Part shown: piece by piece, positions 1-62,277 of the stretch
Numbering within the stretch: the stretch's first letter is position 1
How the letters are laid out: every line of letters starts with the position of its first letter
Source of the DNA: Candidatus Uhrbacteria bacterium
GTDB lineage: Bacteria > Patescibacteriota > Patescibacteriia > UBA9934
Reading direction: 5' to 3'
Assembly (NCBI GenBank): GCA_943359525.1
Contig: CALRHV010000004.1
Span: 1 to 62,277, forward strand
DNA length: 62,277 nucleotides
Position numbers and translations under genes: made by a program
The notes under the pieces: generated by a model
What the model saw: only the letters and a program-made list of their open reading frames with translations
The model's database searches: none
What the model was told of the DNA's origin: nothing

Positions 1-291
1 GGTGCTTTTGCCTTCACCCTTTCCGTTCCTCTTATTTTGATTGGCAACGGCATCGGTGCGCTTGTGGTGCGCCAACTCACCGTAAGCAACATCGAAACGA
101 TTAAAAAGTACATCTACCTCAAAAACGGCGCGATGTACTCACTTCTCATCCTCGGCCTCATGATGATGTGCGAGGCGTTCGGGATCCATCTTCCACAGTG
201 GGGAGCGCCGTTAGCAACGATCCTGATTCTGGTGGCTGCCGTGATGAAGAGTAGGGTGCATATGCGGAATGGTGTGCGAATAGCGAAATAG
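1..291 (+). CDS. DUF475/TerC-like membrane protein, C-terminal part (5' truncated by window)
   Basis: Frame 1 is open from base 1: GAFAFTLSVPLILIGNGIGALVVRQLT...YLKNGAMYS; hydrophobic, resembles DUF475 C-terminus. Confidence 0.6.
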   Translation, partial: GAFAFTLSVPLILIGNGIGALVVRQLTVSNIETIKKYIYLKNGAMYSLLILGLMMMCEAFGIHLPQWGAPLATILILVAAVMKSRVHMRNGVRIAK

Positions 292-314
292 GGTAAGAGC
301 AGGTTGGCGAAAGT

Positions 315-1718
315 TTATTTCAACTGATCCAGCGCCACAATCGCGCTAAACACACCAAAGAAGAGGAAGATGATTGCAAGGACGGCTTTGCGCCAGAGGG
401 ACGCCTGGAAGGGTTTAGGGAGCGTGCGGTGGTTAAGATGGGAGACGAAGCCGATGTGGGCGAACATAGCGAAAGCGTTGATGCAGGCGCCAAGGATGAT
501 GAGAGATTTTGGTTCGGAAATGCCGATAGCAAAGAGGGATATTCCAAACGCGATCTGTGCCCAAAGGAAAATGAAGTAGATCTTTGAGAGATGAACGGAT
601 TTCTTTCCATTCCATTTCATCTGCATGATGGCGGCGTTTTCTGCCATGATGCGCGACGTGGAGTCGAGAACGCCAAGCTGCGTTTGGAAGAGCATGATCG
701 ACACAATAAGGAGGAAGAACCAGCCAACAAATGGGCCAAGGATTCTGCCGATCACTTGGCCTTCGGTGATGACGAAGTTGATTCCTTGAATGTTGCCGTC
801 CATGCCGAATGTTGTCGTGAACGAAAGGAGCGCGAGAAGGGCAATCGATAGCGCGCCAATGAACCAGAAGACAATTCCGTGTTCAATGGAAATGCGTCGC
901 CACCACACGGCGAAGTTTTTCTTTGCTGTGGTATTCATGACGAACGTCTCGCCTTCGAGTTTAATGTCTTGCTGTACGCCATTCGATTTGAAGAGCCCGG
1001 CAATCTTTTGGGAAAATTTTCCCATGCCGTAGCCTTTTTCTCTGACGTAAATGGATTGTGTAAGATTCAAGTTTCCACCAGCGCCAGCATAGGCAAATGC
1101 GGCAAGGAAGGTGGCGAGCGCGATGCCTTCCGGAAGGAGTGTGTATCCGTCGCCACGGCCAATGAATCCTTGAAAGAGCGCGGTCCAATCCGCTTGCGTG
1201 CTGAGAAGTACGGCAAGCACAAAGATGATCGGCACGCAGCACAGAATGACGGTTCTCGTGAGTTTCTCCATCAGCCCGTACACGGTTTTTCCAGAGCTGA
1301 GAATAAGGCCGATCACAATGAGGAAGACAGCGGCGACCCAGCGGAAATCGGGAATGCCGGTGATGGACGCGAAGACTTTTGCAGACGCGGCGATAATTCC
1401 CGGCAGACCGAACCCGGCAAACGTGGAGACGATAAACCAGATTGGTGCGCTTTTCCACAGTTTTGCGATGCCCACAAAAACGCTTTCGCCTTTGACAAGC
1501 GCGTATCGTTCAATCTCCATGTTGATGAAATATTGGAACGTAATGCCAAGAATTGCGCCCCAAATAATTCCTAGTCCGTAGTTGGACGCAAGATACGGCC
1601 AGAGAATAATTTCCCCGGAGCCAAGCCCGAGTGCGAGAATAACAAAGCTTGGACCGATAAGTTTCCGCAGAGGAATTGGTGCAGGGAACTGGTGAACGGC
1701 TCCGCTCTTTTTTGTCAT
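315..1718 (-). CDS. Nramp-like/APC-superfamily membrane transporter
   Basis: GPSFVILALGLGSGEIILWP motif, about 11 hydrophobic segments. Start taken at MTKKSG (1718), preceded on the minus strand by TGCTATACT. Confidence 0.7.
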   Translation of the reverse strand: MTKKSGAVHQFPAPIPLRKLIGPSFVILALGLGSGEIILWPYLASNYGLGIIWGAILGITFQYFINMEIERYALVKGESVFVGIAKLWKSAPIWFIVSTFAGFGLPGIIAASAKVFASITGIPDFRWVAAVFLIVIGLILSSGKTVYGLMEKLTRTVILCCVPIIFVLAVLLSTQADWTALFQGFIGRGDGYTLLPEGIALATFLAAFAYAGAGGNLNLTQSIYVREKGYGMGKFSQKIAGLFKSNGVQQDIKLEGETFVMNTTAKKNFAVWWRRISIEHGIVFWFIGALSIALLALLSFTTTFGMDGNIQGINFVITEGQVIGRILGPFVGWFFLLIVSIMLFQTQLGVLDSTSRIMAENAAIMQMKWNGKKSVHLSKIYFIFLWAQIAFGISLFAIGISEPKSLIILGACINAFAMFAHIGFVSHLNHRTLPKPFQASLWRKAVLAIIFLFFGVFSAIVALDQLK

Positions 1719-1760
1719 AGAATTTCCTGTAGTATAGCAGTTGAAAGATTGTCGCCATTT

Positions 1761-2318
1761 ATGGATTCTGTTGAAAAACCAATCGCATACACCCTTCGAC
1801 GAAAGCGCTTCTCTCGAGTGTTGCGTTTTGCGATTCATCAGGACGGAAGGCTGGTGGTGACGGCACCAGTGTTGATCGGAAAGCGGATGATCGAGAAGAT
1901 GATTCACGAAAAACGGGAATGGATTTTAGAAAAGCTGACGGTTGCGCGGAAGAATGCAAAGCCGGTGGCGCCGAAAAGAACACGAAAGGAAATTGCCGAT
2001 GATAAGGATCGGGCGCTGGAGTTGATCCAATCTCGCATCGAACATTTCAATCTTGTCTATCGATTATCCTGGAAGCGAATTGCCATTCGGAACCAGAAGA
2101 CGCGATGGGGGAGCTGTTCGGGGAAGGGGAATTTAAACTTTAATTACAAGGTCGCGTTGCTGCCTCCGCATCTTGCAGACTACATTATTGTGCACGAACT
2201 CTGTCACCTGGCGCAGATGAATCATTCGAAGAAATTTTGGGATCTCGTCGCGCAAACCATTCCGGATTGGCGAGATCGGCGCAAAGAGATTCGTGAACAC
2301 GAGATTCGATTGCGATAA
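1761..2318 (+). CDS. M48/YgjP (SprT-like) zinc metallopeptidase
   Basis: KTRWGSCS and IIVHELCHLAQMNHSKKFW (HExxH) motifs. Confidence 0.85.
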   Translation: MDSVEKPIAYTLRRKRFSRVLRFAIHQDGRLVVTAPVLIGKRMIEKMIHEKREWILEKLTVARKNAKPVAPKRTRKEIADDKDRALELIQSRIEHFNLVYRLSWKRIAIRNQKTRWGSCSGKGNLNFNYKVALLPPHLADYIIVHELCHLAQMNHSKKFWDLVAQTIPDWRDRRKEIREHEIRLR

Positions 2319-2319
2319 T

Positions 2320-2568
2320 ATGCCAACGTGGTCCGTGTACATGGTTCGTTGCGGCGACGGGAGTCTCTATACGGGGATTGCGATTGATGTTGAAAAGAGA
2401 ATTGCGCTGCACAACGACGGAAAAGGAGCGAAGTACACACGGGCAAGGTTGCCGGTACTGTTGGTGTGGTCGGTAATGATGAAGACGGCGACAGACGCAC
2501 GAAAGGCAGAAGTTGATTTGAAACGACTGACAAAAAGCGAAAAAGAGGAGCTGATCGTCAATGCGTAA
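2320..2568 (+). CDS. GIY-YIG nuclease family protein (UPF0213)
   Basis: WSVYMVRCGDGSLYTGIAIDVEKRIALHNDGKGAKYTRAR. Confidence 0.9.
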   Translation: MPTWSVYMVRCGDGSLYTGIAIDVEKRIALHNDGKGAKYTRARLPVLLVWSVMMKTATDARKAEVDLKRLTKSEKEELIVNA

Positions 2569-2607
2569 ATGGTGTGCTACGATCGTTTTACACAATACGG
2601 GAGGCAC

Positions 2608-3159
2608 ATGGATTCTCGAGTTCAACCTGTGACGGTGAGAGACGTGGAGCGCCGGTTCCTGGCCGACAAGAAGTGGTGGTCGACGCGGCTGATCCTCGCT
2701 GGTGTTGGTGGCGCAGGTGGGTTCATTTTGGCGGTATTGTTGGAGGACATTTTGTCTTCAGCCGTCGTCGCCGTGTTCGTGAGCGCACTGACGCTGATTC
2801 TCATCTTTCGGGAAGACCATCTCTTCTTCGGTCACACGTACAAAATTGGCGCCAAGTCCACCCTGGAAATGAGGAACCGGATCTGGGTGGAGCAGCCCGG
2901 GGAATTCTCCGCTCACGAAGGTTCAGTGATCGTCATCGTTCGTGTGGCAGGAATCTTCCGTCCTCGGCGTTCGATCACCGTATCCGATGGTGGCGAGACG
3001 GATAACCCGTTCGGTCGAACCATGAAGATCATCGACGATGGAACGTTTCTTATAGATCGCCTGATCGCTGGGACGGCGAACGGAAAGCACATCGAAGACG
3101 TGATTTTCCTGCTGCTCGAAGATCAACGAGCTGCGCGGCATACAGGCACGTCGTCGTAA
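2608..3159 (+). CDS. Hypothetical membrane protein (2 TM near N-terminus)
   Basis: Open frame with GGGAGG just upstream of ATG 2608; two hydrophobic segments; no recognised motif. Confidence 0.5.
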   Translation: MDSRVQPVTVRDVERRFLADKKWWSTRLILAGVGGAGGFILAVLLEDILSSAVVAVFVSALTLILIFREDHLFFGHTYKIGAKSTLEMRNRIWVEQPGEFSAHEGSVIVIVRVAGIFRPRRSITVSDGGETDNPFGRTMKIIDDGTFLIDRLIAGTANGKHIEDVIFLLLEDQRAARHTGTSS

Positions 3160-3265
3160 GTGGGGACTGCAGACGAGGGCGCCGGGGAACGAAATTCCCG
3201 GCGCCTTTGCGATATGTGGAAGGAATTTCGTGGGGAAACGGAATCTCCGCTACACTTCCTTCGCT

Positions 3266-5398
3266 ATGAAGGATTTCTTTCTCTCGGACCAACAGCCTTC
3301 ACCAAGTCTCCACATAGACTATCAGACGGAATTAAACGACGAGCAATATCGGGTGGTTTCTGGTGGTGGCGGGCCAATGTTGGTGCTTGCTGGGGCAGGA
3401 AGTGGCAAAACGAGAACTATTACGTATCGCGTGGCCTGGTTGCTCGAACACGGTACGCCAGTGGAAAACATGTTGTTGCTCACATTTACCAACAAAGCCG
3501 CAAAAGAAATGATGACGCGCGTTGAGGGATTGCTGCGGGCGTATCCAACGGGACTGTGGAGCGGAACCTTTCATTCCATCGCGAACCGCATGTTGCGGAT
3601 GTACGGCGCGTACACTGGATTTGGAAGCGACTTCTCTATTTTGGATGAGGAGGACGCGAATGATTTGATGAAGATGTGTATTAAAGAATTGAAGATCGAT
3701 ACGAAAGGCAGGCGATTTCCGAGCGTTGGCGTGTTGCGAGGTTTGCTTTCGTATTCAAACAACGCGCGACGAACATTGCAATCGGTGCTCAACGATCGTG
3801 CAGAGCATTTTGCAGGAATCATTCACGAGGTGACGGCGGTTGCGGAACGATACGCGTCGGCGAAGCGGACGGCGAAGGCGATGGATTTCGACGATTTGCT
3901 CCTCGAGCTTTTAAAACTTCTTCGCGAAAATGACACTGTTCGCTCACAACTCGCACATCGATTTCAATTCGTACTCGTCGACGAGTTTCAAGATACGAAC
4001 ATCATTCAGTCCGACATCGTTGATCTTCTTTCTTCAGGTCATCGCAATCTCCTTGTGGTTGGTGACGATGCGCAGAGTATTTACTCATTCCGCGCTGCAG
4101 AGATTCGGAATATTCTCGATTTTCAAAAGCGATATCCTGAAGCGCAATCGTATCGATTGGTGATGAACTATCGCTCCACGCCGGAGATTCTTGCCGTTGC
4201 CAACGCGGTGATTTCCAACAACAGCGAACAGTTCGCAAAAGAACTTGTTTCTGCACAAAAGCCTGGTGAAAAGCCGAATATTGTTCCAGCGAACGATGCA
4301 CGAGAAGAAGCACAGTATGTTGTTGAACAGATTTTGAAGTTGATCGACGAAGGCATTAAACTTCAAGGGATTGCGGTATTATTTCGTGCGGCGTATCACT
4401 CGCAAGCTCTCGAATTTGAGCTGATGAAACGAGGAATTGTGTACGAATATCGCGGTGGCATGAAGTTTTTTGAACGTGCGCATATCAAGGACGCCGTCGC
4501 GCATCTTCGACTTCTTCGAAACGGTCACGATCTTGTGGCATGGTCGCGGGCGTTGCAAATTCAACCGGGTCTTGGCATGACAACAAGTCAGAAGATTGCC
4601 GAAACCATGAGTCAGTACGACTCTGCTCGTGATGCGATCGATGCGCCGATGAAGCTGTCTCCTCGCGCGCAGTCGGGCTTTGCGGGAACGCGATCGATTC
4701 TCCGTTTGATGCTTGCGGCACCACTTCCGTCGGAGGCTGTTCGTGCATTCGCAAACCATGAATCGTATCGATTGTATCTCGAGGCCGAATATCCGAATGC
4801 TCGAGAGCGTGTTGAGGATTTGGATCAGCTTGCGGTTTTCGCCGAGCAGTACCGCGATCTCGGCGCGTTCTTGGATGCGATGACGCTTGCTGGGGATTTT
4901 GCGGGGCGGATTGATGACGCTGAATCCGGGCAACGCGAAGAAGGTGATCGGAATACACTTGTGTTGTCCACCATCCATCAAGCGAAAGGATTAGAGTGGG
5001 ACGCGGTGTTCGTGTTGCATTGTGCGCAAGGAATGTTTCCGAGCGACAGAAGCATGGGGCAGTCCCGAGAAATTGAGGAAGAACGTCGATTATTTTACGT
5101 TGCGGCAACGCGAGCACGATCGAGGTTATACTTTACGTACCCAATGACCACCGGATATGAATCGGTCGAGCTCCGTCAGCAGTCCATGTTCCTTGATGAA
5201 ATTCCGTTTGGCATGGCGGAGACGGTACGATTACGTCGTGCGATGCCAGCATGGAGCATGCCGTCGTCGTATTCCACGCCATCCGCGTCTCGTCATCGGG
5301 GACATGATGGCTTCGAAGAGCCCACAATCGTTCTCGACGACATGGGGGAGAAAATGGTAAAAAAGAGTGCACCAGGTTCGTTTCTTGGGGATCACTAA
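3266..5398 (+). CDS. uvrD: ATP-dependent DNA helicase UvrD/PcrA (SF1)
   Basis: LVLAGAGSGKT, LVDEFQDTN, VVGDDAQSIYSFR, NYRST, STIHQAKGLEW, EERRLFYVAATRA. Confidence 0.95.
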   Translation: MKDFFLSDQQPSPSLHIDYQTELNDEQYRVVSGGGGPMLVLAGAGSGKTRTITYRVAWLLEHGTPVENMLLLTFTNKAAKEMMTRVEGLLRAYPTGLWSGTFHSIANRMLRMYGAYTGFGSDFSILDEEDANDLMKMCIKELKIDTKGRRFPSVGVLRGLLSYSNNARRTLQSVLNDRAEHFAGIIHEVTAVAERYASAKRTAKAMDFDDLLLELLKLLRENDTVRSQLAHRFQFVLVDEFQDTNIIQSDIVDLLSSGHRNLLVVGDDAQSIYSFRAAEIRNILDFQKRYPEAQSYRLVMNYRSTPEILAVANAVISNNSEQFAKELVSAQKPGEKPNIVPANDAREEAQYVVEQILKLIDEGIKLQGIAVLFRAAYHSQALEFELMKRGIVYEYRGGMKFFERAHIKDAVAHLRLLRNGHDLVAWSRALQIQPGLGMTTSQKIAETMSQYDSARDAIDAPMKLSPRAQSGFAGTRSILRLMLAAPLPSEAVRAFANHESYRLYLEAEYPNARERVEDLDQLAVFAEQYRDLGAFLDAMTLAGDFAGRIDDAESGQREEGDRNTLVLSTIHQAKGLEWDAVFVLHCAQGMFPSDRSMGQSREIEEERRLFYVAATRARSRLYFTYPMTTGYESVELRQQSMFLDEIPFGMAETVRLRRAMPAWSMPSSYSTPSASRHRGHDGFEEPTIVLDDMGEKMVKKSAPGSFLGDH

Positions 5399-5441
5399 TC
5401 TCTTCGGTCATCCCGTACCTTCAGTCATTCCCTTATTTTTT

Positions 5442-5645
5442 CAGTCATCCCCGCGCAGGCGGGGATCCAGCGACTTCACTTCACTCACTCATCAACGGGT
5501 CCTGTCGCCTCGGACCCCGTTACGGTGCTCATTTCGCACGTGACGTTTGTGGTAATCGTCATTGGTATCTGTGCTCGTTGCGCTCCGTACGGGGACCTCC
5601 CTCGGCGCCACCCGTTGATTCGTTCGCTTCGCTCATCTCCCTCTT
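5442..5645. repeat. Structured intergenic element starting with REP family A (CAGTCATCCCCGCGCAGGCGGGGATCCAG)
   Basis: REP at 5442-5470; internal IR ATCAACGGGT/ACCCGTTGAT; motif GTGCTCGTT at 5571; 3' end CCTCGGCGCCACCCGTTGATTCGTTCG closely matches 12240-12270. Confidence 0.75.
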
Positions 5646-5648
5646 CCT

Positions 5649-6797
5649 ATGCCAAATCACGACTACGCACAGCGTTCGATGGATGCGCATAAGCTTCATG
5701 CAGGAAAGTGGGCTATCACGAGCGTGATGCCGCTCGAAACGGCGGACGATTTGAGCATTGCGTACACTCCTGGCGTTGCTGCGCCGTGTTTGGCGATTGC
5801 CGCAGATCCGTTGGCTGCATACGATTTAACAATGAAGGGGCGTGCCGTTGCTGTTGTTTCTGACGGATCGTCCGTGCTCGGTCTTGGCAATATTGGCCCG
5901 ATGGCTGGGTTGCCGGTGATGGAAGGAAAAGCGGTGTTATATAAAAAATACGCGAACATTGACGCGGTGCCAATTGTGCTTGCAAGTCAGAACGCAGATG
6001 AAATTGTGGAAGCGGTGCGCATGATTGCGCCAACATTTGGCGGAATTCATTTGGAAGATATTGCTGCGCCTGCATGTTTTGAAATTGAACGACGGTTAAG
6101 TGAGATGCTCGACATTCCCGTAATGCACGACGATCAGCACGCAACCGCAATCGTCGCCCTCGCAGGGCTCATGAATGCGTCGAAGGTTATGGATCGATCG
6201 TTGGATTCGATGACTGTTGTGGTAAACGGTGCTGGTGCGGCGGGAATCGCAATTACCCGATTGCTCATTGACGCTGGTGTTGCGAATGTCATCCTTGTCG
6301 ACTCAAAAGGTGTCATTGGTCATCATCGATCAGATCTTGCTGGCGAAAAGTCTGTTCTCGTTTCGCTCACGAACAAGAATAGCGTTCAAGGTGGGCTGGC
6401 AGAGGCGATGCACGGAACGGATGTATTCATCGGTGTGAGCAAGCCGAATCTTGTGTCGCAAGACATGGTGAAATCGATGGCGCCGAATCCGATTATTTTT
6501 GCACTAGCAAATCCAGTACCAGAAATTGCATACGACGACGCGAAAGCGGCTGGCGCTGCGGTGATCGCCACCGGACGAAGCGACTATCCAAATCAAATCA
6601 ACAATGTCCTTGTGTATCCGGGCTTGTTCCGTGGGTTGTTGAATCGTCGAGCAAGTAAATTGACGAATACGATGAAGATCGCGGCAGCAATCGCTCTCGC
6701 GGGCATGGTTGCTGAGCCAACGGCAGAGAATATTATTCCGAGAATCATCGAAATGAATCCTGCTGAAGTGATCGCGAAAGCTATTGAAAGCGTATGA
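5649..6797 (+). CDS. NAD(P)-dependent malic enzyme (short, single-domain type)
   Basis: [72 protein letters not shown]. Confidence 0.93.
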
Positions 6798-7333
6798 GGC
6801 AACAAAGCTTCAGACACCGCGGAGGGACACGTTCCGGCCTTGGCGGAGGAATTTTATTTATTATCGCTGTGCTCGCTGGGGCGTTCTTGGTGTATCAACT
6901 TATTCTTTGGTTCCGTTCGAGCAATGCAAAAACCATTGCGGATGACGTGATTGCGGTATCGACCGTTGATGTCGCCGAAGCACAAGCCACGTCAACCGCT
7001 CAGCTGAATAGCACAGCCGTGTTTACAATGCTCGACGGTTCGTCTGTTGGAACGGTTGTTCGTTCAGGCACGCCCGAAGTACCGTCGTACAGCCTAGTAG
7101 CGAATCTTCCCGCCATCGCGCCGGACGTTTCGTACGAAGTGTGGTTGGTGAAAGATGGACTTGCTGATGTGAAGAGTGTTGGCATATTGAGCCCTCGTGC
7201 CGATGGAAGCTGGACAGCGATGTTTACCATGAAAGATCCACTGGAATATCCAACCGTCGTGATCATGCTCGAACCAAACGACGGCAACGCCGAGCCTTCA
7301 GGGAACCGTGTCGCAGAGGGACGATTTGAATAA
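6794..7333 (+). CDS. Membrane-anchored protein with RskA/anti-sigma-like C-terminal domain
   Basis: One TM helix, then YEVWLV...SVGIL...IMLEPNDGNAEPSG pattern typical of the RskA C-terminal domain. Confidence 0.55.
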   Translation: MRQQSFRHRGGTRSGLGGGILFIIAVLAGAFLVYQLILWFRSSNAKTIADDVIAVSTVDVAEAQATSTAQLNSTAVFTMLDGSSVGTVVRSGTPEVPSYSLVANLPAIAPDVSYEVWLVKDGLADVKSVGILSPRADGSWTAMFTMKDPLEYPTVVIMLEPNDGNAEPSGNRVAEGRFE

Positions 7334-7334
7334 T

Positions 7335-8546
7335 ATGACCATCGGCGTCCTTGGTGCGGGATACGTTGGACTTGCGACAGCGGCGAGTTTCGCTGCTCGG
7401 GGATTCGCTGTTGTTTGCGCCGACATTGACGAGAAGAAAATTGCGAAATTGCAGATTGGTGAGCTTCCATTTTTCGAGGAGGGAATGGTTGAGGTGTTTG
7501 CAGCGTCATCGATTCCGGTGGTATTTACTACCGATCTTGCGAAAGCATGTACGTGTGACATCGTGTTCTGTTGTGTTGGTACGCCGAGCGCGGCCGATGG
7601 TTCCGCGGATCTCTTTTTTGTGCGGTCGGCGGCGAAGGCGTGTGCTGACGTTGCGCTAAATGCGATTTTTGTTTTGAAATCGACAGTTCCGCCAGGAACT
7701 TCGCTGTCGATTTCAAAATTCGTCGAAGGAAAGCTGCGCGTTGCAGCGAATCCAGAATTCTTGCGTGAAGGACATGTGATTCAGGATGCGTTGAATCCGT
7801 CGAGGATCGTGATTGGTGCAGACGACGAATCGGTCCTATCGGTCTTATTAGACCTATATTCCGAAACCGAAGCACCGATTGTTTCCACGAACACGGTTAC
7901 CGCCGAAATGATTAAGTACGCGTCGAATAGTTTTCTTGCGACCAAGATTAGTTTCATTAATGACATTGCGAATCTTTGCGACGTGATTGGCGCCGACGTG
8001 CGGTCGGTTGCGACGGGGATGGGACTTGATGATCGTATCGGTGCCAAATTTCTTCAGCCTGGCCCGGGATACGGCGGAAGCTGTTTTCCAAAGGATGTTC
8101 GCGCACTGATCCATCTTGGACGATCCGTGAATGTGCCACTGCGAATCCTCGAGGCAACAACAGCGATTAATGCGGATCGTCAACTATTGCCGTATCGCCA
8201 GCTCGTCGAATCTCTAAGAAACCTAAAAGGAAAACGTATCGCAGTGTGGGGCTTGGCGTTTAAACCTGGAACGGGAGACATCCGCGACGCACCGGCGCTC
8301 GAATTGTTGCGCCGATGTATTGCCGACCACGCCGATCTCGTTGCTTTCGACCCGCGTGTTCGATCGTTGCCTGCAGAATGTGGTGAGGTGAAGATCGCGG
8401 CCGCCGCTATTGATGCACTGCATAACGCCGACGCACTCGTGATTATGACAGACTGGTCCGAGTTCGCTGAGTTCGATCGTGCAGAGATTCTCAAGAGCAT
8501 GCGCGGGAACTGCATTATTGATCCGCGATACGTGTTGCGAGGATGA
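7335..8546 (+). CDS. ugd: UDP-glucose/GDP-mannose 6-dehydrogenase
   Basis: GAGYVG, CVGTPS, KSTVPPGT, NPEFLREG, EMIKYASNSFLATKISFIN, GYGGSCFPKD, GLAFKP. Confidence 0.93.
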   Translation: MTIGVLGAGYVGLATAASFAARGFAVVCADIDEKKIAKLQIGELPFFEEGMVEVFAASSIPVVFTTDLAKACTCDIVFCCVGTPSAADGSADLFFVRSAAKACADVALNAIFVLKSTVPPGTSLSISKFVEGKLRVAANPEFLREGHVIQDALNPSRIVIGADDESVLSVLLDLYSETEAPIVSTNTVTAEMIKYASNSFLATKISFINDIANLCDVIGADVRSVATGMGLDDRIGAKFLQPGPGYGGSCFPKDVRALIHLGRSVNVPLRILEATTAINADRQLLPYRQLVESLRNLKGKRIAVWGLAFKPGTGDIRDAPALELLRRCIADHADLVAFDPRVRSLPAECGEVKIAAAAIDALHNADALVIMTDWSEFAEFDRAEILKSMRGNCIIDPRYVLRG

Positions 8547-8562
8547 TATACTGTTCGTGTCT

Positions 8563-9303
8563 ATGCCGATGTTTCGTAAGACTCCTCCGAATGTACCTTT
8601 GGAGAAGTGTCGATTTCCGTTAAATGACCAGGAGCGTGCGCTTTGTGAACAACAGGGTCTGTTTCCGCATTCCTCGGAAATTACGTGGCGTGTGTTTCGG
8701 ATTATGGCAGAAATTGTGGAAGGTTTTCACTTGCTCACGAAAACGAAGCACGAGATATCCGTCTTTGGATCGGCGCGCTGTGCACCAACCAGCCATTGGT
8801 ATAAGGAATCGTACGCGTTAGGAAAATTGCTCGGCAAAAATGGATTTACCGTGGTTACCGGTGGTGGTCCAGGCATTATGGAGGCAGCGAATAAGGGTGC
8901 TTTCGAGGAAGGCGCGCAGTCGGTTGGTTTGAATATTGAGTTGCCACACGAACAGCGGTTAAACCCGTACGTCACCCTTTCGCATGGGTTTCACTACTTT
9001 TTTACTCGGAAGGTTATGTTGGCTGCCGCGGCGCAGGCCTACGTCTTTTTTCCGGGTGGCTTTGGCACGATGGACGAGCTTTTTGAGCTGTTAACATTGG
9101 TGCAAACAGGGAAGTCGAGCAAAATGCCTATTGTGCTCGTCGGGAAGGATCATTGGGCGCCGCTGATTGCCTGGCTGGAAAACAGCGTGTACGGTACGCA
9201 GGACGCGATTGATCCCGGCGACTTGCGAATCTTTACCGTGGTAGACTCCGCAAAGGAGGCATTCGATATTGTGTCGAAGTCACCAGAGCGCCACCTATTC
9301 TAG
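8563..9303 (+). CDS. LOG family protein (TIGR00730-type Rossmann fold)
   Basis: VFGSAR, TGGGPGIMEAANKGA, YFFTRK, PGGFGTMDELFE. Confidence 0.9.
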   Translation: MPMFRKTPPNVPLEKCRFPLNDQERALCEQQGLFPHSSEITWRVFRIMAEIVEGFHLLTKTKHEISVFGSARCAPTSHWYKESYALGKLLGKNGFTVVTGGGPGIMEAANKGAFEEGAQSVGLNIELPHEQRLNPYVTLSHGFHYFFTRKVMLAAAAQAYVFFPGGFGTMDELFELLTLVQTGKSSKMPIVLVGKDHWAPLIAWLENSVYGTQDAIDPGDLRIFTVVDSAKEAFDIVSKSPERHLF

Positions 9304-9309
9304 ACGATT

Positions 9310-10884
9310 ATGTACGAACGATTAGCGAAACTCGCAGCTGGTATGAAACATCGTGAAAGCGTTGTTTCGGCAACGGACGGTGAAGAAACTATTGAGGTGA
9401 GTGTTCCGGCATCTACCGCCGCATCCATTTACGAAAAAGTTCGGAATACACTCGACTACCAAGAAGAACATCTGCTTCGTCGCAACGCTATTGAGCGTAT
9501 TCTTCGCCGTTACCGTGGCGGGGGAGAATCGCCGGAGCGCATGGCGAGTGAATTACTGAAGGAGTTGGTGTGGGCGAAGTATTTGCCAAACAAAACAATC
9601 CCTCTGTCATTAGGAAATACGATTGCAATTATTTTGGGAAAGTACGAGCCGTTGTTTGCAGCGGTTATGTCCGTGAAGACGAATCGCGAAAGGCTTAATA
9701 CTTGGCTTCTTGATGTTGTTGCAACAGAAGTGGAGTACACACTTGCGCCGCCAATGATCGACGAAGCAATGGCAAGTTTCATGTATGAGGAGATGCGTTC
9801 GCGCGTTGATTGGGATCCAAAGTTTGGGCTGAGCGACGAAACAAAAGACTTGCGCTTGTACACAGCGATTCATCGCACGCTCTTAAAGAGTAACGTCGCA
9901 ACGCTGCGGTTCCGTTTGCTGACGCTCTATTACCCAACATGGGCAGGCGTTCAGGCAACGTCGGCATTGAGCGACGAGCTTGCGGCAAACATTGTTCGCG
10001 TGATTGAAACCATCGAAACGGAGATTTTCCATCCACTTACTGATCGGTTGTCTCGCGTGCTTCGCCGTAAGGCAGGCATTTTTCGCGTGTTGCGCGATGC
10101 ATTCGTTCACGCAAAGGATTCGTCGGCGTTGTTGAACGATGCTGGTGCACTCGATGCGGCCGTGAAGGAATCGTTGCATCATCGTACGGACGACTTCCGT
10201 ATTCGATTGCGACGAACTGTTGTGCGCACGGTACTTTTTCTCTTCATTACCAAGATGTTGCTCGCGTTGGTTCTTGAGGTTCCGTACGATTTGTTCATCG
10301 TGCAGGACGCGTCGTGGTATCCGTTGCTGGTGAATATTACGTTCCATCCGTTGTTCCTTGCGTTGATTGGTTTGACGGTAACTATCCCGGAGAAGAAAAA
10401 CATCGAAGATTATCAGGCTGCCGTTCGCGCAATCGCCGTTGGCGCACAACACCAGCTTCTTACGGTTCGCGTGAAACGTGAAACGCGTGGAGCCTGGTTT
10501 AATGTGTTCTTGGTATTGTACGCGGTACTCTTTGTTGTGGTATTCGGCGTCATTGCTTCCATTCTTCGCGGTTTTGGTTTTCATGCGCTCTCGATTGGAT
10601 TATTCGTATTCTTCCTGTCGCTTGTGACGTTCTTTGGTATTCGTATCCGATCGTCCACGAAGGATGTTGTGGCATCTGATGCACGAAACGGATTCATTGG
10701 AACCGCATTTGATATTCTTCTTCTGCCGATTGTTCGTGCCGGCGCATGGCTCTCTATTCGTGTGGCAAAGATTAACGTGTTCATTTATTTCTTCGATTTT
10801 ATCGTAGAAGCTCCGCTCAAGGTTGCGATTGAATTTGTGGAAAGTTGGCTCACGTTTGTACGAGAAAAAAAGGAAGAAATATAA
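9310..10884 (+). CDS. Hypothetical membrane protein (helical N-domain, about 4 C-terminal TM)
   Basis: 524-aa ORF, coupled to neighbours; no known motif recognised. Confidence 0.6.
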   Translation: MYERLAKLAAGMKHRESVVSATDGEETIEVSVPASTAASIYEKVRNTLDYQEEHLLRRNAIERILRRYRGGGESPERMASELLKELVWAKYLPNKTIPLSLGNTIAIILGKYEPLFAAVMSVKTNRERLNTWLLDVVATEVEYTLAPPMIDEAMASFMYEEMRSRVDWDPKFGLSDETKDLRLYTAIHRTLLKSNVATLRFRLLTLYYPTWAGVQATSALSDELAANIVRVIETIETEIFHPLTDRLSRVLRRKAGIFRVLRDAFVHAKDSSALLNDAGALDAAVKESLHHRTDDFRIRLRRTVVRTVLFLFITKMLLALVLEVPYDLFIVQDASWYPLLVNITFHPLFLALIGLTVTIPEKKNIEDYQAAVRAIAVGAQHQLLTVRVKRETRGAWFNVFLVLYAVLFVVVFGVIASILRGFGFHALSIGLFVFFLSLVTFFGIRIRSSTKDVVASDARNGFIGTAFDILLLPIVRAGAWLSIRVAKINVFIYFFDFIVEAPLKVAIEFVESWLTFVREKKEEI

Positions 10885-10885
10885 T

Positions 10886-11008
10886 AGAACTTTTTCATTT
10901 TAGGCTAGTTTCGATGCGCTAGGAGCAAAGTTCGCGAAACGTACTTCTCGGTACGTTGAGCGAATTTGCGACGCGGCAAGTCGAAAATAGACAAAATGAG
11001 GAAGTTCT
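10886..11008. repeat. 123-bp imperfect foldback (MITE-like hairpin)
   Basis: Nested IRs AGAACTT/AAGTTCT, TCATTTT/AAAATGA, TTTCGA/TCGAAA, GCAAAGTTCGC/GCGAATTTGC, AACGTAC/GTACGTT. Confidence 0.7.
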
Positions 11009-11030
11009 CTATAAGTGGTAAAATACAGTC

Positions 11031-12041
11031 ATGAACGAATGGAAGCATCGCGTGCGGGGGTTGCGCGAGGCTGTGGCATTTGCTGCGGTGTGTTTGATGA
11101 CGCTTGCGGCCGTAGCGTGTATTGGTGCGGTACTTTTGCTTCGCCCTGGCGCGGACAAGCTCGGTGTTACGTTTTCGAGTGCGTACTCTGAAGACTTACA
11201 TCTGAATCCGGAGGACGTGCTCACTGCCATAGTATCGGATCTTGGTGTGAAGCGTGTGCGTATTCCGGTGTATTGGAGTGATCAAGAAACTGCGCCAGGG
11301 GTGTATAACTTTTCTGCGCTGGATTCGTTGATGGCTATCGCCGAAGCACACGATACTGAAGTGACGCTCGTCATTGGTATGAAAGTCCCGCGTTGGCCGG
11401 AATGTTTTTTGCCAACGTTTGTGAATGGTCTGAATGAAGACGAGCTGAACGCTGCGGTGTATCGGTATGAACAGGCGCTTATTGGTCACGCGAAGTTTTA
11501 TCCGGCTCTTGTGCAATGGCAAGTGGAGAATGAGCCCTTGTTTCCGTATGGGAATTGTCCTGCACCGTCGCTTGAACGGTTGAAACATGAAGTTCAGCTT
11601 GTCCGCGGACTTGATACGGCTCATCCTATTATGCTCACGGTGAGCGGGGAGCAGGAGCCATGGCTCGATCTTTCGAGCATTGCGGATACGATTGGTGTGA
11701 GCATGTATCGGTTCGCGTATAACGATATGCTCGGTCCGATTGTGTTTCCGTACGAACCAATCTACTACCGTGCTCACGCAATGATCACAAAGCTTTTCGT
11801 AAACGATGTTGTCATTTCTGAGTTGCAAATGGAACCGTGGTTTACGGGTAATCCGCAGGAATCAGAGTCTATAGCGATTCCGTTCACTGCGAAAGATTTT
11901 GTTGATCACATGGATTTTGTGAAGCGAACGGGAATCCACGAGGTGTTGCTTTGGGGCGCAGAGTGGTGGTATTACCAGAAGGTTCATGGTGATCCTTCGC
12001 TGTGGAATATTGCCAAACAGACGTTCTCTGAATCGAAGTAG
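11031..12041 (+). CDS. Membrane-anchored clan GH-A glycoside hydrolase (GH5/GH42-like)
   Basis: N-terminal TM; VRIPVYWS, GMKVPRWPEC, WQVENEP (acid/base), ISELQMEPW (nucleophile). Confidence 0.75.
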   Translation: MNEWKHRVRGLREAVAFAAVCLMTLAAVACIGAVLLLRPGADKLGVTFSSAYSEDLHLNPEDVLTAIVSDLGVKRVRIPVYWSDQETAPGVYNFSALDSLMAIAEAHDTEVTLVIGMKVPRWPECFLPTFVNGLNEDELNAAVYRYEQALIGHAKFYPALVQWQVENEPLFPYGNCPAPSLERLKHEVQLVRGLDTAHPIMLTVSGEQEPWLDLSSIADTIGVSMYRFAYNDMLGPIVFPYEPIYYRAHAMITKLFVNDVVISELQMEPWFTGNPQESESIAIPFTAKDFVDHMDFVKRTGIHEVLLWGAEWWYYQKVHGDPSLWNIAKQTFSESK

Positions 12042-12045
12042 TCCT

Positions 12046-12290
12046 CAGTCATCCCCGCGACCTGTCCCCCGGAGGGGGAAGGCGGGGATCCAGTGACTGA
12101 CCGCTCGCTAGTGGCTCGGATACATTCTTCTGCACTCCGCGCGAATCCCCTACGCTGCGACGTCTCACTTCGTTCGACTGCAGCTGAGGGGCGCGTGCTC
12201 GTTGGAAGAATACATCCTCGCCACTCACGCTCGCGATGTCCTCGGTGCCACCCTTGATTCGTTCGTTCGCACAATTCATCTCCCCATTTC
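12046..12290. repeat. Structured intergenic element (REP family A with nested hairpin plus long stem)
   Basis: GTCATCCCCGCG[ACCTGTCCCCCGGAGGGGGAA]GGCGGGGATCCA; homologous to the reverse complement of 17107-17291. Confidence 0.85.
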
Positions 12291-12291
12291 T

Positions 12292-12969
12292 ATGCTCACT
12301 TTTGTTCAAGAAAAATTATTACAGCAGCTCACCACCAAGCGAGGGAGACGTGAGACAGAGATGTTTGTGATTGAGGGCGAAAAATTTGTTCGCGATGCTG
12401 GGGGATTGGTGGAGTTTACGTTTACACCTGCCGACACAGCCCGATTTGCAGAATACGTTTCCACGGAGACACCTCAGGGGTTCGCCGCAGTTGCGCGTAT
12501 TCCAAAGGTGACCATGAAGCGTTTTGCGGAGTCGGCAACAATCGTTGTTCTCGATGGCGTTCAAGATCCGGGGAATGTTGGGACGATTCTTCGTGCAGCG
12601 CTTGGCTTTGGCGCGAGCGTTCTCCTGGTCGAATCTGCAGAAGTCACAAACCCGAAGGTTGTTCGTGCATCGGCGAGCGCGATTTTGAGAACACCGTGGA
12701 TGATGGTTGCTCGAGAAGATGCTGGAGCGATCATTGCGTCGTTTTGTAGACCGGTGTATCGGCTCGAGCTTCGTGATGGCGCGCTGCTCCCGAACGATAT
12801 CCGCCCAGAGCCTTGTGTGGTTATTGCGGGAAGCGAAGGGGGCGGCATCACATTACCTGTTGCGGGAACGTCGATTGCGATTCCGCACAACCCAGCACTT
12901 GAATCGTTAAATGTTGGCGTTGCAACATCAATTATTTTGTATGAACGAAGTCGACAGCTCGCCGTTTAG
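12292..12969 (+). CDS. TrmH/SpoU family RNA 2'-O-methyltransferase
   Basis: FVIEGEK, ETPQG, LDGVQDPGNVGTILR, GSEGGG, ESLNVGVA. Confidence 0.9.
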   Translation: MLTFVQEKLLQQLTTKRGRRETEMFVIEGEKFVRDAGGLVEFTFTPADTARFAEYVSTETPQGFAAVARIPKVTMKRFAESATIVVLDGVQDPGNVGTILRAALGFGASVLLVESAEVTNPKVVRASASAILRTPWMMVAREDAGAIIASFCRPVYRLELRDGALLPNDIRPEPCVVIAGSEGGGITLPVAGTSIAIPHNPALESLNVGVATSIILYERSRQLAV

Positions 12970-14116
12970 CATTATTGCGGAGCACGGTGCTGCGCGACGG
13001 GGAACGTTGCGCACAATGCACGGCGCTGTGGAGACGCCGGTGTTTATGCCAATCGCTACAGCCGGCGCGCTTAAAACGCTGCTGCCGAGCGAGGTAGCGA
13101 ATCTTGGCGCGTCGATTATTTTGGGAAACACGTATCATCTTTTGCTCCGCCCCGGCGAGGAAGAGCTGAAAAAATTTGGAGGCGTTCGTCCGTTTATGCA
13201 TTGGGACGGGCCGTTGCTCACCGACAGTGGGGGGTATCAAGTGTTTAGTTTATCGAAGCTAAACAAGACGGATGACGACGGCGTCACGTTTCAGTCGCAC
13301 ATCGATGGCAGCATGCATCGGCTCACTGCGGAACGATCAATGGAAATTCAAGACGCAATTGGTTCGTCAATCCGCATGCAGTTCGACGACGTCGCCGCAG
13401 GGAACTCGTCTCGCGATCGATACACTGAGGCGATGGAGCGTTCGCTCCGTTGGGCTGTGCGGTCGAAAAAACGATTTGATGAGCTCGTCACTGATCCGAC
13501 CAACCGACCACTCCTTTTCGGCATCGTCCAAGGCGGAACGCATCACGATCTTCGAATGCGATCTCTTCAAGGACTCGTCGATATTGGATTCGATGGTTAC
13601 GCGATCGGCGGACTATCGGTCGGAGAGTCTCGTGAAGATACGTTTCGTATTGTGCGATCGTTAGTAAAGGAGATGCCGGCGAATCGTCCACGATATTTTA
13701 TGGGCGGAGGAATGCCAGAGGAAATTGTGGCGTACGTTTCGTTCGGCGTCGATATGTTTGATTGCGTGTTGCCAACGCGCAATGCTCGACATGGTTCGCT
13801 GTTTGTTTGGAAGGGGGATCCGAAGGAGGCGGTGCGTGAAGCGTTTGCGCGAGCAATGGATGGTGCTGCTGATTTTCGTATCGCAGAAGCACTGTACGAA
13901 AAGATTCAAATTACCAATGAGCGGTTTACTGCAGATGAATCTCCGATCGATTCTTGGAACGATGCTGAAACATCGAAAACGTTTTCTCGGGCGTATCTTC
14001 GCCACCTGTTTAAAACTGGTGAAACGCTCGGACTTCGGTTGGCGACCCTGCAAAACCTGGGTTTTTACTTGAGAATGATGCAGGAATTACGTTTGATCAC
14101 AGCGAATCCCTTGTGA
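12941..14116 (+). CDS. tgt: tRNA-guanine transglycosylase (atypical: Zn ligands absent)
   Basis: ETPVFMP, LGNTYHL, TDSGGYQVFSL, FGIVQGG, GGLSVGE, DMFDCVLPTRNARHG, SRAYLRHL. Confidence 0.93.
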   Translation: MNEVDSSPFSIIAEHGAARRGTLRTMHGAVETPVFMPIATAGALKTLLPSEVANLGASIILGNTYHLLLRPGEEELKKFGGVRPFMHWDGPLLTDSGGYQVFSLSKLNKTDDDGVTFQSHIDGSMHRLTAERSMEIQDAIGSSIRMQFDDVAAGNSSRDRYTEAMERSLRWAVRSKKRFDELVTDPTNRPLLFGIVQGGTHHDLRMRSLQGLVDIGFDGYAIGGLSVGESREDTFRIVRSLVKEMPANRPRYFMGGGMPEEIVAYVSFGVDMFDCVLPTRNARHGSLFVWKGDPKEAVREAFARAMDGAADFRIAEALYEKIQITNERFTADESPIDSWNDAETSKTFSRAYLRHLFKTGETLGLRLATLQNLGFYLRMMQELRLITANPL

Positions 14117-14148
14117 AAACTCTCAATTTTGCCTAGAATGCTCGCACT

Positions 14149-16146
14149 ATGAATCGTACTGCGATTGGTGCGTTTTTCCTTGTCGTGTTCGCTGTAGGCG
14201 CCGGTATCCTTTCCTTTCCGAAAGAATGGAACGGTGCAATGGTTGCAATGAAGGACAAGGTGGGTTTCCATCTTCCGTATGTTCCGGAAAATGACTTTAC
14301 GCTTGGGCTCGACCTCAAGGGCGGCGCGCACTTGGTGTACGAGGCCGACATGACGTCGATTGACGAGGCGGAGCGCGAAACGGCGCTTGGTGGAATTCGC
14401 GATGTAGTGGAGCGTCGTGTGAATGCATTCGGTATTTCTGAACCTATCGTGCAAACCAACATTGCCGACGGTCACTACCGTGTGCTCGTAGACCTTCCTG
14501 GTGTTACTGACGTGAAGGACGCTATTGCACAGATTGGCGAAACGCCAGTGTTAACATTCCGTGTTCCCGTTACCGATGTCAGCACAACCCCAACGGCTGA
14601 ACAGCAAGCACAAATCGATGCCGCGCAAAAAACAGAACGTGTCGACGCGCTCGCGGTGATGGATCGCGCGCTTGCCGGCGAAGATTTCACTACGCTCGCA
14701 AAGCAATATTCAATCGATTCCACCACGAAAGACGATGGCGGTTACGTTGGATTTATTGCTGCTGCCGACGCAGAGTACGACGGACTCGTGACGCAGCTTG
14801 AGAAGGGCCGTACAAAGTTTGGTGTGGTGAACGGCTTGTACGAGGGCACGAGCAAAATGCACATCGTGAAGTACATCAGCAAGAAAACAGAATCCGAACC
14901 ACGTATTTCCCACATTCTTATCTGTTACGCTGGCGCGCCGAGCTGTACGCAGTCTCGAACAAAGGAGGAGGCTCTTGCGCTCGCAACACAGCTTCACACA
15001 GAAGCAACCACAAAAAACTTTGCCGACCTCGCGAAAACAAATTCCGACGATGGTGGGAGTAAAGACGCTGGTGGAGACGTCGACTACGTTCCTCGCGGAA
15101 AAATGGTGAAGCCGTTTGAAGACGCGGCATACGCGCTTCGCGACACCAAGATTTCTGAGGTTGTGGAATCAGAGTTCGGGTACCATATTTTGTATCGTGT
15201 CGGTTCTCGTCCATCGCGCAGCTATGAAATTGCGCAGATTGAAATGCCATGGACAACCGCGTCGGATATTCTCGTTGTTGACCCGTGGAAGAATACGGAG
15301 CTTTCTGGAAAAGACGTAAAACACGCATCGGTCGCGTTCGATCAGACCACTGGTGCGCCGTACATTGTGCTCGACTTTAACGAGAACGGAACGCAGCTTT
15401 TTGGCGATCTTACAAAAGAAAACGTTGGAAAGGTTATTGGTATTTTCTTGGACGGTCAGCCAATTACTACTCCAGTAGTTCAGGAGCCAATTTACGGTGG
15501 TCAGGCTTCCATTACCGGAAGCTTCACTATCGCAGAAGCGAAGTTGCTCGCGCAACGATTGAATGCCGGTGCATTGCCAGTGCCAATTTCCGTTGTGAGC
15601 CAGCAAACGATCGGTCCAGCGCTTGGAACCGCGTCGCTTGATCTGAGCGTGAAGGCGGGATTAATCGGATTCTTGCTCGTGGCGCTGTTCGTGGTTGGTT
15701 ACTATCGACTTCCTGGTGTGGTTGCCGTTGGTGCACTTGGCGTGTATGCCATTATCAACTTGGCGCTCTTCAAAATTCTCGGTGTGACCATTACGCTTTC
15801 CGGTATTGCGGGATTCATCTTCTCACTCGGAATTGCGGTTGACGCGAACGTGCTGATCTTTGAGCGATTGAAAGAAGAACTTCGCAGTGGTCGCGATCTC
15901 CCAACGGCAATGGAGGAGGCCTTCCGCCGTGCGTGGCCTTCTATTCGTGACGGAAATGCCACCACACTTATTGCGACGGCGATTTTGTACACGATGACGT
16001 CTGGATCGGTTCGTGGATTCGCTCTGACGTTGGCGCTCGGTGTGTTCGTTTCGTTGTTCTGCGCCTTCGTGGTGGGTCGCTTTGTGCTTCGCAGACTTGC
16101 CCGTATGCCAAAGCTCCGCAAGCCATTCTTCTTCCTTGGTCTCTAA
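14149..16146 (+). CDS. secD: Protein translocase subunit SecD with internal parvulin (rotamase)-like domains
   Basis: LGLDLKGG, RRVNAFGISEP, LNAGALP, GIAVDANVLIFERLKEE, DGNATTLI; inserted ISHILI...SDD.GS...GGD...MVKPFEDAAY...SEFGYHIL. Confidence 0.95.
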   Translation: MNRTAIGAFFLVVFAVGAGILSFPKEWNGAMVAMKDKVGFHLPYVPENDFTLGLDLKGGAHLVYEADMTSIDEAERETALGGIRDVVERRVNAFGISEPIVQTNIADGHYRVLVDLPGVTDVKDAIAQIGETPVLTFRVPVTDVSTTPTAEQQAQIDAAQKTERVDALAVMDRALAGEDFTTLAKQYSIDSTTKDDGGYVGFIAAADAEYDGLVTQLEKGRTKFGVVNGLYEGTSKMHIVKYISKKTESEPRISHILICYAGAPSCTQSRTKEEALALATQLHTEATTKNFADLAKTNSDDGGSKDAGGDVDYVPRGKMVKPFEDAAYALRDTKISEVVESEFGYHILYRVGSRPSRSYEIAQIEMPWTTASDILVVDPWKNTELSGKDVKHASVAFDQTTGAPYIVLDFNENGTQLFGDLTKENVGKVIGIFLDGQPITTPVVQEPIYGGQASITGSFTIAEAKLLAQRLNAGALPVPISVVSQQTIGPALGTASLDLSVKAGLIGFLLVALFVVGYYRLPGVVAVGALGVYAIINLALFKILGVTITLSGIAGFIFSLGIAVDANVLIFERLKEELRSGRDLPTAMEEAFRRAWPSIRDGNATTLIATAILYTMTSGSVRGFALTLALGVFVSLFCAFVVGRFVLRRLARMPKLRKPFFFLGL

Positions 16147-16151
16147 ATCCT

Positions 16152-17054
16152 ATGAAATTCTCCTTAAACGTTATTGGCCACTCAAAACTGTGGTTGGCGA
16201 TCTCTGGCGGTATCATTGTGGTTGCGTTCATTGCGTTGTTTACCTACGGATTGAACTTCGGTATCGACTTTACCGGCGGAAGCTTGCTCCAAGTGAACGC
16301 ACCTGCAACGTCCGTTGAGGCATTGCGCAATGGCGTTGCCACCGCGGGATTCGAATCTGTGGTTCAGCAAGGCGAGGGTGACGCCTATTTCGTTCGTCTT
16401 GCGCCGGTGACTGAAGAAGAGCATCAAGCCATCTTCACTGCGGTAAAAACCGTTTCTCCCGATGCGGCAGAGATTCGTTTTGACACTGTCGGCCCGGTGA
16501 TCGGCGGTGAACTCGAGAGTGCATCCGTGAAGGCAACGGCGCTGATGCTCCTGCTCATCACGCTGTACGTGGCGTGGGCATTCCGAAAGGTCACTCGTCC
16601 TGTTGCGTCGTGGAAATACGGCGTGGTGACGATGATCGCAGCGTTCCACGACGTCATTATTCCGCTTGGCGTGTTCGCTGTTCTTGGTCATTACTTTGGG
16701 TACCAAGTAGACATGGCGTTCGTTGCGGCAGTGCTGACGATTCTTGGATACTCCATTAACGACACTATCGTGGTGCTTGATCGAACGCGTGAGAATCTCA
16801 TTCGTCATCGTCACGGTGATGCGTCGTTCGGGGCTATTGTGAATAAAAGCGTTGTAGAGACGTTTGCTCGTTCAATCAACACCACGTTTGCAACGATGCT
16901 TCCACTTCTCGCCGTTTTTATTGTTGGTGGTGCAACCACTCGTCCATTCGTCCTTGCCCTCATTATTGGTATGCTCTCCGGAGCATATTCATCCATCTTC
17001 GTCGCAAGTCCTTTGCTTGTAGAATGGGAAAAATGGAGAGCTCACCGAACATAG
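16152..17054 (+). CDS. secF: Protein translocase subunit SecF
   Basis: GIDFTGG, VGPVIG, FHDV, GYSINDTIVVLDRTREN, RSINT, GAYSSIFVASP. Confidence 0.95.
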   Translation: MKFSLNVIGHSKLWLAISGGIIVVAFIALFTYGLNFGIDFTGGSLLQVNAPATSVEALRNGVATAGFESVVQQGEGDAYFVRLAPVTEEEHQAIFTAVKTVSPDAAEIRFDTVGPVIGGELESASVKATALMLLLITLYVAWAFRKVTRPVASWKYGVVTMIAAFHDVIIPLGVFAVLGHYFGYQVDMAFVAAVLTILGYSINDTIVVLDRTRENLIRHRHGDASFGAIVNKSVVETFARSINTTFATMLPLLAVFIVGGATTRPFVLALIIGMLSGAYSSIFVASPLLVEWEKWRAHRT

Positions 17055-17077
17055 AAACTTACTCAATTACCTCAAAT

Positions 17078-17104
17078 CGAGCTCGAAAGAGCTCGTTTTG
17101 GTTT
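17078..17104 (+). terminator. Probable intrinsic terminator after secF
   Basis: CGAGCTC-GAAA-GAGCTCG followed by TTTTGGTTT. Confidence 0.65.
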
Positions 17105-17106
17105 GG

Positions 17107-17291
17107 AGGAATCGCGAAGCGCCAGTGGCGAGGATGTGTGATTCAAACGAGCACCCCGCCTCTCGCGAGAGGCGGGGTCGCAGCGTAGGGGATTTGCGCG
17201 GAGTGCAGAATTACACATCCGAGCCACTAGCGTAGCGATAGCTGATGGATCCCCGCCTTCCCCATCCGGGGACAGGTCGCGAGGATGACTG
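17107..17291. repeat. Inverted copy of the 12046 structured element
   Basis: Reverse complement aligns over about 185 bp with 12046-12240. Confidence 0.85.
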
Positions 17292-17334
17292 AAGAGATTT
17301 CTGCCGTGCTATAATCAGGAGGACTTTATCGCCT

Positions 17335-18801
17335 ATGATTGGCATCGCAATTCACCTTCCAACCGTTGTCGTGCACTACCTTAAGGTGACGCCTCTTCCG
17401 CTCATGATGACGCAGGCTCTGCTGCTCATTGGTTGGATTCCAATCCTTGGCGTTATTATTTGGGGTTTAACGCACATTTGGCAAGACTATAAACAGGGCT
17501 TGTACGCAAAAACTCTTAAATGGCAGATTCTCTCAGTGAATGTTCCGCAGGACGCGATCAACACGCCAAAGGGCATGGAGAACTTTTTTGTGAATCTTTC
17601 CGGCGTGAAGTCGGGAATTACCTGGAGAGAAAAGTGGCTTGTTGGAAAAGAACAGGCGTCGTTTAGCTTTGAAATCGTGAGCAACGAAGGAAAGATTCAG
17701 TTCATTATTCGTACGATCGACAAATATCGTGATTTGGTTGAGGCGGCGTTGTATGCGCAGTATCCAGAAGCGCAGATTACCGAAATTCAAGATTACGCCA
17801 TGGCTATTCCACGGGAGTATCCCAACAACGAATACGATGTGTTCGGTGGTGAATTAGCGTTGTCGAATAAAGCATTCTTTCCAATTCGAACATTCGAAGA
17901 CTTTGAACATCAGGGCGAGAAAGACTTCCGTTTTAAGGATCCATTGCTGCCAATTATTGAAATGATGGGAAAAATGCGCGAGAAAGAACACTATTGGATT
18001 CAGTTCATTATTCGTCCCCCAGACGATCAGAGCTGGACGAAGGAAGGCATCGCGTATCTTAATAAAATGATGGGCAAGGAAGAGAAGCATGCGCCGGGCT
18101 TTATGGACGCTATTACGGAAAGCGCGCTATGGCTTCCGAAGGGAGTTGCGGCGCAGTTAATAGGATTTGGTGCCCCAGCAGATGGCCACAAGGAGGAAAA
18201 GAAGGACGACTTCCGCATGTTCCGCATGACTCCTCAGGAGAAAGTGATGCTTGATAGTGTTGCGGATAAAATTTCGAAGGTTGGGTGGAAAACGAAGATT
18301 CGGTTCTTGTACGCTGGTCCAAAAACGGACTTCCGCAAGGGATTGATGGCAAGTTCCATGAAAGGCATGTGGGCGGTATTTACGAATCAAAATTTGAACA
18401 GCTTAAGTTTGCATGGTCCGGCAATTCCGAAGGACGACTACTTCTGGCAGAAATGGAAAATGCCGGAGAAGCAACGGAATCTTGTTGAGCGATATCAGGG
18501 TCGTAAGGGTGGGGCTGGTGGAAGCTGGCAAATGTTGAACACCACAGAGCTCGCGACGTTATTTCACTTTCCAGCAGCAGATGCTCGTACCCCTGTTCTT
18601 TCTACAACTGGAGCGCGCCGTGCGGAGGCTCCAAATACTTTGGAGTTTGCAATACATAATGAGCCGCAGCTTCAAAACTGGAAACTGCAAAATGCCGACG
18701 CGAAGGAGGAAGAGCGTGTACAGAGCCTTCCTATTGCACCACTGCGTGTACCAACCCCAATGTCTCCAACAGAAGACGCGCCACCAAACCTTCCGATGTA
18801 A
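17335..18801 (+). CDS. Hypothetical N-anchored protein partnering the downstream TraD/VirD4-like ATPase
   Basis: N-terminal TM, SFEIVS, LYAQYPEAQITE, LNTTELATLFHFP; immediately upstream of the ATPase. Confidence 0.65.
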   Translation: MIGIAIHLPTVVVHYLKVTPLPLMMTQALLLIGWIPILGVIIWGLTHIWQDYKQGLYAKTLKWQILSVNVPQDAINTPKGMENFFVNLSGVKSGITWREKWLVGKEQASFSFEIVSNEGKIQFIIRTIDKYRDLVEAALYAQYPEAQITEIQDYAMAIPREYPNNEYDVFGGELALSNKAFFPIRTFEDFEHQGEKDFRFKDPLLPIIEMMGKMREKEHYWIQFIIRPPDDQSWTKEGIAYLNKMMGKEEKHAPGFMDAITESALWLPKGVAAQLIGFGAPADGHKEEKKDDFRMFRMTPQEKVMLDSVADKISKVGWKTKIRFLYAGPKTDFRKGLMASSMKGMWAVFTNQNLNSLSLHGPAIPKDDYFWQKWKMPEKQRNLVERYQGRKGGAGGSWQMLNTTELATLFHFPAADARTPVLSTTGARRAEAPNTLEFAIHNEPQLQNWKLQNADAKEEERVQSLPIAPLRVPTPMSPTEDAPPNLPM

Positions 18802-18807
18802 TTTGCT

Positions 18808-20712
18808 ATGCGCTACGAACACGACCACGAAAAAGACATTGTCTATTTTGGCCAAACAAATTTCCGCAATCAAATGCGGAGGTTTGGCATTAAAACAGAC
18901 GACCGTCGTCGCCACATGTATATTGTGGGAAAGACGGGTATGGGAAAGACGGTGCTTTTAGAAAACATGATTCTTGCGGATATTTACGCGGGGCATGGTT
19001 GTGCATACATCGATCCGCACGGAGACACCATCACAAAAATTCTTGATTACATTCCTTCGTGGCGTATTAATGACGTAGTGTATTTTAATCCGGCAGATGC
19101 AGATTTTCCTGTTGCGTTTAACATGCTGGAGAAAACGGAAGGCTGGGAAAACGTAAAAGATTACAATGCGAAAGTGATGTATAGTCTTCTTTCGATTTTT
19201 AAGAAAGTGTGGGAGAACGTGTGGAGTGCCCGCATGGAATACATTCTGCAGTACACGATTCTTGCACTCTTGGACACCCCGGGAACAACGCTCCTTGGTA
19301 TTAACCGCATGTTGTCGGACAAGGAGTATCGCACGGAAATCGTGCAGAACGTAAAGGATCCAATGGTTCAGGCATTCTGGCTCAAGGAATTTGCGCAATA
19401 CGACGTAAAATTTGCTGCAGAGGCTTCTGCGCCAATTCAAAATAAAGTTGGACAGTTCTTGGCGTCAACGATGATGCGAAACATCGTTGCGCAATCAAAA
19501 TCGTCCTTTAATTTCCGTGAAGTGATGGACGGTCAGAAGATCCTTCTTATCAACCTTTCGAAGGGTCAAATAGGTGAAGATGCGATGCGTATTCTTGGCG
19601 GAATGTTGATTACGAAAATCTACATGTCGGCCATGGAGCGTGTGAACATTCGCGACGAAAATGAACGACAAGATTTTTATTTGTACGTGGATGAATTTCA
19701 GAACTTTGCGACGGAATCGTTTGCGGATATTTTGTCTGAAGCCCGAAAGTACCGACTGAATCTGATCATCGCACATCAGTACATCGCGCAGCTCGACAGC
19801 ATGACGTCTACCGCGGTTCGCGACGCCGTGTTTGGTAACGTTGGGAGTTTGATTACATTCCGTATTGGAGCGAAAGATGCGGAATTCTTGGAAAGTGAAT
19901 TCATGCCAAGATTTTTGCCGGAAGACTTGATCAACCTCGCAAAATACAACATTTATTTGAAACTCATGATTGATGGCGTGAGCAGCCAGCCATTCTCGGC
20001 AATGACGCTTCCGCCAATTGGTCAGCGCACAGGAAGCGAGGATAAGGTCGTTGAACAGTCGCGTGAGCGATTCGGCGGAAACCGCAAGATGATTGAAGAC
20101 CATGTGATGACGTGGAGTGGGTTTGATCCAAATATTAATGTTGGTGAGGCGTTAGCGAAGGTTGCCGCAGAAAAGAAGGAAGCAAAAAAGGCACGATTCG
20201 CTCATGAGTACACCTGTGCTCGTTGTGAAAAATTATTTACGTTGCCAGTAGAGCTCGATAAGAGCAGACCAATTTATTGCGACGATTGCCATGCGCTCAT
20301 CGTTGAGGAACGGAAGAAGAAGGGGTCATCAAAACCGCCACAGGGAAAACAGTACGCTCCTGAACCGCCAAAGATTTCAACGAGCGAAATGATTGTGAAA
20401 CCAACGCCAGGGGAGGCCTCACTTGAGGAGCTTCAGCCACGTCCAGCGACGCCAGCTCCAGCAGCTCCGATTGTGCCGATTCCTAGGCCTATTCCTCCTG
20501 TGTTGTCGGCTCCGATTGTGCCAACCACAGAAGGCCAGCCGGCAAAGAAAAAGCGTCGTCGGAAGAAGAAACCATCAGGTCTTGGTTCATCGATGACGCC
20601 AATCCCAAACCCAGCGCCTCGACCAGTTAAAGATTCTGTTGCCGCGGCAATGTCTGCCGGCCCTGTTCCAACTCCCGTTGCTCCCGGTGAGCGGATTAGT
20701 TTCGACGCGTAA
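18808..20712 (+). CDS. TraD/TrwB/VirD4-like (DUF87/HerA) ATPase with CxxC-x17-CxxC domain and Pro/Lys-rich tail
   Basis: IVGKTGMGKT (Walker A), IDPHGD, YVDEFQNF (Walker B), EARKYRL..AHQY, CARC...YCDDC. Confidence 0.85.
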   Translation: MRYEHDHEKDIVYFGQTNFRNQMRRFGIKTDDRRRHMYIVGKTGMGKTVLLENMILADIYAGHGCAYIDPHGDTITKILDYIPSWRINDVVYFNPADADFPVAFNMLEKTEGWENVKDYNAKVMYSLLSIFKKVWENVWSARMEYILQYTILALLDTPGTTLLGINRMLSDKEYRTEIVQNVKDPMVQAFWLKEFAQYDVKFAAEASAPIQNKVGQFLASTMMRNIVAQSKSSFNFREVMDGQKILLINLSKGQIGEDAMRILGGMLITKIYMSAMERVNIRDENERQDFYLYVDEFQNFATESFADILSEARKYRLNLIIAHQYIAQLDSMTSTAVRDAVFGNVGSLITFRIGAKDAEFLESEFMPRFLPEDLINLAKYNIYLKLMIDGVSSQPFSAMTLPPIGQRTGSEDKVVEQSRERFGGNRKMIEDHVMTWSGFDPNINVGEALAKVAAEKKEAKKARFAHEYTCARCEKLFTLPVELDKSRPIYCDDCHALIVEERKKKGSSKPPQGKQYAPEPPKISTSEMIVKPTPGEASLEELQPRPATPAPAAPIVPIPRPIPPVLSAPIVPTTEGQPAKKKRRRKKKPSGLGSSMTPIPNPAPRPVKDSVAAAMSAGPVPTPVAPGERISFDA

Positions 20713-20721
20713 AAACAACGT

Positions 20722-21495
20722 ATGGAGATGATTTTTGCGCTGATTCTTGGGCTTGTTGAAGGAATCACCGAGTTCTTGCCTGTATCATCAACAGGTCACC
20801 TCATTCTCTTTAATGAGTGGTTTGCGTTCGCGCCAGATTTCACAAAGATGTTTGACATCGTGATTCAACTTGGAGCAATTCTCGCAGTACTTGTGGTGTT
20901 TTCAAAGCGCATTCTTCCGCGAACGCCTTCGAATAAGAAACTCTGGAAACGATTTGTTGTTTCGGTTATTCCAGCATTACTCATTGGCGCGTTGTTCGGA
21001 TCAGCAATTCAGAAGGCGCTGTTTAATCCAACCGTTGTCGCGGTCGCGTTGATTATCGGTGGCGTTCTGTTGTTGGTTGCCGAGCATGCGCGGCCAAAAC
21101 AGACGCTCACCGATCTCGGACAGATGAGTTATGGAAAGGCGTTCGCGATTGGATGTATTCAGTGCTTTGCCTTCATTCCAGGGACATCTCGATCTGCCGC
21201 GACCATTATCGGCGCAATGTTTCTTGGTGCATCAAGAACCGCAGCGACTGAGTATTCCTTTTTCCTTGCGGTGCCGACGATTGCGGCTGCATCGGTCTAT
21301 TCGATGTTGAAGAATCCGATTTCCCTGGGCGGAAACGATTTGATGATACTCACGATCGGATTTGTGACGGCATTCCTCTCTGCGCTCGTCATCATTCGCC
21401 TGTTCCTGCAATACATTCGCAATAAAACGTTCGCACCGTTCGCGTATTATCGGATTGTGCTTGGTGTCATCGTATTGCTTTTCTTTGCTCGATAA
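20722..21495 (+). CDS. uppP: Undecaprenyl-diphosphatase
   Basis: GLVEGITEFLPVSSTGHL, IQLGAILA, PGTSRSAATI, EYSFFLAVP. Confidence 0.95.
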   Translation: MEMIFALILGLVEGITEFLPVSSTGHLILFNEWFAFAPDFTKMFDIVIQLGAILAVLVVFSKRILPRTPSNKKLWKRFVVSVIPALLIGALFGSAIQKALFNPTVVAVALIIGGVLLLVAEHARPKQTLTDLGQMSYGKAFAIGCIQCFAFIPGTSRSAATIIGAMFLGASRTAATEYSFFLAVPTIAAASVYSMLKNPISLGGNDLMILTIGFVTAFLSALVIIRLFLQYIRNKTFAPFAYYRIVLGVIVLLFFAR

Positions 21496-21521
21496 GCGTT
21501 TTTCCAGTACCGTAGCGAAAT

Positions 21522-22382
21522 ATGTCTACCCCCGTTGTTCGCGAATCTGCAGTGTGGAGCGAAATTGCGCTTCTGGATTCTGGCAATTTCGAAAAGTGTG
21601 AACGATACGGCGACATCGTTATGGTTCGTCCAGAACCGCAGGCGCTGTGGGACATCGGCGGCACATCGATCTGGCAGTCTGCGCATTTGGCGTATAAACG
21701 ACAGGGCCGTGAGGGGGAATGGACCATTCACAAATCCGTTCCAGAATCGTGGAATGTGTCGTGGGAAAATCTTACATTCCGTATTCGTCCAACGTCATTT
21801 AAGCACACAGGGCTTTTTCCTGAACAGGCGAGCAATTGGAAATGGATTCGGGAGAATGTGAAGCCGGGAATGACTGTGCTGAACCTTTTTGGCTACACTG
21901 GTGGCGCAACATTGGCCGCGGCGAGCGTTGGAGCCGACGTAACACATTGCGACGCGAGCAAGCCGGTGGTGACGTGGGGCAAGGAAAACGCGGAACTCTC
22001 TGGCCTCGGCGCCGCTCCGATTCGGTGGATTGTGGACGACGTGCAGAAGTTCGTTGCTCGTGAAATTCGTCGCGGAAATTTCTATGACGTTATTATGCTC
22101 GATCCGCCGGCATTTGGTCGCGGACCAGAAGGTGAGTTGTGGCAATTTGAGGAACATCTTCCGGCGTTGCTTGCGGATTGTGCGAAGTTGTTGAAGCCAG
22201 AAGCGGGAATGCTCTTGTTGAATGCGTATTCCTTGGGATTCCCAGCGCTGGCTCTCGAGAACCTCGTTCGAACCACGATGCCGTTCGTGAAAAATATCGC
22301 CGCGGTTGAACTCACATTGAAAGAAGAATCGCCTCGGGCATTTGAGTTGCCGACAGGAATTGTTATTCGTGCAACGTGGTAA
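21522..22382 (+). CDS. Class I SAM-dependent methyltransferase (RlmI/RlmK-like)
   Basis: FKHTGLFPEQ, VLNLFGYTGGAT, IMLDPPAFG. Confidence 0.85.
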   Translation: MSTPVVRESAVWSEIALLDSGNFEKCERYGDIVMVRPEPQALWDIGGTSIWQSAHLAYKRQGREGEWTIHKSVPESWNVSWENLTFRIRPTSFKHTGLFPEQASNWKWIRENVKPGMTVLNLFGYTGGATLAAASVGADVTHCDASKPVVTWGKENAELSGLGAAPIRWIVDDVQKFVAREIRRGNFYDVIMLDPPAFGRGPEGELWQFEEHLPALLADCAKLLKPEAGMLLLNAYSLGFPALALENLVRTTMPFVKNIAAVELTLKEESPRAFELPTGIVIRATW

Positions 22383-22440
22383 TTGTTCGTGTTGATAATC
22401 GGTGGCTCGGAACTGATTCCTTTGATACGATGAAAGAACT

Positions 22441-22863
22441 ATGACCAATGTCGAACAAGGGCAAATGAAAGAGATTGCAGATACTGTCCAAAATGTGGAA
22501 CATGCGTTCGTGGTTGTACAGCAAAATATGCTCGGCATGCAGAAAAGTATGTTTGGTTTACAGAAAACGATGCTCGAGATGCAGAAAAACATTGCCACGA
22601 AGGATGATATTGCCGCGGTCCGATCCGAAATGGCCACGAAGGATGATATTGCTGCAATTCAAGAAGATATCGAGTTCCTTAAAGAAAACATAGCCACAAA
22701 GGAAGACCTCGCTGAGTTCAAATCGGAGGTTGTTAAGCATATTGACGGTTTTGCTCAGCAGAATCAGAAGTTCGATATTGAATTGGTCGCTGCACAATCA
22801 AAGTTCAGCCGAGTCGAGGCGCGGGTAGAGGTTTTAGAACTGAAGGTGGGAATTGGGGCGTAA
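22441..22863 (+). CDS. Coiled-coil hypothetical protein with ATKDD/ATKED repeats
   Basis: IATKDDIAAVRSE-MATKDDIAAIQED..IATKEDL; 20-bp DNA repeat at 22594 and 22633. Confidence 0.6.
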   Translation: MTNVEQGQMKEIADTVQNVEHAFVVVQQNMLGMQKSMFGLQKTMLEMQKNIATKDDIAAVRSEMATKDDIAAIQEDIEFLKENIATKEDLAEFKSEVVKHIDGFAQQNQKFDIELVAAQSKFSRVEARVEVLELKVGIGA

Positions 22864-22864
22864 T

Positions 22865-23437
22865 ATGAATGATATTGTTTTAGATATTGAAACGCAGAAT
22901 ACATTTGAAGAGGTTGGCGGCTACTTCACGGACAAGCTGAAAGTTTCGCTGGTGGTGGCCTATTACTACGCCACCGATACGTATGAATCGTACCTCGAGA
23001 ACGAGCTTCCGATCATGTTTAAGAAACTCGAGACCGGCGGACGAATTATTGGCTACAACTCGATCGGCTTCGACATGCCCGTGCTGAATAACTATTACGC
23101 AGGGGACCTTTTGAAATTGCCACAGCTCGATATTTTGAAGGAGATCGAAAAGTCTCTTGGCTATCGTATTAAACTCGATGACGTCGCCGCGGCCACAATC
23201 GGAACTCGGAAATCGAGTCATGGTCTTCAGGCGGTGGCATGGTGGAAAGAGGGGAAAATCGAGGAAATTCGTGAGTATTGTCAGCAAGATGTGAAGGTGA
23301 CGAAAGAAGTATACGAATTTGGTTTGAAAAATGGGTATGTATTGTTCGATGATCGATCAGGGGAGCGGCGATTGATTCCGGTGAACTTTACTCCAGTGCC
23401 AGAGAAAACCATCGTGAATCTGACGATGGGTTTCTAG
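22865..23437 (+). CDS. RNase H-like (YprB/DEDD) exonuclease domain protein
   Basis: VLDIET, IGYNSIGFD, YCQQDV acidic motifs. Confidence 0.8.
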   Translation: MNDIVLDIETQNTFEEVGGYFTDKLKVSLVVAYYYATDTYESYLENELPIMFKKLETGGRIIGYNSIGFDMPVLNNYYAGDLLKLPQLDILKEIEKSLGYRIKLDDVAAATIGTRKSSHGLQAVAWWKEGKIEEIREYCQQDVKVTKEVYEFGLKNGYVLFDDRSGERRLIPVNFTPVPEKTIVNLTMGF

Positions 23438-23570
23438 GGACTTATCCCCGTGGATATGTTCCCTTGACCGCGCCTCGGAACACTCCGGAGCGCGTTTTTT
23501 CTTGATTTTTTTCGGGTGGAAAATAGGCAACAGCGTTATCCACTTTTTCGATGCAGCGTTCGCCTGCGTA

Positions 23571-23618
23571 CCACTAGATGTAGTGCTATACTCGCCAATG
23601 CACCACAAGCGATTGTGT
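23571..23618 (+). promoter_or_regulatory. Tandem NrdR boxes overlapping an extended -10 promoter of nrdJ
   Basis: CCACTAGATGTAGTGC (23571-23586) and CCACAAGCGATTGTGT (23603-23618), 32 bp apart, fit acaCwAtATaTwGtg; TGCTATACT at 23584-23592. Confidence 0.8.
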
Positions 23619-23642
23619 TGCGTCGTCGATAGGAAGAGTCCA

Positions 23643-23669
23643 CCCAGATTCTTCTTCTGGGATTTTTTT
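23643..23669 (+). terminator. Terminator-like hairpin inside the nrdJ leader
   Basis: CCCAGA-TTCTTCT-TCTGGG followed by ATTTTTTT, between promoter and ATG 23728. Confidence 0.45.
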
Positions 23670-23727
23670 ATCCCAAATTCGCGAACAATCGTGTTTCATT
23701 TATTTAGTTCAAACGCCGAAGACTTCT

Positions 23728-26700
23728 ATGTCCGCATCTATTGTGAAGGAGGGGGCCGTTAAAACACGTGAAGCTGACGTTACGTCTGCCGTATACGGCT
23801 ACATGACGTCGGTGAAGGAGGTTATTAAACGTGATGGCACGCATGCGGCGTTCTCTTCGGAGAAGCTTGAACGATCGGTGATCCGGTCGCTTCTTGCTGC
23901 AGGGTTTAAGGAAAAAGATCTTGTCCGATACGTGAGCCGTATCACCGGGAATATCCTTTCTCGCATTCAACGTCGATTTGATGGGCACAGCACACCAACA
24001 TCAAGCATTGTCCGTGAGATGGTCGCTGTCGCGTTTATCGACAACAACCTTGTTCACGTTGCTCGTGTCTATTTGTCGTATCGGAAGTCCGATGTTGTGA
24101 TTGCTGGCGAACAATACGGTAAGGGCATTTCCATGGATCGATATTTCACCAAGGAAGGCGTCCATCCGTACGATTTGCTCACCTGGGAGAAGCGAACGGC
24201 AATTATTACCAATGAAAAAGGTGCAACGGTGTTTGAACAGCGTGATATTGAGGTGCCAAGCACCTGGAGCCAAACATCGGTGAATATTGTTGCGCAGAAG
24301 TATTTCCGCGGAAAAGTCGGCACACCAGAACGCGAGACGTCCATGAAACAACTCATGAGCCGTGTCGCCGTCACGATGGCGAACTGGGGCCGAAAGGATG
24401 GCTATTTCACCACCGCAAAGGATGCACAGGTGTTCGAGGACGAATTGACGTGGATCCTTGTGAACCAAATGGCCGCATTCAACTCGCCGGTGTGGTTCAA
24501 CGTTGGTATCAATCCGCATCCACAATGTTCGGCGTGTTTTATTAACAGCGTTGAGGACGACATGCGTTCGATTCTTCACCTTACGGCAACGGAGAGCATG
24601 TTGTTCAAGCAAGGTTCGGGAACGGGTTCCAACCTTTCAAATCTTCGATCGTCTCAGGAATATCTTGGCGGAAGCAACGGCCGATCGTCTGGTCCGGTCA
24701 GTTTCATGAAAGGTCTCGATTCATTTGCTGGTATTGTGAAGTCCGGTGGAAAGACGCGTCGTGCAGCAAAAATGGTCATTTTAAACGTTGGTCATCCAGA
24801 CATCATGACCTTTATTGAGTGTAAGGCAAAGGAAGAGCGCAAGGCGTGGACGTTGGTGGATGCTGGCTACGATAGTGGCATGGATGGCGAAGCATACGGA
24901 TCCATTTACTTCCAAAACGCAAACAACTCGGTACGTGTGACGGACGATTTTATGCGCGCTGTTGAGGCTGACGCTGAATGGGTTACTCACGAGGTGACGA
25001 CGGGGAAGCCGTCACTGACCTACAAGGCGCGAGAAGTGATGCGGAGCATGGCGGAGTGTGCGTGGCAGTGTGGTGATCCTGGCGTGCAGTACGATACGAC
25101 CTCAAACCGTTGGCACACGTCAAAGAACACGGGTCGCATTAACGCGAGTAACCCATGTTCCGAATATATGTTCTTGGACGACACCGCGTGTAACTTGTCG
25201 TCGCTCAACTTGATGAAGTTCCGCAAAGAAGTGAATGGCGTCATGGAATTTGACGTTCCATCATTTATTCGCGCAGCAAAGGTGATGATCACGGCGATGG
25301 AGATCACCGTCGGCAATTCCAGCTACCCAACGCCGTCCATCGAGCAGAACAGCCACGACTTCCGTCCACTGGGCATCGGATTTGCAAACCTTGGAGCGCT
25401 CCTCATGAGTCGTGGTGTTGCATACGATTCTGACGAAGGACGAAACATCGCTGGAGGAATCATGTCGTTGCTTTCCGGATGTACGTACGAACAAAGCGCA
25501 CACATCGCAGAGAAGATCGGAGCCTTCGCCGGTTTCGAACTCAACAAAGAGCCATGTATGGAGGTGATGCGTATGCATCGTGACGCAACGTATGCCATGA
25601 ACCTCGAGGCGCTTCCAGCCGACATTGCTGCTGCTGCGCGAACTGCTTGGGACAACGTGGTAACGGAAGGTGACAAACATGGTTTGCGCAACGCGCAGAT
25701 TTCCGTACTTGCTCCAACGGGAACCATCGCGTTCTTAATGGATTGCGACACCACAGGAATTGAACCAGACATCGCTATCGTCAAATACAAATGGTTGGTG
25801 GGCGGCGGAATGCTCAAGATGGTGAATCAGACGGTTCCGGAAGCGTTGACACGTTTGAGATACACGTCCGATGAGCGTAAGGCGATCCTTGAGTTCATCG
25901 ATACGCAAGACACCATTGAAGGCGCACCATTCGTGAAGCCGGAACATCTTTCCGTATTTGATTGTGCGTTCAAGGCAAAGAATGGCGTGCGTTCGATTCA
26001 CTATATGGGCCACCTTCGCATGATGTCTGCAGTCCAGCCGTTTATTTCCGGCGCAATCAGCAAAACGGTGAACATGCCAAACGAAGCAACCGTCGAAGAG
26101 ATCGAGAAGGTGTACATGGAGGGCTGGAAGATGGGCTTGAAGGCGATTGCTATTTATCGCGATGGCAGCAAGCGTCAGCAGGCGCTCACCACAAGTAAAG
26201 AGAAGGACTCTGGAAAGGCACATGAATCCGTACCAACCGTGAAGGTCGCGCCAATCTCGGAGAGCACGAACGCGCCACGTCGCCGCCGGTTGCCAGATGA
26301 GCGTCGCGCAATCAACCACAAGTTCTTAGTTGGTGGACACAAAGGATTCATCACCGTTGGTTTGTACGACGACGGAACACCTGGAGAAATGTTCATCACC
26401 ATGGCGAAGGAAGGATCCGTGATCAGCGGCTTGATGGACGCATTCGCAACGTCGGTTTCCATTGGCTTGCAGTACGGTGTGCCAATCCAGGTGCTCGTAA
26501 ACAAGTTCGTGCACATGCGCTTCGAGCCATCCGGCTTCACGAACAATCCAAACATTCGCATTGCAAAATCCATCGTTGACTACATCTTCCGTTGGATGGC
26601 GCTCAAGTTCCTTTCGCCACAAGAGCAAATTGCAGTCGGAATTAATATCGTTCCTGCGATTAGTGATTCGGTCGCTGGTGATCGTTCAGCCGATCCTACG

Positions 26701-26925
26701 GATTCTTCTGTGCCATCGGCGGAGCTTCAACCAACAATCTTTGCAACAGCGACTGATGCGAATCCAACAATGACTCCAGGCACAGCGCCACAGAAAACAG
26801 CGCTTACCTCCACCTTCAACAACACCGCCGACGCCCCAGCCTGCGACACCTGCGGCAACATCATGGTGCGCAACGCGGCCTGCTACAAATGCTTGAACTG
26901 TGGGAGTACGAGTGGATGCTCCTGA
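23728..26925 (+). CDS. nrdJ: Class II (adenosylcobalamin-dependent) ribonucleotide reductase with ATP-cone and TSCPD/Zn-ribbon C-terminus
   Basis: VIKRDG ATP-cone, FNSPVWFN, SACFIN, QNANNSVRV, ASNPCSEY, LAPTGTI, QPFISGAISKTVN, CDTC..CLNC. Confidence 0.96.
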   Translation: MSASIVKEGAVKTREADVTSAVYGYMTSVKEVIKRDGTHAAFSSEKLERSVIRSLLAAGFKEKDLVRYVSRITGNILSRIQRRFDGHSTPTSSIVREMVAVAFIDNNLVHVARVYLSYRKSDVVIAGEQYGKGISMDRYFTKEGVHPYDLLTWEKRTAIITNEKGATVFEQRDIEVPSTWSQTSVNIVAQKYFRGKVGTPERETSMKQLMSRVAVTMANWGRKDGYFTTAKDAQVFEDELTWILVNQMAAFNSPVWFNVGINPHPQCSACFINSVEDDMRSILHLTATESMLFKQGSGTGSNLSNLRSSQEYLGGSNGRSSGPVSFMKGLDSFAGIVKSGGKTRRAAKMVILNVGHPDIMTFIECKAKEERKAWTLVDAGYDSGMDGEAYGSIYFQNANNSVRVTDDFMRAVEADAEWVTHEVTTGKPSLTYKAREVMRSMAECAWQCGDPGVQYDTTSNRWHTSKNTGRINASNPCSEYMFLDDTACNLSSLNLMKFRKEVNGVMEFDVPSFIRAAKVMITAMEITVGNSSYPTPSIEQNSHDFRPLGIGFANLGALLMSRGVAYDSDEGRNIAGGIMSLLSGCTYEQSAHIAEKIGAFAGFELNKEPCMEVMRMHRDATYAMNLEALPADIAAAARTAWDNVVTEGDKHGLRNAQISVLAPTGTIAFLMDCDTTGIEPDIAIVKYKWLVGGGMLKMVNQTVPEALTRLRYTSDERKAILEFIDTQDTIEGAPFVKPEHLSVFDCAFKAKNGVRSIHYMGHLRMMSAVQPFISGAISKTVNMPNEATVEEIEKVYMEGWKMGLKAIAIYRDGSKRQQALTTSKEKDSGKAHESVPTVKVAPISESTNAPRRRRLPDERRAINHKFLVGGHKGFITVGLYDDGTPGEMFITMAKEGSVISGLMDAFATSVSIGLQYGVPIQVLVNKFVHMRFEPSGFTNNPNIRIAKSIVDYIFRWMALKFLSPQEQIAVGINIVPAISDSVAGDRSADPTDSSVPSAELQPTIFATATDANPTMTPGTAPQKTALTSTFNNTADAPACDTCGNIMVRNAACYKCLNCGSTSGCS

Positions 26926-26945
26926 TCGGTGATTGATTCTTAATC

Positions 26946-26976
26946 GATAAGCGGGGCCTACCGTGCCTCGCTTATC
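26946..26976. repeat. Palindromic hairpin shared with 45012-45040 (terminator/REP-like)
   Basis: GATAAGCGGGGC-CTACCGT-GCCTCGCTTATC. Confidence 0.55.
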
Positions 26977-26983
26977 TGTTTCT

Positions 26984-27571
26984 ATGACCGATTCCTCAAA
27001 ACCCATTCTCGACGAACGAATCAAGGGCCGACAAGGTTACGGGCTGATTCAACTCATTCATGGTCATGGGAAGGGAAAGACCACGGCGGCCCTTGGGCAG
27101 GCGGTGAGGTGTGTTGGTGCGGGGAAGAAGGTGATGATTGTGTATTTTGATAAGGGAGGCACGTCGCACTACAGCGAACGTTGCATCATTGATCAGATTG
27201 ATGGCATCGATTATGTTGCAACAGGGCGCGATCGGATTGACCCGGTGACGAATCGATTTGATTTTTCGATTAACGATACTGATCGGAGTGAAGCAGAACG
27301 GGGAATCGATCTTGCGAAAAAAGCGATGATGTCGGGGGAATATGATCTTGTGATTCTTGACGAGATCAACTCTACGCAGAACTTGGGAATGCTTTCCGCC
27401 GATTCCGTGCTCGATGCAATACAGTCCAAAAGCGAGAATGTTGAGGTGATTTTGACTGGACGTAATCCGGCGCAAGAATTTCTTGATGCTGCACATCTTG
27501 TCACAGAAATGCAATTACAAAGGCATTATTTCTATTCTGGTGTTCAGGCGAGAGCTGGACTTGATTTTTAA
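26984..27571 (+). CDS. cobO: Cob(I)alamin adenosyltransferase (CobO/BtuR)
   Basis: GHGKGKTTAALG, FDKGG, LVILDEI, EVILTGR, AHLVTEM, ARAGLDF. Confidence 0.9.
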   Translation: MTDSSKPILDERIKGRQGYGLIQLIHGHGKGKTTAALGQAVRCVGAGKKVMIVYFDKGGTSHYSERCIIDQIDGIDYVATGRDRIDPVTNRFDFSINDTDRSEAERGIDLAKKAMMSGEYDLVILDEINSTQNLGMLSADSVLDAIQSKSENVEVILTGRNPAQEFLDAAHLVTEMQLQRHYFYSGVQARAGLDF

Positions 27572-27657
27572 TCGGATTCTGTGGATACTCGTGACTTCCG
27601 CTCCCTTGGAGCCGGGTATACTGACTCCGATCATCGTCGTCCTTCATCAAATTTTTT

Positions 27658-28086
27658 ATGACCATTGCCGAGATTGTTGCCGCACTTCAGGAGGGAAACA
27701 GCGTTATTGTTCGTGACAAAACCTTCCATCCACGTTCTGTTGATACTGTTATTCTCGATACCGGCGAGAACGTGTTCTGGGCATATGGCGATGCCGGCAT
27801 GTGGCTTTCGGTGGATCCAGGTGGAGAAGAAATTATGCAGTTCGAGGACATTGATGAGGAACTGGAGCCGGAAGACGATGTCGTGGTGTATAGCGGAAAC
27901 GACTTCGAATTTTCATACGAAGGTTCTGCAACATTGAAAGACGACGAAACAGCCGCGACATATACCTTCCGTGAATTTGAGAACGCTGACGGCCATAGAA
28001 TTCGTATAACTTCAGATGAGGGAAACGGCGACACAACCGTTTCGTCTGGAACGGTGGTGACAGAGGAGGAGATTCAGGAGGCATAA
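27658..28086 (+). CDS. Acidic hypothetical protein (possibly DUF4178-like)
   Basis: Very D/E-rich beta-strand pattern; own terminator. Confidence 0.5.
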   Translation: MTIAEIVAALQEGNSVIVRDKTFHPRSVDTVILDTGENVFWAYGDAGMWLSVDPGGEEIMQFEDIDEELEPEDDVVVYSGNDFEFSYEGSATLKDDETAATYTFREFENADGHRIRITSDEGNGDTTVSSGTVVTEEEIQEA

Positions 28087-28095
28087 ACAGAATTT

Positions 28096-28118
28096 GGACG
28101 CTTCGGCGTCCTTTTTTG
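28096..28118 (+). terminator. Intrinsic terminator
   Basis: GGACGC-TTCG-GCGTCC followed by T6. Confidence 0.8.
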
Positions 28119-28131
28119 TTATACTTGGTTC

Positions 28132-30066
28132 ATGGTCTCTCTCCGTGAACGTGACAACGGAACAAATGGGAAACGCCTCCGAATGTTGCGTGGGGTTCTT
28201 TTTGCGGTGTTTGGCGTGATTTGGGTTCGATTGTTTGTGCTGCAGGTGGTCTCCGCACAGTTTTATCAAGACGCTGCAAACGGAAAATCTTCCTTGTACG
28301 AAGTGTTGGTTCCGGAGCGCGGCAAGATTACGGTTCACGACTTTGATGACGACACGCCATACGATGTCGCGACGAATGAGCCGCGCGCTGTCGTTATCGC
28401 GAATCCGAGTAAGATTACGGATGCGGCAGATTCTGGAAAACGTATTGCTCAGGCGTTGGGATGGGAAGGCGTCGATGCGTATGATCGCTACGCCCTCATT
28501 GCGAGTCTAGAATCTCAAGGAAAACAGGACGAAGCTGATTCGCTCCGATCATTAACAGCGTGTGCTCCTGTTCCCGAGCCTTCAGTCGATATCTCTCCCC
28601 CTTCACAAGGGGGAGTCGGAGGGGGTGTTGCCGAGATCGCGCCGGTCGCCGAGTCTGCTGAGTGTGCTCAAGAATCCACAGCCGTCAAAAAAATTACTGA
28701 TTTTATTACTCGCCTTGGAAAGCACGACGACCCTTGGGAGCCGGTGGCACAGGGTGTTGATGCAGAGTCGCTCGATCGATTATTGGCGTTGAAGATTGAG
28801 GGGATTTCGTATGTGCTCAAGGATTCTCGGTCGTATCCGGAAAAAGGTTTTGGTGGCCATGTTTTGGGGTTCGTAGGCAGAAACGATGCGGACAGTGCGG
28901 TTGGACAATACGGCCTTGAAGGATATTTCGATGACTTCTTGGCAGGAAAGCCTGGTGAAATCTTTTCTCAGCTCGGAAGCAGGGCCTACACCCCGGCGAT
29001 CGACGGAGGGTCGTTGGTGTTAACTATTGATCGCACCGTCCAATACACTGCGTGTAAAATGCTTCGTGAAGCTGTTGCAAAGTACAGCGCCGATAGCGGT
29101 ACGCTCGTTATTGTTGAGCCATCAACGGGCCGTGTGCTTGCAATGTGCGGTGCGCCAGATTTTGATCCTGGCGTGTATTCGGAAGTCGATAGTATTGCCA
29201 CGTACAACAACCAAGCGATCTTTACGCCGTACGAGCCTGGTTCTATTTTTAAACCATTTACACTTGCTGCCGGAATTGACGCTGGCGCGATTACGCCAAA
29301 TACCACGTTTAATGATCCTGGATTCGTGAAAGTTGATGACCGAACGATTCGCAACGCGTCGGATAAGACGCACGGATTGATTACTATGACTTTTGGCTTG
29401 GAGGAGTCTGTGAACACCGCAATGGTCTATGCAATGCAGCGCACCGGTCGGGATACATTTACGCAGTATGTAAAGAACTTTGGATTCGGAACGCTGACGG
29501 GCATTACGCTGAATTCCGAGGTTGCTGGCACCATCGCCTCCCTCGACGAACCGGGAATTGTGTATGCAGCAACGGCGAGTTTCGGACAAGGAATTACCGT
29601 AACTCCACTCCAGGTGGCTATGGCATATGCCGCAATCGCGAATGGCGGGGCGCTGATGGTTCCGCAGATTGTTGATGAAATGCAATATTCCGACGGCACC
29701 GTTGATACAATTCTGCCAGAAAAAATTCGGCACGTTATTGACGCAAAAACTGCAGTGACTGTTGGCGGCATGTTGGTGTCGGTGGTGGAGAATGGACACG
29801 GAAAGCGCGCAAAGGTTCCGGGGTATTGGATTGCGGGGAAGACGGGAACCGCGCAGATTGCTCAAAGCGGAGGATATTCGGAAACAGCGTTTAACGGATC
29901 GTTTGCCGGATTCGGGCCGGTTGAAGATCCAAAATTCGCGATGGTGGTGAAAATCGAAAATCCAAAGTCCGACACTATTCTTTTTGCTGAAAGCACAGCC
30001 GCCCCTCTCTTTGGCCAGATTGCGAAATTCCTCCTTGAGTATTATCGGATTGCACCGACGAGGTGA
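28132..30066 (+). CDS. ftsI: Class B penicillin-binding protein (FtsI/PBP2-like)
   Basis: PERGKI, RSYP, GQYGLEGYFD, YEPGSIFK (SxxK), ESVN (SxN), FGQG, GKTGTAQ (KTG). Confidence 0.9.
   Translation: MVSLRERDNGTNGKRLRMLRGVLFAVFGVIWVRLFVLQVVSAQFYQDAANGKSSLYEVLVPERGKITVHDFDDDTPYDVATNEPRAVVIANPSKITDAADSGKRIAQALGWEGVDAYDRYALIASLESQGKQDEADSLRSLTACAPVPEPSVDISPPSQGGVGGGVAEIAPVAESAECAQESTAVKKITDFITRLGKHDDPWEPVAQGVDAESLDRLLALKIEGISYVLKDSRSYPEKGFGGHVLGFVGRNDADSAVGQYGLEGYFDDFLAGKPGEIFSQLGSRAYTPAIDGGSLVLTIDRTVQYTACKMLREAVAKYSADSGTLVIVEPSTGRVLAMCGAPDFDPGVYSEVDSIATYNNQAIFTPYEPGSIFKPFTLAAGIDAGAITPNTTFNDPGFVKVDDRTIRNASDKTHGLITMTFGLEESVNTAMVYAMQRTGRDTFTQYVKNFGFGTLTGITLNSEVAGTIASLDEPGIVYAATASFGQGITVTPLQVAMAYAAIANGGALMVPQIVDEMQYSDGTVDTILPEKIRHVIDAKTAVTVGGMLVSVVENGHGKRAKVPGYWIAGKTGTAQIAQSGGYSETAFNGSFAGFGPVEDPKFAMVVKIENPKSDTILFAESTAAPLFGQIAKFLLEYYRIAPTR
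28588..28625 (+). repeat. REP-like repeat family D inserted in-frame in ftsI
   Basis: GATATCTCTCCCCCTTCACAAGGGGGAGTCGGAGGGGG; encodes ISPPSQGGVGGG; homolog at 57861. Confidence 0.75.
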
Positions 30067-30097
30067 TGGACCTGAACTGATTTTTTGAATGGTATAT

Positions 30098-30175
30098 CAG
30101 TCATCCCCGCGCAGGCGGGGATCCAGACTGTTCGATCCTGTGTGTTATGGATCCCCGCCTGCGCGGGGATGACTG
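30098..30175. repeat. Inverted doublet of REP family A
   Basis: CAGTCATCCCCGCGCAGGCGGGGATCCA ... TGGATCCCCGCCTGCGCGGGGATGACTG. Confidence 0.9.
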
Positions 30176-30234
30176 AGGGTGAACATAGATGCATGTCTTC
30201 CGATTTCGCCTTTTTTCACATACACTTCCCACAT

Positions 30235-31524
30235 ATGAAGCCTCTCATTATCCGCGTGCTCCGATACCTCGCCAAGCGCCAAATTGCCACGTTTCATCCA
30301 ATGGTTATTGCAGTTACTGGGTCTGTCGGAAAAACGAGCACGAAAAATGCCATCGCGATTGCGTTGGGTTCTGAACATGACGTGCGATCGGCAAACAAGA
30401 ATTACAACAACGAGTTTGGGGTGCCGTTGGCGATTATGGGGGAGATGAGTCCGGGGAAAAATGTTTGGGAGTGGTTGAAGCTTTTTGTGCGCCAGTACAG
30501 CGTAAAGACATTCCCAACGCATCTTGTTCTTGAATACGGCGCCGATCGTCCTGGAGATATTCAAGCGTCGTGCGACATTGTAAAACCAAATGTTGCGGTG
30601 CTCACAGCAATCTCTCCAGTTCACGTATCGAATTACACCAACTTTGGTGCACTCGCCGATGAAAAAGCAACAATCGGTGATAATGTTGCAGAAGATGGTC
30701 TGGTCATTTTGAACGCCGACGATCAAACGGTGAATCTCATGCGTGATCGTTTCGCGGCAACAACAGCGACGTACGGAAAGTCTGGACGCCAAGCGAACAT
30801 TAAAGATATTTATGTAAAGACCGCGCTCGACGACCACTACGCGCCAAACGATGTTGCGGTGCTCACAAAAGCCGCGATTGAGATCGACGGCGAAACGGTC
30901 GATCTCAAACTTCCAAATTGTTTAGGCGATACTCCGGTGTTTGCGTGTGCTGCGGCGTTGCTTGTTGCGAAGCATTGTGACGTTCCGTTGAAAAAGGCGG
31001 CGAAAGCATTGAGCGAGTCGTTTGCTCCGGCGCCAGGACGACTCCGACCACTCGCGGGGATTAAGGGATCGCTCATCCTCGACGACACGTACAACGCTGC
31101 GCCAGCATCAACGATCGCCGCGCTCGATGCTCTCGCATTATTCACTGCAGATCGACCGGGTAGTCGTCGCATCGCAGCCCTTGGAAAAATGGCAGAGCTT
31201 GGTCAATACTCGGAAGCGGAACACGCAGCGGTCGGTCGCCGAGTCTCCGAGGTCACCGATATCTTTGTTGCGACCGGTAGCGAGATGCAGGGTGCCGCCG
31301 ATGAAGCCGAACGGATGGGAATGAAATCAACCACGGTGATTCGTGTGCACGACGCGGTGGAGGCCGGCCGATGGCTTGATGCGAACATCAAAGAAGGCGA
31401 TATCGTTCTCGTCAAAGGTTCACAATCTGCACGAATGGAAAAAGCGGCAAAAGACATCATCGCCGAGCCCCTCCGCGCATCGGAACTTCTTGTTCGTCAG
31501 GAAGAATACTGGATGAAGAATTAA
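30235..31524 (+). CDS. murF: UDP-MurNAc-tripeptide--D-Ala-D-Ala ligase
   Basis: AVTGSVGKTSTK, NNEFGVP, LEYGAD, LDDTYNAAP, LGKMAELG, VLVKGS. True start taken at MKPL because the ORF-track extension is REP-derived. Confidence 0.9.
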   Translation: MKPLIIRVLRYLAKRQIATFHPMVIAVTGSVGKTSTKNAIAIALGSEHDVRSANKNYNNEFGVPLAIMGEMSPGKNVWEWLKLFVRQYSVKTFPTHLVLEYGADRPGDIQASCDIVKPNVAVLTAISPVHVSNYTNFGALADEKATIGDNVAEDGLVILNADDQTVNLMRDRFAATTATYGKSGRQANIKDIYVKTALDDHYAPNDVAVLTKAAIEIDGETVDLKLPNCLGDTPVFACAAALLVAKHCDVPLKKAAKALSESFAPAPGRLRPLAGIKGSLILDDTYNAAPASTIAALDALALFTADRPGSRRIAALGKMAELGQYSEAEHAAVGRRVSEVTDIFVATGSEMQGAADEAERMGMKSTTVIRVHDAVEAGRWLDANIKEGDIVLVKGSQSARMEKAAKDIIAEPLRASELLVRQEEYWMKN

Positions 31525-31531
31525 AATATTC

Positions 31532-32671
31532 ATGAATTTGGATATGTTGTCGTACGATGTTGCAATTATTGGTGCTGGAATGGCAGGGCTTGCTTGTGCG
31601 AGAACTCTCGAAGAAAGAGGGGTTAATTTTGTACTGATCGCACCAAATATTGGTGGAGATGTGCGGGCAGATCATGGGGCAAATATGGGGGCATATCTTC
31701 TTACCCCGTCTGCGCAAAAACTCATCCCAAGCATGAAGGCAGAAAAGCGAGTCTGGCTAGGAAACACCATCTTTTGGGGAGATACAGTTCAACCAATTTA
31801 TAAACGAGCACTCTCGCCTCATCTGTTGTCCTTGTATAAAAAACTTCGTCATTTTCGAAAGCAATTTCTTCAATTCCAACAGGACGAGGCACAGATCGGT
31901 TTGATTTCTGCACTATCTCGGTCTCCAGACCTTCAAGGTCTTCAGCGTGTTGCATTCGTTGACTATGCAGGAGATGCGTTCTCCGTGGCAGAACGTTTGC
32001 TTCTTTCGGTTGCAGTAGATCCTGTGGTGCGAATGTGTACACTTGCCGAACCAGCGGAACTTTCTGCTTTTGAATATTTGCATGTAGCGATGCATATCGA
32101 TATTCCTGTACACACATTTATTTTCGATGCTGATACTTTTATTCAGCCTTTTGCTGAACGGTACATTAAAGAGAGTGTAACGGCCGTGGAGCATACTTCT
32201 TGCGGATGGCGAATTACTACACAACATGGAGAATGCGTTACTGCGAATTCCCTTGTTGCCGCGAATGGAGCGCATCATTCCCCTCATCTTTTTGCCGAGC
32301 TTCCTGTTTCGGATACACGGTTTGCGTCATGCATACTCTTTCATGTTCGTGGAACGATTCGTTCTCAGTTTTCTGGCCAGTTACATGTGTTTCCGGTGGG
32401 ACATCCCGTATATTTTTTACAGGATCAAGGAGACGGAACGGTGATTATTGCCTTGAAGGACGATGGGGATTCATATGAAAATTTTGTTCGTGTTGAGGAG
32501 GTATTGAGTAAGGCTACATGGAAAAAAGCTTTTCCAATTGGTCCTAGGGAATGGACTAATCCAAAGATTTCTGAAAATCTTTACATATTAAATGATCGAA
32601 ATATTGTCGGCATAGAAGATTCCTATCGTTCTGGCTTGTGGGTGGGAAGAGCGCTCGTAGACTCACGATAA
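31532..32671 (+). CDS. FAD-dependent oxidoreductase, unknown substrate
   Basis: DVAIIGAGMAGLACA Rossmann motif; visibly AT-richer than flanks. Confidence 0.7.
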   Translation: MNLDMLSYDVAIIGAGMAGLACARTLEERGVNFVLIAPNIGGDVRADHGANMGAYLLTPSAQKLIPSMKAEKRVWLGNTIFWGDTVQPIYKRALSPHLLSLYKKLRHFRKQFLQFQQDEAQIGLISALSRSPDLQGLQRVAFVDYAGDAFSVAERLLLSVAVDPVVRMCTLAEPAELSAFEYLHVAMHIDIPVHTFIFDADTFIQPFAERYIKESVTAVEHTSCGWRITTQHGECVTANSLVAANGAHHSPHLFAELPVSDTRFASCILFHVRGTIRSQFSGQLHVFPVGHPVYFLQDQGDGTVIIALKDDGDSYENFVRVEEVLSKATWKKAFPIGPREWTNPKISENLYILNDRNIVGIEDSYRSGLWVGRALVDSR

Positions 32672-32673
32672 AT

Positions 32674-33279
32674 ATGCGCATTACAACGAACCTCGATGCT
32701 GCGATTGCGTGTTTGAAATCTGGTGGCATTGTCGTCTATCCCACAGAAACATCGTATGGAATTGGGTGTGATGCTACGAATGCTGCTGCGGTCGCCAAAG
32801 TATTTTCAATCAAGAATCGCCCTTTGGATAAGGGTGTGACGGTGCTTTTGTCTGCGAATGATCCTTTCGGTGATGTGCATGTGCTTTGGCGATCGGAGCT
32901 TCACGATCTTGCAGCTAAACATTGGCCGGGTCCGTTGAATATTGTCTGTTCGATTACGGCAACCTCATCGATTGCGCCACAGTGTCTCACTAATGGAACG
33001 ATCGCCACACGCCGATCAAGCCATCTCATCGCAAACGCTCTCGTCGACGCGCTTGGCGTTCCCCTTGTTTCTACGAGTGCGAATATTTCTGGAGAATCCG
33101 AACTTTACAGCGCCCAAGGAATCTACGATCGATTGAGTAGTGAGTCGATTCAGCCAGATGTGATTTTCGATGTAGGTGAATTACCAAAACGCGCACCGTC
33201 CACACTCGTTACGTGGGACGATGCGCGGGGTGAGGTAAAGGTGTTGTGGCAAGGGGAGATTGTTCTTGCGAATTGTTAG
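32674..33279 (+). CDS. tsaC: L-threonylcarbamoyladenylate synthase (Sua5/YrdC/TsaC)
   Basis: YPTETSYGIG, IKNRP, HWPGPL, LVSTSANISG, PST. Confidence 0.9.
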   Translation: MRITTNLDAAIACLKSGGIVVYPTETSYGIGCDATNAAAVAKVFSIKNRPLDKGVTVLLSANDPFGDVHVLWRSELHDLAAKHWPGPLNIVCSITATSSIAPQCLTNGTIATRRSSHLIANALVDALGVPLVSTSANISGESELYSAQGIYDRLSSESIQPDVIFDVGELPKRAPSTLVTWDDARGEVKVLWQGEIVLANC

Positions 33280-33680
33280 GAGTTCCCGACGTTGCCCCTC
33301 GTTTCAACCAGGTCTCCGAACTGGTTTAACGTTGATATCCTGGAAAGTATTTCTTGAATTTTCTCGCCGTAAGGTTCGGTTGATTGATAAACGCTGCGGA
33401 TTTTTTCGGACAATGCGTCCCACTGCTCAGCGAGTTTCTTTTTAGATTCTGAATCCACGTCAGTATTTTGGAGTGCGACGGTTACAGCATTCTGAGCGGC
33501 GGATAGCTCATTCAAATTCAGATGTAGTTCGAGTGCATCCCTTTCATTTCGTATCGTGTCAATCAATGTAAAGAGTCGTTCTACCTCCTTTGTTGTTTTT
33601 TTAAGGTGCGTTGTCGCATTATTTATCCGTTCGGTTGTCGCTTGAACCATTGCGAGCTTTTCTTGATCGATCGGCTTCAT
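33276..33680 (-). CDS. Coiled-coil hypothetical protein
   Basis: MKPIDQEK...; heptad-like, AT-rich; ORF-track upstream extension lies in the glmS duplicate. Confidence 0.55.
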   Translation of the reverse strand: MKPIDQEKLAMVQATTERINNATTHLKKTTKEVERLFTLIDTIRNERDALELHLNLNELSAAQNAVTVALQNTDVDSESKKKLAEQWDALSEKIRSVYQSTEPYGEKIQEILSRISTLNQFGDLVETRGNVGNS

Positions 33681-33691
33681 ATAAAAATAGT

Positions 33692-33790
33692 TTAGTCCAC
33701 TGTCACAGCCTTCGCAAGATTGCGGGGACGGTCGGGGTTGATATCTTTGAGCACGGCAAGTTCGTAAGCAAGGATTTGAAGGGGGATGTT
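33692..33790 (-). pseudogene. Duplicated 3' end of glmS (99 bp), att-like direct repeat
   Basis: Encodes [32 protein letters not shown]; 91/99 nt identical to 34510-34608. Confidence 0.9.
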
Positions 33791-33886
33791 GGTACAACAG
33801 AAGAGGCATTGATTAGCCCGATAAAAACATCATCGGCGCCCCCCGCGTTATGCGAAGGGCGCCGTTGTCGTACGTGACGGGCGGTT

Positions 33887-34435
33887 CTACTGTGTTTCCC
33901 GCCAGGTGAGGAAGTCGAGGATGATCTCGACGAGCTGGCCGGTGGTCACCCGACTCTCCATTCCTCTCAGCTTGATGTCCTCGAGGAACCGCTGCAGCCT
34001 TGGGTTCAGCGGCCGCTCCATCCCGTCGCCGTCGGAACACTCCCAGGTTCCTGAGGTGTCCTTTGGCCGCAAGAAGAAATCGTGCCCGTTGAGCGTTACG
34101 GTCAGGAGAACCGGATGCGTGTTCATCCAGAATCCGCCGTAGAGATCCGGCGTCTGGTAGTTGATGCCCACCATGACGCAGAACGCTCCATTAAACCTCA
34201 ATTCCGGGCGGTCGATTTCGCGAGGCTCGGTCCAGCAGACTTCAGAATGTTGTTCTCCGATTCCTTCGTGTTCGATCGCCTGCTCGCTCTGCTCTCGGTT
34301 GTAGCCCATTCGGGCTTCGACGATGCCGATGATCATGCGGGCGGTGCTCACGAGGTAGTTCAGTTCGACCAGCGTGGGGAGGATGGTGTCGTCGGTATTA
34401 GAATCGGTGTCGTTGTTCACGGGAACTCCAGTCAT
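33887..34435 (-). CDS. Hypothetical protein (cargo between the glmS repeats)
   Basis: Open frame, GC3-rich codons, own promoter; start taken at MTGVPV. Confidence 0.6.
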   Translation of the reverse strand: MTGVPVNNDTDSNTDDTILPTLVELNYLVSTARMIIGIVEARMGYNREQSEQAIEHEGIGEQHSEVCWTEPREIDRPELRFNGAFCVMVGINYQTPDLYGGFWMNTHPVLLTVTLNGHDFFLRPKDTSGTWECSDGDGMERPLNPRLQRFLEDIKLRGMESRVTTGQLVEIILDFLTWRETQ

Positions 34436-34478
34436 GGTGTGGGTTGGCGATGCATCGATGACGAATCGATGACCAGAG

Positions 34479-34507
34479 ATTATCGCATAGATTAGCGAAA
34501 AAGTCAA
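34479..34507 (-). promoter_or_regulatory. Sigma-70 promoter of the cargo gene
   Basis: TTGACT-N17-GATAAT on the minus strand, starting 2 nt after the glmS stop. Confidence 0.7.
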
Positions 34508-34509
34508 TC

Positions 34510-36333
34510 TTAATCCACGGTTACAGCCTTCGCAAGATTGCGGGGACGGTCTGGGTTGATATCTTTGAGCACGGCAAGTTCGTAGGCGAGGAGTTGGAGG
34601 GGGATGTTCGCCACAAGGCCGGTGAGGACACCGTTTTTTGGAACGATGATGGTTTCTGAGGCAACGCGTTCTGCGAGCTTTGGATTGTCGGTGATAATGA
34701 TGGTTCGTGCGCCACGAGCTCGTACTTCTTCGGCGGCGGTTCGCATGAGCTGACCATGTTGATCATCGAAGATACAGAGAATCACCGGCGTGTTTTCCAC
34801 GATGAGTGCGAATGGCCCGTGCTTCAGCGCGCCGCCAGCATACCCTTCGGCATGGAGATAGGTAATCTCTTTAATCTTTAGCGCACCTTCTCGAGCAATT
34901 GATTCGCATGGCCCTTTTCCGAGCACGAAGCAATGCTCGGCATCCACGAGGGTTTTTGCGATCTCCTTACACGTTTCGCGAGTGTTGAGCGCGATTTTCA
35001 CGAGCGTTGGCAAGCGACGAAGTTCGTCGATGAGATGACGGCGACGCTCAGCTTCGGTACCGCGATGCATGCTGAACCACGCGGCAATCATTTCGAGTGC
35101 GACGACTTGCGTGCTAAATGCTTTCGTCGATGCTACTGCATGTTCGCGACCAGCGTTGAGGTACACGCCACATTTTGTGCTTCGCGCAATGAGCGATCCA
35201 ACCGCGTTTATCACCGAGAATGTTGGCACACCGCGATCTTGGGCAATGACGAGCGCGCGATGGGTGTCCTTTGTTTCGCCGGATTGTGAAATCACGAGTA
35301 GGCCGGCGCCGTGTGGAGCGAAGTGATGTTCGGTGATTTCGGATGCGTCGACTACTTGCACGGTGTCGAAGGCCTTCAACGCTCGCATACCAAGTGCACC
35401 GTACATGCCGGCGTGAAGCGATGTTCCGCACGCGGCGATGACCAGGTGTTTTATGCCGAGGAGTGTTTCTTTGTTGCGTTCCAGTCCGCCGAGCTTCATC
35501 TCGAGATCCGTTGGAATACGTGCGCCGTGGTTGAGTGTTCGTGCAAGCGCGTCGGGTTGCTCCATGATTTCCTTGATGGTCCAGTGTGGAAAAGGAGCGG
35601 GGGAGAGCTCGATGACTTCTTCTGGCGCAAGCTCGACTCGTGAAGTATCGAGTGTGGTGCCTTCCGGAGTGATCAGCGCGAACTCGCCGTTTTGTAATGC
35701 GATGAACTCGCGGGTGTGATTGTTGAATGCCGACGGTTCGCTCGCAACGTACATGGTTCCTTTTCCAACGCCAACCACCAGAGGACTGCCGTTTCGAGCT
35801 GCCAGAATCGTATTTGGCATCAGCGGAGAGACGACTGCGACGCCCCACGTGCCTTCAAGTTTCGCAAGGGCGTGCTTCGTCGCCACGTCCAATCCCTCGC
35901 CGTCGTCGAGGTATTTTCCGATGAGTTGGGCGATGATTTCTGTATCAGTTTGAGATTTGAAAACAATTCCCAAGGCTTCGAGATCGGCCTTGAGCATGTG
36001 CGCGTTCTCGATAATGCCGTTGTGGACGAGGGCAAGACGATTCTTCATGTCCGAGTGGGGATGGGCGTTGGCATCCGTTTTTCCACCATGTGTTGCCCAA
36101 CGGGTATGGCCAATGCCAGATCGATTCCCGACGTGGTCGGCGATATGTTCTCGAAGTTTCACGATGGCATCGGGAGCAACGCCGCTCGCGAACTTTGTCG
36201 TGACAATCGTTCCAGCGTCCGAAACCGTCGCCACGCCAGCAGAATCGTATCCACGGCTTTCCAAAATCGAAAGCCCGTCAATAATTATGCTGACACTATT
36301 TGTATCCCCAACAACCCCGATGATTCCACACAT
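34510..36333 (-). CDS. glmS: Glutamine--fructose-6-phosphate aminotransferase
   Basis: [57 protein letters not shown]. Confidence 0.97.
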   Translation of the reverse strand: MCGIIGVVGDTNSVSIIIDGLSILESRGYDSAGVATVSDAGTIVTTKFASGVAPDAIVKLREHIADHVGNRSGIGHTRWATHGGKTDANAHPHSDMKNRLALVHNGIIENAHMLKADLEALGIVFKSQTDTEIIAQLIGKYLDDGEGLDVATKHALAKLEGTWGVAVVSPLMPNTILAARNGSPLVVGVGKGTMYVASEPSAFNNHTREFIALQNGEFALITPEGTTLDTSRVELAPEEVIELSPAPFPHWTIKEIMEQPDALARTLNHGARIPTDLEMKLGGLERNKETLLGIKHLVIAACGTSLHAGMYGALGMRALKAFDTVQVVDASEITEHHFAPHGAGLLVISQSGETKDTHRALVIAQDRGVPTFSVINAVGSLIARSTKCGVYLNAGREHAVASTKAFSTQVVALEMIAAWFSMHRGTEAERRRHLIDELRRLPTLVKIALNTRETCKEIAKTLVDAEHCFVLGKGPCESIAREGALKIKEITYLHAEGYAGGALKHGPFALIVENTPVILCIFDDQHGQLMRTAAEEVRARGARTIIITDNPKLAERVASETIIVPKNGVLTGLVANIPLQLLAYELAVLKDINPDRPRNLAKAVTVD

Positions 36334-36531
36334 ATTCTTCTATTTAATAGAGAACAACCATATGACAATATCTCTCTCGAAACTACCAAGCAAGTTTGTC
36401 TGAGGATAAGTTGACGAAATATTGTTGTATCGTGTATCTGGCGTGGACGTGGATAAGGCCCCATTTCTCTTTGAGAAGTCTGGTAAGCTATTCGTATTCA
36501 GTCACGGTGTAGCGTAATAATGTAGCAAAAT

Positions 36532-36825
36532 ATGTCCCACGACATGCCGTTACCATCTGAGGCTCCTATCACATTACGTGAAATGGTCATGCTCACAAAT
36601 AAAAAAAATGAAGAAATGTTTATGGACCTTGTGTTCGAGGGAAAATCTGGAAATCATTTCATTTCTCTTGTTCCAGTGGGTGTAGAGCCAAATATGAGAA
36701 TAGCGATTCAGGGATCAAGGGCAAGGGTGATGAAAATTTTTGAGGACGCGAAGGAGATGAAGGGAAAAACATACAACGAAATCGACGAGTTTCTTCAAAA
36801 AAGTTCAAGAGAATCAAAAGTATAA
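36532..36825 (+). CDS. Small hypothetical protein
   Basis: 97-aa AT-rich ORF between glmS promoter region and tRNA-Glu terminator. Confidence 0.45.
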   Translation: MSHDMPLPSEAPITLREMVMLTNKKNEEMFMDLVFEGKSGNHFISLVPVGVEPNMRIAIQGSRARVMKIFEDAKEMKGKTYNEIDEFLQKSSRESKV

Positions 36826-36849
36826 TTTTGACGCAACCTCGTATTTACG

Positions 36850-36879
36850 CAAAAAGGCCACCAAAGGGTGGTCTTTTTG
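36850..36879. terminator. Bidirectional terminator downstream of tRNA-Glu
   Basis: CAAAAAGGCCACC-AAAG-GGTGGTCTTTTTG. Confidence 0.75.
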
Positions 36880-36880
36880 A

Positions 36881-36955
36881 TGGTGACTCCACGGAGAATC
36901 GAACTCCGATTAAAGGCTTGAGAAGCCTCTGTCCTAACCGTTAGACGATGGAGCC
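36881..36955 (-). tRNA. tRNA-Glu (CTC)
   Basis: GGCTCCA acceptor, anticodon arm AGGC-TTCTCAA-GCCT, GTTCGATTC T-loop, encoded CCA. Confidence 0.95.
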
Positions 36956-37066
36956 GTATTGAACGGGAGGAGCGTATCAAAAATCGTCACTAGGGTCAAA
37001 GTCTCCCCAAAACAACGCGATGTGATACGATCATCGTATTCAATCTATTCTTCACAAGAAACGCGT

Positions 37067-37429
37067 ATGTCATTGTACAACGAAACAGAAGATCGATTTT
37101 CAGCCCCAGATCGCGCAGAAAGAAGTTCTTCAGCATCGTCACCTAGTGAAATCGAAGAGCGTGGTGGGGGTATCGGAAAGAGCGCCGCGGGATTCCTGCC
37201 ATCTGAAACGCGTGCTGCGGATGTTCCAGAATCACAGATTGCACCATTGTCTGGCGAAACGGTGATTCATCTTGGTGAGGCAGAAGCCGATGACGACGAT
37301 ATGCTTGAGGCATTACCGGATGAAGACGAAGTGGCCTTGGGCGAACCTATTTCTACGGAAGGAGGAGGCGTTGGTGAAATTATTGACGACGAAGATGACG
37401 AAATCGATGGGGATCAATCGGCGGCGTAA
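37067..37429 (+). CDS. Highly acidic, probably disordered protein
   Basis: D/E-rich 120-aa ORF; overlaps the convergent gene by 16 bp. Confidence 0.5.
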   Translation: MSLYNETEDRFSAPDRAERSSSASSPSEIEERGGGIGKSAAGFLPSETRAADVPESQIAPLSGETVIHLGEAEADDDDMLEALPDEDEVALGEPISTEGGGVGEIIDDEDDEIDGDQSAA

Positions 37430-38274
37430 CTCCATCCGGTTCGTTCTTCACGAGGAAGTCGCTCGATAGAATACGAAATTGGTTCGTCTGGATTGACGGT
37501 TTGGGTGATCCACGGCGTCTTTGTCGCTTCCTTGATAAAGTCGGTGATTGATCCGTCTTTGGTGTACGGCGGTTTTGTATTTGGGATTGCGAACTCTTCG
37601 AATGTATCAATACCGCCGGAGGCAATACATCCATCGGTCAGCGTTACAGCGAAGCTCATCGTAAGTTCGGTCGCGCTTTCCGGCACCGCAACGATCGGTC
37701 CGAATGGATGAACGTAGCCGTGTGCGTTTGGTGGAATGGTAAATGTGGATCCTGGCGCAAGGTCGTGAAGATACGATCCCCAGTCTGCGGTGTCCGTTCC
37801 ATCGGTAAGAAACTGCACGCCGTTTACGTCGGACGTAAGAATTGTGCGCGTGGTACTCGTGCGGTCTTCGGATTCCGATCGGTAGCTCAGTTCGAGGCGT
37901 GTAATCGTCGCGCTACAGGTTTCGTTGCCGGCATTCGCAATCGCCAACCACGCTGCAGCAGCAGGATTCGTTTCGGAATAGCCCGTCCATTGTTGTGTGC
38001 CGCATTCGTCTGGAGCGTGTGCCGGTTTTGCCTTGCCGCAGTCTGGCGCTACCACTTTAGCAATTTCCGATGATAAAGATTGTGATTCGATCTGTTTTAC
38101 ATTGACGGGAAGATCCGGGCTTCCGGAAACAACAATCTCGGCGGGTGTTTCGTTCGCTATCTGTACCGTGTTCGAAAACATCTTTTCTACAGAAAACCCA
38201 AAGCCAGCAAACGCCAAACTCGCCGCAGCAATATGCAGATGGTAGCGTTTTTTGATCTTTTTCTTCGGCTTCAT
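37414..38274 (-). CDS. Hypothetical exported/membrane-anchored protein
   Basis: Basic N-terminus (KPKKKIKKR) then hydrophobic segment; beta-rich body with 4 Cys. Confidence 0.6.
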   Translation of the reverse strand: MKPKKKIKKRYHLHIAAASLAFAGFGFSVEKMFSNTVQIANETPAEIVVSGSPDLPVNVKQIESQSLSSEIAKVVAPDCGKAKPAHAPDECGTQQWTGYSETNPAAAAWLAIANAGNETCSATITRLELSYRSESEDRTSTTRTILTSDVNGVQFLTDGTDTADWGSYLHDLAPGSTFTIPPNAHGYVHPFGPIVAVPESATELTMSFAVTLTDGCIASGGIDTFEEFAIPNTKPPYTKDGSITDFIKEATKTPWITQTVNPDEPISYSIERLPREERTGWSYAAD

Positions 38275-38424
38275 TCCCGCACTCTAACATCTCACCGAAA
38301 AAGGTGGATAATTTTTGTCCCCAGCGCGTTTGCACCAACGGCGATAGTGGATGCAATGCCGGTGAGAACGAAAGGAACAATGGGCCTGTGAATGTTTGGT
38401 CTTAATCTGCTATACTTCCTTCAT

Positions 38425-38691
38425 ATGTTTGGATTTTTTCAGCCGGTGTTTCGATATGATTCTACGCTTCGGCGTGAACAACAGAGTCCTACTGCGACTT
38501 GGCGACGGGAGGGGAAGACGGTTGTGTTTGGGCCGGAGTATGCCGCGAACGTGCTTAACCAAGAACAGGGATCGATTAAACACGGAACGTCGTCGGAGCA
38601 CGCGCAGCATGAAGAATGGGTGATGGGTGTTTCTGCATCTCGGCTCCGAGAAGAATTTCCACAAGCGGTCGTTGACGCTCAGCAATTATGA
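38425..38691 (+). CDS. Small hypothetical protein
   Basis: TGCTATACT 8 nt before ATG; stop overlaps the start of the antiporter (ATGA). Confidence 0.55.
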   Translation: MFGFFQPVFRYDSTLRREQQSPTATWRREGKTVVFGPEYAANVLNQEQGSIKHGTSSEHAQHEEWVMGVSASRLREEFPQAVVDAQQL

Positions 38692-40352
38692 TCAATTCCT
38701 TGTTCCTCGAAATTGCGGCGGTCATGATGACTGCGGGGTTGTTTTCGCTCATTGCGTATAGACTTCGTCAGCCGTTGATCATCGCATACATCGCCACGGG
38801 AATTGTGGTGGGGCCGGGGCTGTTTAATCTTGCGCAGTCGGTGGACGTGTTTGAAACGATGTCGAGTATTGGTATTGCATTCCTGCTGTTCATTGTTGGG
38901 CTGAACTTGAACTGGCGGAATGTGAAGGACGTTGGCCGCGTCGCGCTTGTTGCGGGTTCTGCGCAGGTGATCGTTACATCGATCATCGGAACCGGCATCG
39001 CGCTTGCACTTGGCGTGCCATTGCCGACGGCGATTTTTCTTGGCGTTGCGTTCTCGTTTTCGTCCACGATTATCATCGTGAAGCTCCTCACGGATAAAGA
39101 GGACCTTGATCGCTTGTACGGCCGCATTGCCGTGGGAATGCTTATCGTTCAAGACATCATTGCGATGCTCATTCTCCTCGTGCTCTCTGCAATGCAAAGC
39201 GGACAAGACTTGCGCGCGATTCTCACATTCTCGCTCGGTAAAGGTTTGGTGACGGTGTTCGTGTTGTGGTTGCTTGCAAAGCTCGTCGTGCCAAAAGTAT
39301 TTTCGTATGCCGCACGAAGTCAGGAGCTTTTGTTCCTCATTGCGCTGGGTTGGTGTTTTGCGGTGGCGAGTGCGCTGCAGTATTTTGGATTCGGAATCGA
39401 AAGCGGTGCGTTGCTCGCTGGCGTGTCCCTCGCCGGTACAGGATTCCAGCATGAAATTGAAGCAAAGATTCGTTCGTTGCGTGATTTCTTCTTGATTATC
39501 TTTTTCATCGTGCTCGGAACGAACCTCACCATCAGTTCATTCGACCAGGTCCTCATTCCAGCGATCGTACTCAGCGTGTACGTGCTTATTGGCAATCCAC
39601 TTATTGCGCAAGTGATTATGCGATTTATGGGGTATCACTCACGCACCGCTTTTCTTGCGGGAACAACGGTTGCACAAATTAGCGAATTTTCTTTCATTAT
39701 GCTTGCTGCGGGGATTGCCGGAGGCTTTGTGTTACCCGAAGCCATGACGCTTGCAACTATCGTCGGCCTTGTCACCATTGCCGGTTCCTCGTATCTCGTT
39801 GCGTACAATGAGAGAATTTACGAAAAACTTTCGCGGTTCTTTCCGTCAAAAAAACATGAACATGACGACGTGAAGCATGTGGGGAGCGATGTCGTCTTGT
39901 TTGGATTCGATCGCATGGGTGTTGAAATTCTGCCAAAGATCGAGGAGATGACTAACGAGTATCGTATTATTGATTTTAATCCGGCGGTTGTTGAGCGGCT
40001 TCTTGTGGAAGGAAAGCCGGTGATGTACGGCGATGTGGGGAATGAGGATGTGCTTATGTTGGCGCATGTGGATAAGGCGAAGCTAGTGATTTCCACGATT
40101 CCCGACATGAGCGTGAACGATGCGATTCTGGATTTCTTCCGTCATCGGCACAGCAAGGCGTCGATTGTGGTTACCGTGAAGTCGTCGGACGATGCAAAGC
40201 GGTGCTATGATTTAGGTGCGACGTTCGTGATTGTGCCAAGTATTTTGTCTGGCGAACGATTTGGAGAGTTTTTGACGAAGCGAAAGGAAAAAAAGACAGC
40301 GTGGAGTGCGTTGGCAAAGACGTACATGCATTGGACGGCTGATCGAAGATAA
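38688..40352 (+). CDS. CPA2 cation/proton antiporter with TrkA-N (KTN) domain (KefB/KefC-like)
   Basis: LRQPLIIAYIATG, FSSTIIIVKLL, LIVQD, FFLIIFF, QISEFS, FGFDRMG, YGDV. Confidence 0.9.
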   Translation: MINSLFLEIAAVMMTAGLFSLIAYRLRQPLIIAYIATGIVVGPGLFNLAQSVDVFETMSSIGIAFLLFIVGLNLNWRNVKDVGRVALVAGSAQVIVTSIIGTGIALALGVPLPTAIFLGVAFSFSSTIIIVKLLTDKEDLDRLYGRIAVGMLIVQDIIAMLILLVLSAMQSGQDLRAILTFSLGKGLVTVFVLWLLAKLVVPKVFSYAARSQELLFLIALGWCFAVASALQYFGFGIESGALLAGVSLAGTGFQHEIEAKIRSLRDFFLIIFFIVLGTNLTISSFDQVLIPAIVLSVYVLIGNPLIAQVIMRFMGYHSRTAFLAGTTVAQISEFSFIMLAAGIAGGFVLPEAMTLATIVGLVTIAGSSYLVAYNERIYEKLSRFFPSKKHEHDDVKHVGSDVVLFGFDRMGVEILPKIEEMTNEYRIIDFNPAVVERLLVEGKPVMYGDVGNEDVLMLAHVDKAKLVISTIPDMSVNDAILDFFRHRHSKASIVVTVKSSDDAKRCYDLGATFVIVPSILSGERFGEFLTKRKEKKTAWSALAKTYMHWTADRR

Positions 40353-40362
40353 TATCTTTTTT

Positions 40363-40806
40363 ATGGTGATGGGATTTGAAGCTCCAAAAACATCCGGCGT
40401 GCATTACGACATTGCGCCGCCGCCAATGATTAAACGCACCCCGGAACAGGTTGCGGCGTCGCGTGCAAAAATGGCTGCGGCGATGGAGACGTCAGGAAGA
40501 AATGCAGCGGCAGAGAATGTTGTGGAGGCGCCTGAAGCGGCTGTTGAAGTACCAAAGTCGGCGGAAGAAACAGAAGCCGCAGAACGATTGGAATACCAGA
40601 AGCTTTATGCGAAGGCGATGAGATTAAAGAAGGAGCGCGCTGAGGCAGAGGCAATTCGGATGCGACTTGGTGGTGTTGGAGAGATGCCAAAATATAGAGA
40701 TTTTGCTCCGCTCAGAGAAGAGCAGGCGAATACAGCACCTGTAGAGCAGGCTGAACCGACAGAACGAAGCCCACAGTGGGCAAATCGATATCGTCCCGCG
40801 GCGTAG
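40363..40806 (+). CDS. Hypothetical low-complexity (A/E-rich) protein
   Basis: Open frame followed by a terminator. Confidence 0.5.
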   Translation: MVMGFEAPKTSGVHYDIAPPPMIKRTPEQVAASRAKMAAAMETSGRNAAAENVVEAPEAAVEVPKSAEETEAAERLEYQKLYAKAMRLKKERAEAEAIRMRLGGVGEMPKYRDFAPLREEQANTAPVEQAEPTERSPQWANRYRPAA

Positions 40807-40814
40807 GAACCGTT

Positions 40815-40856
40815 ACAAAACACACGAACGGCGTTGACCGTTCGTGTGTTTTTGTG
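40815..40856 (+). terminator. Intrinsic terminator
   Basis: ACAAAACACACGAACGG-CGTTGA-CCGTTCGTGTGTTTTTGT. Confidence 0.8.
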
Positions 40857-40885
40857 TATAGTCGGGTTCCATTTCAGGAGGCAGC

Positions 40886-41404
40886 ATGACCGCTGCAAAC
40901 TCTCGTGTTCCCGTTTCTCTCGAGTCTACGCCGGTAGAATATCCGGAAGACTGTGCTATCTGGGTGTCGGACGGCTTGAGCGGTTCGTTTCGATTCAACA
41001 TGAGTGCACCAAAGGAAACTCGTGGCGATCGTTGCTGCTGGAGGTTCGTCCTTCAGCCTGGCAATGGCCAGCGTCCGCAGCAAGAGCGGTTGAAGTCCGC
41101 AGGTCACGATCATGTGGCAATGTTCTTCTTCTTTGACGGAGAGGTGTTTCGCTTCACCATGATGAGTGCCGCTGGTCCGCGCCTGCGCTTCCGTGATTAC
41201 GGTCCGTGTGCAGTGCTTACGCTCTACAACGACGACAGCGTCGTGAAAATGACGAAGATGGCCAAAAACCTCTTTACCCGTGATATTCCACGTTTGAACG
41301 GCACGGTCGTCGTTGCCACCTGGAACCGGCTTCGTTCGTCCGAACGTTGCCGACACGTGGCTATCGTTCCCGCGCTCACTATTAACTGGTCGGCCCGCAA
41401 ATGA
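40886..41404 (+). CDS. Hypothetical protein
   Basis: AGGAGG 4 nt before ATG; 172-aa ORF; no recognised motif. Confidence 0.5.
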   Translation: MTAANSRVPVSLESTPVEYPEDCAIWVSDGLSGSFRFNMSAPKETRGDRCCWRFVLQPGNGQRPQQERLKSAGHDHVAMFFFFDGEVFRFTMMSAAGPRLRFRDYGPCAVLTLYNDDSVVKMTKMAKNLFTRDIPRLNGTVVVATWNRLRSSERCRHVAIVPALTINWSARK

Positions 41405-41474
41405 AGCGGTGCTACCGCAACGCACACCTCGAGCTCTGACGCAGAGCCCGGGGTGTTGCCGTTTCTGGGGACAA

Positions 41475-41712
41475 AAAGAAACTGACCTTGGAATGGGTTG
41501 TGACGGAACGGCTGGGATTTGCATCTTCGGCGACTTGGCATGTTCGATTTTGAATATTGCGAGTGTAAAGACCTCTTTACACTTTTCTGATGGAAAACCT
41601 CAATAAAAGTGTAGATTGATATGTAAAGAGGTCTTTACACTCACGGATTGGGAAATCGAGTACCCCAAGCTCACAAGTCCCTTCTTTTTTCAAAGAATCA
41701 GTTTCAGATCCA
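41475..41712. repeat. Structured intergenic element with GTGTAAAGAGGTCTTTACAC palindrome doublet
   Basis: 82-bp core 41561-41642 matches the reverse complement of 58217-58298; flanks also homologous. Confidence 0.85.
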
Positions 41713-41734
41713 TTTCTTTGGGGACAACTCAGTT

Positions 41735-41775
41735 TTGACATCACCGAGTTAGCACTCTATACTTGAGACTGCTAA
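41735..41775 (+). promoter_or_regulatory. Sigma-70 promoter with overlapping CIRCE operator
   Basis: TTGACA(41735)-N17-TATACT(41758); TTAGCACTC-N9-GACTGCTAA at 41749-41775 (1 mismatch to CIRCE). Confidence 0.93.
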
Positions 41776-41777
41776 TT

Positions 41778-42473
41778 ATGAATGTCCGCCAAAGTCACAT
41801 TCTCCAGCTTGTGGTGGACGAATACGTCCGTACGGCTGAGCCAGTCAGTTCCCAGGCCTTGTGTGCTGGGTTCGACTTGGATTGTTCCCCGGCCACGGTT
41901 CGAAACGACATGGTTTCGTTGGAAGAGGAGGGATTCCTCCATCAGCCGCACACCTCGGCTGGTCGAGTTCCTACAGAAGAAGGTTATCGGTACTACCTCG
42001 CAAACGTTGTACAGGCCAAGCAGCCGAAAGTCGCAACCGAACTCCGAAGCGCCATGGAAGAGATTCGATCGCTCGAATCCAAAATCCAGTTCCTTGGTCG
42101 CCGACTCGCCGATCTTTCTGGCGACGCCGTTATCGTCACCAACGAACACCAAACCTCGGCGCTGGGCGTGGCGAACCTTCTGAGAAAGCCAGACTTTCAA
42201 GAAGAGAACATGCTCCTTGCGCTTGCCGAAGACATCGAACGCCTTGAGCGTGATGCCACAAGTGTGATGAGCGTTGCGCCAAGCGAAGTACGAATCTTGC
42301 TTGGCGAAGAAAGCCCTATGGGCAAACGCCTCGCCACCGTCATCGTTCGCCACCAACTTCCCAACGGCGAAATTGGCGTTCTCTCCATCGTCGGCCCACT
42401 CCGCATGAACTACGCCCGAAACGTTGCATTACTTTCTGAAGCGAAGAGAATTTTAGAAGAAAACGATTTGTAA
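41778..42473 (+). CDS. hrcA: Heat-inducible transcription repressor HrcA (shortened)
   Basis: EYVRTAEPVSS, SPATVRNDM, QPHTSAGRVPT..GYRYY, IVGPLRMNY. Confidence 0.92.
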   Translation: MNVRQSHILQLVVDEYVRTAEPVSSQALCAGFDLDCSPATVRNDMVSLEEEGFLHQPHTSAGRVPTEEGYRYYLANVVQAKQPKVATELRSAMEEIRSLESKIQFLGRRLADLSGDAVIVTNEHQTSALGVANLLRKPDFQEENMLLALAEDIERLERDATSVMSVAPSEVRILLGEESPMGKRLATVIVRHQLPNGEIGVLSIVGPLRMNYARNVALLSEAKRILEENDL

Positions 42474-42476
42474 ATT

Positions 42477-43079
42477 ATGACGCAAGACGAATCACAGAAT
42501 CCAGGATCGAATTTGGTCGGGGACAAGGAAGCGAATGTCAGTCATCCTGAGCATAGCGAAGGATCTCCCGCAGATTCCGGTCATCCCCGCGCAGGCGGGG
42601 ATCCATCATCAGATCTCGAAGCCCTTCAAACCAAATGCGCCGAATACCTCTCCGGCTGGAAGCGTGCTCTCGCAGACTACGAAAACCTTCAAAAGCAAAA
42701 CTCCAGCGCCCGCGATGATGATCGCCGACGCGTTCGATCGAATCTCGCAGAAGACTTGCTCCCCGTCGTCGACAACTTCGGCTACGTCACGAAGCACGTT
42801 CCCGACATCAGCGAGTGTCCTGAAGAGTTCAAGAAAAAGTTCGACACCTGGTTCCAAGGCATCGGCCATATTGAACGCCAATTCGCGGAAGCGATGAAAG
42901 GACTCGGCGTTGAGCCGATTGAAAGCATCGGCACGATCTTCGACCCGAACCTTCACGAAAGCGGCGGCTCGCGATCGGAACCTGGAAAGAAAGAACACGA
43001 GATCGTGGAAGAACTCATCAAGGGCTGGAAGATCGGTGACGTTGTTCTGCGACCTGCAAAAGTAATCGTTAATGAATAA
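42477..43079 (+). CDS. grpE: Nucleotide exchange factor GrpE with REP-derived N-terminal insert
   Basis: [41 protein letters not shown]. Confidence 0.93.
42541..42605 (+). repeat. Two REP units (family B and family A) in-frame in grpE
   Basis: GTCATCCTGAGCATAGCGAAGGATCTC (42541-42567) and GTCATCCCCGCGCAGGCGGGGATCCA (42580-42605). Confidence 0.9.
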
Positions 43080-43083
43080 TTCT

Positions 43084-45003
43084 ATGTCAAAGATCCTCGG
43101 TATCGATTTAGGGACAACAAACTCATGTGTAGCAATCATGGAAGGCGGACAGCCGAAGGTGTTGGAGAATAAGGAGGGAATGCGAACCACGCCATCCATC
43201 ATCGCGGTTGCGAAGAATGGTGAGCGACTTGTGGGGCAACCTGCAAAGCGACAGGCGGTGACGAATCCAAAAAACACTCTTTATTCGATTAAGCGATTGA
43301 TCGGACGACGGTTTAAGGATGAGGAAGTACAGCGCGATATCAAACTGATGCCGTTTGCGATTGTGGCGCGGGGTGAGGGAATTGCGATCAAGATGGGAGA
43401 GAAGGATTTTTCTCCGCAGGAAATCGCGGCAATGGTGCTTGGAAAGATTAAGGCGGATGCGGAGGAGAAGACGGGGGAGAAGATTACTGAAGCCGTCATC
43501 ACCGTTCCTGCATATTTCGATGATGCGCAGCGTCAGGCAACGAAAGATGCTGGTGAGATCGCAGGTTTGAAAGTCTTGCGTATTATCAACGAACCAACCG
43601 CTGCTGCATTGGCGTATGGTTTTGATAAGAAGGTTGGTCAAAAAATCGTTGTGTACGATCTTGGTGGAGGAACGTTCGATGTGTCGGTGCTCGATGTTTC
43701 CGAGGGAACTGTCGAAGTTCTCGCAACAAACGGTGACACGCATCTTGGTGGCGACGACTTCGATCTGACCATCATGAAGTGGATTCTTGATGAGTTTAAG
43801 AAGCTTGAAGGAATCGACCTTTCTGGTGATGCATTGGCGATGCAGCGTATTAAGGACGCGGCAGAACGTGCGAAGATTGAATTATCTACCGCGCAAACAA
43901 CGGAAATCAACCAACCATTCATCACGTCCGGAGCTGAAGGGCCAAAGCATTTGGTGATGTCGCTTTCACGATCGAAACTCGAGGAACTTGTTGGCGGACT
44001 CGTCGATAAAACGATGGAGCCAGTGAAGAAAGCGCTTGCGGATGCGAAGATGGATGCGAAGGCAATCGGCGAGATCGTGATGGTGGGAGGTATGACCCGT
44101 ATGCCACTCGTGCTTTCGAAAGTTGAAGCGTTCTTTGGAAAGAAACCAAACGTGACGGTGAACCCAGATGAGGTCGTCGCTGTTGGCGCTGCGGTGCAGG
44201 CTGGTGTGATGCAGGGCGATGTGAAGGATGTGCTGTTGCTCGATGTTGCCCCACTGAGCCTTGGAATCGAAACCATGGGAAGCGTGTTCACAAAGTTGAT
44301 CGATCGCAACACCACGATTCCAACCAGCAAGTCGCAGGTGTTCTCGACTGCTTCCGACAACCAGCCAGCCGTAACGATTCGCGTCGGCCAGGGCGAGCGC
44401 CCAATGTTTAATGACAACAAAATTCTTGGTCAGTTCGATCTCTCTGGAATCCCGCCAGCACCTCGCGGTGTTCCGCAGATTGAGGTGAAGTTCGATATCG
44501 ATGCGAACGGAATCTTGCACGTATCAGCAACAGACAAGGCGACGAATAAAGCACAGACGATTACGATCACGTCATCGTCAGGCTTGAGCAAGGAAGAAAT
44601 TGAGAAGATGAAGGCCGATGCAGAATCGCACGCCACCGAAGACAAGGCAAAGCAAGAACTCATCGAAGCGCGCAATATTGCGGATACCATGATGTACACC
44701 GTGGAGAAAATGCTTGTCGATAATAAGGACAAGGTTTCTGAAGAGGACAAAAAGATTCTCGAGGAGAAGATGGAGGCAGTAAAGAAAGTGAAGGATACTG
44801 ATGATCTGGAAGCAATCAAAGCTGCTGGCGATGATCTTTCAAAAGAGGCTCAGCGTGTTGGTGGCGCGATGTATTCCAAGGACGACGCTGCAAAGAATGC
44901 TGACGCGAGTCATCCTGAGGGCACCGAAGGATCTCCGTTGGAATCAGAGGCGAAAGATGCAGAGTTCACGGAGAAGAAGGACGATGGTGCTTCGCAGAGT
45001 TAA
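43084..45003 (+). CDS. dnaK: Chaperone DnaK (Hsp70)
   Basis: [56 protein letters not shown]. Confidence 0.98.
44909..44935 (+). repeat. REP family B unit in-frame in the dnaK C-terminal tail
   Basis: GTCATCCTGAGGGCACCGAAGGATCTC encodes SHPEGTEGS. Confidence 0.85.
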
Positions 45004-45011
45004 TTTTTAAA

Positions 45012-45040
45012 TATAGGCGGGGCCACCGTGCCCCGCTTAT
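45012..45040. repeat. Palindromic hairpin after dnaK, related to 26946-26976
   Basis: TATAGGCGGGGC-CACCGT-GCCCCGCTTAT. Confidence 0.55.
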
Positions 45041-45048
45041 GCCATACT

Positions 45049-45435
45049 ATGACCACCAATAAAGAATACGCATTACTTTGCGAGTTTGCGACGCAGTCCA
45101 CGAATGGATTGAATAGCTTCATGCACGTGTTCGATCGCACCATGTTCCCAGCCGGCGAGCAGCCAGTTCTCCGTGGATTCCTTGCGATGCGCTTAACGCA
45201 TCTTCCAGAAGCACCGAACGTTGAGGTGTATGTTACCGATGGATCGAATACGCTCGTCGAAAAAGGAACAATGTTCAAGCAGCAGATCAAAGGACCAAAC
45301 GCCAACTTGCTCGTCCGCATTGGCGGCATGACGGTGCCAAAGGCGGGGGAGTATCGCATTTGGTCACGCGTTGACGGATCGGAGCCGCTTGAGCTCTGTA
45401 CTTGGTACGCGGAAGAGAAACCAAAGCAAGCTTAG
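45049..45435 (+). CDS. Hypothetical beta-sandwich protein (DUF6941-like)
   Basis: ALLCEFA...LNSFMHVFDR...PKAGEYRI pattern. Confidence 0.55.
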   Translation: MTTNKEYALLCEFATQSTNGLNSFMHVFDRTMFPAGEQPVLRGFLAMRLTHLPEAPNVEVYVTDGSNTLVEKGTMFKQQIKGPNANLLVRIGGMTVPKAGEYRIWSRVDGSEPLELCTWYAEEKPKQA

Positions 45436-45453
45436 ATTTTTACTCATCTTCAT

Positions 45454-45612
45454 ATGAAAATCCTCGATCGCATCAAGCTCATGTTTGTGAAAGGTGGTTC
45501 GCCAGACGAAAAGCGTCCGGACGACATGACATCGAAAAAAGAATCTGGGTGTTGCCAAATGCCATCGGTGGAATCGAGATCATGTTGCGGCGGGGATTGT
45601 GATTGCAAATAA
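45454..45612 (+). CDS. 52-aa Cys-rich microprotein (metallothionein-like tail)
   Basis: MKILDRIKLMFVKGGSPDEKRPDDMTSKKESGCCQMPSVESRSCCGGDCDCK*; stop is 1 nt before the next ATG; absent from the ORF track (<60 aa). Confidence 0.65.
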   Translation: MKILDRIKLMFVKGGSPDEKRPDDMTSKKESGCCQMPSVESRSCCGGDCDCK

Positions 45613-45613
45613 T

Positions 45614-45781
45614 ATGGGAGGACAATTACGAAAACTTCTATCGGGAACATTGAAGACGATACTCGCAGGTTTTTTGTACGTTCTCGCTCTTCCTGCGGTA
45701 CGGAACTGGTTGATGAATTTGCTTCTTGGTAAGCGCAAGGTGAATCAGAAAGTGGTTGATGTTGAGGCCAAGAAAGAATAA
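45614..45781 (+). CDS. 55-aa single-TM microprotein
   Basis: MGGQLRKLLSGTLKTILAGFLYVLALPAVRNWL...VVDVEAKKE; fills the gap before dnaJ. Confidence 0.6.
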   Translation: MGGQLRKLLSGTLKTILAGFLYVLALPAVRNWLMNLLLGKRKVNQKVVDVEAKKE

Positions 45782-45788
45782 GTCGATT

Positions 45789-46865
45789 ATGGCCGGTAAA
45801 GATTTCTACAAAATTCTCGGAGTCCCCAAGTCTGCATCGCAGGACGATGTTAAGCGTGCGTTCAGAAAGCTGGCGCACGAGCACCATCCGGATAAGGGTG
45901 GAAAGGAAGAGAAGTTTAAAGAGATTAATGAGGCGTACCAGGCACTTGGCGACGAGCAGAAGCGCGCGCAGTACGACCAGTTTGGTTCTGCGGCGTTTGA
46001 TGGAAGCGGCGGAGGAAATCCGTTCGCTGGTGGGAATCCATTCGGCGGTGGAGGTGGATTCGATTTTAGTGGCGCGGGGTTTGAAGATCTTGGCGACATT
46101 CTCGGCGGAATGTTCGGCGGAGGCGCTCGTCAGCAACGCGAGCCAAAGGGTGAAGACCTTGAGGTTGGTATTCGCTTGAAGTTCTCGGAAGCAGTGTTTG
46201 GTGTTGAAAAAGAAATTCCACTGACGAAGCATTCAAAATGTGCGCGATGCGCAGGAACAGCGGCAGACCCTGGAACAAAAATGAAAACGTGTACTATGTG
46301 CGATGGAAAGGGATTCCGTGTGGTGATGCAGCGCACGATGCTTGGCGCGATGCAGATGAAGACGGCGTGTACGGAATGTCATGGACGCGGTGAGAAGCCA
46401 GAGAAGGATTGCACGGAGTGTCATGGTAAAGGCGCGGTGCACGGCCGAACCACGGTTCGCGTTGATATTCCAGCAGGAGTTGATGACGGTATGAGCGTTC
46501 GCGTTCGCGGAGAAGGCGAAAGCATTGGCGCACAAGGCGAGCCGGGGGATTTGTATCTTCGATTGCGCGTTGAGCCAGACCCACGATTCAAGCGCGATGG
46601 ATTTACGATTTACGTCACAAAGAATATCGGTTTCACTCAAGCTGCACTCGGCGATACCGTCGATGTCGATACGGTTGATGGGAAAGTCGAACTCAAGATT
46701 CCGCAAGGCACACAAAGTGGCGATGAGCTGAGGCTCCGAGGAAAAGGTGTACCGTCGAACCGTGGTCGTGGGGATCAGATTGTGATTGTGAAAGTGATTA
46801 CACCGACGAAGATGGATAAGAAAACGCAGGAGTTGTTGAAAGAGATGAATTTGCGGGAGAAGTAG
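45789..46865 (+). CDS. dnaJ: Chaperone DnaJ
   Basis: J-domain HPD, G/F region, four CxxCxG repeats, GDLY, LRLRGKG. Confidence 0.97.
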   Translation: MAGKDFYKILGVPKSASQDDVKRAFRKLAHEHHPDKGGKEEKFKEINEAYQALGDEQKRAQYDQFGSAAFDGSGGGNPFAGGNPFGGGGGFDFSGAGFEDLGDILGGMFGGGARQQREPKGEDLEVGIRLKFSEAVFGVEKEIPLTKHSKCARCAGTAADPGTKMKTCTMCDGKGFRVVMQRTMLGAMQMKTACTECHGRGEKPEKDCTECHGKGAVHGRTTVRVDIPAGVDDGMSVRVRGEGESIGAQGEPGDLYLRLRVEPDPRFKRDGFTIYVTKNIGFTQAALGDTVDVDTVDGKVELKIPQGTQSGDELRLRGKGVPSNRGRGDQIVIVKVITPTKMDKKTQELLKEMNLREK

Positions 46866-46897
46866 ATCGAATACTGATGAGATATACTGTTCCTTGT

Positions 46898-47380
46898 ATG
46901 TCTTTTGATTTCTCTCAGTTGTTCGTCTTTGACGCGATGATTGCTGCGGGCGTTATTGCGGCATCATTTCTTTTTGTGTACACCATCGGTCGCTTCTCAC
47001 TCGTGCCGATGATTGCGGCTCTTGGTATGGGTGCGACGTTCGCGGCATTAGCGCCGTATGCTGGGAAAATTCCCGGCATCAATATCTGGCCAGCGTATCA
47101 GCAACACATTTTCGTTTTTATCGTCATTGCACTTGCGGCATTCTTTATTTTCCGACGACACTCGTACTTTGAGCCAAGTGTCGCGCCACGAAAGATCGAA
47201 CTCGCAGTTTGTGCAATGCTTATCGCTGGATTTATCTTAGCGGTTCTTGGATCATTTCTTCCCACCGATGTCATCACGATCCTTTCAACACACACGAAAG
47301 TTTTATTCGTCGACGACCTTCCTCGGACCCTGTGGCTGATCGCTCCGGTGGCTGTGTTTGCGGCAATGAAAGGCAGATAA
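46898..47380 (+). CDS. Hypothetical membrane protein
   Basis: About 5 hydrophobic segments; TATACT 9 nt before ATG. Confidence 0.55.
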   Translation: MSFDFSQLFVFDAMIAAGVIAASFLFVYTIGRFSLVPMIAALGMGATFAALAPYAGKIPGINIWPAYQQHIFVFIVIALAAFFIFRRHSYFEPSVAPRKIELAVCAMLIAGFILAVLGSFLPTDVITILSTHTKVLFVDDLPRTLWLIAPVAVFAAMKGR

Positions 47381-47437
47381 AAACCATCCTCAGGCCAGCT
47401 CGCCGATTCTGGAATTCCGGGCTACAATCTGGGAACT

Positions 47438-49078
47438 ATGGCCGAAACGCTTTATCGAAAATATCGTCCACAACGCTTTGCTGATGTTGCGGAACAGGAG
47501 CATGTTTTGCGGACGATCCAGCAACAGTTGGCAAAGAATACGGTTGCGCACGCATACCTCTTTTCTGGTCCACGGGGAACAGGAAAGACGACGATTGCGC
47601 GATTGCTAGCCAAAGCGTTGAACTGTGAGAACCGAAAGTCTGGGGAATCCGAACCATGCAACACGTGTTCGGCGTGTACCGATTTTGCATCTGGTCGATT
47701 CATGTCATGCATCGAGATTGATGCCGCGTCACAAACCGGTGTCGATAATGTTCGTGACAACATTATTGAGAACGCACGCTTTGCTCCAAGTAGAGGATCA
47801 TTCAAAGTGTTTATTCTCGACGAGGTGCACATGCTCTCCGGTTCATCATTTAATGCGCTCTTGAAAACGCTCGAAGAGCCACCGGCACATGCAATTTTTA
47901 TCCTCGCGACAACCGAACTTCACAAAATTCCTGCCACGATCGCGTCGCGTTGTCAGCGTTTCGAGTTCCATCGTGTACCACCAGTCGTGATGATGCCACG
48001 GCTCAAGAAGATCTCGGAAGCGGAAGGATTTGCTATCGACGACGACGTTCTTGCGCAGATTTCTCGCTTGAGCGAAGGGTGTTTGCGTGATGCGGAAAGC
48101 TTGCTCGGACAAGTGCTCGCACTCGGCGAAAAGAATGTCACGCTCGCCGTTGCATCGCTCGTGTTGCCAATGACGAATATCGCCGTCGTTACCGATGTCG
48201 TCGATGCTGTTGCGGCGAACGACGCACAGAAAGCGTTGAAGATTGTTGGAACATTTGTTGCTGACGGGGGATCGGTGAAACATCTCGTGGAAGAACTCCT
48301 CGAATACGTCCGTACGGTCATGTTCGCGGCATTCGGCGACACGACGATGGACGCATACGATGCAAAGACGATTGAGCGACTGAAAGCAGCAGGATCCATC
48401 TTCGGCGTTGCACGATCGCAAATGTTCCTCGATGCGTTGCTTTCCGCGCGAACACGATCGAGTTTACCGGCAATTCCGCAGATTCCACTCGAGATCGCAA
48501 TTTTGGATGCGTGTAGCGTGAAATCGATTACGGCACTGGAGCCACCGGCATCATCGATCCCGCATCCGATTCCAATAACCCCGGCGCCAGTTCAGCGATC
48601 GGTTGAACCCGCTCCAGTTCCTCGAGCGATTCCTGTGCTTCCTCCATCACGCGTGATCGAAGAGCCTGCGAATCCCGACGCTCCAATCCGTTACGATTTC
48701 TCGCCGATTCAGCAGATCGAATCGGTAATTGCCGATCAGCCGTCCGTATCATCGGAGACGCCAATCTTTGCGCTCGAGGAAATCGTAAATAAATGGGAAC
48801 GATGTATCGCGATCATCGCGGAAGACAACGTGGCGTTGCCGCTCGTGCTTCGCGGAGCAGTGCCGGTGAAGGTTGAAGGATCAGTGGTAACAATTTCTTG
48901 TGCGTATGCGTTTCATGCTGATGCGCTGAAAGAGTCAAAAGCAAGAACGTTGGTTGAAGATGCGATTGAAAAAGTATTGCAGAAACGTGTAACGATCACA
49001 TCGGTTCACGTTCCGTTGAAGGAAACAAGCGATGCGGTGACGGATTTTGTGAGCCAGCTCGGAGGAAGCTTGGCGTAA
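47438..49078 (+). CDS. dnaX: DNA polymerase III subunit gamma/tau
   Basis: LYRKYRPQ, GPRGTGKTT, EIDAAS, ILDEVHML, FNALLKTLEEPP, SRCQRF. Confidence 0.97.
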   Translation: MAETLYRKYRPQRFADVAEQEHVLRTIQQQLAKNTVAHAYLFSGPRGTGKTTIARLLAKALNCENRKSGESEPCNTCSACTDFASGRFMSCIEIDAASQTGVDNVRDNIIENARFAPSRGSFKVFILDEVHMLSGSSFNALLKTLEEPPAHAIFILATTELHKIPATIASRCQRFEFHRVPPVVMMPRLKKISEAEGFAIDDDVLAQISRLSEGCLRDAESLLGQVLALGEKNVTLAVASLVLPMTNIAVVTDVVDAVAANDAQKALKIVGTFVADGGSVKHLVEELLEYVRTVMFAAFGDTTMDAYDAKTIERLKAAGSIFGVARSQMFLDALLSARTRSSLPAIPQIPLEIAILDACSVKSITALEPPASSIPHPIPITPAPVQRSVEPAPVPRAIPVLPPSRVIEEPANPDAPIRYDFSPIQQIESVIADQPSVSSETPIFALEEIVNKWERCIAIIAEDNVALPLVLRGAVPVKVEGSVVTISCAYAFHADALKESKARTLVEDAIEKVLQKRVTITSVHVPLKETSDAVTDFVSQLGGSLA

Positions 49079-49088
49079 TATCTTGGTT

Positions 49089-49156
49089 CGTCATCCCCGC
49101 GTAGGCGGGGATCCATCACTCCGAACAATCTGGATCCCCGCCTACGCGGGGATGAC
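49089..49156. repeat. Inverted doublet of REP family A between convergent genes
   Basis: CGTCATCCCCGCGTAGGCGGGGATCCA ... TGGATCCCCGCCTACGCGGGGATGAC. Confidence 0.9.
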
Positions 49157-49166
49157 CGGAGTTCAG

Positions 49167-49535
49167 TTACGCGAAATGTTTTTGCGATGCGAAGTACACG
49201 CGCGCGCGATTCACGTCGTTCGCAACTTTTTTGCGCATGGCTTCTTCGCCGGTCCATGGAACAAGTTCCGAAAGTTTCGATCGAACATCAACACTGAGCC
49301 GTGTGCCGTAGAGGTCGCCGGTGAAATCGAAAAGATGCACTTCGAATTTGCCATGACGGTCCGCGTCGAAACAAATAAGGCATTCAAATTGTGTGTCGCC
49401 CCACATGGCATAGCCGGCATACACGCCCGGCGCCAAATCGGGCCGTTCAAGTAGCGAAATATTCGCCGTTGGAACGCCGTAGCCTTCCGCAGCAAATCCA
49501 TCGCCATGAATCACGTTTCCAGTAAGCATCGCCAT
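49167..49535 (-). CDS. Stand-alone riboflavin kinase (RibF C-terminal domain only)
   Basis: GNVIHGDG...YGVPTANI, PGVYAG, FEVHLFDFTGDLYG; no FAD-synthetase domain. Confidence 0.85.
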   Translation of the reverse strand: MAMLTGNVIHGDGFAAEGYGVPTANISLLERPDLAPGVYAGYAMWGDTQFECLICFDADRHGKFEVHLFDFTGDLYGTRLSVDVRSKLSELVPWTGEEAMRKKVANDVNRARVYFASQKHFA

Positions 49536-49561
49536 AGTCAAATCACTGTAGCACAAATTAT

Positions 49562-50821
49562 TTAGAATAGCCGATTCACGAGATCGTTCGCGTGTTCGGA
49601 GGCGAGGCCGACGGTGCTGAAGTTGAGGGATTCGCCGATATAATACGTGTGCTTTGAGCCTTGGATCGATTCGATGCGATCAAAGAGCCCGCCTTTCATC
49701 GCTTCCGATGACACGTGGGGGAAATACTTCCAGTGCGTGATGCTGTGGACGGTGCTTACAGTGCCGCCCATCTTTTTCACCAGATCGGTCATATGATCGG
49801 TGAGATCGGCGTCGGTCTGCCCTGTATCGGCCAACGCATAAAACGTGTACACCTTTGCATCGGCATGACGATGATGCCAGAACACCGGATGCCCAGCGCG
49901 ACGCGGAGTGAAATTGCTCGGAACATATCCGTCGCCGTCGAGAATTCCATTTATCGTGCAGGCGATGGTGACGTAATCGACGTATTGAATTTTCGAAAAG
50001 AGACTTTGTTCATCTTCGGTTGCATCGAGGTAGCGCAGAGCTTCATCGAGCGCCGATGCAATGATGAGCGTATCGAATTCTTCTGTTCCTCGTTCGGTCG
50101 TAACAGAAACCGATGTTGCCGATCGTTCAATGCGCGAGATTGTTGTATTCAATCGAACGATATGCGCCGCGGCAACTGCTGTCCACAAATGCTGAATGCC
50201 GTTGGGTAGCCGATACACCTTTCGTTGCATAAACGCTAAAAGCGTTGACCATCGATAATATTTCAGAACGTACGCTGCCGGAATGCGTTCGAAGTAGTCG
50301 TAACCGAAACCAGTAAAGAACAGCGCGAATTCTCGTGCGAGATGTTCAATGTGATGCGTTTTTGCGAATTCGGAGAATGGAATAGTGAGTGCAGCATCGG
50401 TATTCATGAGTCCCGGTTTTCCCGTGGCACGGAATTTCCAGGTGAGCGCTCGATACTTCAGTACTTCGCACATGAGCGTGATTGTTTCTCTTTCGGTACG
50501 CTTCGCTAATGCCTTTCCAGTTTCACCATTTACGTTTACGCTCCGTCCAAAGGGCAATCGCGTGAGTGGAACATCGAATTCCTTCGCCAGTTTGAGCACA
50601 ACGGAATTGTCTTCGGCGACGATGCCCGCTCCAAGCTCGTAGTCCCTCCCATCGATCTCCACAGTGCAGCATTTTCCGCCAACGCGATGTGCACGCTCGA
50701 AGATGGTGATATTGATATATCCCTTTGTCTTGAGCGCATGAGCTGCCGAAAGTCCGGCTGCACCTGCGCCAACGACGGCGATGCGCTTGCCTAGCCTTTG
50801 ATCGTTTTTTGAATGGTCCAT
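49562..50821 (-). CDS. FAD-dependent oxidoreductase resembling polyunsaturated fatty acid isomerase (PAI)
   Basis: RIAVVGAGAAGL...ITIFER..VGGKC...YELGA and C-terminal W.YFPHVSSE...IQG...TYYIGE, recalled as close to Cutibacterium acnes PAI. Confidence 0.7.
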   Translation of the reverse strand: MDHSKNDQRLGKRIAVVGAGAAGLSAAHALKTKGYINITIFERAHRVGGKCCTVEIDGRDYELGAGIVAEDNSVVLKLAKEFDVPLTRLPFGRSVNVNGETGKALAKRTERETITLMCEVLKYRALTWKFRATGKPGLMNTDAALTIPFSEFAKTHHIEHLAREFALFFTGFGYDYFERIPAAYVLKYYRWSTLLAFMQRKVYRLPNGIQHLWTAVAAAHIVRLNTTISRIERSATSVSVTTERGTEEFDTLIIASALDEALRYLDATEDEQSLFSKIQYVDYVTIACTINGILDGDGYVPSNFTPRRAGHPVFWHHRHADAKVYTFYALADTGQTDADLTDHMTDLVKKMGGTVSTVHSITHWKYFPHVSSEAMKGGLFDRIESIQGSKHTYYIGESLNFSTVGLASEHANDLVNRLF

Positions 50822-52395
50822 ATCACGTTCTTTTTGAGGATAGCAGATGCGCACAGAACGCCGCCCATCACGCCGCCAGAAATACTTGCGATCATTGCGT
50901 CCTGGCCGGTGAGGAAAAGATTTTTTACTGGTGTGTATGGTTTTAAGAACGTCTGGCGGAAGCGTTTTGGTGTGTGCGACGTGCCGTAGATTTCGCCAGA
51001 CGGATGGCCAACATAATGCTTTGCCGAGATTGGAGATGAAACTTCGTAATACTCCACCTTGCCACGAAGTTGTGGTGCAGCACGGAACAAGATGTCGAAC
51101 ATTTTTTCTGCAACGCGCGCTTTCATTGCTTCATAATCCTCGCCGCGTTTGTGTTTTTCTGTTCCTTGCCACTTTTTGAACCAATCAAACGGTGTGAGAA
51201 TGATCACTTCGGCAGTTGTGCGGCCTGGGTGCGTGGTTTGTGACAGTGGATCTTTTGCCGATGGGAACGATGCGAATGCCACAGGAAGCGGTGCGTCGAG
51301 CGACGCTGCAGCGTGCTGATTCGCAACGTGATCGTACACGTCGGGGAAGATCCAGTAGTTGCATTTTGGAAGCTCGAATGTTTCTTTGAATCCAACATAC
51401 AATCCCATGTGCGCCAATGACGGCGTGAGGTTCTTGAGCATGTCGTCCAGCTTGTGTTTGCGAATGATGTCTTGCGGCAACAATGATGAGAAAGTATTCA
51501 CTACGCCGGCATCGGAAATAATCCGTTTTCCGCGAAGTACCGTTCCGTCTGCCATGCGCACGCCGACCGCAGTGTTTCCTTCAACGACGATCTCGTTCAC
51601 GCGCGCAGAGAAAACGACTGCTCCTCCAGCTTGTTCGATCACTGGCACGGTCGTCTCCGCGAACCGCGGTGCGCCGCCAACCGGATATCCTGCGCCTTCC
51701 ATGTAGTGGTTCGCTAACACGGCGTGCATGTAGAAGCTGCTTTCCGACGGTTGTAATCCGTAGTCGCCGTACTGCGCCGTCAACACGCCGATGAGTTTCT
51801 CGTTCTTCGTGATCGCTTTGAGCGCTTCAAGCGTGGTCTGATCAGAATATTTCAACGTGCCTTCGCGCATCAGTCCGCCGAAGAATTTTGCAAGGAATGG
51901 CGGAAGAACTTTTTCGGCATAGTACATGGTGCCGAGCGCATCGACATCGGAGAGAAGCTTGAAATATGCATCGATCGATGCGCGGTCTTCTGTGGTAGGG
52001 AAGTATTCTTTGAGCGCGCTCATTAAGTTCTTTCGACCGCGAGGAAACACGTATTCCTTATCCCCGAAGATTGCTCTATCATAAATATCATCGAGCGGTG
52101 CCCATTCCAGTTGTTCCTTTGTGAGGTATCGAAAGACTTTGTTGAGCAATGTGCCTTTGATGTGCACTTGGCCAACGTAGTGCAATCCCACGTCCCATAT
52201 ATAGCCCTTTCGCTGAAACGCATGAGTGTAGCCGCCGATGACGAAGTGTTGCTCGAGGACGAGGACGCGTTGCCCAGCTTGCGACAAAATCGACGCCACG
52301 CTCAGCCCACCCGTTCCAGACCCAATAACAATGGCGTCATATACGCCTTTACTCGCTTCCTGCTTCCGAAACGTGAGATAGGAAAGCCCAGGCAT
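50791..52395 (-). CDS. Phytoene desaturase/all-trans-retinol 13,14-reductase (RetSat)-like flavoprotein
   Basis: YDAIVIGSGTGG, VLEQH..GGYTHAF, WDVGLHYVG, YPVGG, FPSAKDP, NLFLTGQD. Confidence 0.8.
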   Translation of the reverse strand: MPGLSYLTFRKQEASKGVYDAIVIGSGTGGLSVASILSQAGQRVLVLEQHFVIGGYTHAFQRKGYIWDVGLHYVGQVHIKGTLLNKVFRYLTKEQLEWAPLDDIYDRAIFGDKEYVFPRGRKNLMSALKEYFPTTEDRASIDAYFKLLSDVDALGTMYYAEKVLPPFLAKFFGGLMREGTLKYSDQTTLEALKAITKNEKLIGVLTAQYGDYGLQPSESSFYMHAVLANHYMEGAGYPVGGAPRFAETTVPVIEQAGGAVVFSARVNEIVVEGNTAVGVRMADGTVLRGKRIISDAGVVNTFSSLLPQDIIRKHKLDDMLKNLTPSLAHMGLYVGFKETFELPKCNYWIFPDVYDHVANQHAAASLDAPLPVAFASFPSAKDPLSQTTHPGRTTAEVIILTPFDWFKKWQGTEKHKRGEDYEAMKARVAEKMFDILFRAAPQLRGKVEYYEVSSPISAKHYVGHPSGEIYGTSHTPKRFRQTFLKPYTPVKNLFLTGQDAMIASISGGVMGGVLCASAILKKNVIWTIQKTIKG

Positions 52396-52509
52396 GAAAG
52401 GGGGTTAAGGAATGATTTGGGAGAAGTCTAGCATATTTGGGGGAAAAAGTGGGCTTTCTGAGATGTATGGCGATTCGCGTGTGGCGAGCGAGCTCGCCGC
52501 GCGAACCGC

Positions 52510-52611
52510 ATCCATGTCTCGTGCGCCGCGATGCGGCTGGCCAGCTTGCGCTGGCGAACCACAAAAAGACAACCCAGGTGGGTTGTCTTTTTGTGGTTCC
52601 GAGACATGGAT
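52510..52611. repeat. Long inverted repeat/terminator incorporating the tRNA-Gln 3' end
   Basis: Arms 52556-52575/52580-52599 (20 bp perfect) and 52510-52521/52600-52611 (12 bp), with a 34-nt insert in one arm. Confidence 0.75.
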
Positions 52612-52667
52612 TCGAACCATGATTAAGAGATTCAGAGTCTCTCGTCCTGCCGTTAGACGATCTCGGA
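52594..52667 (-). tRNA. tRNA-Gln (CTG)
   Basis: TCCGAGA/TCTCGGA acceptor, anticodon arm AGAGA-CTCTGAA-TCTCT, GTTCGAATC, encoded CCA. Confidence 0.95.
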
Positions 52668-52747
52668 TTAATTGTTGCAACGCCGGGAATATACCTATTT
52701 TGGGACGCTTCGTCAATTGGTTGCGCGCTACTTCTTTTTGGCTTTTT

Positions 52748-53134
52748 TCAGTTTTTTGTATATGCATCACAATCCACCGCATCAAACACCGTTCCGGCAA
52801 GAAGGCTTCCTTCTGGCCACGTCAATTTTTCGTCGTCAAAGGCAAGTGTTGTGCCGTCTACCAGTACAACAGCATTCTTTTCCAACGTTCCGGGGCCAGT
52901 TGATGGTGGTACGATGTCTTTTCCGTTTTGTTGTTCAAGAATGGTGATAGACGCATTCGGCGATCCATCCTCGATAACGACATATGTGCGTACATCTCCC
53001 TCTTCTAAAACAAAGCAGAGTTTCGTTTGAAACGCATCACGAGGCCATTGGAAGGCGATGAGGAAGAAGATGATGAACATTCCGATTGCACTGAGTATTC
53101 CGTAGAGAACGCGATGTGATTGCATATTAAACAT
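52748..53134 (-). CDS. Hypothetical membrane-anchored protein
   Basis: N-terminal TM, two Cys; directly follows rimK. Confidence 0.55.
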   Translation of the reverse strand: MFNMQSHRVLYGILSAIGMFIIFFLIAFQWPRDAFQTKLCFVLEEGDVRTYVVIEDGSPNASITILEQQNGKDIVPPSTGPGTLEKNAVVLVDGTTLAFDDEKLTWPEGSLLAGTVFDAVDCDAYTKN

Positions 53135-53135
53135 T

Positions 53136-54077
53136 TTACTCCTTCATTGCCTTCTTCTTCAATCCAACACCGCGGTTTCCATGGCGCTCCACGCGACGCT
53201 CCAAGAAATCCACCACTTTGCCGGCAACGTTGATGCCGGTTGCTTTGCTGATGCCTTCCAGCCCTGGGTTGCTGTTGACTTCGATAATTTTTGGTCCAGA
53301 TTTCGTACGCAAGATATCAACGCCGGCAATATCGAGGCCAAGGATGAGGGTGGCCTTGATCGCGAGCCTCTTTTCCTCATCGGAGAGATCAACTGGCCCA
53401 ACACTTCCGCCTTTATGAAAGTTTGCACGGAACTCGCCAGCCTTCGCCGAACGCTCCATTGACGCTAACACTCGCTTGCCGGCCACGAACACGCGAATAT
53501 CTTTTCCTTGCGCCTCTTCAATATACTCCTGCAACTTTACCGGACCGTGTTCTTTCTTGGTGAGGTAATCGACGATTGGAGAGAGCGATCGCATCGACTC
53601 GGCGATGAACACACCGGTGCCGTGCGTGCCGTAAATCGTTTTGACAATAACTGGAAAGGTGAATTCTTCAGCCGCGACTTTCAAAAGCGACGCATCGCCT
53701 ACCACGTGGGTTCGTGGAACGGGAAGACCGAAGTGGTTGAGCATTTGCAACGTACGAATTTTATTCTTTGCGCGAAACACGCCAATGTACGTGTTGATGA
53801 CGTAAAAGTTCGCCAACTGGAATTGTTTAATGATGGACGCGTTCACGCTAGGATCCGCGGTGAATCCTGGCCGAACCAAGATGACGTCGAAATCCTCGGG
53901 ATTCAGTACTTCTCCCTTGTATGTGAGCGTCTTGCCGTTGCCGAAGACAAGGCCGACATTATGCGCATACAACATTTTCACGCTGTGCCCGCGGCCCTTT
54001 GCTTCGTCGACGATGCTTTTCGTTCCAACAGCGATTTGTTCCTTTCCTGCCACGAAACTGAGAATTCCGATCCTCAT
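53136..54077 (-). CDS. rimK: RimK family ATP-grasp alpha-L-glutamate ligase
   Basis: AKNKIRTLQML, PVIVKTIYGTHGTGV, QEYIEEAQGKDIRVFV, FRANFHKGG, GVDILR, EVNSNPG. Confidence 0.88.
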   Translation of the reverse strand: MRIGILSFVAGKEQIAVGTKSIVDEAKGRGHSVKMLYAHNVGLVFGNGKTLTYKGEVLNPEDFDVILVRPGFTADPSVNASIIKQFQLANFYVINTYIGVFRAKNKIRTLQMLNHFGLPVPRTHVVGDASLLKVAAEEFTFPVIVKTIYGTHGTGVFIAESMRSLSPIVDYLTKKEHGPVKLQEYIEEAQGKDIRVFVAGKRVLASMERSAKAGEFRANFHKGGSVGPVDLSDEEKRLAIKATLILGLDIAGVDILRTKSGPKIIEVNSNPGLEGISKATGINVAGKVVDFLERRVERHGNRGVGLKKKAMKE

Positions 54078-54098
54078 ATCTATGATGCAACCTGAGTA

Positions 54099-55070
54099 TT
54101 AAAGGGTAACCAGTATTTCGTCGAGCACCGCTTCAATCTCCTCGCGTGTTTTCACCGTCATCATCTTTTCGCGGTGCGATTTTACGTGAGGCAAACCTTT
54201 GAAATACCAGGACATGTGCTTGCGGAATGTGGTTACCGATTCTGGTCCGTACTGCTCAAGATGTAATGCAAGATGCATTTTTACGACACGAATACGTTCC
54301 TTGAGTGTGACTGGTTCGGGTGTTTTCCCTGCAGCAATTTCCTTGAACTGTTTAAAAATCCACGGATTGCCTAGCGCGCCGCGAGCAATGAGTACGCCGT
54401 CGCAACTGGAAATATCGATTGCCGTTTGAATGAGTTCTGCTTTGTGTACGTCGCCATTACATAATACCGGAATTGAAACGGCCTGTTTTACTTTACCCAC
54501 CGCTTCCCAGTCCGCAACACCAGAGTATCCTTGCATTCGCGTTCGGCCGTGAACGGTGAGGAGATCTACTCCTGCGTCCTCGAGCACCTTCGCAAAGGTT
54601 ATTGCGTCTGTTGGATCAGACCAGCCCAATCGAATCTTTACCGATATCGGCACCGATGTGACCGATCGCATTGCCTTAACAATCGCCGCGGCACGTTCTG
54701 GTTCCTTCATGAGCGCGGCGCCATTGAAGTTGCTCACAATCTTGTACACCGGGCAACCCATGTTCACGTCGAAACCTTCGGGATGATGTTCGGCCTCGAT
54801 GATACGCGTCGCTTCAGCCATCGTTGCGGGATCGCTTCCAAAGAGTTGCTGTACGAGTGGCCGCTCGTCGTCGTGAATCGCGGCCATGCCGAGCGTTTTG
54901 TCGTTTCCACGAATCACCGCCTCAGACGACACCATTTCGCGGAACATGATGAGCGGAGTCTCGCCGGTGACCGCCTTCACCACACGGCAAAACGCACTGT
55001 CGGTCATGTCCGCCATGGGGGAGAGGGCGACGATAGGTCGCGGAAGGGTTTTCCAATCGAGGATAGCCAT
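54099..55070 (-). CDS. dusB: tRNA-dihydrouridine synthase (DusB-like)
   Basis: LSPMADMTD, QLFGSDP, DVNMGCP, VKIRLG, LTVHGRT, NGDV, IARGALGNPW. Confidence 0.93.
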   Translation of the reverse strand: MAILDWKTLPRPIVALSPMADMTDSAFCRVVKAVTGETPLIMFREMVSSEAVIRGNDKTLGMAAIHDDERPLVQQLFGSDPATMAEATRIIEAEHHPEGFDVNMGCPVYKIVSNFNGAALMKEPERAAAIVKAMRSVTSVPISVKIRLGWSDPTDAITFAKVLEDAGVDLLTVHGRTRMQGYSGVADWEAVGKVKQAVSIPVLCNGDVHKAELIQTAIDISSCDGVLIARGALGNPWIFKQFKEIAAGKTPEPVTLKERIRVVKMHLALHLEQYGPESVTTFRKHMSWYFKGLPHVKSHREKMMTVKTREEIEAVLDEILVTL

Positions 55071-55103
55071 AGAAGAACCTCTAGTATGCTACAATCCGGA
55101 CAT

Positions 55104-55328
55104 ATGACGCAAATGATTGAGTTTAATGAAGAAGAGCTTTTCGAGACAATCGTTGAGGAAGGGCATGTACAAGGGATTGCCGACGAAGCAGCGTATTTTG
55201 ATCTTATCGATGAAACCATCGAAGATTTGCGCAGTGTCGCAGAATTGAACGACGATCAGAATCTTGATAGTCATGCCGAGCACCTGAAGGCGCGGTTCCG
55301 GGAATACATGGATCGGCAAGCAGAATAG
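55104..55328 (+). CDS. Small acidic hypothetical protein
   Basis: MTQMIEFNEE...; TGCTACAAT 8 nt upstream; abuts the next gene. Confidence 0.55.
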   Translation: MTQMIEFNEEELFETIVEEGHVQGIADEAAYFDLIDETIEDLRSVAELNDDQNLDSHAEHLKARFREYMDRQAE

Positions 55329-55333
55329 TGATT

Positions 55334-56695
55334 ATGCGCCTCACCTTTTACGGTGCCGTGGAAAGCGTGACTGGATCATGTTTTTTGCTGGAAACGCCAA
55401 AGGGGAAGCTCCTTATTGATTGCGGGATGCATCAGGGTGAGCGCATGTGTTCGAAGGTGAATCTCGAACCGTTCGGATTTCAACCGGAGCATATTGACGC
55501 CGTGGTCGTCACACATGCACATTTCGATCATACCGGTCGCTTGCCAGATCTCGTGAAGCAAGGCTACAAGGGAAAGATTTTCATGACGCCGCCGACTAAG
55601 GCGTTGATGCAGCTTGTTCTTGAGGACTCCGTGCACATCATGGCGGAGAACGCCAAGAAGTGCGGGGATCCGGTGGTGTATGAGAAGGCGGATCTTCATG
55701 CGATGCTCGAGCAGGTTGTGACCGTTCCGTATCATCACATTACATCGCCACTCGAGGGAGTGAGCGTGGAGTTTTTTGACGCCGGACATATTCTTGGATC
55801 GTCGTTCATTCGTGTGGTGGTAGACGACACTGGCGAATCAAAAACGCTTATCTTCAGCGGTGACGTGGGAAATGACGACGTACCGATTTTGCCGGATACA
55901 GAGATCCGACCTGAAGCGGATTACGTAATCTGTGAATCAACGTACGGCGCGAAAGATCATGAAAAATCTGCAGTGCGTGAACCGATGCTTGCGGATTTTG
56001 TAAAAAAGGTTATTGGACGAGGAGGGACGTTGATGATCCCGGCGTTTTCAATTGAGCGTACACAGGAATTGTTGTTCGCGCTCGATCAGCTGCTCCAGCG
56101 CGGTGAGATCCCATCGATCCCAATGTACCTTGATAGCCCACTCGCGATTCGTGCCACGGAGCTTTATCGTTTCTTTAGCGAGTATCTTTCCTTCGAGCAT
56201 CCTGCTGCGCCAGGGAAGGATGGCGACTGGTTCCGATTCCCGTCGCTTACTGAAACACTCACCCCAGATGCTTCGAAAATAATCAACGATGATAAGCGTC
56301 CAAAAGTCATCATCGCCGGCAACGGCATGATGACTGGTGGCAGAATATTGCATCACATGGCGCGCTACATCGACGACGCGAAATCCGGCCTGCTCATCAT
56401 TGGCTATCAAGCCGACCATACACTCGGTCGAAAAATTCAGAACGGTGCAACTGACATCAATATTTACGGAGAAAAACACTCGGTTCGCGCCGAGTTACTC
56501 ACGATCGACGCTTTCTCGGCACATGGCGACCAAAAGAAACTTACGACGTTTGTTCGTGGAAACGGTGTGCCACCAAAGCGGGTATTCTTGGTGCACGGCG
56601 AGGGGCCAATTAAAGATACATTCGCAACGCACCTTCGTGCTTCACTTGGCGTTGAAGTTGAGGTTCCTCATGTGATGCAAACGTATGAGCTTTAA
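55334..56695 (+). CDS. MBL-fold/beta-CASP ribonuclease (Ysh1/Cft2-like)
   Basis: IDCGMHQG, THAHFDHTG, AGHILGS, SGDVG, ESTYG, FSIERTQE, FSAHGD, VHGE. Confidence 0.92.
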   Translation: MRLTFYGAVESVTGSCFLLETPKGKLLIDCGMHQGERMCSKVNLEPFGFQPEHIDAVVVTHAHFDHTGRLPDLVKQGYKGKIFMTPPTKALMQLVLEDSVHIMAENAKKCGDPVVYEKADLHAMLEQVVTVPYHHITSPLEGVSVEFFDAGHILGSSFIRVVVDDTGESKTLIFSGDVGNDDVPILPDTEIRPEADYVICESTYGAKDHEKSAVREPMLADFVKKVIGRGGTLMIPAFSIERTQELLFALDQLLQRGEIPSIPMYLDSPLAIRATELYRFFSEYLSFEHPAAPGKDGDWFRFPSLTETLTPDASKIINDDKRPKVIIAGNGMMTGGRILHHMARYIDDAKSGLLIIGYQADHTLGRKIQNGATDINIYGEKHSVRAELLTIDAFSAHGDQKKLTTFVRGNGVPPKRVFLVHGEGPIKDTFATHLRASLGVEVEVPHVMQTYEL

Positions 56696-57251
56696 AGCGA
56701 TCATCGCAAATAAAACTTTTGTTCTCGCCGGGATGGTGATTGTACTTTCGGCGGTGTTGGTTATTGGCAGACACTTTGATGCGAGCTGGGCTGGGGGAGA
56801 AGGGTATCGTGCACGATCGGAGATTGTTGTGGTTGAACAGACCGATCCATCATCTGACATCGGATGTGAGGAGGTCGATGCATCGAGGAAAAATATATTG
56901 TCGTGTGGATCGATGATGAAGATTGCTTTTGGCTCGTCGATCATTTGGATGGACGCAAAGACATCACTCGTCGTGATCAATGATCGTGAGGGAAAAGAAG
57001 AGCTCGCGTTGTATGGTGGTCGAATCGTTGTCGATGGTCCGGTTGTTGTCGATGTTCGAGATCAGCAGTTTTCGGCATCGGAACCGATGAGTATTGTGAA
57101 TTATGGTTGGTTGTATCGCGTTGATGTGTTATTGATGGAGCAAGATACTGCGAAGAGTTTTGACACGTTGCCGCCGTATGACGAACCAAAAGACATCGAA
57201 TTCAGCACGCAAAGCGAAAGCGTCAAAGACTTCTACGACTGGGCGCATTGA
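56685..57251 (+). CDS. Hypothetical membrane-anchored protein (possible FecR-like beta domain)
   Basis: N-terminal TM followed by beta-strand-rich sequence. Confidence 0.5.
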   Translation: MSFKAIIANKTFVLAGMVIVLSAVLVIGRHFDASWAGGEGYRARSEIVVVEQTDPSSDIGCEEVDASRKNILSCGSMMKIAFGSSIIWMDAKTSLVVINDREGKEELALYGGRIVVDGPVVVDVRDQQFSASEPMSIVNYGWLYRVDVLLMEQDTAKSFDTLPPYDEPKDIEFSTQSESVKDFYDWAH

Positions 57252-58131
57252 GGAATTTCATAAGATTGTTTTTGATTGGTTCAGGGTTCATCGGCGCGAC
57301 CTTCCTTGGCGGAGAACCACCGATCCGTACGCTATTGCACTTTCCGAGATCATGCTCCAGCAAACACAAGTCGATCGCGTTATTCCAAAATGGCGTGCAT
57401 TTCTTTTGGCGTTTCCCACGTGGAGTGATCTTGCGAGTGCATCCACGGCGGATGTGATCCGATTGTGGCAGGGGCTTGGCTACAACCGTCGTGCCGTTAT
57501 GCTTCATCGATTAGCGAAGGCCGTGATCGATCTCGGCAGGGAGCTTCCCGATGATATCGATGCAATGAAGAAGCTTCCTGGTATTGGCGACTACACCGCG
57601 AACGCAATCGCAGCCTTTGCATTTCGCAATCCCGACGCTGCACCAGTCGATACAAATATTTCGAGAATCTTCCGTCGCGTATTTCCTCGTCATCGATCTG
57701 ACCCGAAGTCGATGCAGCGACTAGCTCGATCGATCCGTCCAGCCGATGTCTGGACGTGGAATCACGCACTCATGGACATCGGAGCGCTTCACTGCTCGGC
57801 GCGAGGTCATGTTTGGGGTTTATGTCCGTTGGCTCCTCTTCATGGATCGAAAGAGCCTAAGATATCTCTCCACCCATTTATGGGGGGAGTCGGAGGGGGG
57901 CTTGTACGTGCGAAGAAGGCGATCAAATTCGAATCCACCGATCGCTACTTCCGCGGCCGAATCGTCGATGCCCTCCGCGAATCGCCGATGATGCTGAAGA
58001 AACTTCGTCTCCGATCGGAGCTTGCGGGCCTCGAAGAAGCTCGATTTCAGACCTTGATTTCGAAGCTTGTGCATGGCGGTGTCGTCGAACAGTACAAAAG
58101 TACGGTATTCTTGGCGGGTGATCGGGACTGA
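57178..58131 (+). CDS. mutY: A/G-specific adenine glycosylase (MutY-like HhH-GPD), degenerate Fe-S motif
   Basis: RRDLPWRR, SEIMLQQTQV, GLGYNRRA, LPGIGDYTA, PVDTNISR, ALMDIGA; start uncertain. Confidence 0.85.
   Translation: MTNQKTSNSARKAKASKTSTTGRIEEFHKIVFDWFRVHRRDLPWRRTTDPYAIALSEIMLQQTQVDRVIPKWRAFLLAFPTWSDLASASTADVIRLWQGLGYNRRAVMLHRLAKAVIDLGRELPDDIDAMKKLPGIGDYTANAIAAFAFRNPDAAPVDTNISRIFRRVFPRHRSDPKSMQRLARSIRPADVWTWNHALMDIGALHCSARGHVWGLCPLAPLHGSKEPKISLHPFMGGVGGGLVRAKKAIKFESTDRYFRGRIVDALRESPMMLKKLRLRSELAGLEEARFQTLISKLVHGGVVEQYKSTVFLAGDRD
57861..57900 (+). repeat. REP-like repeat family D inserted in-frame in mutY
   Basis: GATATCTCTCCACCCATTTATGGGGGGAGTCGGAGGGGGG; encodes ISLHPFMGGVGGG. Confidence 0.75.
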
Positions 58132-58139
58132 AATGGAGC

Positions 58140-58370
58140 GGAATCTTGGATGGGGTTGGGAGGGGCGCTGAAGGAAGATTATCGGCGAGGGTGGGGTGCT
58201 CGTTTGCCCAATCTCCGAGTGTAAAGAGGACTTTACATATCAACGTGCGCTTTTACTGGGGTTTTCGATCAGAAAAGTGTAAAGAGGTCTTTACACTCTC
58301 AAAACGTAAAAACACACGCGGTGCCGAAGCATTCTCTCCGTCCCAACCCATTCAAAGGATCAGTTTCAGT
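58140..58370. repeat. Inverted copy of the 41475 structured element
   Basis: Core 58217-58298; outer IR TTGGATGGGGTTGGGA / TCCCAACCCATTCAA; GGGGTGCTCGTTT at 58193. Confidence 0.85.
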
Positions 58371-58393
58371 TCAAAGATTATTATTTCTCTTTT

Positions 58394-58681
58394 ATGTCCC
58401 TTCTCGAATTCTACGGTGACACGTGCCCACATTGCGTTGAAATGAAGCCGATGGTTGAGAAAGTTGAAAAGGATCTTGGAATTTCGATTGAGAAGCTTGA
58501 GGTGTGGAACAACGAGGCAAATGCGAAGCGCATGGAAGAGATCGACAAAGGCTTGTGTGGCGGCGTGCCATTTTTCTATAACACGGAAACAAAAGGATTC
58601 ATTTGTGGTTCCAGCGACGAAGCAGCGGTGACTGCGTGGGCAAAAGGTAAAAAGGCAAACGGAATTGGTGAGGGAAAATAA
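58394..58681 (+). CDS. Thioredoxin/glutaredoxin-like protein
   Basis: EFYGDTCPHC (CxxC), GVPFF. Confidence 0.85.
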   Translation: MSLLEFYGDTCPHCVEMKPMVEKVEKDLGISIEKLEVWNNEANAKRMEEIDKGLCGGVPFFYNTETKGFICGSSDEAAVTAWAKGKKANGIGEGK

Positions 58682-58685
58682 ACTT

Positions 58686-58767
58686 CAGTCATTGCGAGGA
58701 GGGTAATCCCGACGCGGCAATCTTGGTGAACCTAGATTGCTTCGGCCGATTACAGCCTCGCAAAGAC
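58686..58767. repeat. Inverted doublet of REP family C
   Basis: GTCATTGCGAGGAGGGTAATCCCGACGCGGCAATCT ... AGATTGCTTCGGCCGATTACAGCCTCGCAAAGAC. Confidence 0.85.
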
Positions 58768-58776
58768 GCAGTCCTT

Positions 58777-59055
58777 ATGAGATTAATTATTCTCATCATG
58801 ATGCTTGCTCTTGTCGGCGCTGGATGCACCGAGGGCTTTGCGTCGTCGATGCAAAACACCACGAACACTATAAAAACAAAAGCCGCGGAGATTTCCGCGA
58901 CCTTTGCGAAGGCGAAAGCCGTGTACGATATTTTGTATCCGACTACTCCATCCGTTCCACCCACCGCGGATCAACCGCAACCTGTAACTGTAGAAAATAC
59001 TTCTTCCCCGTCACCGTCTCCAGTTCCCGACGCGTCGACTGTCCAATCTCCTTAA
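58777..59055 (+). CDS. Small putative lipoprotein with P/S/T-rich tail
   Basis: MRLIILIMMLALVGAGC lipobox-like leader; 3' end overlaps era on the opposite strand. Confidence 0.6.
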   Translation: MRLIILIMMLALVGAGCTEGFASSMQNTTNTIKTKAAEISATFAKAKAVYDILYPTTPSVPPTADQPQPVTVENTSSPSPSPVPDASTVQSP

Positions 59056-59797
59056 TGCCTCGTCCGCCAGCGCCGATGATCATCGGCTTGTAGCGTTCAG
59101 AGTGTGTGTAGATCGTCGCATCAACGAATACGGTGCCGTTGTCTTGAATGTCGATGCTGTTTACCTCAACGTGGGTTGAGTACGGCACTTCCTCGCGCAA
59201 ACGGAGGAAAAGCTTTTCGCGAATCAATTCCGCGAGCCATTCTTCGTTCCCCATGCTGGTAAGCTGGAATTCTGGATAGAGGAACTCGCCCTCTGGCATT
59301 TGCTCCCAAATCCATTTCTCGATGAGATCAGTGTTCTTCGACGTCATAGCCGACACTTCCACGTACGCACTGAACTTTGAACCAAGGTCGCGGTAGTAAT
59401 CGATGAAATTCTTGGACGATGGATCGTCGATCTTGTTGATGACGAGCAACTTTGGAATCGTGATTTTTTCCACGAGACGGAACGCTTGCTTCTCCTCATC
59501 CCCAATCGGGCGCGTAGGATCGACAACGTACATCACAGCATTCACGCCGCGCAACGAATCCTTGGCGTACGCATTGAGCTTATTCGTCAGCGTATCCCGA
59601 GCCTTCTGCATGATTCCCGGGGTGTCCACGAAAACAACTTGGCCCTCCTCGCGAGTGATAATTCCTTGAATTGGCCGACGAGTCGTTTGCGGCTTTGGTG
59701 TGGTAATTGCAACCTTCGTCCCAACCATCGTGTTAATTAACGTGGATTTTCCTACATTCGAACGTCCCACAATCGCAACCATTCCAGACTTTTTCAT
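58943..59797 (-). CDS. era: GTPase Era
   Basis: GRSNVGKSTL, KPQTTR, DTPG, NKID, REKLFLRLREEVPYS, IIGAGGRGIKEIG. Confidence 0.96.
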   Translation of the reverse strand: MKKSGMVAIVGRSNVGKSTLINTMVGTKVAITTPKPQTTRRPIQGIITREEGQVVFVDTPGIMQKARDTLTNKLNAYAKDSLRGVNAVMYVVDPTRPIGDEEKQAFRLVEKITIPKLLVINKIDDPSSKNFIDYYRDLGSKFSAYVEVSAMTSKNTDLIEKWIWEQMPEGEFLYPEFQLTSMGNEEWLAELIREKLFLRLREEVPYSTHVEVNSIDIQDNGTVFVDATIYTHSERYKPMIIGAGGRGIKEIGQSTRRELETVTGKKYFLQLQVAVDPRWVERME

Positions 59798-59825
59798 AGG
59801 TGATCCCTCGCTATCGATCCTTTTT

Positions 59826-59902
59826 CGTCATTGCGAGGCTGTAATCGGCCGCGCAATCTAGGCCTAGATTGCCGCGTTGGGATTACCCTCCTCGCAATGA
59901 CG
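59826..59902. repeat. Inverted doublet of REP family C, reverse complement of 58686-58767
   Basis: CGTCATTGCGAGGCTGTAATCGGCCGCGCAATCT ... AGATTGCCGCGTTGGGATTACCCTCCTCGCAATGACG. Confidence 0.88.
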
Positions 59903-59986
59903 GAAGGAACGAACCGCGAGAACAAATAATTATTCACCAAGATTAGCGGAAAAAGAGGGTTTAGTCAATAATGTTATTATACGTTC

Positions 59987-62277
59987 ATGGCGAAGCGGAC
60001 GTTGGATATTCCGAGCGTTGGTACTGTCGACGAGACTGCGGCGGAGTTTTTGCGTGCGCAGGAAGTGCGGCGTCCTTTGGACATCGAAGAGCTGCAACAG
60101 GCGACGACTTCGGCGAACGACGATATTGAACGTGTGTTGTTTCATCGGGATCGTTGGCGTGGAATGAAGGAGGGAGATGCTGAGGAATCATCTGAACCGG
60201 AAGGATTGTATGACGAATGGGTTGATGTGATGCTCGACTTGGAAGACGCGTTCATCGATGAAAACGATGGCGCGCTTGGCAAACGTGTTATTGCGCTTCT
60301 CGCGCTCGATCCTGCTGCATTCGCAAAATGCGCCGAAGAGGCGCTATTCATCGTTCAGCAGACAACCCCGATGGCGCTGCGCGTATATCCATTTACGCAT
60401 CGGCTTGTGGACATCGGCGTCGCTCACGATCGCACCGGTGTCGTGGAACGATTGTCGAGTGGAGATTTAGTGAAACAGGAAAAGGTTCATAACGTCTCGG
60501 TGACGCCGCGTCGCAGAACCATCATCGGGCTGCTTCGCGATTTGGACGCTCGATTATCAGCTGAACAACAGACTGATATTTGGTCGCTCGAAGTCGCGCC
60601 AGAGCTTCCGGCTACTGCGGTGATTTCTGACCCGTTTCAATCCGGGGATGAAAATCTTTCCGCGTACTGGCGACAGAGAATTTCTGCGGCGCACGAAATG
60701 TACGGTGGGGAAGTAACGATTCTTTCGTTGAGTGGTGAGAAAACCACGGCAGCGATGTACGAGCTCGAGAATATCGCCGAAAGCGCTGGGGACGACGTAC
60801 TTAAAAAGGCTGCACGATCGATCGCGACGTGGCTCGAAGGAAAGCAGATGTATTACACGGATCCCGATCCCCGTGACTTCGAGCTCTACCATCTAGGCAT
60901 GGAGGATCCGCAGCAGCTCATGGAAATAATGCGATCGCTCGACGTCATTAAGCATCTTGATCCGGAATTATTCTTCGAGTTGATCGGCATCGATCCTTCT
61001 CAAGGCGGACGAAGCCTGTATTTTGGATCGTTTTTGCACAAAGCGCTCTACAACACGCAACGTACCATCGACCAGGCTAGCCCAGAGATCGGAACGATGG
61101 CGATTCAGACGATGATGAGTCAACTCCTCACGCTCGACGAACGAGTCCAGACCTACTCCGCGGTCGTCTCTCAAGAATCGTTAAAAGCGATGGCGGGGGA
61201 GATGAAGAAATCGGTCGATTCATCGGCGACCCCGCAGTCCAAAGCACAAGCACTCATGATGATGGCGGTCCCATTTTCCCGCATGGCCATCGATGCCGAA
61301 GTGCGCCGTCAGCATGAAGCAATGCGCGAAGCGAGTCCGGAGAACATCGTAGAGGAACTTCGCCGACGGATTGATGACATCGAACATCCGTTGAAGCTAG
61401 CGGACTATTTGAAGGGAATCCCAAAACACGCAACAGACAACGTGGCAGTTCGCCGCGAGCTCCGAAAAATACTTTCTGAAGAGCAGATCGATAGTGGCGC
61501 GTTTCGAAGGATCACGAACTTTGAGTATGGCGAATATGGCATAAAGCGATATAAATTCGATTTACCCAGCATTCTTCCAGAACTCTATAATCGCATTCCA
61601 CTCATCGATGAGACGAGAGACGATCTAGGATTTGCATTGCGCATTCGTGTTGCAATTCGCGACGCGGTTTCGCTCGCGGATTCTATAGATGAGCTTCGAG
61701 TTGTATCTCATTCAGAAAAAACACGCGCTCGACAGTTCTTGAAATTCATCATGCCTGATAATTTGTATCGGGAAGACTTTGAGGCAGTAAAGGATCAGTT
61801 GAGGTTTTGGGAAATACGAACCGCAGAAAGGTTTAATTATGCGTTGCGGTCTCATGAAGAAAGTGTTAGTGGCGCTGTGATGTCAACAGGATTTTATATA
61901 GGATCAGCTTGGAGTAAAGAGGATAAGGCGTTCTTTCTTGGGCAAGCGTTTGTGGGATGGGGAAACAGTGCTCGTGATCGAGGATATGATTATCCTGGTG
62001 AACTTTTGGAAAGAGCGAAAGAGTACCGACCCGATCTCGTTTTCCTATCCATCATTGCCCACCCCCAAGGAAAAGAAATCGCATTCAAATATTTCGACAA
62101 GTTTTGCGAGATAATCCCGGCGGAGCGGATAGTGGAGATGTTGAAATTGAATGCGGGAAAGGTAAGGGAATTTCTCAGTTTGTTTAACAGGATCCCTTCG
62201 GATGCCTCAAGAACGTATTTGGAACACTTGAAAAAAGAACTGGATATTAAGTCTACGGATTCTGATTCGTACGTTCC
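59987..62277 (+). CDS. Large hypothetical helical protein (>760 aa, 3' truncated; not in the ORF track)
   Basis: MAKRTLDIPSVG... frame read open in all stretches checked up to the window end; TGTTATTAT 6 nt before ATG. Confidence 0.75.
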   Translation, partial: MAKRTLDIPSVGTVDETAAEFLRAQEVRRPLDIEELQQATTSANDDIERVLFHRDRWRGMKEGDAEESSEPEGLYDEWVDVMLDLEDAFIDENDGALGKRVIALLALDPAAFAKCAEEALFIVQQTTPMALRVYPFTHRLVDIGVAHDRTGVVERLSSGDLVKQEKVHNVSVTPRRRTIIGLLRDLDARLSAEQQTDIWSLEVAPELPATAVISDPFQSGDENLSAYWRQRISAAHEMYGGEVTILSLSGEKTTAAMYELENIAESAGDDVLKKAARSIATWLEGKQMYYTDPDPRDFELYHLGMEDPQQLMEIMRSLDVIKHLDPELFFELIGIDPSQGGRSLYFGSFLHKALYNTQRTIDQASPEIGTMAIQTMMSQLLTLDERVQTYSAVVSQESLKAMAGEMKKSVDSSATPQSKAQALMMMAVPFSRMAIDAEVRRQHEAMREASPENIVEELRRRIDDIEHPLKLADYLKGIPKHATDNVAVRRELRKILSEEQIDSGAFRRITNFEYGEYGIKRYKFDLPSILPELYNRIPLIDETRDDLGFALRIRVAIRDAVSLADSIDELRVVSHSEKTRARQFLKFIMPDNLYREDFEAVKDQLRFWEIRTAERFNYALRSHEESVSGAVMSTGFYIGSAWSKEDKAFFLGQAFVGWGNSARDRGYDYPGELLERAKEYRPDLVFLSIIAHPQGKEIAFKYFDKFCEIIPAERIVEMLKLNAGKVREFLSLFNRIPSDASRTYLEHLKKELDIKSTDSDSYV

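Follow-up and report, generated by a model that had tools for sequence, protein, structure and literature searches.

The closest described systems are loci in which the 3′ end of a conserved gene is displaced. For the dissociated core fragments with their tips in rhs arrays, the proposed mechanism is homologous recombination through a circular intermediate (Jackson et al. 2009, PMC2935791); for the arrays of T6SS effector and immunity genes, it is homology-facilitated illegitimate recombination (Kirchberger et al. 2017, PMC5361080). During natural transformation, the latter process is reported for Acinetobacter, Streptococcus pneumoniae, and Pseudomonas stutzeri, as cited in PMC5361080 and PMC3240628. 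In a patescibacterium, Com-dependent natural transformation and homologous recombination have been demonstrated, and the com genes are conserved across the CPR (PMC10633639).

Here, I analyzed a 62,277-nt stretch of DNA (the window) from a MAG of a Candidatus Uhrbacteria (Patescibacteria) bacterium. In this window, a promoter-ORF-terminator unit (the cassette) and a second small gene (cc134) lie downstream of glmS, separated by a second copy of the glmS end (Table 1). The second glmS end most likely marks the joining, by ordinary recombination, of two alternative gene arrangements from related Uhrbacteria, and not a self-mobile element targeting glmS. The locus works like the 3′-end displacement class, yet it is no member of the toxin-locus families. 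As in the rhs, CDI, and T6SS loci, an intact conserved gene is followed by an apparently incoming 3′ end and a linked small gene, and the old 3′ end persists downstream as a dissociated stub on its own small gene. The conserved part would be the homology anchor, with no dedicated recombinase. The breakpoints of the glmS locus likewise lie in conserved flanks, and its modules also occur singly elsewhere. In contrast to those loci, the anchor is a housekeeping gene with an invariant end, both ends encoding the same peptide except for one L/I exchange. Neither the cargo of the cassette nor cc134 matches a toxin, immunity, or defence family, there is a single displaced stub rather than a string of them, and the host is a patescibacterium.

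Table 1. Coordinates of the features of the glmS locus in the window.
Feature	Position	Strand	Remarks
Sua5/YrdC-family gene	32638..33279	+	Pfam PF01300; convergent, stop overlaps the cc134 stop
cc134, 134-aa coiled-coil-like orphan gene	33276..33680	-	Pfam/PADLOC: coiled-coil noise only
Repeat copy B	33692..33790	-	Displaced, untranslated stub, apparently of a second glmS allele
Probable decayed Mur ligase 3′-end stub, 34 nt including stop codon	33791..33824	+	Register from L003, L006
Predicted intrinsic terminator	33823..33864	-	13-bp GC stem and T-run; conserved in L003, L006
Cargo ORF, 182 aa from ATG	33887..34435	-	Relatives in L003, L006, L022 only
Cassette promoter-like site TTGACT-17-GATAAT, TG-extended	34479..34507	-	10/12 matches
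Repeat copy A	34510..34608	-	Functional last 32 codons and stop of glmS; cassette promoter begins 2 nt past the stop
glmS (glutamine--fructose-6-phosphate aminotransferase), 607 aa	34510..36333	-	Pfam GATase_6/7 and two SIS domains

Homology-facilitated illegitimate recombination resembles this locus in that one homologous anchor and one non-homologous joint trap DNA beside a conserved gene, with an arbitrary far boundary inside a neighboring gene (here, the putative Mur ligase stub). However, its classical products replace or insert sequence without duplicating the anchor, whereas 99 nt are duplicated here. Because of this duplication, a circular or Campbell-type intermediate fits better than a classical illegitimate product. 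Integrase-dependent islands (tRNA/tmRNA, guaA, and trmE/thdF sites) likewise show direct repeats of the 3′ end of the target, a gene-proximal copy from the incoming DNA, and allelic divergence between the copies. Unlike for those islands, no integrase was found in the window, and the 99-nt repeats are imperfect and lack a defined core. Furthermore, the distal repeat is missing from other copies of the cassette, only one 182-aa ORF is carried as cargo, and the far end resembles neighboring chromosomal sequence. With Tn7 and Tn7-like elements at attTn7, only the neighborhood is in common, in that an insertion hotspot adjoins the conserved region encoding the glmS C-terminus, and every defining feature that was tested is absent here.

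The duplicated glmS end

A repeat finder returned a single 99-nt direct repeat with 92% identity and a spacing of 818 nt. On the minus strand, both copies are the final 32 codons and the TAA stop codon of glmS. The two copies differ at eight positions. Seven of the differences are synonymous, all at codon position 3, while the eighth is at codon position 1 and changes CTC (Leu) to ATC (Ile). Thus, the repeat described in a first-pass annotation of this DNA, with the same eight differences, was found again both by the repeat finder and by codon comparison. Among random point changes in the 99-nt stretch, 25% would be synonymous. The probability of finding at least seven synonymous changes out of eight is 3.8e-4, and that of finding at least seven out of eight at codon position 3 is 0.0026. 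This bias supports the earlier proposal that both copies were once under coding selection. Since the copies thus appear to be two glmS alleles that diverged under such selection, one of them would be an incoming replacement end, as was also proposed.

The edges of the repeat are sharp. The 3′ edge is exactly the stop codon, and no similarity exists upstream of the 5′ edge. The same structure is present in the contig k141_2590805 of ENA ERZ27280264, in which 5 of 15,828 bases deviate from the window, and the structure in NCBI GCA_964685005.1 is identical to that of the window. The duplicated glmS end should not be a one-off assembly artefact, since it recurs across assemblies. By reading of the sequence, copy B is preceded by a TGA codon that is followed by no in-frame start codon. 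The same kind of reading gives a weak candidate promoter (TTGCGA-17-TAAACT, 33717-33689) within the stub.

Is the functional end of glmS native to this gene? The glmS protein of the window shares 95-96% amino acid identity with those of L019, L020, L021, L004, and L005 (the L-numbered loci are relatives' contigs). The last ~120-240 nt of the gene are nearer to the "KDINP" alleles of L016 and L018, with 6-8 versus 10-12 differences per 60 nt. In a control with L019 as the reference, no allele switch was seen near the glmS 3′ end. The window glmS is a mosaic near its 3′ end, with a patch that seems to come from another clade.

Copy B consists of two parts. Positions 70-99 show no difference from the glmS end of L018, L023, L024, and L025, and cc134 follows there likewise. 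Positions 1-69 show 81% identity to these alleles and are nearest to copy A, with five differences as compared with at least seven to any other allele. At the informative sites, L018 and L023 agree with copy A at all five sites in positions 1-69 and with copy B at all three sites in positions 70-99. This left/right pattern is the one expected from a crossover within the repeat, and a site-specific crossover would be compatible with it, too. In outgroup alleles at the eight differences, the third positions are homoplasious and the pattern of L016 is mixed.

The cassette and the slot downstream of glmS

The TTGACT-N17-GATAAT promoter, the ORF, and the GC hairpin that the first-pass annotation had placed between the repeat copies were all recovered. 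The 23-nt promoter region TTGACTTTTTCGCTAATCTATGC is identical at 23 of 23 positions in L003, and its first 15 nt are kept in L006 (L003 and L006 represent two other Uhrbacteria). In both of these loci, as in the window, the promoter stretch starts 2 nt past the glmS stop codon. Five codons downstream of the ATG of the cargo ORF, there is a GTG codon with a GGAG sequence 5 nt upstream of it. The terminator hairpin extends from 33864 to 33834 and is followed by the T-run, with a predicted folding energy of -41.4 kcal/mol for the hairpin region (z = -5.7).

The cargo protein has very few relatives. P0002 of L003 shows 57% identity, a C-terminal remnant in L006 shows 73%, and L022 has a distant frameshifted copy. 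A search of 5.8 billion proteins with the cargo sequence returned one homologue. When 1.84 billion representatives were searched exhaustively with a profile, one further hit emerged, a distant 115-aa fragment whose contig begins inside the gene. No match was found in Pfam, PHROG, PADLOC, NCBIfam, or the PDB sequences. The AlphaFold2 model, which was based on a two-sequence alignment, has a pLDDT of 68. A structural comparison had been suggested in the first-pass annotation, and Foldseek searches of the PDB and BFVD yielded nothing better than E = 0.3. No copies of the cargo were found in viral contigs, plasmids, or phages by tblastn-type scans. A scan for the conserved promoter core found three unrelated promoters in JGI metagenome contigs and none in viral contigs.

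In the window, in L003 (intact), and in L006 (decayed), the cassette lies flush with the stop codon of glmS. The second glmS end is found in the window lineage alone and is absent at the L003 and L006 cassettes. A search for other elements that carry glmS 3′ ends had been suggested. A sensitive blastn search with all allele variants found the stub only in the window lineage.

On the other side of the stub, the junction with cc134 is the same as the junction between intact glmS and cc134 in L018 and L023-L025. These four contigs, from four sequencing runs, have an intact glmS followed by cc134 and then Sua5. In them, cc134 sits 10-11 nt past glmS and is 96% identical to the window copy in nucleotides and 93% in amino acids (126 of 135 aligned positions). 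The contigs were found via P0125, a member of the 90% cluster of cc134, and via a partial gene at the end of L018; a protein search for cc134 homologues returned the query alone. The window shares 96-100% identity with the glmS-cc134 contigs between position 70 of the stub and a point ~55 nt inside Sua5, while the identity drops to 81% on the left and to 82-88% on the right. The 3′ ~55 nt of Sua5 are part of a ~500-nt block that is 96-97% identical to L023, while the remainder of Sua5 is 82-88% identical. Such a high-identity block with diverged flanks looks like the signature of homologous exchange in which conserved gene ends served as the arms. It is likely that cc134 is the native downstream partner of the glmS allele of the stub. 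Copy B would then be the stub of a second glmS allele, derived from a glmS-cc134-Sua5 haplotype that is intact elsewhere.

Empty sites, for which a comparison with sister genomes had been proposed, do exist. L008, L010, L011, L016, and L019-L021 have neither the cassette nor cc134. The glmS and Sua5 stop codons abut or overlap in L019-L021, L008, L011, and L016. L019-L021, which lack both small genes, are the nearest backbone relatives of the window. In further relatives, unrelated small genes occupy the slot after glmS. The first-pass annotation had pointed to a full tandem glmS duplication kept in relatives as evidence that would speak against a cassette; such tandem full-length copies were looked for among the relatives and not found.

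The far end of the cassette was also compared. In L003 and L006, the neighbor of the cassette is a Mur ligase gene, whose stop codon abuts the T-run of the terminator and thereby fixes the register of the 34 nt between the terminator and the glmS stub. In this fixed register, 14-17 of 31 nt match the Mur ligase 3′ ends of eight of nine relatives (shuffling p = 0.0007-0.02), while no match is seen for L005 (7/31), nor for the Mur ligase of the window itself (11/31). Genuine Mur ligase ends share 19-27 of 31 nt. When the 43-nt spacer was compared with Mur ligase and Sua5 3′ ends by unanchored local alignment, p was ~0.01-0.03. The comparison in the fixed register thus gave the stronger signal, which is nonetheless modest. 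These figures are suggestive of a decayed Mur ligase 3′ end. Given this resemblance, the far boundary may be a break inside a neighboring gene and not the terminus of an element. If real, the Mur ligase stub has an in-frame stop codon and several radical changes, and is far more decayed than the glmS stub. Because of this unequal decay, the two remnants may differ in age. More than one event probably shaped the history of the locus. The terminator region also has a 22-nt match in the Mur ligase gene of the window itself, which was rejected as chance, since it is not colinear.

Origin of the second glmS end

I favor the view, with a probability of roughly 60%, that the locus is a scar of 3′-end displacement, a homologous crossover and one illegitimate joint having placed two glmS-downstream haplotypes one behind the other. 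One haplotype (H1), as in L003 and L006, would have consisted of glmS, the cassette (promoter, 182-aa ORF, and terminator), and a convergent Mur ligase gene. The other (H2), as in L018 and L023-L025, would have consisted of glmS, a gap of 10-11 nt, cc134, and a convergent Sua5 gene. The anatomy of the locus, the two haplotypes, the empty sites, the mosaicism, and the lack of mobility genes are observed, while what happened first, which way the DNA was transferred, and how it was taken up are inferred. The DNA of one haplotype may have entered a cell carrying the other, plausibly by natural transformation. The two would have been joined by a homologous crossover in glmS or Mur ligase, as the conserved flank, and by a single non-homologous joint that connects base +34 of the H1 Mur ligase 3′ end to base -99 of the H2 glmS. 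Both accessory genes would thus have come to lie in tandem. The functional glmS would retain the H1-linked end (copy A), while the H2 end (copy B) would stay as an untranslated stub before cc134. The eight mostly synonymous differences would represent allelic divergence older than the event. The event itself would be recent, since the glmS stub shows no decay.

The joining may have taken one of two routes. One is homology-facilitated illegitimate recombination of a linear fragment. The other is a Campbell-type insertion of a circularized 818-bp fragment via the 99-nt homology, as in the model of rhs tip displacement. Neither route would need a dedicated recombinase or a glmS-specific targeting system. 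A linear homology-anchored fragment is not normally expected to rejoin upstream of where its homology ends, and a circle or an unusual joint would therefore be needed for the additive outcome. The microhomology at the joint amounts to a few bases at most. Among the available contigs, neither an exact parental H1 (copy-A allele, cassette, and intact Mur ligase) nor an exact parental H2 (the window glmS with the copy-B allele and cc134) was found. The haplotypes are known from more distant relatives, whose cargo proteins are 57-73% identical and whose glmS, in the case of L023, is 87% identical in amino acids.

Could the cassette instead be a small mobile element? It might be an 818-bp non-autonomous element whose attP mimics the last 99 nt of glmS and whose recombinase is encoded elsewhere or by a helper. 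A crossover inside the glmS end would restore glmS and displace the old end. The circle junction would then read from the 33791-side sequence and the glmS-like end into GATTGACTTTTTCGC, and the empty site would lead from the window glmS directly to ACTATTTTTATATGAAGCCG. Direct repeats from two alleles do bracket a self-contained promoter-ORF-terminator unit, and the promoter core after the stop codon is unusually well conserved (23 of 23 nt) for a cargo protein identity of only 57%. When L018/L023 is taken as a proxy for the empty site, the five left sites match copy A and the three right sites match copy B, as expected of attL and attR if the crossover fell between positions 57 and 87. However, this pattern rests on eight homoplasious third-position sites, and the proxy L016 is mixed. 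The earlier suggestion of a minimal or decayed element targeting glmS does not fit L003 and L006, where the cassettes sit flush without an attR-like glmS stub; nor does any other insert in the slot have one. As the first-pass annotation had stated, no recombinase is present nearby, although one may be encoded elsewhere in the genome. No integrase or transposase match was found among the ~50 ORFs of the whole window, using precomputed Pfam assignments for the ±10-kb flanks and a search of the remaining window ORFs. The cargo family has ~4 members in 5.8 + 1.8 billion proteins, none of them viral, plasmid, or phage proteins, and the far boundary resembles a Mur ligase stub. Three contigs have the exact glmS protein, and in each of them the cargo and cc134 proteins are exact as well, so no excised form is on record. 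I consider such an integrative cassette unlikely. A remnant of a Tn7-like or CRISPR-associated transposon at attTn7 is extremely unlikely. The site lies next to the glmS 3′ end, classically the region where Tn7 attaches, which was the reason for the Tn7 link in the first-pass annotation. This link was not borne out: tnsA, tnsB, tnsC, tnsD-like, and TniQ domains are absent in the ~50 window ORFs, terminal inverted repeats are absent around the cassette, and what is duplicated is a 99-nt piece of coding sequence instead of a 5-bp target site. In addition, the cassette begins 2 nt past the stop codon and not ~25 bp downstream.

The structure might also have arisen without any incoming cassette. 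Among spontaneous rearrangements, none is commoner than tandem duplication with a novel joint. The stretch from glmS base -99 to Mur ligase base +34 may have been copied in tandem in an H1-type genome. Later, the second cassette would have been replaced homologously by cc134-Sua5-DAO, and the functional glmS end overwritten by another allele. The joint of Mur ligase +34 to glmS -99 is the exact product expected from an L003-like locus. Positions 1-69 of the stub are nearest to copy A while positions 70-99 match L023 without a difference, and the window lineage has demonstrably had its glmS 3′ end overwritten by recombination. Still, such a local duplication is improbable. It requires three or more successive events, and the five differences in positions 1-69 (four synonymous and one conservative) are unexpected from non-coding decay. 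Moreover, no relative has two cassette copies or a tandem glmS. An assembly chimera of two co-occurring strains, one bearing the cassette and the other cc134, could be imagined because metagenomes commonly hold strain mixtures. Both haplotype types occur in related environmental samples, and the ENA and NCBI record accession numbers of L016/L017 are near those of the window records. In a chimera, however, the switch is expected in shared sequence, while the joint 33790|33791 coincides with the repeat edge and borders unique sequence. The longest identical blocks (29-32 nt) are far below k = 141. The structure is present in three assemblies with contigs unequal in extent, one of which has 5 SNPs over 15.8 kb. 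Thus, a chimera is very unlikely.

If the locus is indeed a scar of recombination between two haplotypes, it would be a clean natural example of accessory gene gain in the genome-reduced, mobile-element-poor Patescibacteria, in which diverged DNA recombined through the conserved ends of housekeeping genes. Such recombination can leave a short, coding-looking gene stub that mimics an att site. For pipelines that call islands and att sites, the duplication of a gene end is thus no proof of an integrase-type element. The glmS locus reveals no new mobility mechanism.

The glmS/Sua5/Mur-ligase junction is a variable slot in Uhrbacteria that gathers orphan genes. There is a slim chance that the 3′ ends of these three genes form a recombinase-free landing pad in Uhrbacteria and perhaps in other Patescibacteria. 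Self-contained promoter-ORF-terminator units with one gene each would then pass from lineage to lineage together with part of the glmS coding sequence, through which they would be inserted additively. The 818-bp unit could in that case be a recurrently mobile mini-cassette, moved, once DNA had been taken up, as a circle by the host RecA, or by a recombinase acting in trans. As for single modules attached to an intact glmS, the cassette alone is seen in L003 and L006, and cc134 alone in L018 and L023-L025.

A repeated glmS end around a one-gene insert

Judged by its glmS relatives, the window belongs to Candidatus Uhrbacteria, within Patescibacteria. In the orientation of glmS, the gene order is glmS, the cassette, a 99-nt stub of the glmS 3′ end, the coiled-coil-like gene cc134, a convergent Sua5 gene, an FAD oxidoreductase gene, a Mur ligase gene, and a PBP gene. 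A repeat search revealed a single long direct repeat in this region, comprising 33692-33790 (copy B, the stub) and 34510-34608 (copy A, the functional end), 99 nt long, 92% identical, and 818 nt apart. On the minus strand, both copies correspond to the last 32 codons and the TAA codon of glmS. The 3′ edge of the repeat is exactly the stop codon, and the 5′ edge is sharp. As described in the first-pass annotation, the copies differ at eight positions; seven are synonymous third-position changes, and the eighth is CTC(Leu)/ATC(Ile). Since only 25% of random point changes in the repeat would be synonymous, 7/8 has a probability of 3.8e-4. Thus, the proposal that both copies were once under coding selection holds, and the differences are read as allelic divergence. 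The promoter, ORF, and GC hairpin reported between the copies were also found.

The identical arrangement occurs in an ENA contig (5/15,828 bases different) and in an NCBI MAG contig. Since these share the repeat anatomy and the insert, the structure is more than an artefact of one assembly. The first ~1500 nt of the window's glmS are nearest the L019 clade of relatives' contigs, while the last ~120-240 nt are nearer the L016/L018 clade; in a control with L019 as the reference, no such switch was seen. The 'LKDINP' signature of the L016/L018 clade is present in both copies.

Features around the glmS stub, with nucleotide identity to the relative L023
Feature	Position	Strand	Description	Identity to L023
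glmS	34510-36333	minus	607 aa, GATase and two SIS domains	
Sigma-70-like promoter	begins 2 nt past glmS stop	minus	TTGACT-17-GATAAT	
Cargo ORF	34435 to 33887	minus	182 aa	
GC hairpin and T-run	after cargo ORF	minus	13-bp stem, -41.4 kcal/mol, z -5.7	
Stub positions 1-69				81%
Stub positions 70-99				100%
Stub/cc134 spacer				10/11 nt
cc134	33680 to 33276	minus	134-aa coiled-coil-like orphan gene	96%
Sua5 3′ end, first ~55 nt				93-97%
Sua5 further in				82-88%

The insert and its junctions in relatives

A search of 5.8 billion proteins yielded a single clear homologue of the cargo protein, P0002 (57% identity), and family, structure, and context searches gave no function. In L003, which encodes P0002, glmS is followed by the same promoter 2 nt past its stop codon (23/23 nt identical), the ORF, the same terminator, and, directly after it, the stop codon of a convergent Mur ligase gene. 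L006 has a decayed cassette at the same place, of which the -35 region of the promoter, the final 51 codons (73% identity), and the terminator remain, again followed by Mur ligase. A second glmS end is absent from both loci. No copy of the cassette was found in viral contigs or in phage or plasmid records, and a promoter-core search of JGI metagenome contigs found none either. From this placement, the few homologues, and the lack of copies in mobile records, it is concluded that the cassette is a rare chromosomal resident that evolves quickly beside glmS and does not behave like an element that integrates repeatedly. L022 begins inside the only distant cargo homologue (1-462; E = 2e-6), which a frameshift divides; beyond it lie a terminator and, in convergent orientation, an rlmH-like SPOUT methyltransferase gene.

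Between the terminator T-run and the stub lie 34 nt (33824-33791). Their register was taken from L003 and L006, in which the T-run directly adjoins the stop codon of Mur ligase. This segment matches the Mur ligase 3′ ends of 8/9 relatives at 14-17 of 31 positions (p 0.0007-0.02), but not that of L005 (7/31) or the window's own (11/31); true Mur ligase ends have 19-27 of 31 positions in common, and unanchored alignments were only marginal. The segment is a probable, heavily decayed Mur ligase stub. If so, the far end of the insert would be a break within a neighbouring gene, not the terminus of an element. Since the putative Mur ligase stub is much more decayed than the glmS stub, the two may differ in age.

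A protein search left cc134 looking like an orphan. Nevertheless, the Logan contigs L018, L023, L024, and L025, which represent four runs, have an intact glmS, 10 nt, cc134 (96% nt and 93% aa identity to the window), and a convergent Sua5 with the same unusual C-terminus as in the window. Their intact glmS-cc134 junction is the stub-cc134 junction of the window. This shared junction and the identity profile to L023 argue that the stub is the remnant of a complete glmS formerly directly before cc134. The profile marks a block of ~500 nt that was exchanged recently, with borders inside the conserved glmS and Sua5 ends.

A 177-aa ORF (33276-33809, minus) starts from an ATG within the putative Mur ligase stub, crosses the glmS stub in the +1 frame, and shares its frame with cc134. 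In L018 and L023, whose spacer has 10 nt versus 11, the frames disagree; the ORF is probably fortuitous. At the stub end, weak hexamers (TTGCGA-17-TAAACT, 33689-33717, minus; 8/12 matches, below the scan threshold) were spotted by eye. Transcription from them would begin 1-3 nt ahead of the cc134 ATG and so be leaderless; this candidate promoter could explain cc134 expression behind the cassette terminator.

The first-pass annotation suggested looking for an empty site in sister genomes, and it was indeed found. The nearest backbone relatives, L019, L020, and L021 (glmS 95-96%, Mur ligase 92-95% aa), and L016 have convergent glmS and Sua5 genes whose stop codons overlap. In L008 and L011, glmS directly abuts Sua5, and in L010 it abuts Mur ligase. 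Other relatives carry unrelated cargoes in this slot: a 169-aa unknown ORF (L004, 7825-8380), a PaaX/Cas2-like 130-aa ORF between copies of the ~25-nt palindrome AAAAGTCGCGATCGC (L005, 2139-2764), an AT-rich (38% GC) unknown ORF of 233-240 aa (L007, 3572-4304; L012, 2451-3465), and an apparently interrupted UDG-like ORF plus other genes (L009, 6988-8743). L009 and L012 also have a tRNA-Ser(tga)-like gene within a conserved ~250-nt non-coding stretch of the slot. A glmS stub accompanies none of these inserts. Judging from these loci, the downstream junction of glmS is a variable slot in Uhrbacteria, with the stub confined to the window lineage.

Proposed fusion of two haplotypes and its alternatives

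The simplest account is that two haplotypes fused at this locus, one with glmS-cassette-Mur ligase (H1) and one with glmS-cc134-Sua5-...-Mur ligase (H2), through one homologous crossover in a flank that they share and a single non-homologous joint ('Mur ligase +34 | glmS -99'). The synonymous divergence of the copies would be allelic and older than the fusion, which would be recent because the glmS stub is undecayed. The fusion could have occurred via homology-facilitated illegitimate recombination of a linear fragment, or a circularised fragment could have entered by Campbell-type insertion at the 99-nt homology; the product is the same. A circularised-fragment model was proposed to account for the old rhs tip being shunted downstream and not deleted (PMC2935791), and a linear-fragment route has been proposed for T6SS effector-immunity arrays (PMC5361080). 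The com genes are conserved across CPR, and natural transformation, with homologous recombination, is established for one saccharibacterium (PMC10633639); by analogy, DNA uptake by Uhrbacteria is plausible. Entry of the cassette into H2 is slightly favoured over entry of the cc134 block into H1, since backbone relatives keep Sua5 beside glmS.

At eight informative sites, L018 and L023 agree with copy A in the left part of the repeat and with copy B in the right part. A crossover within the repeat, homologous or site-specific alike, would produce this pattern, so a site-specific mini-element would fit it; however, the sites are homoplasious third positions, and L016 is mixed. In line with the remark that no recombinase is present, a check of about 50 ORFs across the 62-kb window found no integrase, transposase, or Tn7 protein domain. 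The suggestion of a minimal or decayed element targeting glmS is not sustained, given the L003 and L006 cassettes without a second glmS end and a far end resembling Mur ligase, and such a mini-element is unlikely. A tandem duplication followed by replacement is about equally unlikely. Both stay live because of the possible age mismatch of the stubs, the site pattern, and the exact parental haplotypes, which were not found. An assembly chimera is very improbable in view of the ENA and NCBI contigs. A Tn7-like remnant, the reading raised by the Tn7 attachment region at the glmS end, is more improbable still; besides the missing Tn7 domains, the repeat search found no inverted repeats bracketing the insert.

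The glmS locus resembles 3′-end displacement at rhs, CDI, and T6SS loci and has the structural features of that process but is no toxin locus. Of the hallmarks of Tn7-like elements and integrase-type islands that were checked, the insert shows none. The locus adds a case to a known class of recombination scars, with a housekeeping gene as the site and an unusual host. It is of modest interest, mainly as a caution in att-site inference, and the locus marks a variable gene slot.

Other features of the contig

The FAD-dependent oxidoreductase gene (DAO family, 379 aa; 31532-32671, plus) between Sua5 and Mur ligase is missing from the Sua5/Mur ligase junction in all relatives examined (L004, L008, L011, L016, and L019-L021). 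It is thus another gain specific to this lineage, only some hundreds of bases off the glmS slot. A VirD4/TrwB/TraG-like type IV coupling protein gene (634 aa), preceded by a 488-aa ORF without a family match, lies ~14 kb off (17335-20712, plus), with no relaxase or integrase nearby. Just upstream of glmS are a tRNA-Glu(CTC) gene (36881-36955, minus), likewise upstream of glmS in L004 and L005, and a 97-aa ORF (36532-36825, plus) with a weak, sub-threshold TcpC-like match.

The palindromic 20-mer ATCCCCGCGCAGGCGGGGAT occurs at 5447-5466, 30103-30122, 30151-30170, 42583-42602, 49093-49112, and 49134-49153 (8 matches in the window at ≤3 mismatches versus 0.01 expected). Near 49.1 kb, and also in the interval from PBP to Mur ligase, the copies form inverted pairs, and a single copy falls within the grpE ORF; the dispersed palindrome looks like a REP/MITE-like element. 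It lengthens the Mur ligase ORF with a 'VIPAQAGIQ...WIPACAGMT' N-terminus, and a similar peptide appears in the translated 5′ part of the partial Sua5 ORF of L023.

Follow-up and report, generated by a model that had tools for sequence, protein, structure and literature searches.

Hairpin repeats in grpE, dnaK and the spacers of the window

The stretch of DNA analysed here, called the window below, is 62 kb long and carries grpE and dnaK, which in this lineage belong to an hrcA-grpE-dnaK operon with almost no spacer. Two repeats of a family that we call B and one of a family that we call A lie inside these genes, and the window holds further copies of family A and of a third family, C. The features are as follows.

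2320..2568, + strand: single-domain GIY-YIG nuclease gene, UPF0213 type (PF01541, E=4.9e-15)
5444..5468, + strand: family A singleton, intergenic, with two head-only GTCAT(C/T)CC sequences before it, at 5407 and 5424
12048..12092, + strand: family A variant with an extra internal hairpin; inverted partner at 17245-17289 (- strand)
30100..30173: family A head-out inverted doublet, intergenic, between a PBP gene (before) and a Mur ligase gene (after)
42477..43079, + strand: grpE; 42 unstructured N-terminal residues, then the conserved GrpE fold (Pfam PF01025 homologues, start analysis, AlphaFold model)
42541..42567, + strand: family B hairpin repeat within grpE, codons 22-31 (exact pattern match, phase, translation)
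42580..42604, + strand: family A (NTS/SRM-type) hairpin repeat within grpE, codons 35-43, GHPRAGGDP (8-bp stem, z about -4.2)
43072..45003, + strand: dnaK, likely start ATG 43084; variable linker, then conserved C-terminal end
44909..44935, + strand: family B hairpin repeat within the dnaK 3' tail, codons 613-622 of the 643-codon ORF (pattern match, phase, translation)
49090..49156: family A head-out inverted doublet with a GTAG loop; the genes on either side, dnaX-like and riboflavin kinase, converge
58688..58724, + strand: family C single copy
59827..59901: family C (GTCATTGCGAGG...GCAATC) head-out doublet; GTCAT head as in A and B, hairpin different

Family B can be written as GTCATCCTGAG-N5-CGAAGGATCTC, 27 nt in all. 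A search of the 62-kb window that allowed up to three mismatches found only the two exact matches, at 42541-42567 and 44909-44935, which share strand and codon phase, and 100 shuffles gave none. This bears out the claim of an earlier note on this DNA that one repeat lies in frame in both grpE and dnaK; the length given there is also right, but the spacer is 5 nt rather than 4. The term palindrome used there is only partly apt: a 5-bp outer stem ATCCT/AGGAT is followed by a tandem GA/GA mismatch and then by an inner stem of 2 bp with a 3-nt loop, and the hairpin is flanked by a non-palindromic GTC head and CTC tail. The predicted hairpin is weak (-8.8 and -11.7 kcal/mol for the two copies as RNA, about -2.8 kcal/mol as DNA), and in neither form is its folding energy better than that of shuffles. 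The inner stem of the two copies differs in a compensatory manner (GAGC-ATA-GCGA versus GAGG-GCA-CCGA), and across 21 variants its one variable pair is CG in 12, UG in three, UA in two, GC in one and unpaired in three, a modest covariation whose score was reached by 4 of 500 shuffles.

Family A (GTCATCCCCGCGCAGGCGGGGATCC) forms a strong 8-bp hairpin, with z about -4 as RNA and about -3.5 as DNA. It has six copies in the 62 kb, at 5444(+), 30100(+), 30173(-), 42580(+, in grpE), 49090(+) and 49156(-), and none in shuffles; the five outside grpE are all intergenic and four of them make up the two doublets. The earlier note had correctly recognized an intact copy in grpE and intergenic copies elsewhere, but it counted four (42580, 5442, 30098 and 49089), placed copies 1-2 nt away from their actual positions and missed the inverted partners. 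A hairpin 3' of dnaK (45017-45036) is a separate element.

All three in-gene copies read along the sense strand, and in each of them the second codon base is the G of GTCAT; the two B copies thus encode the shared peptide SHPExxEGSP and the A copy GHPRAGGDP. The identity of frame among them is weak evidence, because four of the six frames of the repeats are open and the one used is the hydrophilic one. Ahead of the conserved GrpE domain the frame offers just two starts, ATG 42477 and TTG 42513, and both precede the inserts; the start analysis gave none between the inserts and that domain, which disposes of the concern, raised in the earlier note, that the true grpE start lies downstream. The repeats must therefore be translated, as passenger peptides of 9-10 residues, in line with the earlier suggestion that they add peptide segments. 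In the database, the window's own DnaK is entry P0121, of 639 aa. Both insert sites are predicted to be unstructured, as had been proposed; this is well supported for GrpE, where the AlphaFold model gives residues 1-42 a pLDDT of 44-50, and weakly supported for DnaK, where the tail beyond helix 579-611 has a pLDDT of about 30 in a poor model and residues 612-643 appear as coil at low confidence.

Presence and conservation of the repeats among orthologues

Alignment of GrpE and DnaK orthologues, which had been proposed as a check for lineage-specific inserts, reveals presence/absence polymorphism among near-identical genes: one or both inserts are missing from orthologues whose core proteins are 93-98% identical, so no insert is required. 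In grpE, the B copy is present in L003 and L008 and absent from L001, L002, L006, L007 and L009, and the A copy is common to L002, L003, L004, L005 and L009 and absent from L001, L006, L007 and L008. The window and L003 thus combine B and A, L008 has only B, L002 and L009 have only A, and L001, L006 and L007 carry other elements instead. In dnaK, the window's nearest relatives, at 96.5-98.3% identity of the DnaK core, lack the B copy; L007, at 92.7%, has it, and there 32 nt, CGAGTCATCCTGAGGGCACCGAAGGATCTCCG, are identical and the flanks differ. Among 120 listed DnaK homologues, the B peptide occurs only in P0121 and P0135. The 22-kb orthologous locus of L007 holds 11 copies of family B, among them three doublets (53-109, 18605-18669 and 19118-19173), and the 27-mer of the grpE B copy is also found there in an intergenic position (L007:13172). 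Where relatives have a spacer between grpE and dnaK, it holds repeats, a B doublet in L007 and family C in L001.

Across homologues, both the length and the sequence of the insert sites are hypervariable. Of 120 GrpE homologues, 28 carry repeat-type peptides, which fall into eight classes, and the GrpE N-terminus of other Patescibacteria shows at least six further recurring peptide types, two of them confirmed as DNA hairpins. Comparison with empty orthologues reveals no clean gain of 27 nt: the dnaK copy replaces about 30 nt, the empty grpE sites differ by indels, and neither clean insertion boundaries nor target-site duplications were recoverable from the orthologue alignments, in which the flanks differ by indels. 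Where B is missing, orthologues show in its position a head-like G(T/C)CATCCC, a possible target or footprint.

Between the window and L003, 31% of same-residue codons in grpE differ, yet an identical run of 79 nt spans B and A, the next longest run being 33 nt. Between the window and L007, 48% of same-residue codons in dnaK differ, yet the 32 nt at B are identical. In L004 and L005, 55-56% of same-residue codons differ from the window although the A stem is unchanged; A forms a conserved island there, the rest of the GrpE N-terminus being unalignable with that of the window. Repeat DNA is thus identical at synonymous sites while the host genes have diverged by 31-55%, and therefore it is the DNA element that is kept and not the peptide; the alignments show conservation at the nucleotide rather than the peptide level. 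Synonymous divergence that breaks the palindrome in distant orthologues, an outcome that the earlier note had considered, was not seen, the family A palindrome being intact where distant orthologues share it. Patchy distribution and synonymous-site conservation together argue for a DNA element whose peptide is a passenger and against selection for a shared peptide, and the description of the repeat as domesticated is not supported.

More widely, at least 120 genomes contain the exact pattern of family B; they belong to many phyla, and in many phyla this DNA is non-coding. In a frame census of 120, mostly GC-rich, genomes, stop-to-stop ORFs were open in several frames and copies mostly touched ORF ends, so that coding and intergenic copies were inseparable. 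The GGCAC loop variant has only two metagenome matches, both intergenic and in unrelated organisms, and one of them immediately precedes a GIY-YIG gene; the idea that this variant is specific to dnaK was therefore rejected.

Relation to known classes of repeats

It has been reported that the NTS of Neisseria, CGTCATTCCCGCGMAVGCGGGAATCYRG, belongs with the Ssn-related motifs (SRM), repeats linked to the Ssn GIY-YIG single-strand DNA nucleases (Chenal et al., Nat Commun 2025; PMC11893778). Such repeats flank small GIY-YIG nuclease genes with their heads outward, also occur as head-out doublets without a gene and as singletons, and are almost always intergenic; strand-specific cleavage of the single-stranded repeat DNA by the cognate Ssn, assayed with purified protein and oligonucleotides, is a further trait of the class (PMC11893778). 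Patescibacteria are not mentioned in that study. Families A, B and C share with this class an oriented design, with a GTCAT head, a hairpin core and an ATC tail, and the likeness to NTS/dRS3/SRM extends to the CGTCAT head, the 20-30-nt hairpin and the GGAATCC-type tail. Family A differs from NTS essentially in having ATCCCC/GGGGAT in place of ATTCCC/GGGAAT. The published SRM search pattern, HGTCWYN(0-2)YYVSBRHN(0-5)WNVSBRGN(0-2)RNCYNB, matches four of the six family A copies against 0.22 expected in shuffles, and for the other two, in grpE and at 49156(-), the first base alone departs from it, being G where the pattern asks for H. The pattern matches neither copy of family B, which has the form GTCATCCTGAG..CGAAGGATCTC and contains tandem G.A mismatches; on this point B is unlike SRM.

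Other features of the class are also seen: copy numbers well above chance (six of A in the window and none in shuffles; two of B in the window and 11 in L007), and a very wide phylogenetic spread. In four genomes from other phyla or samples, B flanks small GIY-YIG genes, with heads outward in L046, and also in L060, L118 and L130. Among 41 B-carrying viral contigs, none has a gene of this GIY-YIG type next to B. The window differs from SRM systems in that no Ssn-type (cd10448-like) gene was recognized in its 62 kb, and an NCBIfam search of it for a partner enzyme gave nothing useful. Its GIY-YIG gene at 2320-2568, whose best solved relatives are the UPF0213 proteins 1zg2 and 1ywl, is 29% identical to the B-flanked gene of L046 and has no flanking repeats; it is a possible but unproven partner of the repeats. 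On sequence grounds, the nearest known class is the 25-30-nt NTS/dRS3/Ssn-related motifs.

REP, BIME and REPIN elements are short extragenic hairpins with a conserved head that occur as singletons and inverted doublets and are thought to be spread by a hairpin-recognizing single-strand DNA enzyme, the partner being the RAYT (IS200/IS605-like Y1) transposase and the head GT(A/G)G. The inverted doublets of the window (30100-30173, 49090-49156 and 59827-59901) and the three in L007 resemble this arrangement. However, the head here is GTCAT, the gene associated elsewhere is a GIY-YIG nuclease rather than RAYT, and neither Y1_Tnp nor any other transposase was among the Pfam hits of 45 of the window's larger ORFs, 13 of which had no Pfam hit. 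The earlier note had instead pointed to Rickettsia palindromic elements (RPE). These, and intragenic MITEs such as ERIC, are palindromic repeats inserted in frame in unrelated, often essential genes; RPE are about 100-150 bp long with a conserved ORF and add 30-50 residues (reviewed in PMC10969869). The repeats described here resemble RPE in their in-frame insertion and in the gain of peptide segments at structurally tolerant sites. They differ in being single hairpins of 25-27 nt that add 9-10 residues, in belonging to another sequence family and another phylum, and in that several unrelated repeat families occupy the same GrpE site in different lineages, and RPE are not their nearest kin.

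A CRISPR repeat was rejected, as the copies are dispersed without an array and CRISPR-DR28 scored 17.6 bits at family A against a threshold of 35; an intrinsic terminator or attenuator was rejected as well, with no terminator-like site, a GC-rich hairpin ahead of a T-run, at 42541, 42580 or 44909. Rfam at gathering thresholds gave only two tRNAs in the window, and a permissive Rfam scan of 42480-42660 gave only sub-threshold noise, so no described RNA family fits.

Origin and significance of the in-gene copies

The GTCAT head, the hairpin and the GGATC(C/T) tail establish from their sequence the identity of the repeat family. We consider it probable that the three in-gene sequences are oriented hairpin repeats of the NTS/SRM class that survived in an open frame at tolerant termini of GrpE and DnaK and are translated as passenger peptides. 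Copies would have landed in, or been copied into, the hrcA-grpE-dnaK operon, by a transposition-like event or by recombination with another copy, perhaps in dependence on an Ssn-type nuclease. They would have survived only where extra residues are tolerated, which in GrpE is the unstructured N-terminus and in DnaK the variable C-terminal linker, and only in the open, hydrophilic frame; as a consequence they are translated, and their peptides may be neutral. Against this explanation stand the perfect synonymous-site conservation, which is unexpected for a purely neutral old insert, the position of B outside the published SRM pattern with a hairpin that is thermodynamically not significant, the lack of a recognized Ssn-type gene or transposase in the 62-kb window, and the fact that neither insert is clean.

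The frozen synonymous sites are what would be expected if the hairpins were kept for a role of the DNA or RNA in the operon, the coding sequence being put to dual use, an explanation that we regard as unlikely. Candidate roles are strand-specific targets of an Ssn-type single-strand DNA nuclease that bracket grpE-dnaK in an NTS-gene-NTS manner and limit recombination of incoming DNA, or mRNA structures that tune stability or relative expression. The conserved A island, the compensatory change in the B inner stem, the direct orientation of copies that lie close to the 5' end in grpE and to the 3' end in dnaK, the repeats in the grpE-dnaK spacers of relatives, and the lowering of transformation in Neisseria by NTS-gene-NTS arrangements all speak for such a role. 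Close orthologues that lack inserts, the absence of a terminator-like feature at the in-gene copies, the weak fold of B and the absence of an Ssn-type gene from those seen in the window speak against it, and recent spread, recombination between lineages or gene conversion explains the frozen sequence equally well. The more specific form, in which selection acts on SRM-type hairpin DNA that brackets grpE-dnaK as GIY-YIG nuclease targets or operon mRNA structures, and disordered termini serve as landing pads because Patescibacteria have almost no intergenic space, seems to us somewhat less likely again; if it were true, at least eight unrelated repeat families would have landed recurrently in the GrpE N-terminus across the phylum.

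Selection on SHPExxEGSP and GHPRAGGDP as motifs that aid GrpE-DnaK function or interaction is very improbable. Although the same peptide occurs in two partner proteins of one genome, all copies use the same hydrophilic frame and the DnaK peptide recurs in P0135, the inserts are patchy among close orthologues, conservation includes synonymous sites, the same DNA is non-coding in many phyla and the sites are hypervariable; the physical interaction of GrpE and DnaK, invoked in the earlier note, found no support as a relevant factor. Least credible of all is the absence of any insertion, by slippage or convergence in a low-complexity GAAGG-rich linker or by an assembly artefact at repeats. Ancestral dnaK tails do contain GGCACCAGAAG, and L004 contains GAGTCA...CCAGAAGGATC, each resembling part of B, and neither insert has clean boundaries. 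However, exact matches of 27-32 nt to elements that lie in unrelated genomes and in other contexts, the lack of matches in shuffles, the intact reading frames and the same arrangement in L003 (ENA), L008 (Logan) and L007 (NCBI), public assemblies with differences from the window at many positions, all contradict it.

As passenger repeats, the GrpE and DnaK copies are a clean new example of a known phenomenon. They suggest that pan-bacterial NTS/SRM hairpins can be carried and translated in essential genes when spacer DNA is scarce, and that the intrinsically disordered termini of both chaperones take up such DNA again and again, in independent events. This may explain odd lineage-specific peptides (such as IGGxPxPR..) in annotated Patescibacteria proteins and many spurious ORFs, and the copies offer natural test cases in which synonymous-site conservation separates DNA-level from protein-level constraint. 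Family B, a variant missed by the published pattern yet flanking GIY-YIG genes, would extend the SRM class.

Hairpin repeats within grpE and dnaK

Family B, a 27-nt imperfect hairpin repeat (GTCATCCTGAG-N5-CGAAGGATCTC; peptide SHPExxEGSP), occurs in exactly two copies by pattern scan of the window, at 42541 in grpE and 44909 in dnaK, and no further copy with up to three mismatches is present in the window or in 100 shuffles. Both are exact matches on the same strand and in the same phase, which confirms the in-frame repeats described in the earlier note, although the spacer is N5 and not N4. Family A, a 25-nt hairpin repeat (GTCATCCCCGCGCAGGCGGGGATCC; peptide GHPRAGGDP), has six copies (5444+, 30100+, 30173-, 42580+, 49090+, 49156-); the intergenic sites previously listed do exist, but four intergenic copies form two head-out inverted doublets that had been overlooked. 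The three copies inside genes are all in sense orientation and share one codon phase, giving readings of 19 residues and 10 residues. The family A hairpin is strong, with an 8-bp stem (z about -4). That of family B is imperfect: tandem G.A mismatches separate its 5-bp stem from a 2-bp inner stem capped by a triloop, and its predicted energy has no advantage over shuffles. The inner stem is flipped, in a compensatory manner, between the two B copies. A wider scan of the window defines a superfamily with a common GTCAT head and ATC tail, comprising A, an A variant, B and C; about 15 GTCAT-head elements are present, three of them inside genes, every one in grpE-dnaK. The window has a G+C content of about 51% and is a Patescibacteria (CPR) contig; where a source is named, the GrpE and DnaK homologues belong to 'Patescibacteria group bacterium' genomes, apart from one of Candidatus Uhrbacteria.

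Features of the hrcA-grpE-dnaK operon and additional repeats
Within 41735-41775: strong sigma-70-like promoter TTGACA-17-TATACT, 5' of hrcA
Within 41735-41775, 3' of the promoter: CIRCE-like TTAGCACTC-N9-GACTGCTAA, overlapping the TTG start listed for hrcA (more likely start: ATG 41778)
41763-42473: hrcA, operon gene 1
42477-43079: grpE, operon gene 2
43072-45003: dnaK, operon gene 3, likely start 43084
45756-46865: dnaJ, in the operon, separated from dnaK by a gap
12048 (+) and 17289 (-): family A variant with an extra internal hairpin
58688 (+): family C (GTCATTGCGAGG...), single copy
59827-59901: family C, doublet

Inserts in GrpE and DnaK and the conservation of their DNA

The GrpE N-terminus was compared among orthologues with 84-98% identity in the core domain (L001-L009, orthologous loci in other genomes).

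Sequence at the GrpE N-terminus
Window, L003: B and A
L008: B only, loop CAAAG
L002, L009: A only, preceded by head-only G(T/C)CATCCC
L005: A, loop GAAG, and another hairpin (IGGAPTPRSD)
L004: A, head decayed (GCCAC)
L001, L006: CCCTCTCC...GGAGAGGG hairpin (SPSPY..EGRGEV)
L007: a further, different sequence

Repeat-type peptides of eight classes are found at this position in 28 of 120 homologue clusters; DNA hairpins are confirmed for classes D and E, and recurrence of the peptides suggests that the remaining classes are repeat-derived. A true grpE start downstream of the inserts, envisaged in the earlier note, is not available, since the sole in-frame starts ahead of the conserved GrpE helix, ATG 42477 and TTG 42513, are both upstream of them; the MT(Q)DESQNPGS start is kept in the closest orthologues (proteins P0001-P0005 and P0008). 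Judged from the sequence, the GrpE inserts are translated. In the AlphaFold model, GrpE residues 1-42 have no secondary structure (pLDDT 44-50) and a long helix begins at residue 43. The DnaK tail beyond helix 579-611 is modelled as coil (pLDDT about 30), which is weak evidence for an unstructured tail because the model is poor overall. The N-terminus of E. coli GrpE, and the DnaK C-terminal linker before the conserved terminal motif, are disordered.

In DnaK, B occupies the variable linker ahead of the conserved 11-residue C-terminal end, and among the 120 closest homologues its peptide is present only in the window's protein and in P0135, from L007. It is absent from the nearest relatives, L008 (98.3% core identity), L009 (97.1%), and L001 and L002 (both 96.5%). 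The L007 core is just 92.7% identical, yet it shares 32 identical nucleotides at B with differing flanks, and this distribution therefore indicates either independent gain or short-patch transfer.

Codon comparisons indicate that the DNA element is conserved rather than the peptide. The grpE cores of the window and L003 differ at 31% of same-residue codons, yet a 79-nt identical run (42532-42610; runner-up 33 nt) spans B and A; at that core rate, by our arithmetic, 25 successive identical codons have a probability of roughly 1e-4. In dnaK, 48% of same-residue codons differ from L007, and the tail cannot be aligned apart from the B block, where 32 nt in a row are identical. Codons of the A stem in L004 and L005 are unchanged though 55-56% of same-residue codons differ, and their family A changes are confined to the head or loop. 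This is the opposite of the synonymous, palindrome-breaking divergence in distant orthologues that the earlier note had considered. The note's proposal of domestication is not supported. Three explanations fit such frozen repeat DNA alike: that it spread or recombined recently, that other copies converted it, or that the hairpin is under selection. The single variable B stem pair is CG in 12 of 21 distinct variants, UG in 3, UA in 2, GC in 1 and unpaired in 3, a modest covariation whose score is reached by 4 of 500 shuffles.

A separate repeat family is represented by the hairpin directly 3' of dnaK (45017-45036; ATAGGCGGGGC-N6-GCCCCGC), found likewise 3' of dnaK in L007 (11943-11962), as a shorter-loop variant in L009 (11931-11948), and in frame in the GrpE N-terminus of L005 (853-872; IGGAPTPRSD).

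Repeat class and possible route of insertion

At the orthologous locus L007 (GCA_040960375.1), B is the abundant family, with 11 copies in 22 kb; three head-out doublets are among them, as is one intergenic singleton identical to the window's grpE copy. The exact B pattern occurs in at least 120 species-representative genomes (among the matches listed, from Acidobacteriota, Chloroflexota, Bacteroidota, Planctomycetota, Verrucomicrobiota, Proteobacteria, Cyanobacteria, Omnitrophota and Saccharibacteria) and in 41 viral contigs. CGCAG and CGAAG are its most frequent loops; GGCAC is rare (2 of 148 B copies whose DNA was examined), and it is not dnaK-specific, because both metagenome matches carrying it are intergenic in unrelated organisms.

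The Neisseria repeat dRS3 is a portion of a longer oriented element, NTS (CGTCATTCCCGCGMAVGCGGGAATCYRG), and NTS-like Ssn-related motifs (SRM) flank genes of small single-domain GIY-YIG ssDNA nucleases (Ssn) across phyla; the hairpin is the binding site of Ssn, which cleaves ssDNA upstream of that site, on one strand (Chenal et al. 2025, PMC11893778). Family A has ATCCCC/GGGGAT where NTS has ATTCCC/GGGAAT, and four A copies out of six match the degenerate SRM pattern of that study (0.22 expected in shuffles). Family B does not match that pattern; it flanks GIY-YIG genes in four loci from elsewhere (L046, L060 from Pedobacter, L118 and L130), lying, in unrelated organisms, on both sides of a small GIY-YIG gene with heads outward in L046 (Chloroflexota, 3313-3710) and in two copies upstream of one in L130 (79-285). 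The head-out doublets of the window look like gene-less miniatures of such a repeat-flanked unit. No Ssn-type gene or transposase was recognised within the window, which carries the following nuclease gene without flanking repeats, 29% identical to a B-flanked GIY-YIG gene.

2320-2568 (+): single-domain GIY-YIG nuclease gene, UPF0213 type, 82 aa (PF01541, E=4.9e-15; PDB 1zg2, 1ywl)

The favoured explanation is a hairpin repeat of NTS/SRM type, selfish or tolerated by the host, copies of which would survive in coding DNA solely at sites, and in a frame, where they can be tolerated. Of the six frames of B, four are open; the one in use is hydrophilic and Gly/Ser/Pro-rich, and the other on the same strand reads VILS.AKDL. 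Insert boundaries are unclean, the dnaK copy substituting for about 30 nt, while empty grpE sites contain a head-like GTCATCC and the ancestral dnaK linker contains GGCACCAGAAG, which is similar to the B core; together these features make microhomology-guided copying a possible insertion route. A minority reading, that the repeats serve a locus-specific nucleic-acid function at grpE-dnaK, draws on the confinement of all in-gene elements to these two genes and on relatives with a grpE-dnaK spacer, which have such repeats in the spacer instead. Rickettsia RPEs and intragenic MITEs are likewise palindromic repeats inserted in frame, so the phenomenon is already known, as is the NTS/SRM class. The novel aspects are the phylum, inserts as short as a single hairpin within two essential chaperones, a B variant that escapes the published SRM pattern, and the repeated use of the GrpE N-terminus as a landing site by many repeat families.

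Other repeats and loci in the window

Tandem GTCAT(C/T)CC heads stand at 5407, 5424 and 5444, with a full family A hairpin after the last only, and head-only sequence likewise lies 5' of family A in grpE of L002 and L009; these sequences may represent targets or footprints. The imperfect inverted repeats at 12042-12231 and 17118-17295 (about 190 nt, 80-89% complementary), whose outer ends are the extra-hairpin variants of family A, bracket 4.9 kb of DNA with genes for a SpoU methylase, TGT, a SecD-PPIase fusion and SecF. The last 99 nt (34510-34608) of glmS (34510-36333, minus) are duplicated with 92% identity about 0.8 kb away, at 33692-33790, within an ORF without a Pfam hit (33276-33809, minus). 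The gene at 18808-20712 (+) encodes a homologue of TrwB/TraG-like type IV coupling proteins that contains a treble-clef zinc finger. Finally, a 125-nt stretch 5' of hrcA (41548-41672) has an 82% identical inverted copy at 58187-58311, upstream of a small plus-strand thioredoxin/glutaredoxin-like ORF (about 58397-58670). Each copy contains two palindromes, (A/T)GTAAAGA-NN-TCTTTACA(C)T, with about 60 nt between them, the first in the hrcA copy being a perfect AGTGTAAAGA-CC-TCTTTACACT, and the repeated region could be a shared operator.

Follow-up and report, generated by a model that had tools for sequence, protein, structure and literature searches.

The enzymes closest to those of the locus described here act on the double bonds of lipids. 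The polyunsaturated fatty acid (PUFA) isomerase of C. acnes (PAI) is a monomeric, stand-alone isomerase whose chemistry is redox-neutral. Vertebrate RetSat (all-trans-retinol 13,14-reductase, EC 1.3.99.23) belongs to the CrtI superfamily of FAD enzymes, together with CrtISO/CrtH, which is an isomerase rather than a reductase. In bacterial PUFA biohydrogenation, a means of detoxifying free PUFA, a methylene-interrupted diene is brought into conjugation and one double bond is saturated (PMC12254105, PMC13365329). We have analysed 62,277 nucleotides of DNA from Candidatus Uhrbacteria bacterium (contig CALRHV010000004.1; this whole stretch is referred to as the window), in which a PAI-like gene, B, directly follows a gene of the RetSat/CrtISO type, A. 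The two genes constitute a strictly conserved, self-contained and translationally coupled cassette for two cytosolic FAD enzymes. We tentatively propose that they could be a previously unrecognised PUFA-biohydrogenating system of two flavoenzymes, with a PAI-type isomerase feeding a putative RetSat-type conjugated-diene saturase, although this proposal is possible rather than probable.

The original prediction described three co-oriented genes, the first two overlapping by 31 bp, between a tRNA-Gln and a REP doublet, and all of these features were found exactly where it had placed them (Table 1). Gene B has an alternative upstream start, a GTG at 50854 in the ORF list. For gene C the real start is probably the ATG at 49535, giving a protein of 122 aa (49167-49535), since its homologue in locus L116, an 83%-identical relative, is also 122 aa long. 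The gene C product matches Pfam Flavokinase (PF01687) at positions 6-124 of 124 (1e-17, 64.9 bits vs a cutoff of 19.6). The ribF model is matched at about 171-290, the C-terminal kinase part, with 48 bits vs a cutoff of 184. Gene C is thus not a bifunctional RibF, as the FMN adenylyltransferase half is missing from a protein of 122-129 aa. The remaining genes around the cluster encode housekeeping proteins (DnaK, DnaJ, DnaX, RimK-like, Dus, beta-CASP RNase, EndoIII and Era), and the window neighbours offer no lipid or rhodopsin clue. Their arrangement is syntenic with that in locus L002. Patescibacteria MAGs supply the closest homologues and the syntenic contigs, which upholds the assignment to CPR.

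Table 1. Features of the gene cluster and its boundaries in the window.
Feature	Coordinates	Strand	Basis or position
Gene A, 534-aa FAD-dependent CrtI-superfamily enzyme, upstream pair member	50791..52395	-	ORF list
Gene B, 419-aa PAI-like FAD enzyme, downstream pair member	49562..50821	-	ORF from ATG
Gene C, stand-alone riboflavin kinase, 129 aa	49167..49556	-	ORF, Pfam Flavokinase
A/B overlap, 31 bp, end of A with its stop over the B ATG	50791..50821	-	ORF coordinates
tRNA-Gln(CTG), upstream boundary	52594..52667	-	ARAGORN; Rfam tRNA 61.6 bits
REP doublet, two inverted copies of a 26-nt palindromic REP-like element	49090..49156	.	Between the convergent cluster and dnaX
Perfect 21-bp hairpin flanked by an A-run and a T-run	52556..52599	.	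Directly after tRNA-Gln

The arms of the REP doublet (49090-49115 and 49131-49156, 26 nt each) are 100% complementary and fold with an energy of -61 kcal/mol (z = -9.8); across the window the core motif is present 6 times, against an expectation of 0. The doublet likely acts as a bidirectional transcript end or as a stabiliser. At the other boundary the hairpin has a fold energy of -35.5 kcal/mol (z = -7.9), and probably serves as a terminator that shields A-B from the promoter of the tRNA. A consensus scan found a promoter-like site upstream of tRNA-Gln only (52716-52688), and no sigma-70-like site directly 5' of gene A. A search of Rfam gave no riboswitch or other RNA family besides the tRNA.

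The co-occurrence check that accompanied the original prediction was carried out across genomes and metagenomes, and the pair proved to be intact in all 54 testable loci, which decisively removes the objection that it might not be conserved. In 26/26 genome loci gene A directly precedes B, with both genes on one strand, and B is immediately downstream of A in each of the 28 metagenome loci where the identity of A is at least 52.5%. The B partner is absent from all 50 metagenome loci with A-like genes at 43-48% identity, and the neighbours of this unpaired subfamily have no shared theme. Among 45 non-redundant paired loci, A and B overlap by 28, 31, 4 or 1 nt in 38, and in 6 more the gap is at most 5 nt. 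The cassette is carried by Patescibacteria, Vibrio, Photobacterium, Colwellia and Moritella, and has been kept as a unit across groundwater Patescibacteria and marine Gammaproteobacteria, while the genes that surround it are unrelated from lineage to lineage. No third conserved partner, regulator, transporter or electron donor was present in the neighbourhoods examined, nor was any gene for lipid uptake or activation, or for carotenoid, retinal or rhodopsin, linked to the cassette in the contexts examined. Among plasmids the only carrier was a 2.1-Mb Photobacterium replicon, so that there is no sign of the cassette on small mobile plasmids. A full-text literature search found no publication that deals with A-B, with RetSat homologues in bacteria or with mutants of the PAI active site; the strict pairing is a new result.

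The likeness of B to PAI extends over the full length of the protein. PDB entry 2B9W (C. acnes PAI) was matched by phmmer with an E-value of 1.8e-58, at 32% identity in blastp. The AF2 model of B (pLDDT 91) has the full-length three-domain FAD fold of 2B9W, with a TM of 0.93/0.92 and an rmsd of 1.8 A in Foldseek. The runner-up structure reached 0.81, and protoporphyrinogen oxidase (PPO) and amine oxidases 0.66-0.77, so that B stands apart from these enzymes, as had been predicted. The proto_IX_ox model gave 43 bits vs a cutoff of 98, with the N-terminal Rossmann part only. An amine oxidase or PPO was therefore rejected as the identity of B, the curated models lying far under their cutoffs and the structural match to PAI being much better. 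Pfam assigns both A and B to the generic Amino_oxidase family. Some homologues of B carry the JGI label "protoporphyrinogen oxidase".

The motifs quoted in the original prediction are present in both proteins (the N-terminus and W.YFPHVSSE in B, FPSAKDP and LTGQD in A). The C-terminal motif of B is HWKYFPHVSSE vs WYYFPHVSSE in PAI, and in the alignment B has RIAVVGAGAAGL where PAI has RIAIIGAGPAGL. The PAI signature in B (N-terminal GAGxAGL, FTxFGYG..PAAYVLKY, W.YFPHVS, and GE near the C-terminus) consists of residues that are invariant across 44 paired B homologues. In the 2006 PAI structure paper Arg88 and Phe193 are reportedly channel-entrance residues; at these two positions and at that of Phe168 the protein from the window carries the same residues as PAI (R at R88, F at F168 and F193). 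Among the 44 paired B proteins the F168 position is aromatic in all and the F193 position in 42; at the R88 position, where the alignment crosses a loop, 32 have a basic residue (K, R or H). In a neighbour-joining tree these 44 proteins and 22 PAI-clade proteins form separate, reciprocally monophyletic clades. Thus the predicted resemblance to PAI was upheld by the structural and phmmer matches but does not amount to orthology, which is ruled out by the 32% identity, the separate clade and the different genomic context.

Wider relatives of B give a hint of the substrate class. The B profile retrieves 779 clusters (50% identity) at E <= 1e-30. Relatives found with this profile include proteins fused to AMP-binding (fatty-acyl-AMP-ligase type), PP-binding, thioesterase, PlsC-type acyltransferase and catalase-related domains, and one fused to a 4Fe-4S domain. 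One PAI-clade gene adjoins an acyl-ACP thioesterase/ACP/AMP-ligase operon. Since these distant PAI-like domains are joined to domains that handle fatty acyl groups, the domain architectures point to fatty acyl substrates. No A-B fusion was found in the best 150 representatives, which included only B-B tandems and B with lipid-handling or Fe-S domains.

Judged by its sequence, the gene A product belongs to the CrtI superfamily and is closest to the RetSat/CrtISO branch. In Pfam it matches Amino_oxidase (8e-17) and NAD_binding_8, and it carries the FPSAKDP and LTGQD motifs. The best NCBIfam match is carot_isom (CrtISO/CrtH, TIGR02730), which aligns end to end; a CrtISO equivalog was nevertheless rejected, at 155.3 bits vs a cutoff of 586.9. 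The AF2 model (pLDDT 90) finds its best PDB folds in 4REP, 4DGK and 5MOG, all of the CrtI family, and CrtI 4DGK is matched at the sequence level with 55 bits. Over 530 residues A is 36% identical to a human RETSAT sequence (302 bits); this comparison serves as a lead only, as it does not stem from a database record. The FAD motifs G25-G30 and G497-Q498-D499 are invariant in A homologues, many of which are named "all-trans-retinol 13,14-reductase" by JGI and are assigned to the retinol saturase orthology group. The JGI naming, the best-scoring curated model and the folds agree with the placement of A on the RetSat/CrtISO side in the original prediction. Outside the FAD helix A has no strong hydrophobic segment.

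The best hypothesis for the putative A-B activities is isomerisation followed by saturation of a PUFA, and we consider it nearly, if not quite, an even prospect. B would admit a free long-chain PUFA, or a polyene chain much like one, to a hydrophobic channel, where with the help of FAD it would move a methylene-interrupted double bond so that it becomes conjugated, with no net redox change. A would act on the conjugated product, most likely by passing it a hydride from reduced FAD, so that one double bond of the conjugated system becomes saturated. The outcome of this two-step "biohydrogenation" would be scavenged lipids that are less unsaturated, less toxic and more stable, to the possible benefit of a CPR cell unable to make fatty acids and of marine bacteria that take up PUFA. 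CPR bacteria are generally without their own fatty acid synthesis. The role of B as a PUFA isomerase is suggested by its PAI fold and signature motifs. Counting against the scheme, B shares only 32% identity with PAI and falls in a clade of its own, PAI itself acts without a partner, and the residue at the Arg88 position is basic in only 32/44 paired proteins; further, the cassette has no electron donor for A, and genes for lipid uptake or activation are absent near it. The characterised enzymes nearest to A have isoprenoid polyenes rather than fatty acids as substrates, one of these enzymes, CrtISO, isomerises and does not reduce, and groundwater Patescibacteria are thought to use bacterial hosts, which rarely contain PUFA.

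These points leave room for other readings. Reduction might be absent altogether, with A acting like CrtISO, where reduced FAD is catalytic, in cis-trans isomerisation of the conjugated product of B; the pair would then yield one particular fatty acid, conjugated or trans, that tunes the membrane or serves as a signal. The carotenoid isomerase model being the best curated match for A, the lack of an electron-donor gene in the cassette and the redox-neutral chemistry of PAI all favour two isomerases, but the match (155 bits) is far under the 587-bit cutoff and the sources place A homologues in the retinol saturase orthology group, so that we regard this as unlikely. Somewhat less likely still is an isoprenoid, retinoid or carotenoid-type polyene substrate (e.g., scavenged retinoids or carotenoid fragments), which A would saturate or isomerise, helped by B as a desaturase or isomerase in an accessory role. 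Such polyenes are the substrates of every close relative of A that has been characterised, the best folds of A (4REP, 4DGK, 5MOG) and the RetSat naming agree with this, and the carriers are aquatic bacteria. However, the fold and motifs of B fit a fatty-acid isomerase far better than other flavoenzymes, the fusion partners of its family handle fatty acyl groups, and carotenoid, retinal and rhodopsin genes are unlinked in all contexts examined. An obligate A-B heteromer is also conceivable, in which the two FADs exchange electrons, B oxidising and A reducing separate positions on a single lipid in a net redox-neutral rearrangement of which neither protein is capable by itself. The near-universal stop/start overlap suggests equimolar co-translation, co-occurrence is strict in both directions, no external electron donor is encoded in the cassette, and the 4Fe-4S fusion shows redox roles in the B family. 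Such a complex is improbable, given the absence of A-B fusions from the best 150 representatives and the fact that PAI is monomeric.

Two further explanations are bound up with the genomic context. The original prediction included a unit of three genes, with flavin supplied locally to both flavoenzymes by the riboflavin kinase. In the window, gene C starts about 26 nt after B, in the same orientation and ahead of the REP doublet, and is probably co-transcribed with A-B. The synteny largely refutes this element of the prediction, making it very improbable: a riboflavin kinase is within the fetched flanks of just 1/26 genome loci (L025, upstream of A) and of 0/28 paired metagenome loci. In L116 the kinase orthologue (66% identity) lies 4.9 kb and five genes from B, where it abuts dnaX; the kinase adjoins the pair in the window because a segment of about 4.9 kb found in relatives is missing there. 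Moreover, the product of riboflavin kinase is FMN, not FAD, and both A and B have FAD-type dinucleotide folds. The kinase is a housekeeping gene outside the A-B system. Finally, B might be an ordinary amine oxidase or PPO and A an unrelated phytoene-desaturase-like protein, the two being neighbours by chance. Pfam gives both proteins only its generic family, and the PPO label has been applied to some B homologues; yet the scores with the models for PPO and amine oxidases fall far short of the cutoffs, the structure of B is much nearer to PAI than to any oxidase, and the pairing is never broken in the testable loci. Family placement and linkage together refute this explanation, to which we attach hardly any credence.

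If PUFA biohydrogenation by A-B is true, it would provide the first function for bacterial RetSat homologues and a new molecular identity for "conjugated fatty acid reductase"; it would also mean that CPR bacteria actively edit the unsaturation of scavenged lipids, and that the same cassette has passed between them and the PUFA-rich marine Vibrionaceae, Colwellia and Moritella. Should the mechanism hold, two large subfamilies so far uncharacterised would gain a function, fatty-acid chemistry would be connected with the RetSat branch of the CrtI family, and one of few concrete enzymatic handles would be gained on host-lipid tailoring by CPR/Patescibacteria. The culturable Vibrio and Photobacterium carriers, among them Photobacterium sp. 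DA100 and Vibrio sp. CAU 1672, make the hypothesis genetically testable, which is impossible in most CPR. Even if the mechanism fails, the strict pairing stands as a clear case of two enzyme genes that form one mobile module and are shared by very distant phyla.

Of the known systems, bifunctional RibF shares with gene C its C-terminal kinase domain, but gene C stands alone, has no FMN adenylyltransferase half, and is unlinked to the pair in other genomes. CrtISO/CrtH (TIGR02730) is the best-scoring curated model for A from end to end; it differs in that carotenoid genes are absent near A. The linoleate isomerase and CLA reductase of rumen Butyrivibrio, and the CLA-HY/DH/DC/ER enzymes of Lactobacillus, follow the same logic as that proposed for the putative A-B route, but belong to protein families unlike A and B, and are found in gut anaerobes rather than in CPR and marine Gammaproteobacteria. 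These pathways are not known to include a RetSat-type enzyme. Vertebrate RetSat is a CrtI-superfamily FAD enzyme of the same type as A and has FPSAKDP, LTGQD and HYM.G..YP.GG in common with it, as judged from the RETSAT sequence that serves as a lead only; A, in contrast, is bacterial, lacks the N-terminal extension before residue ~69 of that sequence, and is always followed by a PAI-like gene. The PAI clade is from gut, skin and rumen anaerobes, whereas the carriers of B are CPR and marine Gammaproteobacteria. No RetSat-like partner accompanies PAI-clade genes (at least 50% identical to PAI) in the 3 contexts examined, whereas every examined B of the paired clade comes directly after A. C. 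acnes PAI nevertheless has the same length and three-domain FAD fold as B (TM 0.93, rmsd 1.8 A), shares with it the GxGxxG, GGK, FTxFGYG..PAAYVLKY, W.YFPHVS and GE motifs, and is matched by aromatics at the F168 and F193 positions in the B clade.

Genes A and B encode two soluble FAD enzymes, are co-translated and are conserved as a unit; A is a RetSat-like gene of the CrtI superfamily, and B resembles the C. acnes polyunsaturated fatty acid isomerase (PAI). A profile of B was searched against one genome per species and returned 27 loci. In all 26 with B identity of at least 43% and upstream DNA present, a homologue of A (59-94% identity) lies directly upstream on the same strand, whereas A is absent upstream of three distant B-like genes (31-33% identity; Clostridiaceae, Acidobacteriia), and no A-like neighbour was found beside PAI proper or two PAI-clade relatives. 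In the reverse search, an A profile against metagenome contigs, B directly follows A in 28 of 28 loci that have room downstream and an A at least 52.5% identical, and is absent from that position in 50 of 50 where the A-like gene is 43-48% identical. The pair is therefore conserved together, as had been predicted, and by these counts A and B are sharply delimited subfamilies and mutually faithful partners. The last 31 bases of A overlap the start of B in the window. Stop/start overlaps of 28, 31, 4 or 1 nt occur in 38 of 45 non-redundant loci, and in 6 more the genes are at most 5 nt apart, a pattern that, read from sequence, is that of translational coupling.

The cassette is carried by Patescibacteria (CPR; Parcubacteria, Uhrbacteria, Kerfeldbacteria and unclassified members) and, outside them, by Vibrio, Photobacterium, Colwellia, Moritella and a Bdellovibrionales MAG. 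Carriers that can be cultured include Photobacterium sp. DA100 (CP119424, cassette at ~1.5627-1.5656 Mb), Vibrio sp. CAU 1672, P. lipolyticum DSM 16190 and P. kagoshimensis. Its neighbours vary by lineage: Photobacterium has sugar catabolism genes there, Vibrio has peptidase genes, and CPR have cell-envelope or hypothetical genes. Because flanking genes differ in every lineage, the cassette comprises exactly two genes, and it has evidently moved between phyla. Five carrier contigs (L005, L010, L019, L024, L025) are labelled 'uncultured Gammaproteobacteria' MAGs, with B 44-67% identical to that of the window; for L005 (67% identity, 2.9-kb contig) a mis-binned CPR contig seems as likely as gene transfer.

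Features of the A-B locus and its surroundings (window coordinates unless a contig is named)
Feature	Position	Strand	Description
A, RetSat-like	50791-52395	minus	ORF, 534 aa
B, PAI-like	49562-50821	minus	ORF, 419 aa from ATG; 430 aa from upstream GTG
C, riboflavin kinase	49167-49556	minus	ORF; 122 aa from ATG at 49535
tRNA-Gln(CTG)	52594-52667		upstream of A
Perfect 21-bp hairpin	52556-52599		after tRNA-Gln; fold energy -35.5 kcal/mol, z = -7.9
26-nt palindromic element, inverted doublet	49090-49115 and 49131-49156		between C and convergent dnaX
REP-like core, six sites	5447-5466, 30103-30122, 30151-30170, 42583-42602, 49093-49112, 49134-49153		0 expected by chance
Flanking ORF	46877-47380	plus	no Pfam match
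Flanking ORF	52748-53134	minus	no Pfam match
Block absent from window	L116:7260-12152, versus window 49557-49562		BNR-repeat, three without Pfam match, CN-hydrolase

The layout on which the original prediction drew, three tightly packed minus-strand ORFs with an overlap, a tRNA-Gln, a REP doublet and the quoted protein motifs, is present in every detail. The true start of C is probably the listed ATG, since a relative's orthologue is also 122 aa long. The arms of the 26-nt doublet are 100% complementary and fold at -61 kcal/mol. The REP-like palindrome core reads ATCCCCGC-STRC-GCGGGGAT, and two of the site pairs (30103/30151 and 49093/49134) are inverted doublets; the element was not found between kinase and dnaX in the related contig L116, where the two genes abut. 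The 21-bp hairpin shares 6 nt with the 3' end of tRNA-Gln and is kept in the homologous contig L002, but displaced there. Relative to A-B, the tRNA-Gln segment (window 52556-52670) is inverted in L116 (3288-3369) and L002 (6103-6179) and oriented as in the window in L115 (4167-4325). One of the two flanking ORFs encodes a hydrophobic-looking, probably membrane-bound protein of 167 aa; the other, of 128 aa, lies beside a RimK-like gene.

C encodes a stand-alone riboflavin kinase domain and differs from bifunctional RibF, which carries an FAD-synthetase half. Its proposed role in local flavin activation is not supported by comparison across loci. A riboflavin kinase occurs in the fetched flanks of 1 of 26 genome loci (L025, upstream of A) and in those of 0 of 28 paired metagenome loci, and the product of such a kinase is FMN, whereas the folds of A and B are of the FAD-type dinucleotide class. 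Gene order in the window (Dus-RimK-...-A-B) matches that of close Patescibacteria relatives. In L116 (B 83% identity), B is followed by five genes over 4.9 kb and only then by the kinase (66% identity) and dnaX, and the DNA alignment with the window breaks precisely at the B stop and the kinase start. Judged from these breakpoints at gene ends, the adjacency of B and kinase in the window is the result of a lineage-specific indel, and the kinase, on gene order, is a bystander of the cassette. L002 and L115 hold different cargo at this spot, including a 1,500-aa Big_5 protein, which makes it a variable island.

In Pfam, B matches the generic flavin amine-oxidase family only. Against the PDB there is a single standout match, 2B9W (E 1.8e-58, query residues 23-430 versus chain 7-423), which is C. 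acnes PAI, the isomerase forming conjugated linoleate (complexes with linoleate: 2BAB, 2BAC); the next match (E 2e-9) is restricted to the Rossmann N-terminus. An AlphaFold2 model of B from 44 homologues (pLDDT 91) superposes on 2B9W with a TM of 0.93 and an rmsd of 1.8 A, CpaO being next at 0.81; values for amine oxidases and protoporphyrinogen oxidases are 0.66-0.77. Identity with either of these last two groups is thus ruled out, and the predicted PAI-like nature of B is upheld. B was nevertheless rejected as a PAI orthologue: identity is 32%, and a neighbour-joining tree separates 44 B-type proteins from 22 PAI-type proteins (at least 50% identity to PAI; Solobacterium, Erysipelotrichales, Lachnospiraceae, Eggerthellaceae and similar taxa). 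No convincing membrane segment was found in A, B or C.

The wider B family indirectly favours action on a fatty acyl chain, as far as domain context can tell. At an E of 1e-30 or better, an exhaustive profile search gave 779 clusters (50% identity), and there are several fusion proteins among the 150 best representatives. Some, of 1,800-2,500 aa, join a fatty-acyl-AMP-ligase-type AMP-binding domain, a PAI-like domain, a PP-binding domain and a thioesterase or PlsC-type acyltransferase; others combine a catalase-related domain with PAI-like, PP-binding and hydrolase domains. PAI-like plus 4Fe-4S and tandem PAI-like architectures also occur. The megaproteins with PAI-like domains (P0441, P0464, P0470, P0496, P0406, P0388, P0365, P0366) look like uncharacterised lipid-modifying assembly lines. 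On a Bulleidia contig (L033:3307-5901), a PAI-clade gene divergently adjoins an AMP-ligase/ACP/acyl-ACP-thioesterase/PPTase operon, a hint of a tie between fatty-acid activation and the true PAI relatives of gut anaerobes. Arg88, Phe168 and Phe193, whose identities are confirmed in the PAI sequence and which we take to line its channel entrance, correspond to R, F and F in the window's B; in the paired clade, 32 of 44 proteins have a basic residue at the first of these positions, all 44 have an aromatic one at the second, and 42 of 44 have an aromatic one at the third. This match is suggestive rather than decisive.

By its FAD motifs and by its fold, A belongs to the CrtI superfamily, with 4REP, 4DGK and 5MOG as best solved structures. 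Among curated models carotenoid isomerase scores highest, at 155 bits versus a cutoff of 587, and assignment to CrtISO was therefore rejected. Many homologues bear the JGI label 'all-trans-retinol 13,14-reductase'. Against a presumed human RETSAT sequence, a query not derived from a database, A shows 36% identity over 530 residues, a lead only; this match is much stronger than that to CrtI. A large sister subfamily (43-48% identity, L064-L114) lacks both a PAI-like partner and any recurring neighbour, and matches the presumed RETSAT sequence as well as A itself does.

We tentatively suggest, as a reading that is quite possible, that the cassette carries out a two-step conjugation and saturation of PUFA. 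B would act on a free long-chain PUFA as PAI does, bringing a methylene-interrupted diene into conjugation while FAD takes a hydride and gives it back, with no net redox change; A would then use reduced FAD to saturate one of the double bonds in this conjugated product, as RetSat does on the conjugated polyene of retinol. This fits organisms living with exogenous lipids. Vibrionaceae take up PUFA and, to our knowledge, fatty-acid synthesis is generally missing from CPR; it is doubtful, on the other side, whether groundwater CPR encounter PUFA in quantity.

The cassette has no electron-donor gene for A; this, the large distance of B from PAI and the variability of the Arg88 position are weak points of this reading. 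A might instead be a CrtISO-like isomerase, as its best curated model would have it; given the low score of that model and the reductase labels, we consider this unlikely. An isoprenoid or retinoid polyene might be the substrate, in line with the RetSat-like character of A; beside the acyl-linked fusions of the B family such a substrate is rather improbable. A and B might also be an obligate heteromer whose flavins exchange electrons, an arrangement that their strict pairing would allow and that is compatible with the other readings; we give it a small probability. A three-gene version including the kinase has the gene order of the window in its favour and that of nearly all other loci against it, and is very improbable. 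Hardly credible, in view of the pairing counts and the superposition on PAI, is that A and B are neighbours by chance or that the Pfam assignment denotes an amine oxidase.

The literature searched yielded no paper on the A-B pair or on what bacterial RetSat homologues do. What this locus offers is a clean pairing statistic and a specific hypothesis, the chemistry of which we infer; it can be tested directly in those Vibrio and Photobacterium carriers that grow in culture. Neither the enzyme folds nor the logic of the pathway is new; what is undescribed is the A and B subfamilies and their obligate pairing. B is like PAI in fold and motifs yet fails orthology, and A resembles both RetSat and CrtISO and is, as far as testable, a member of neither. 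With classical biohydrogenation the proposed pathway would share its logic, by different protein families.
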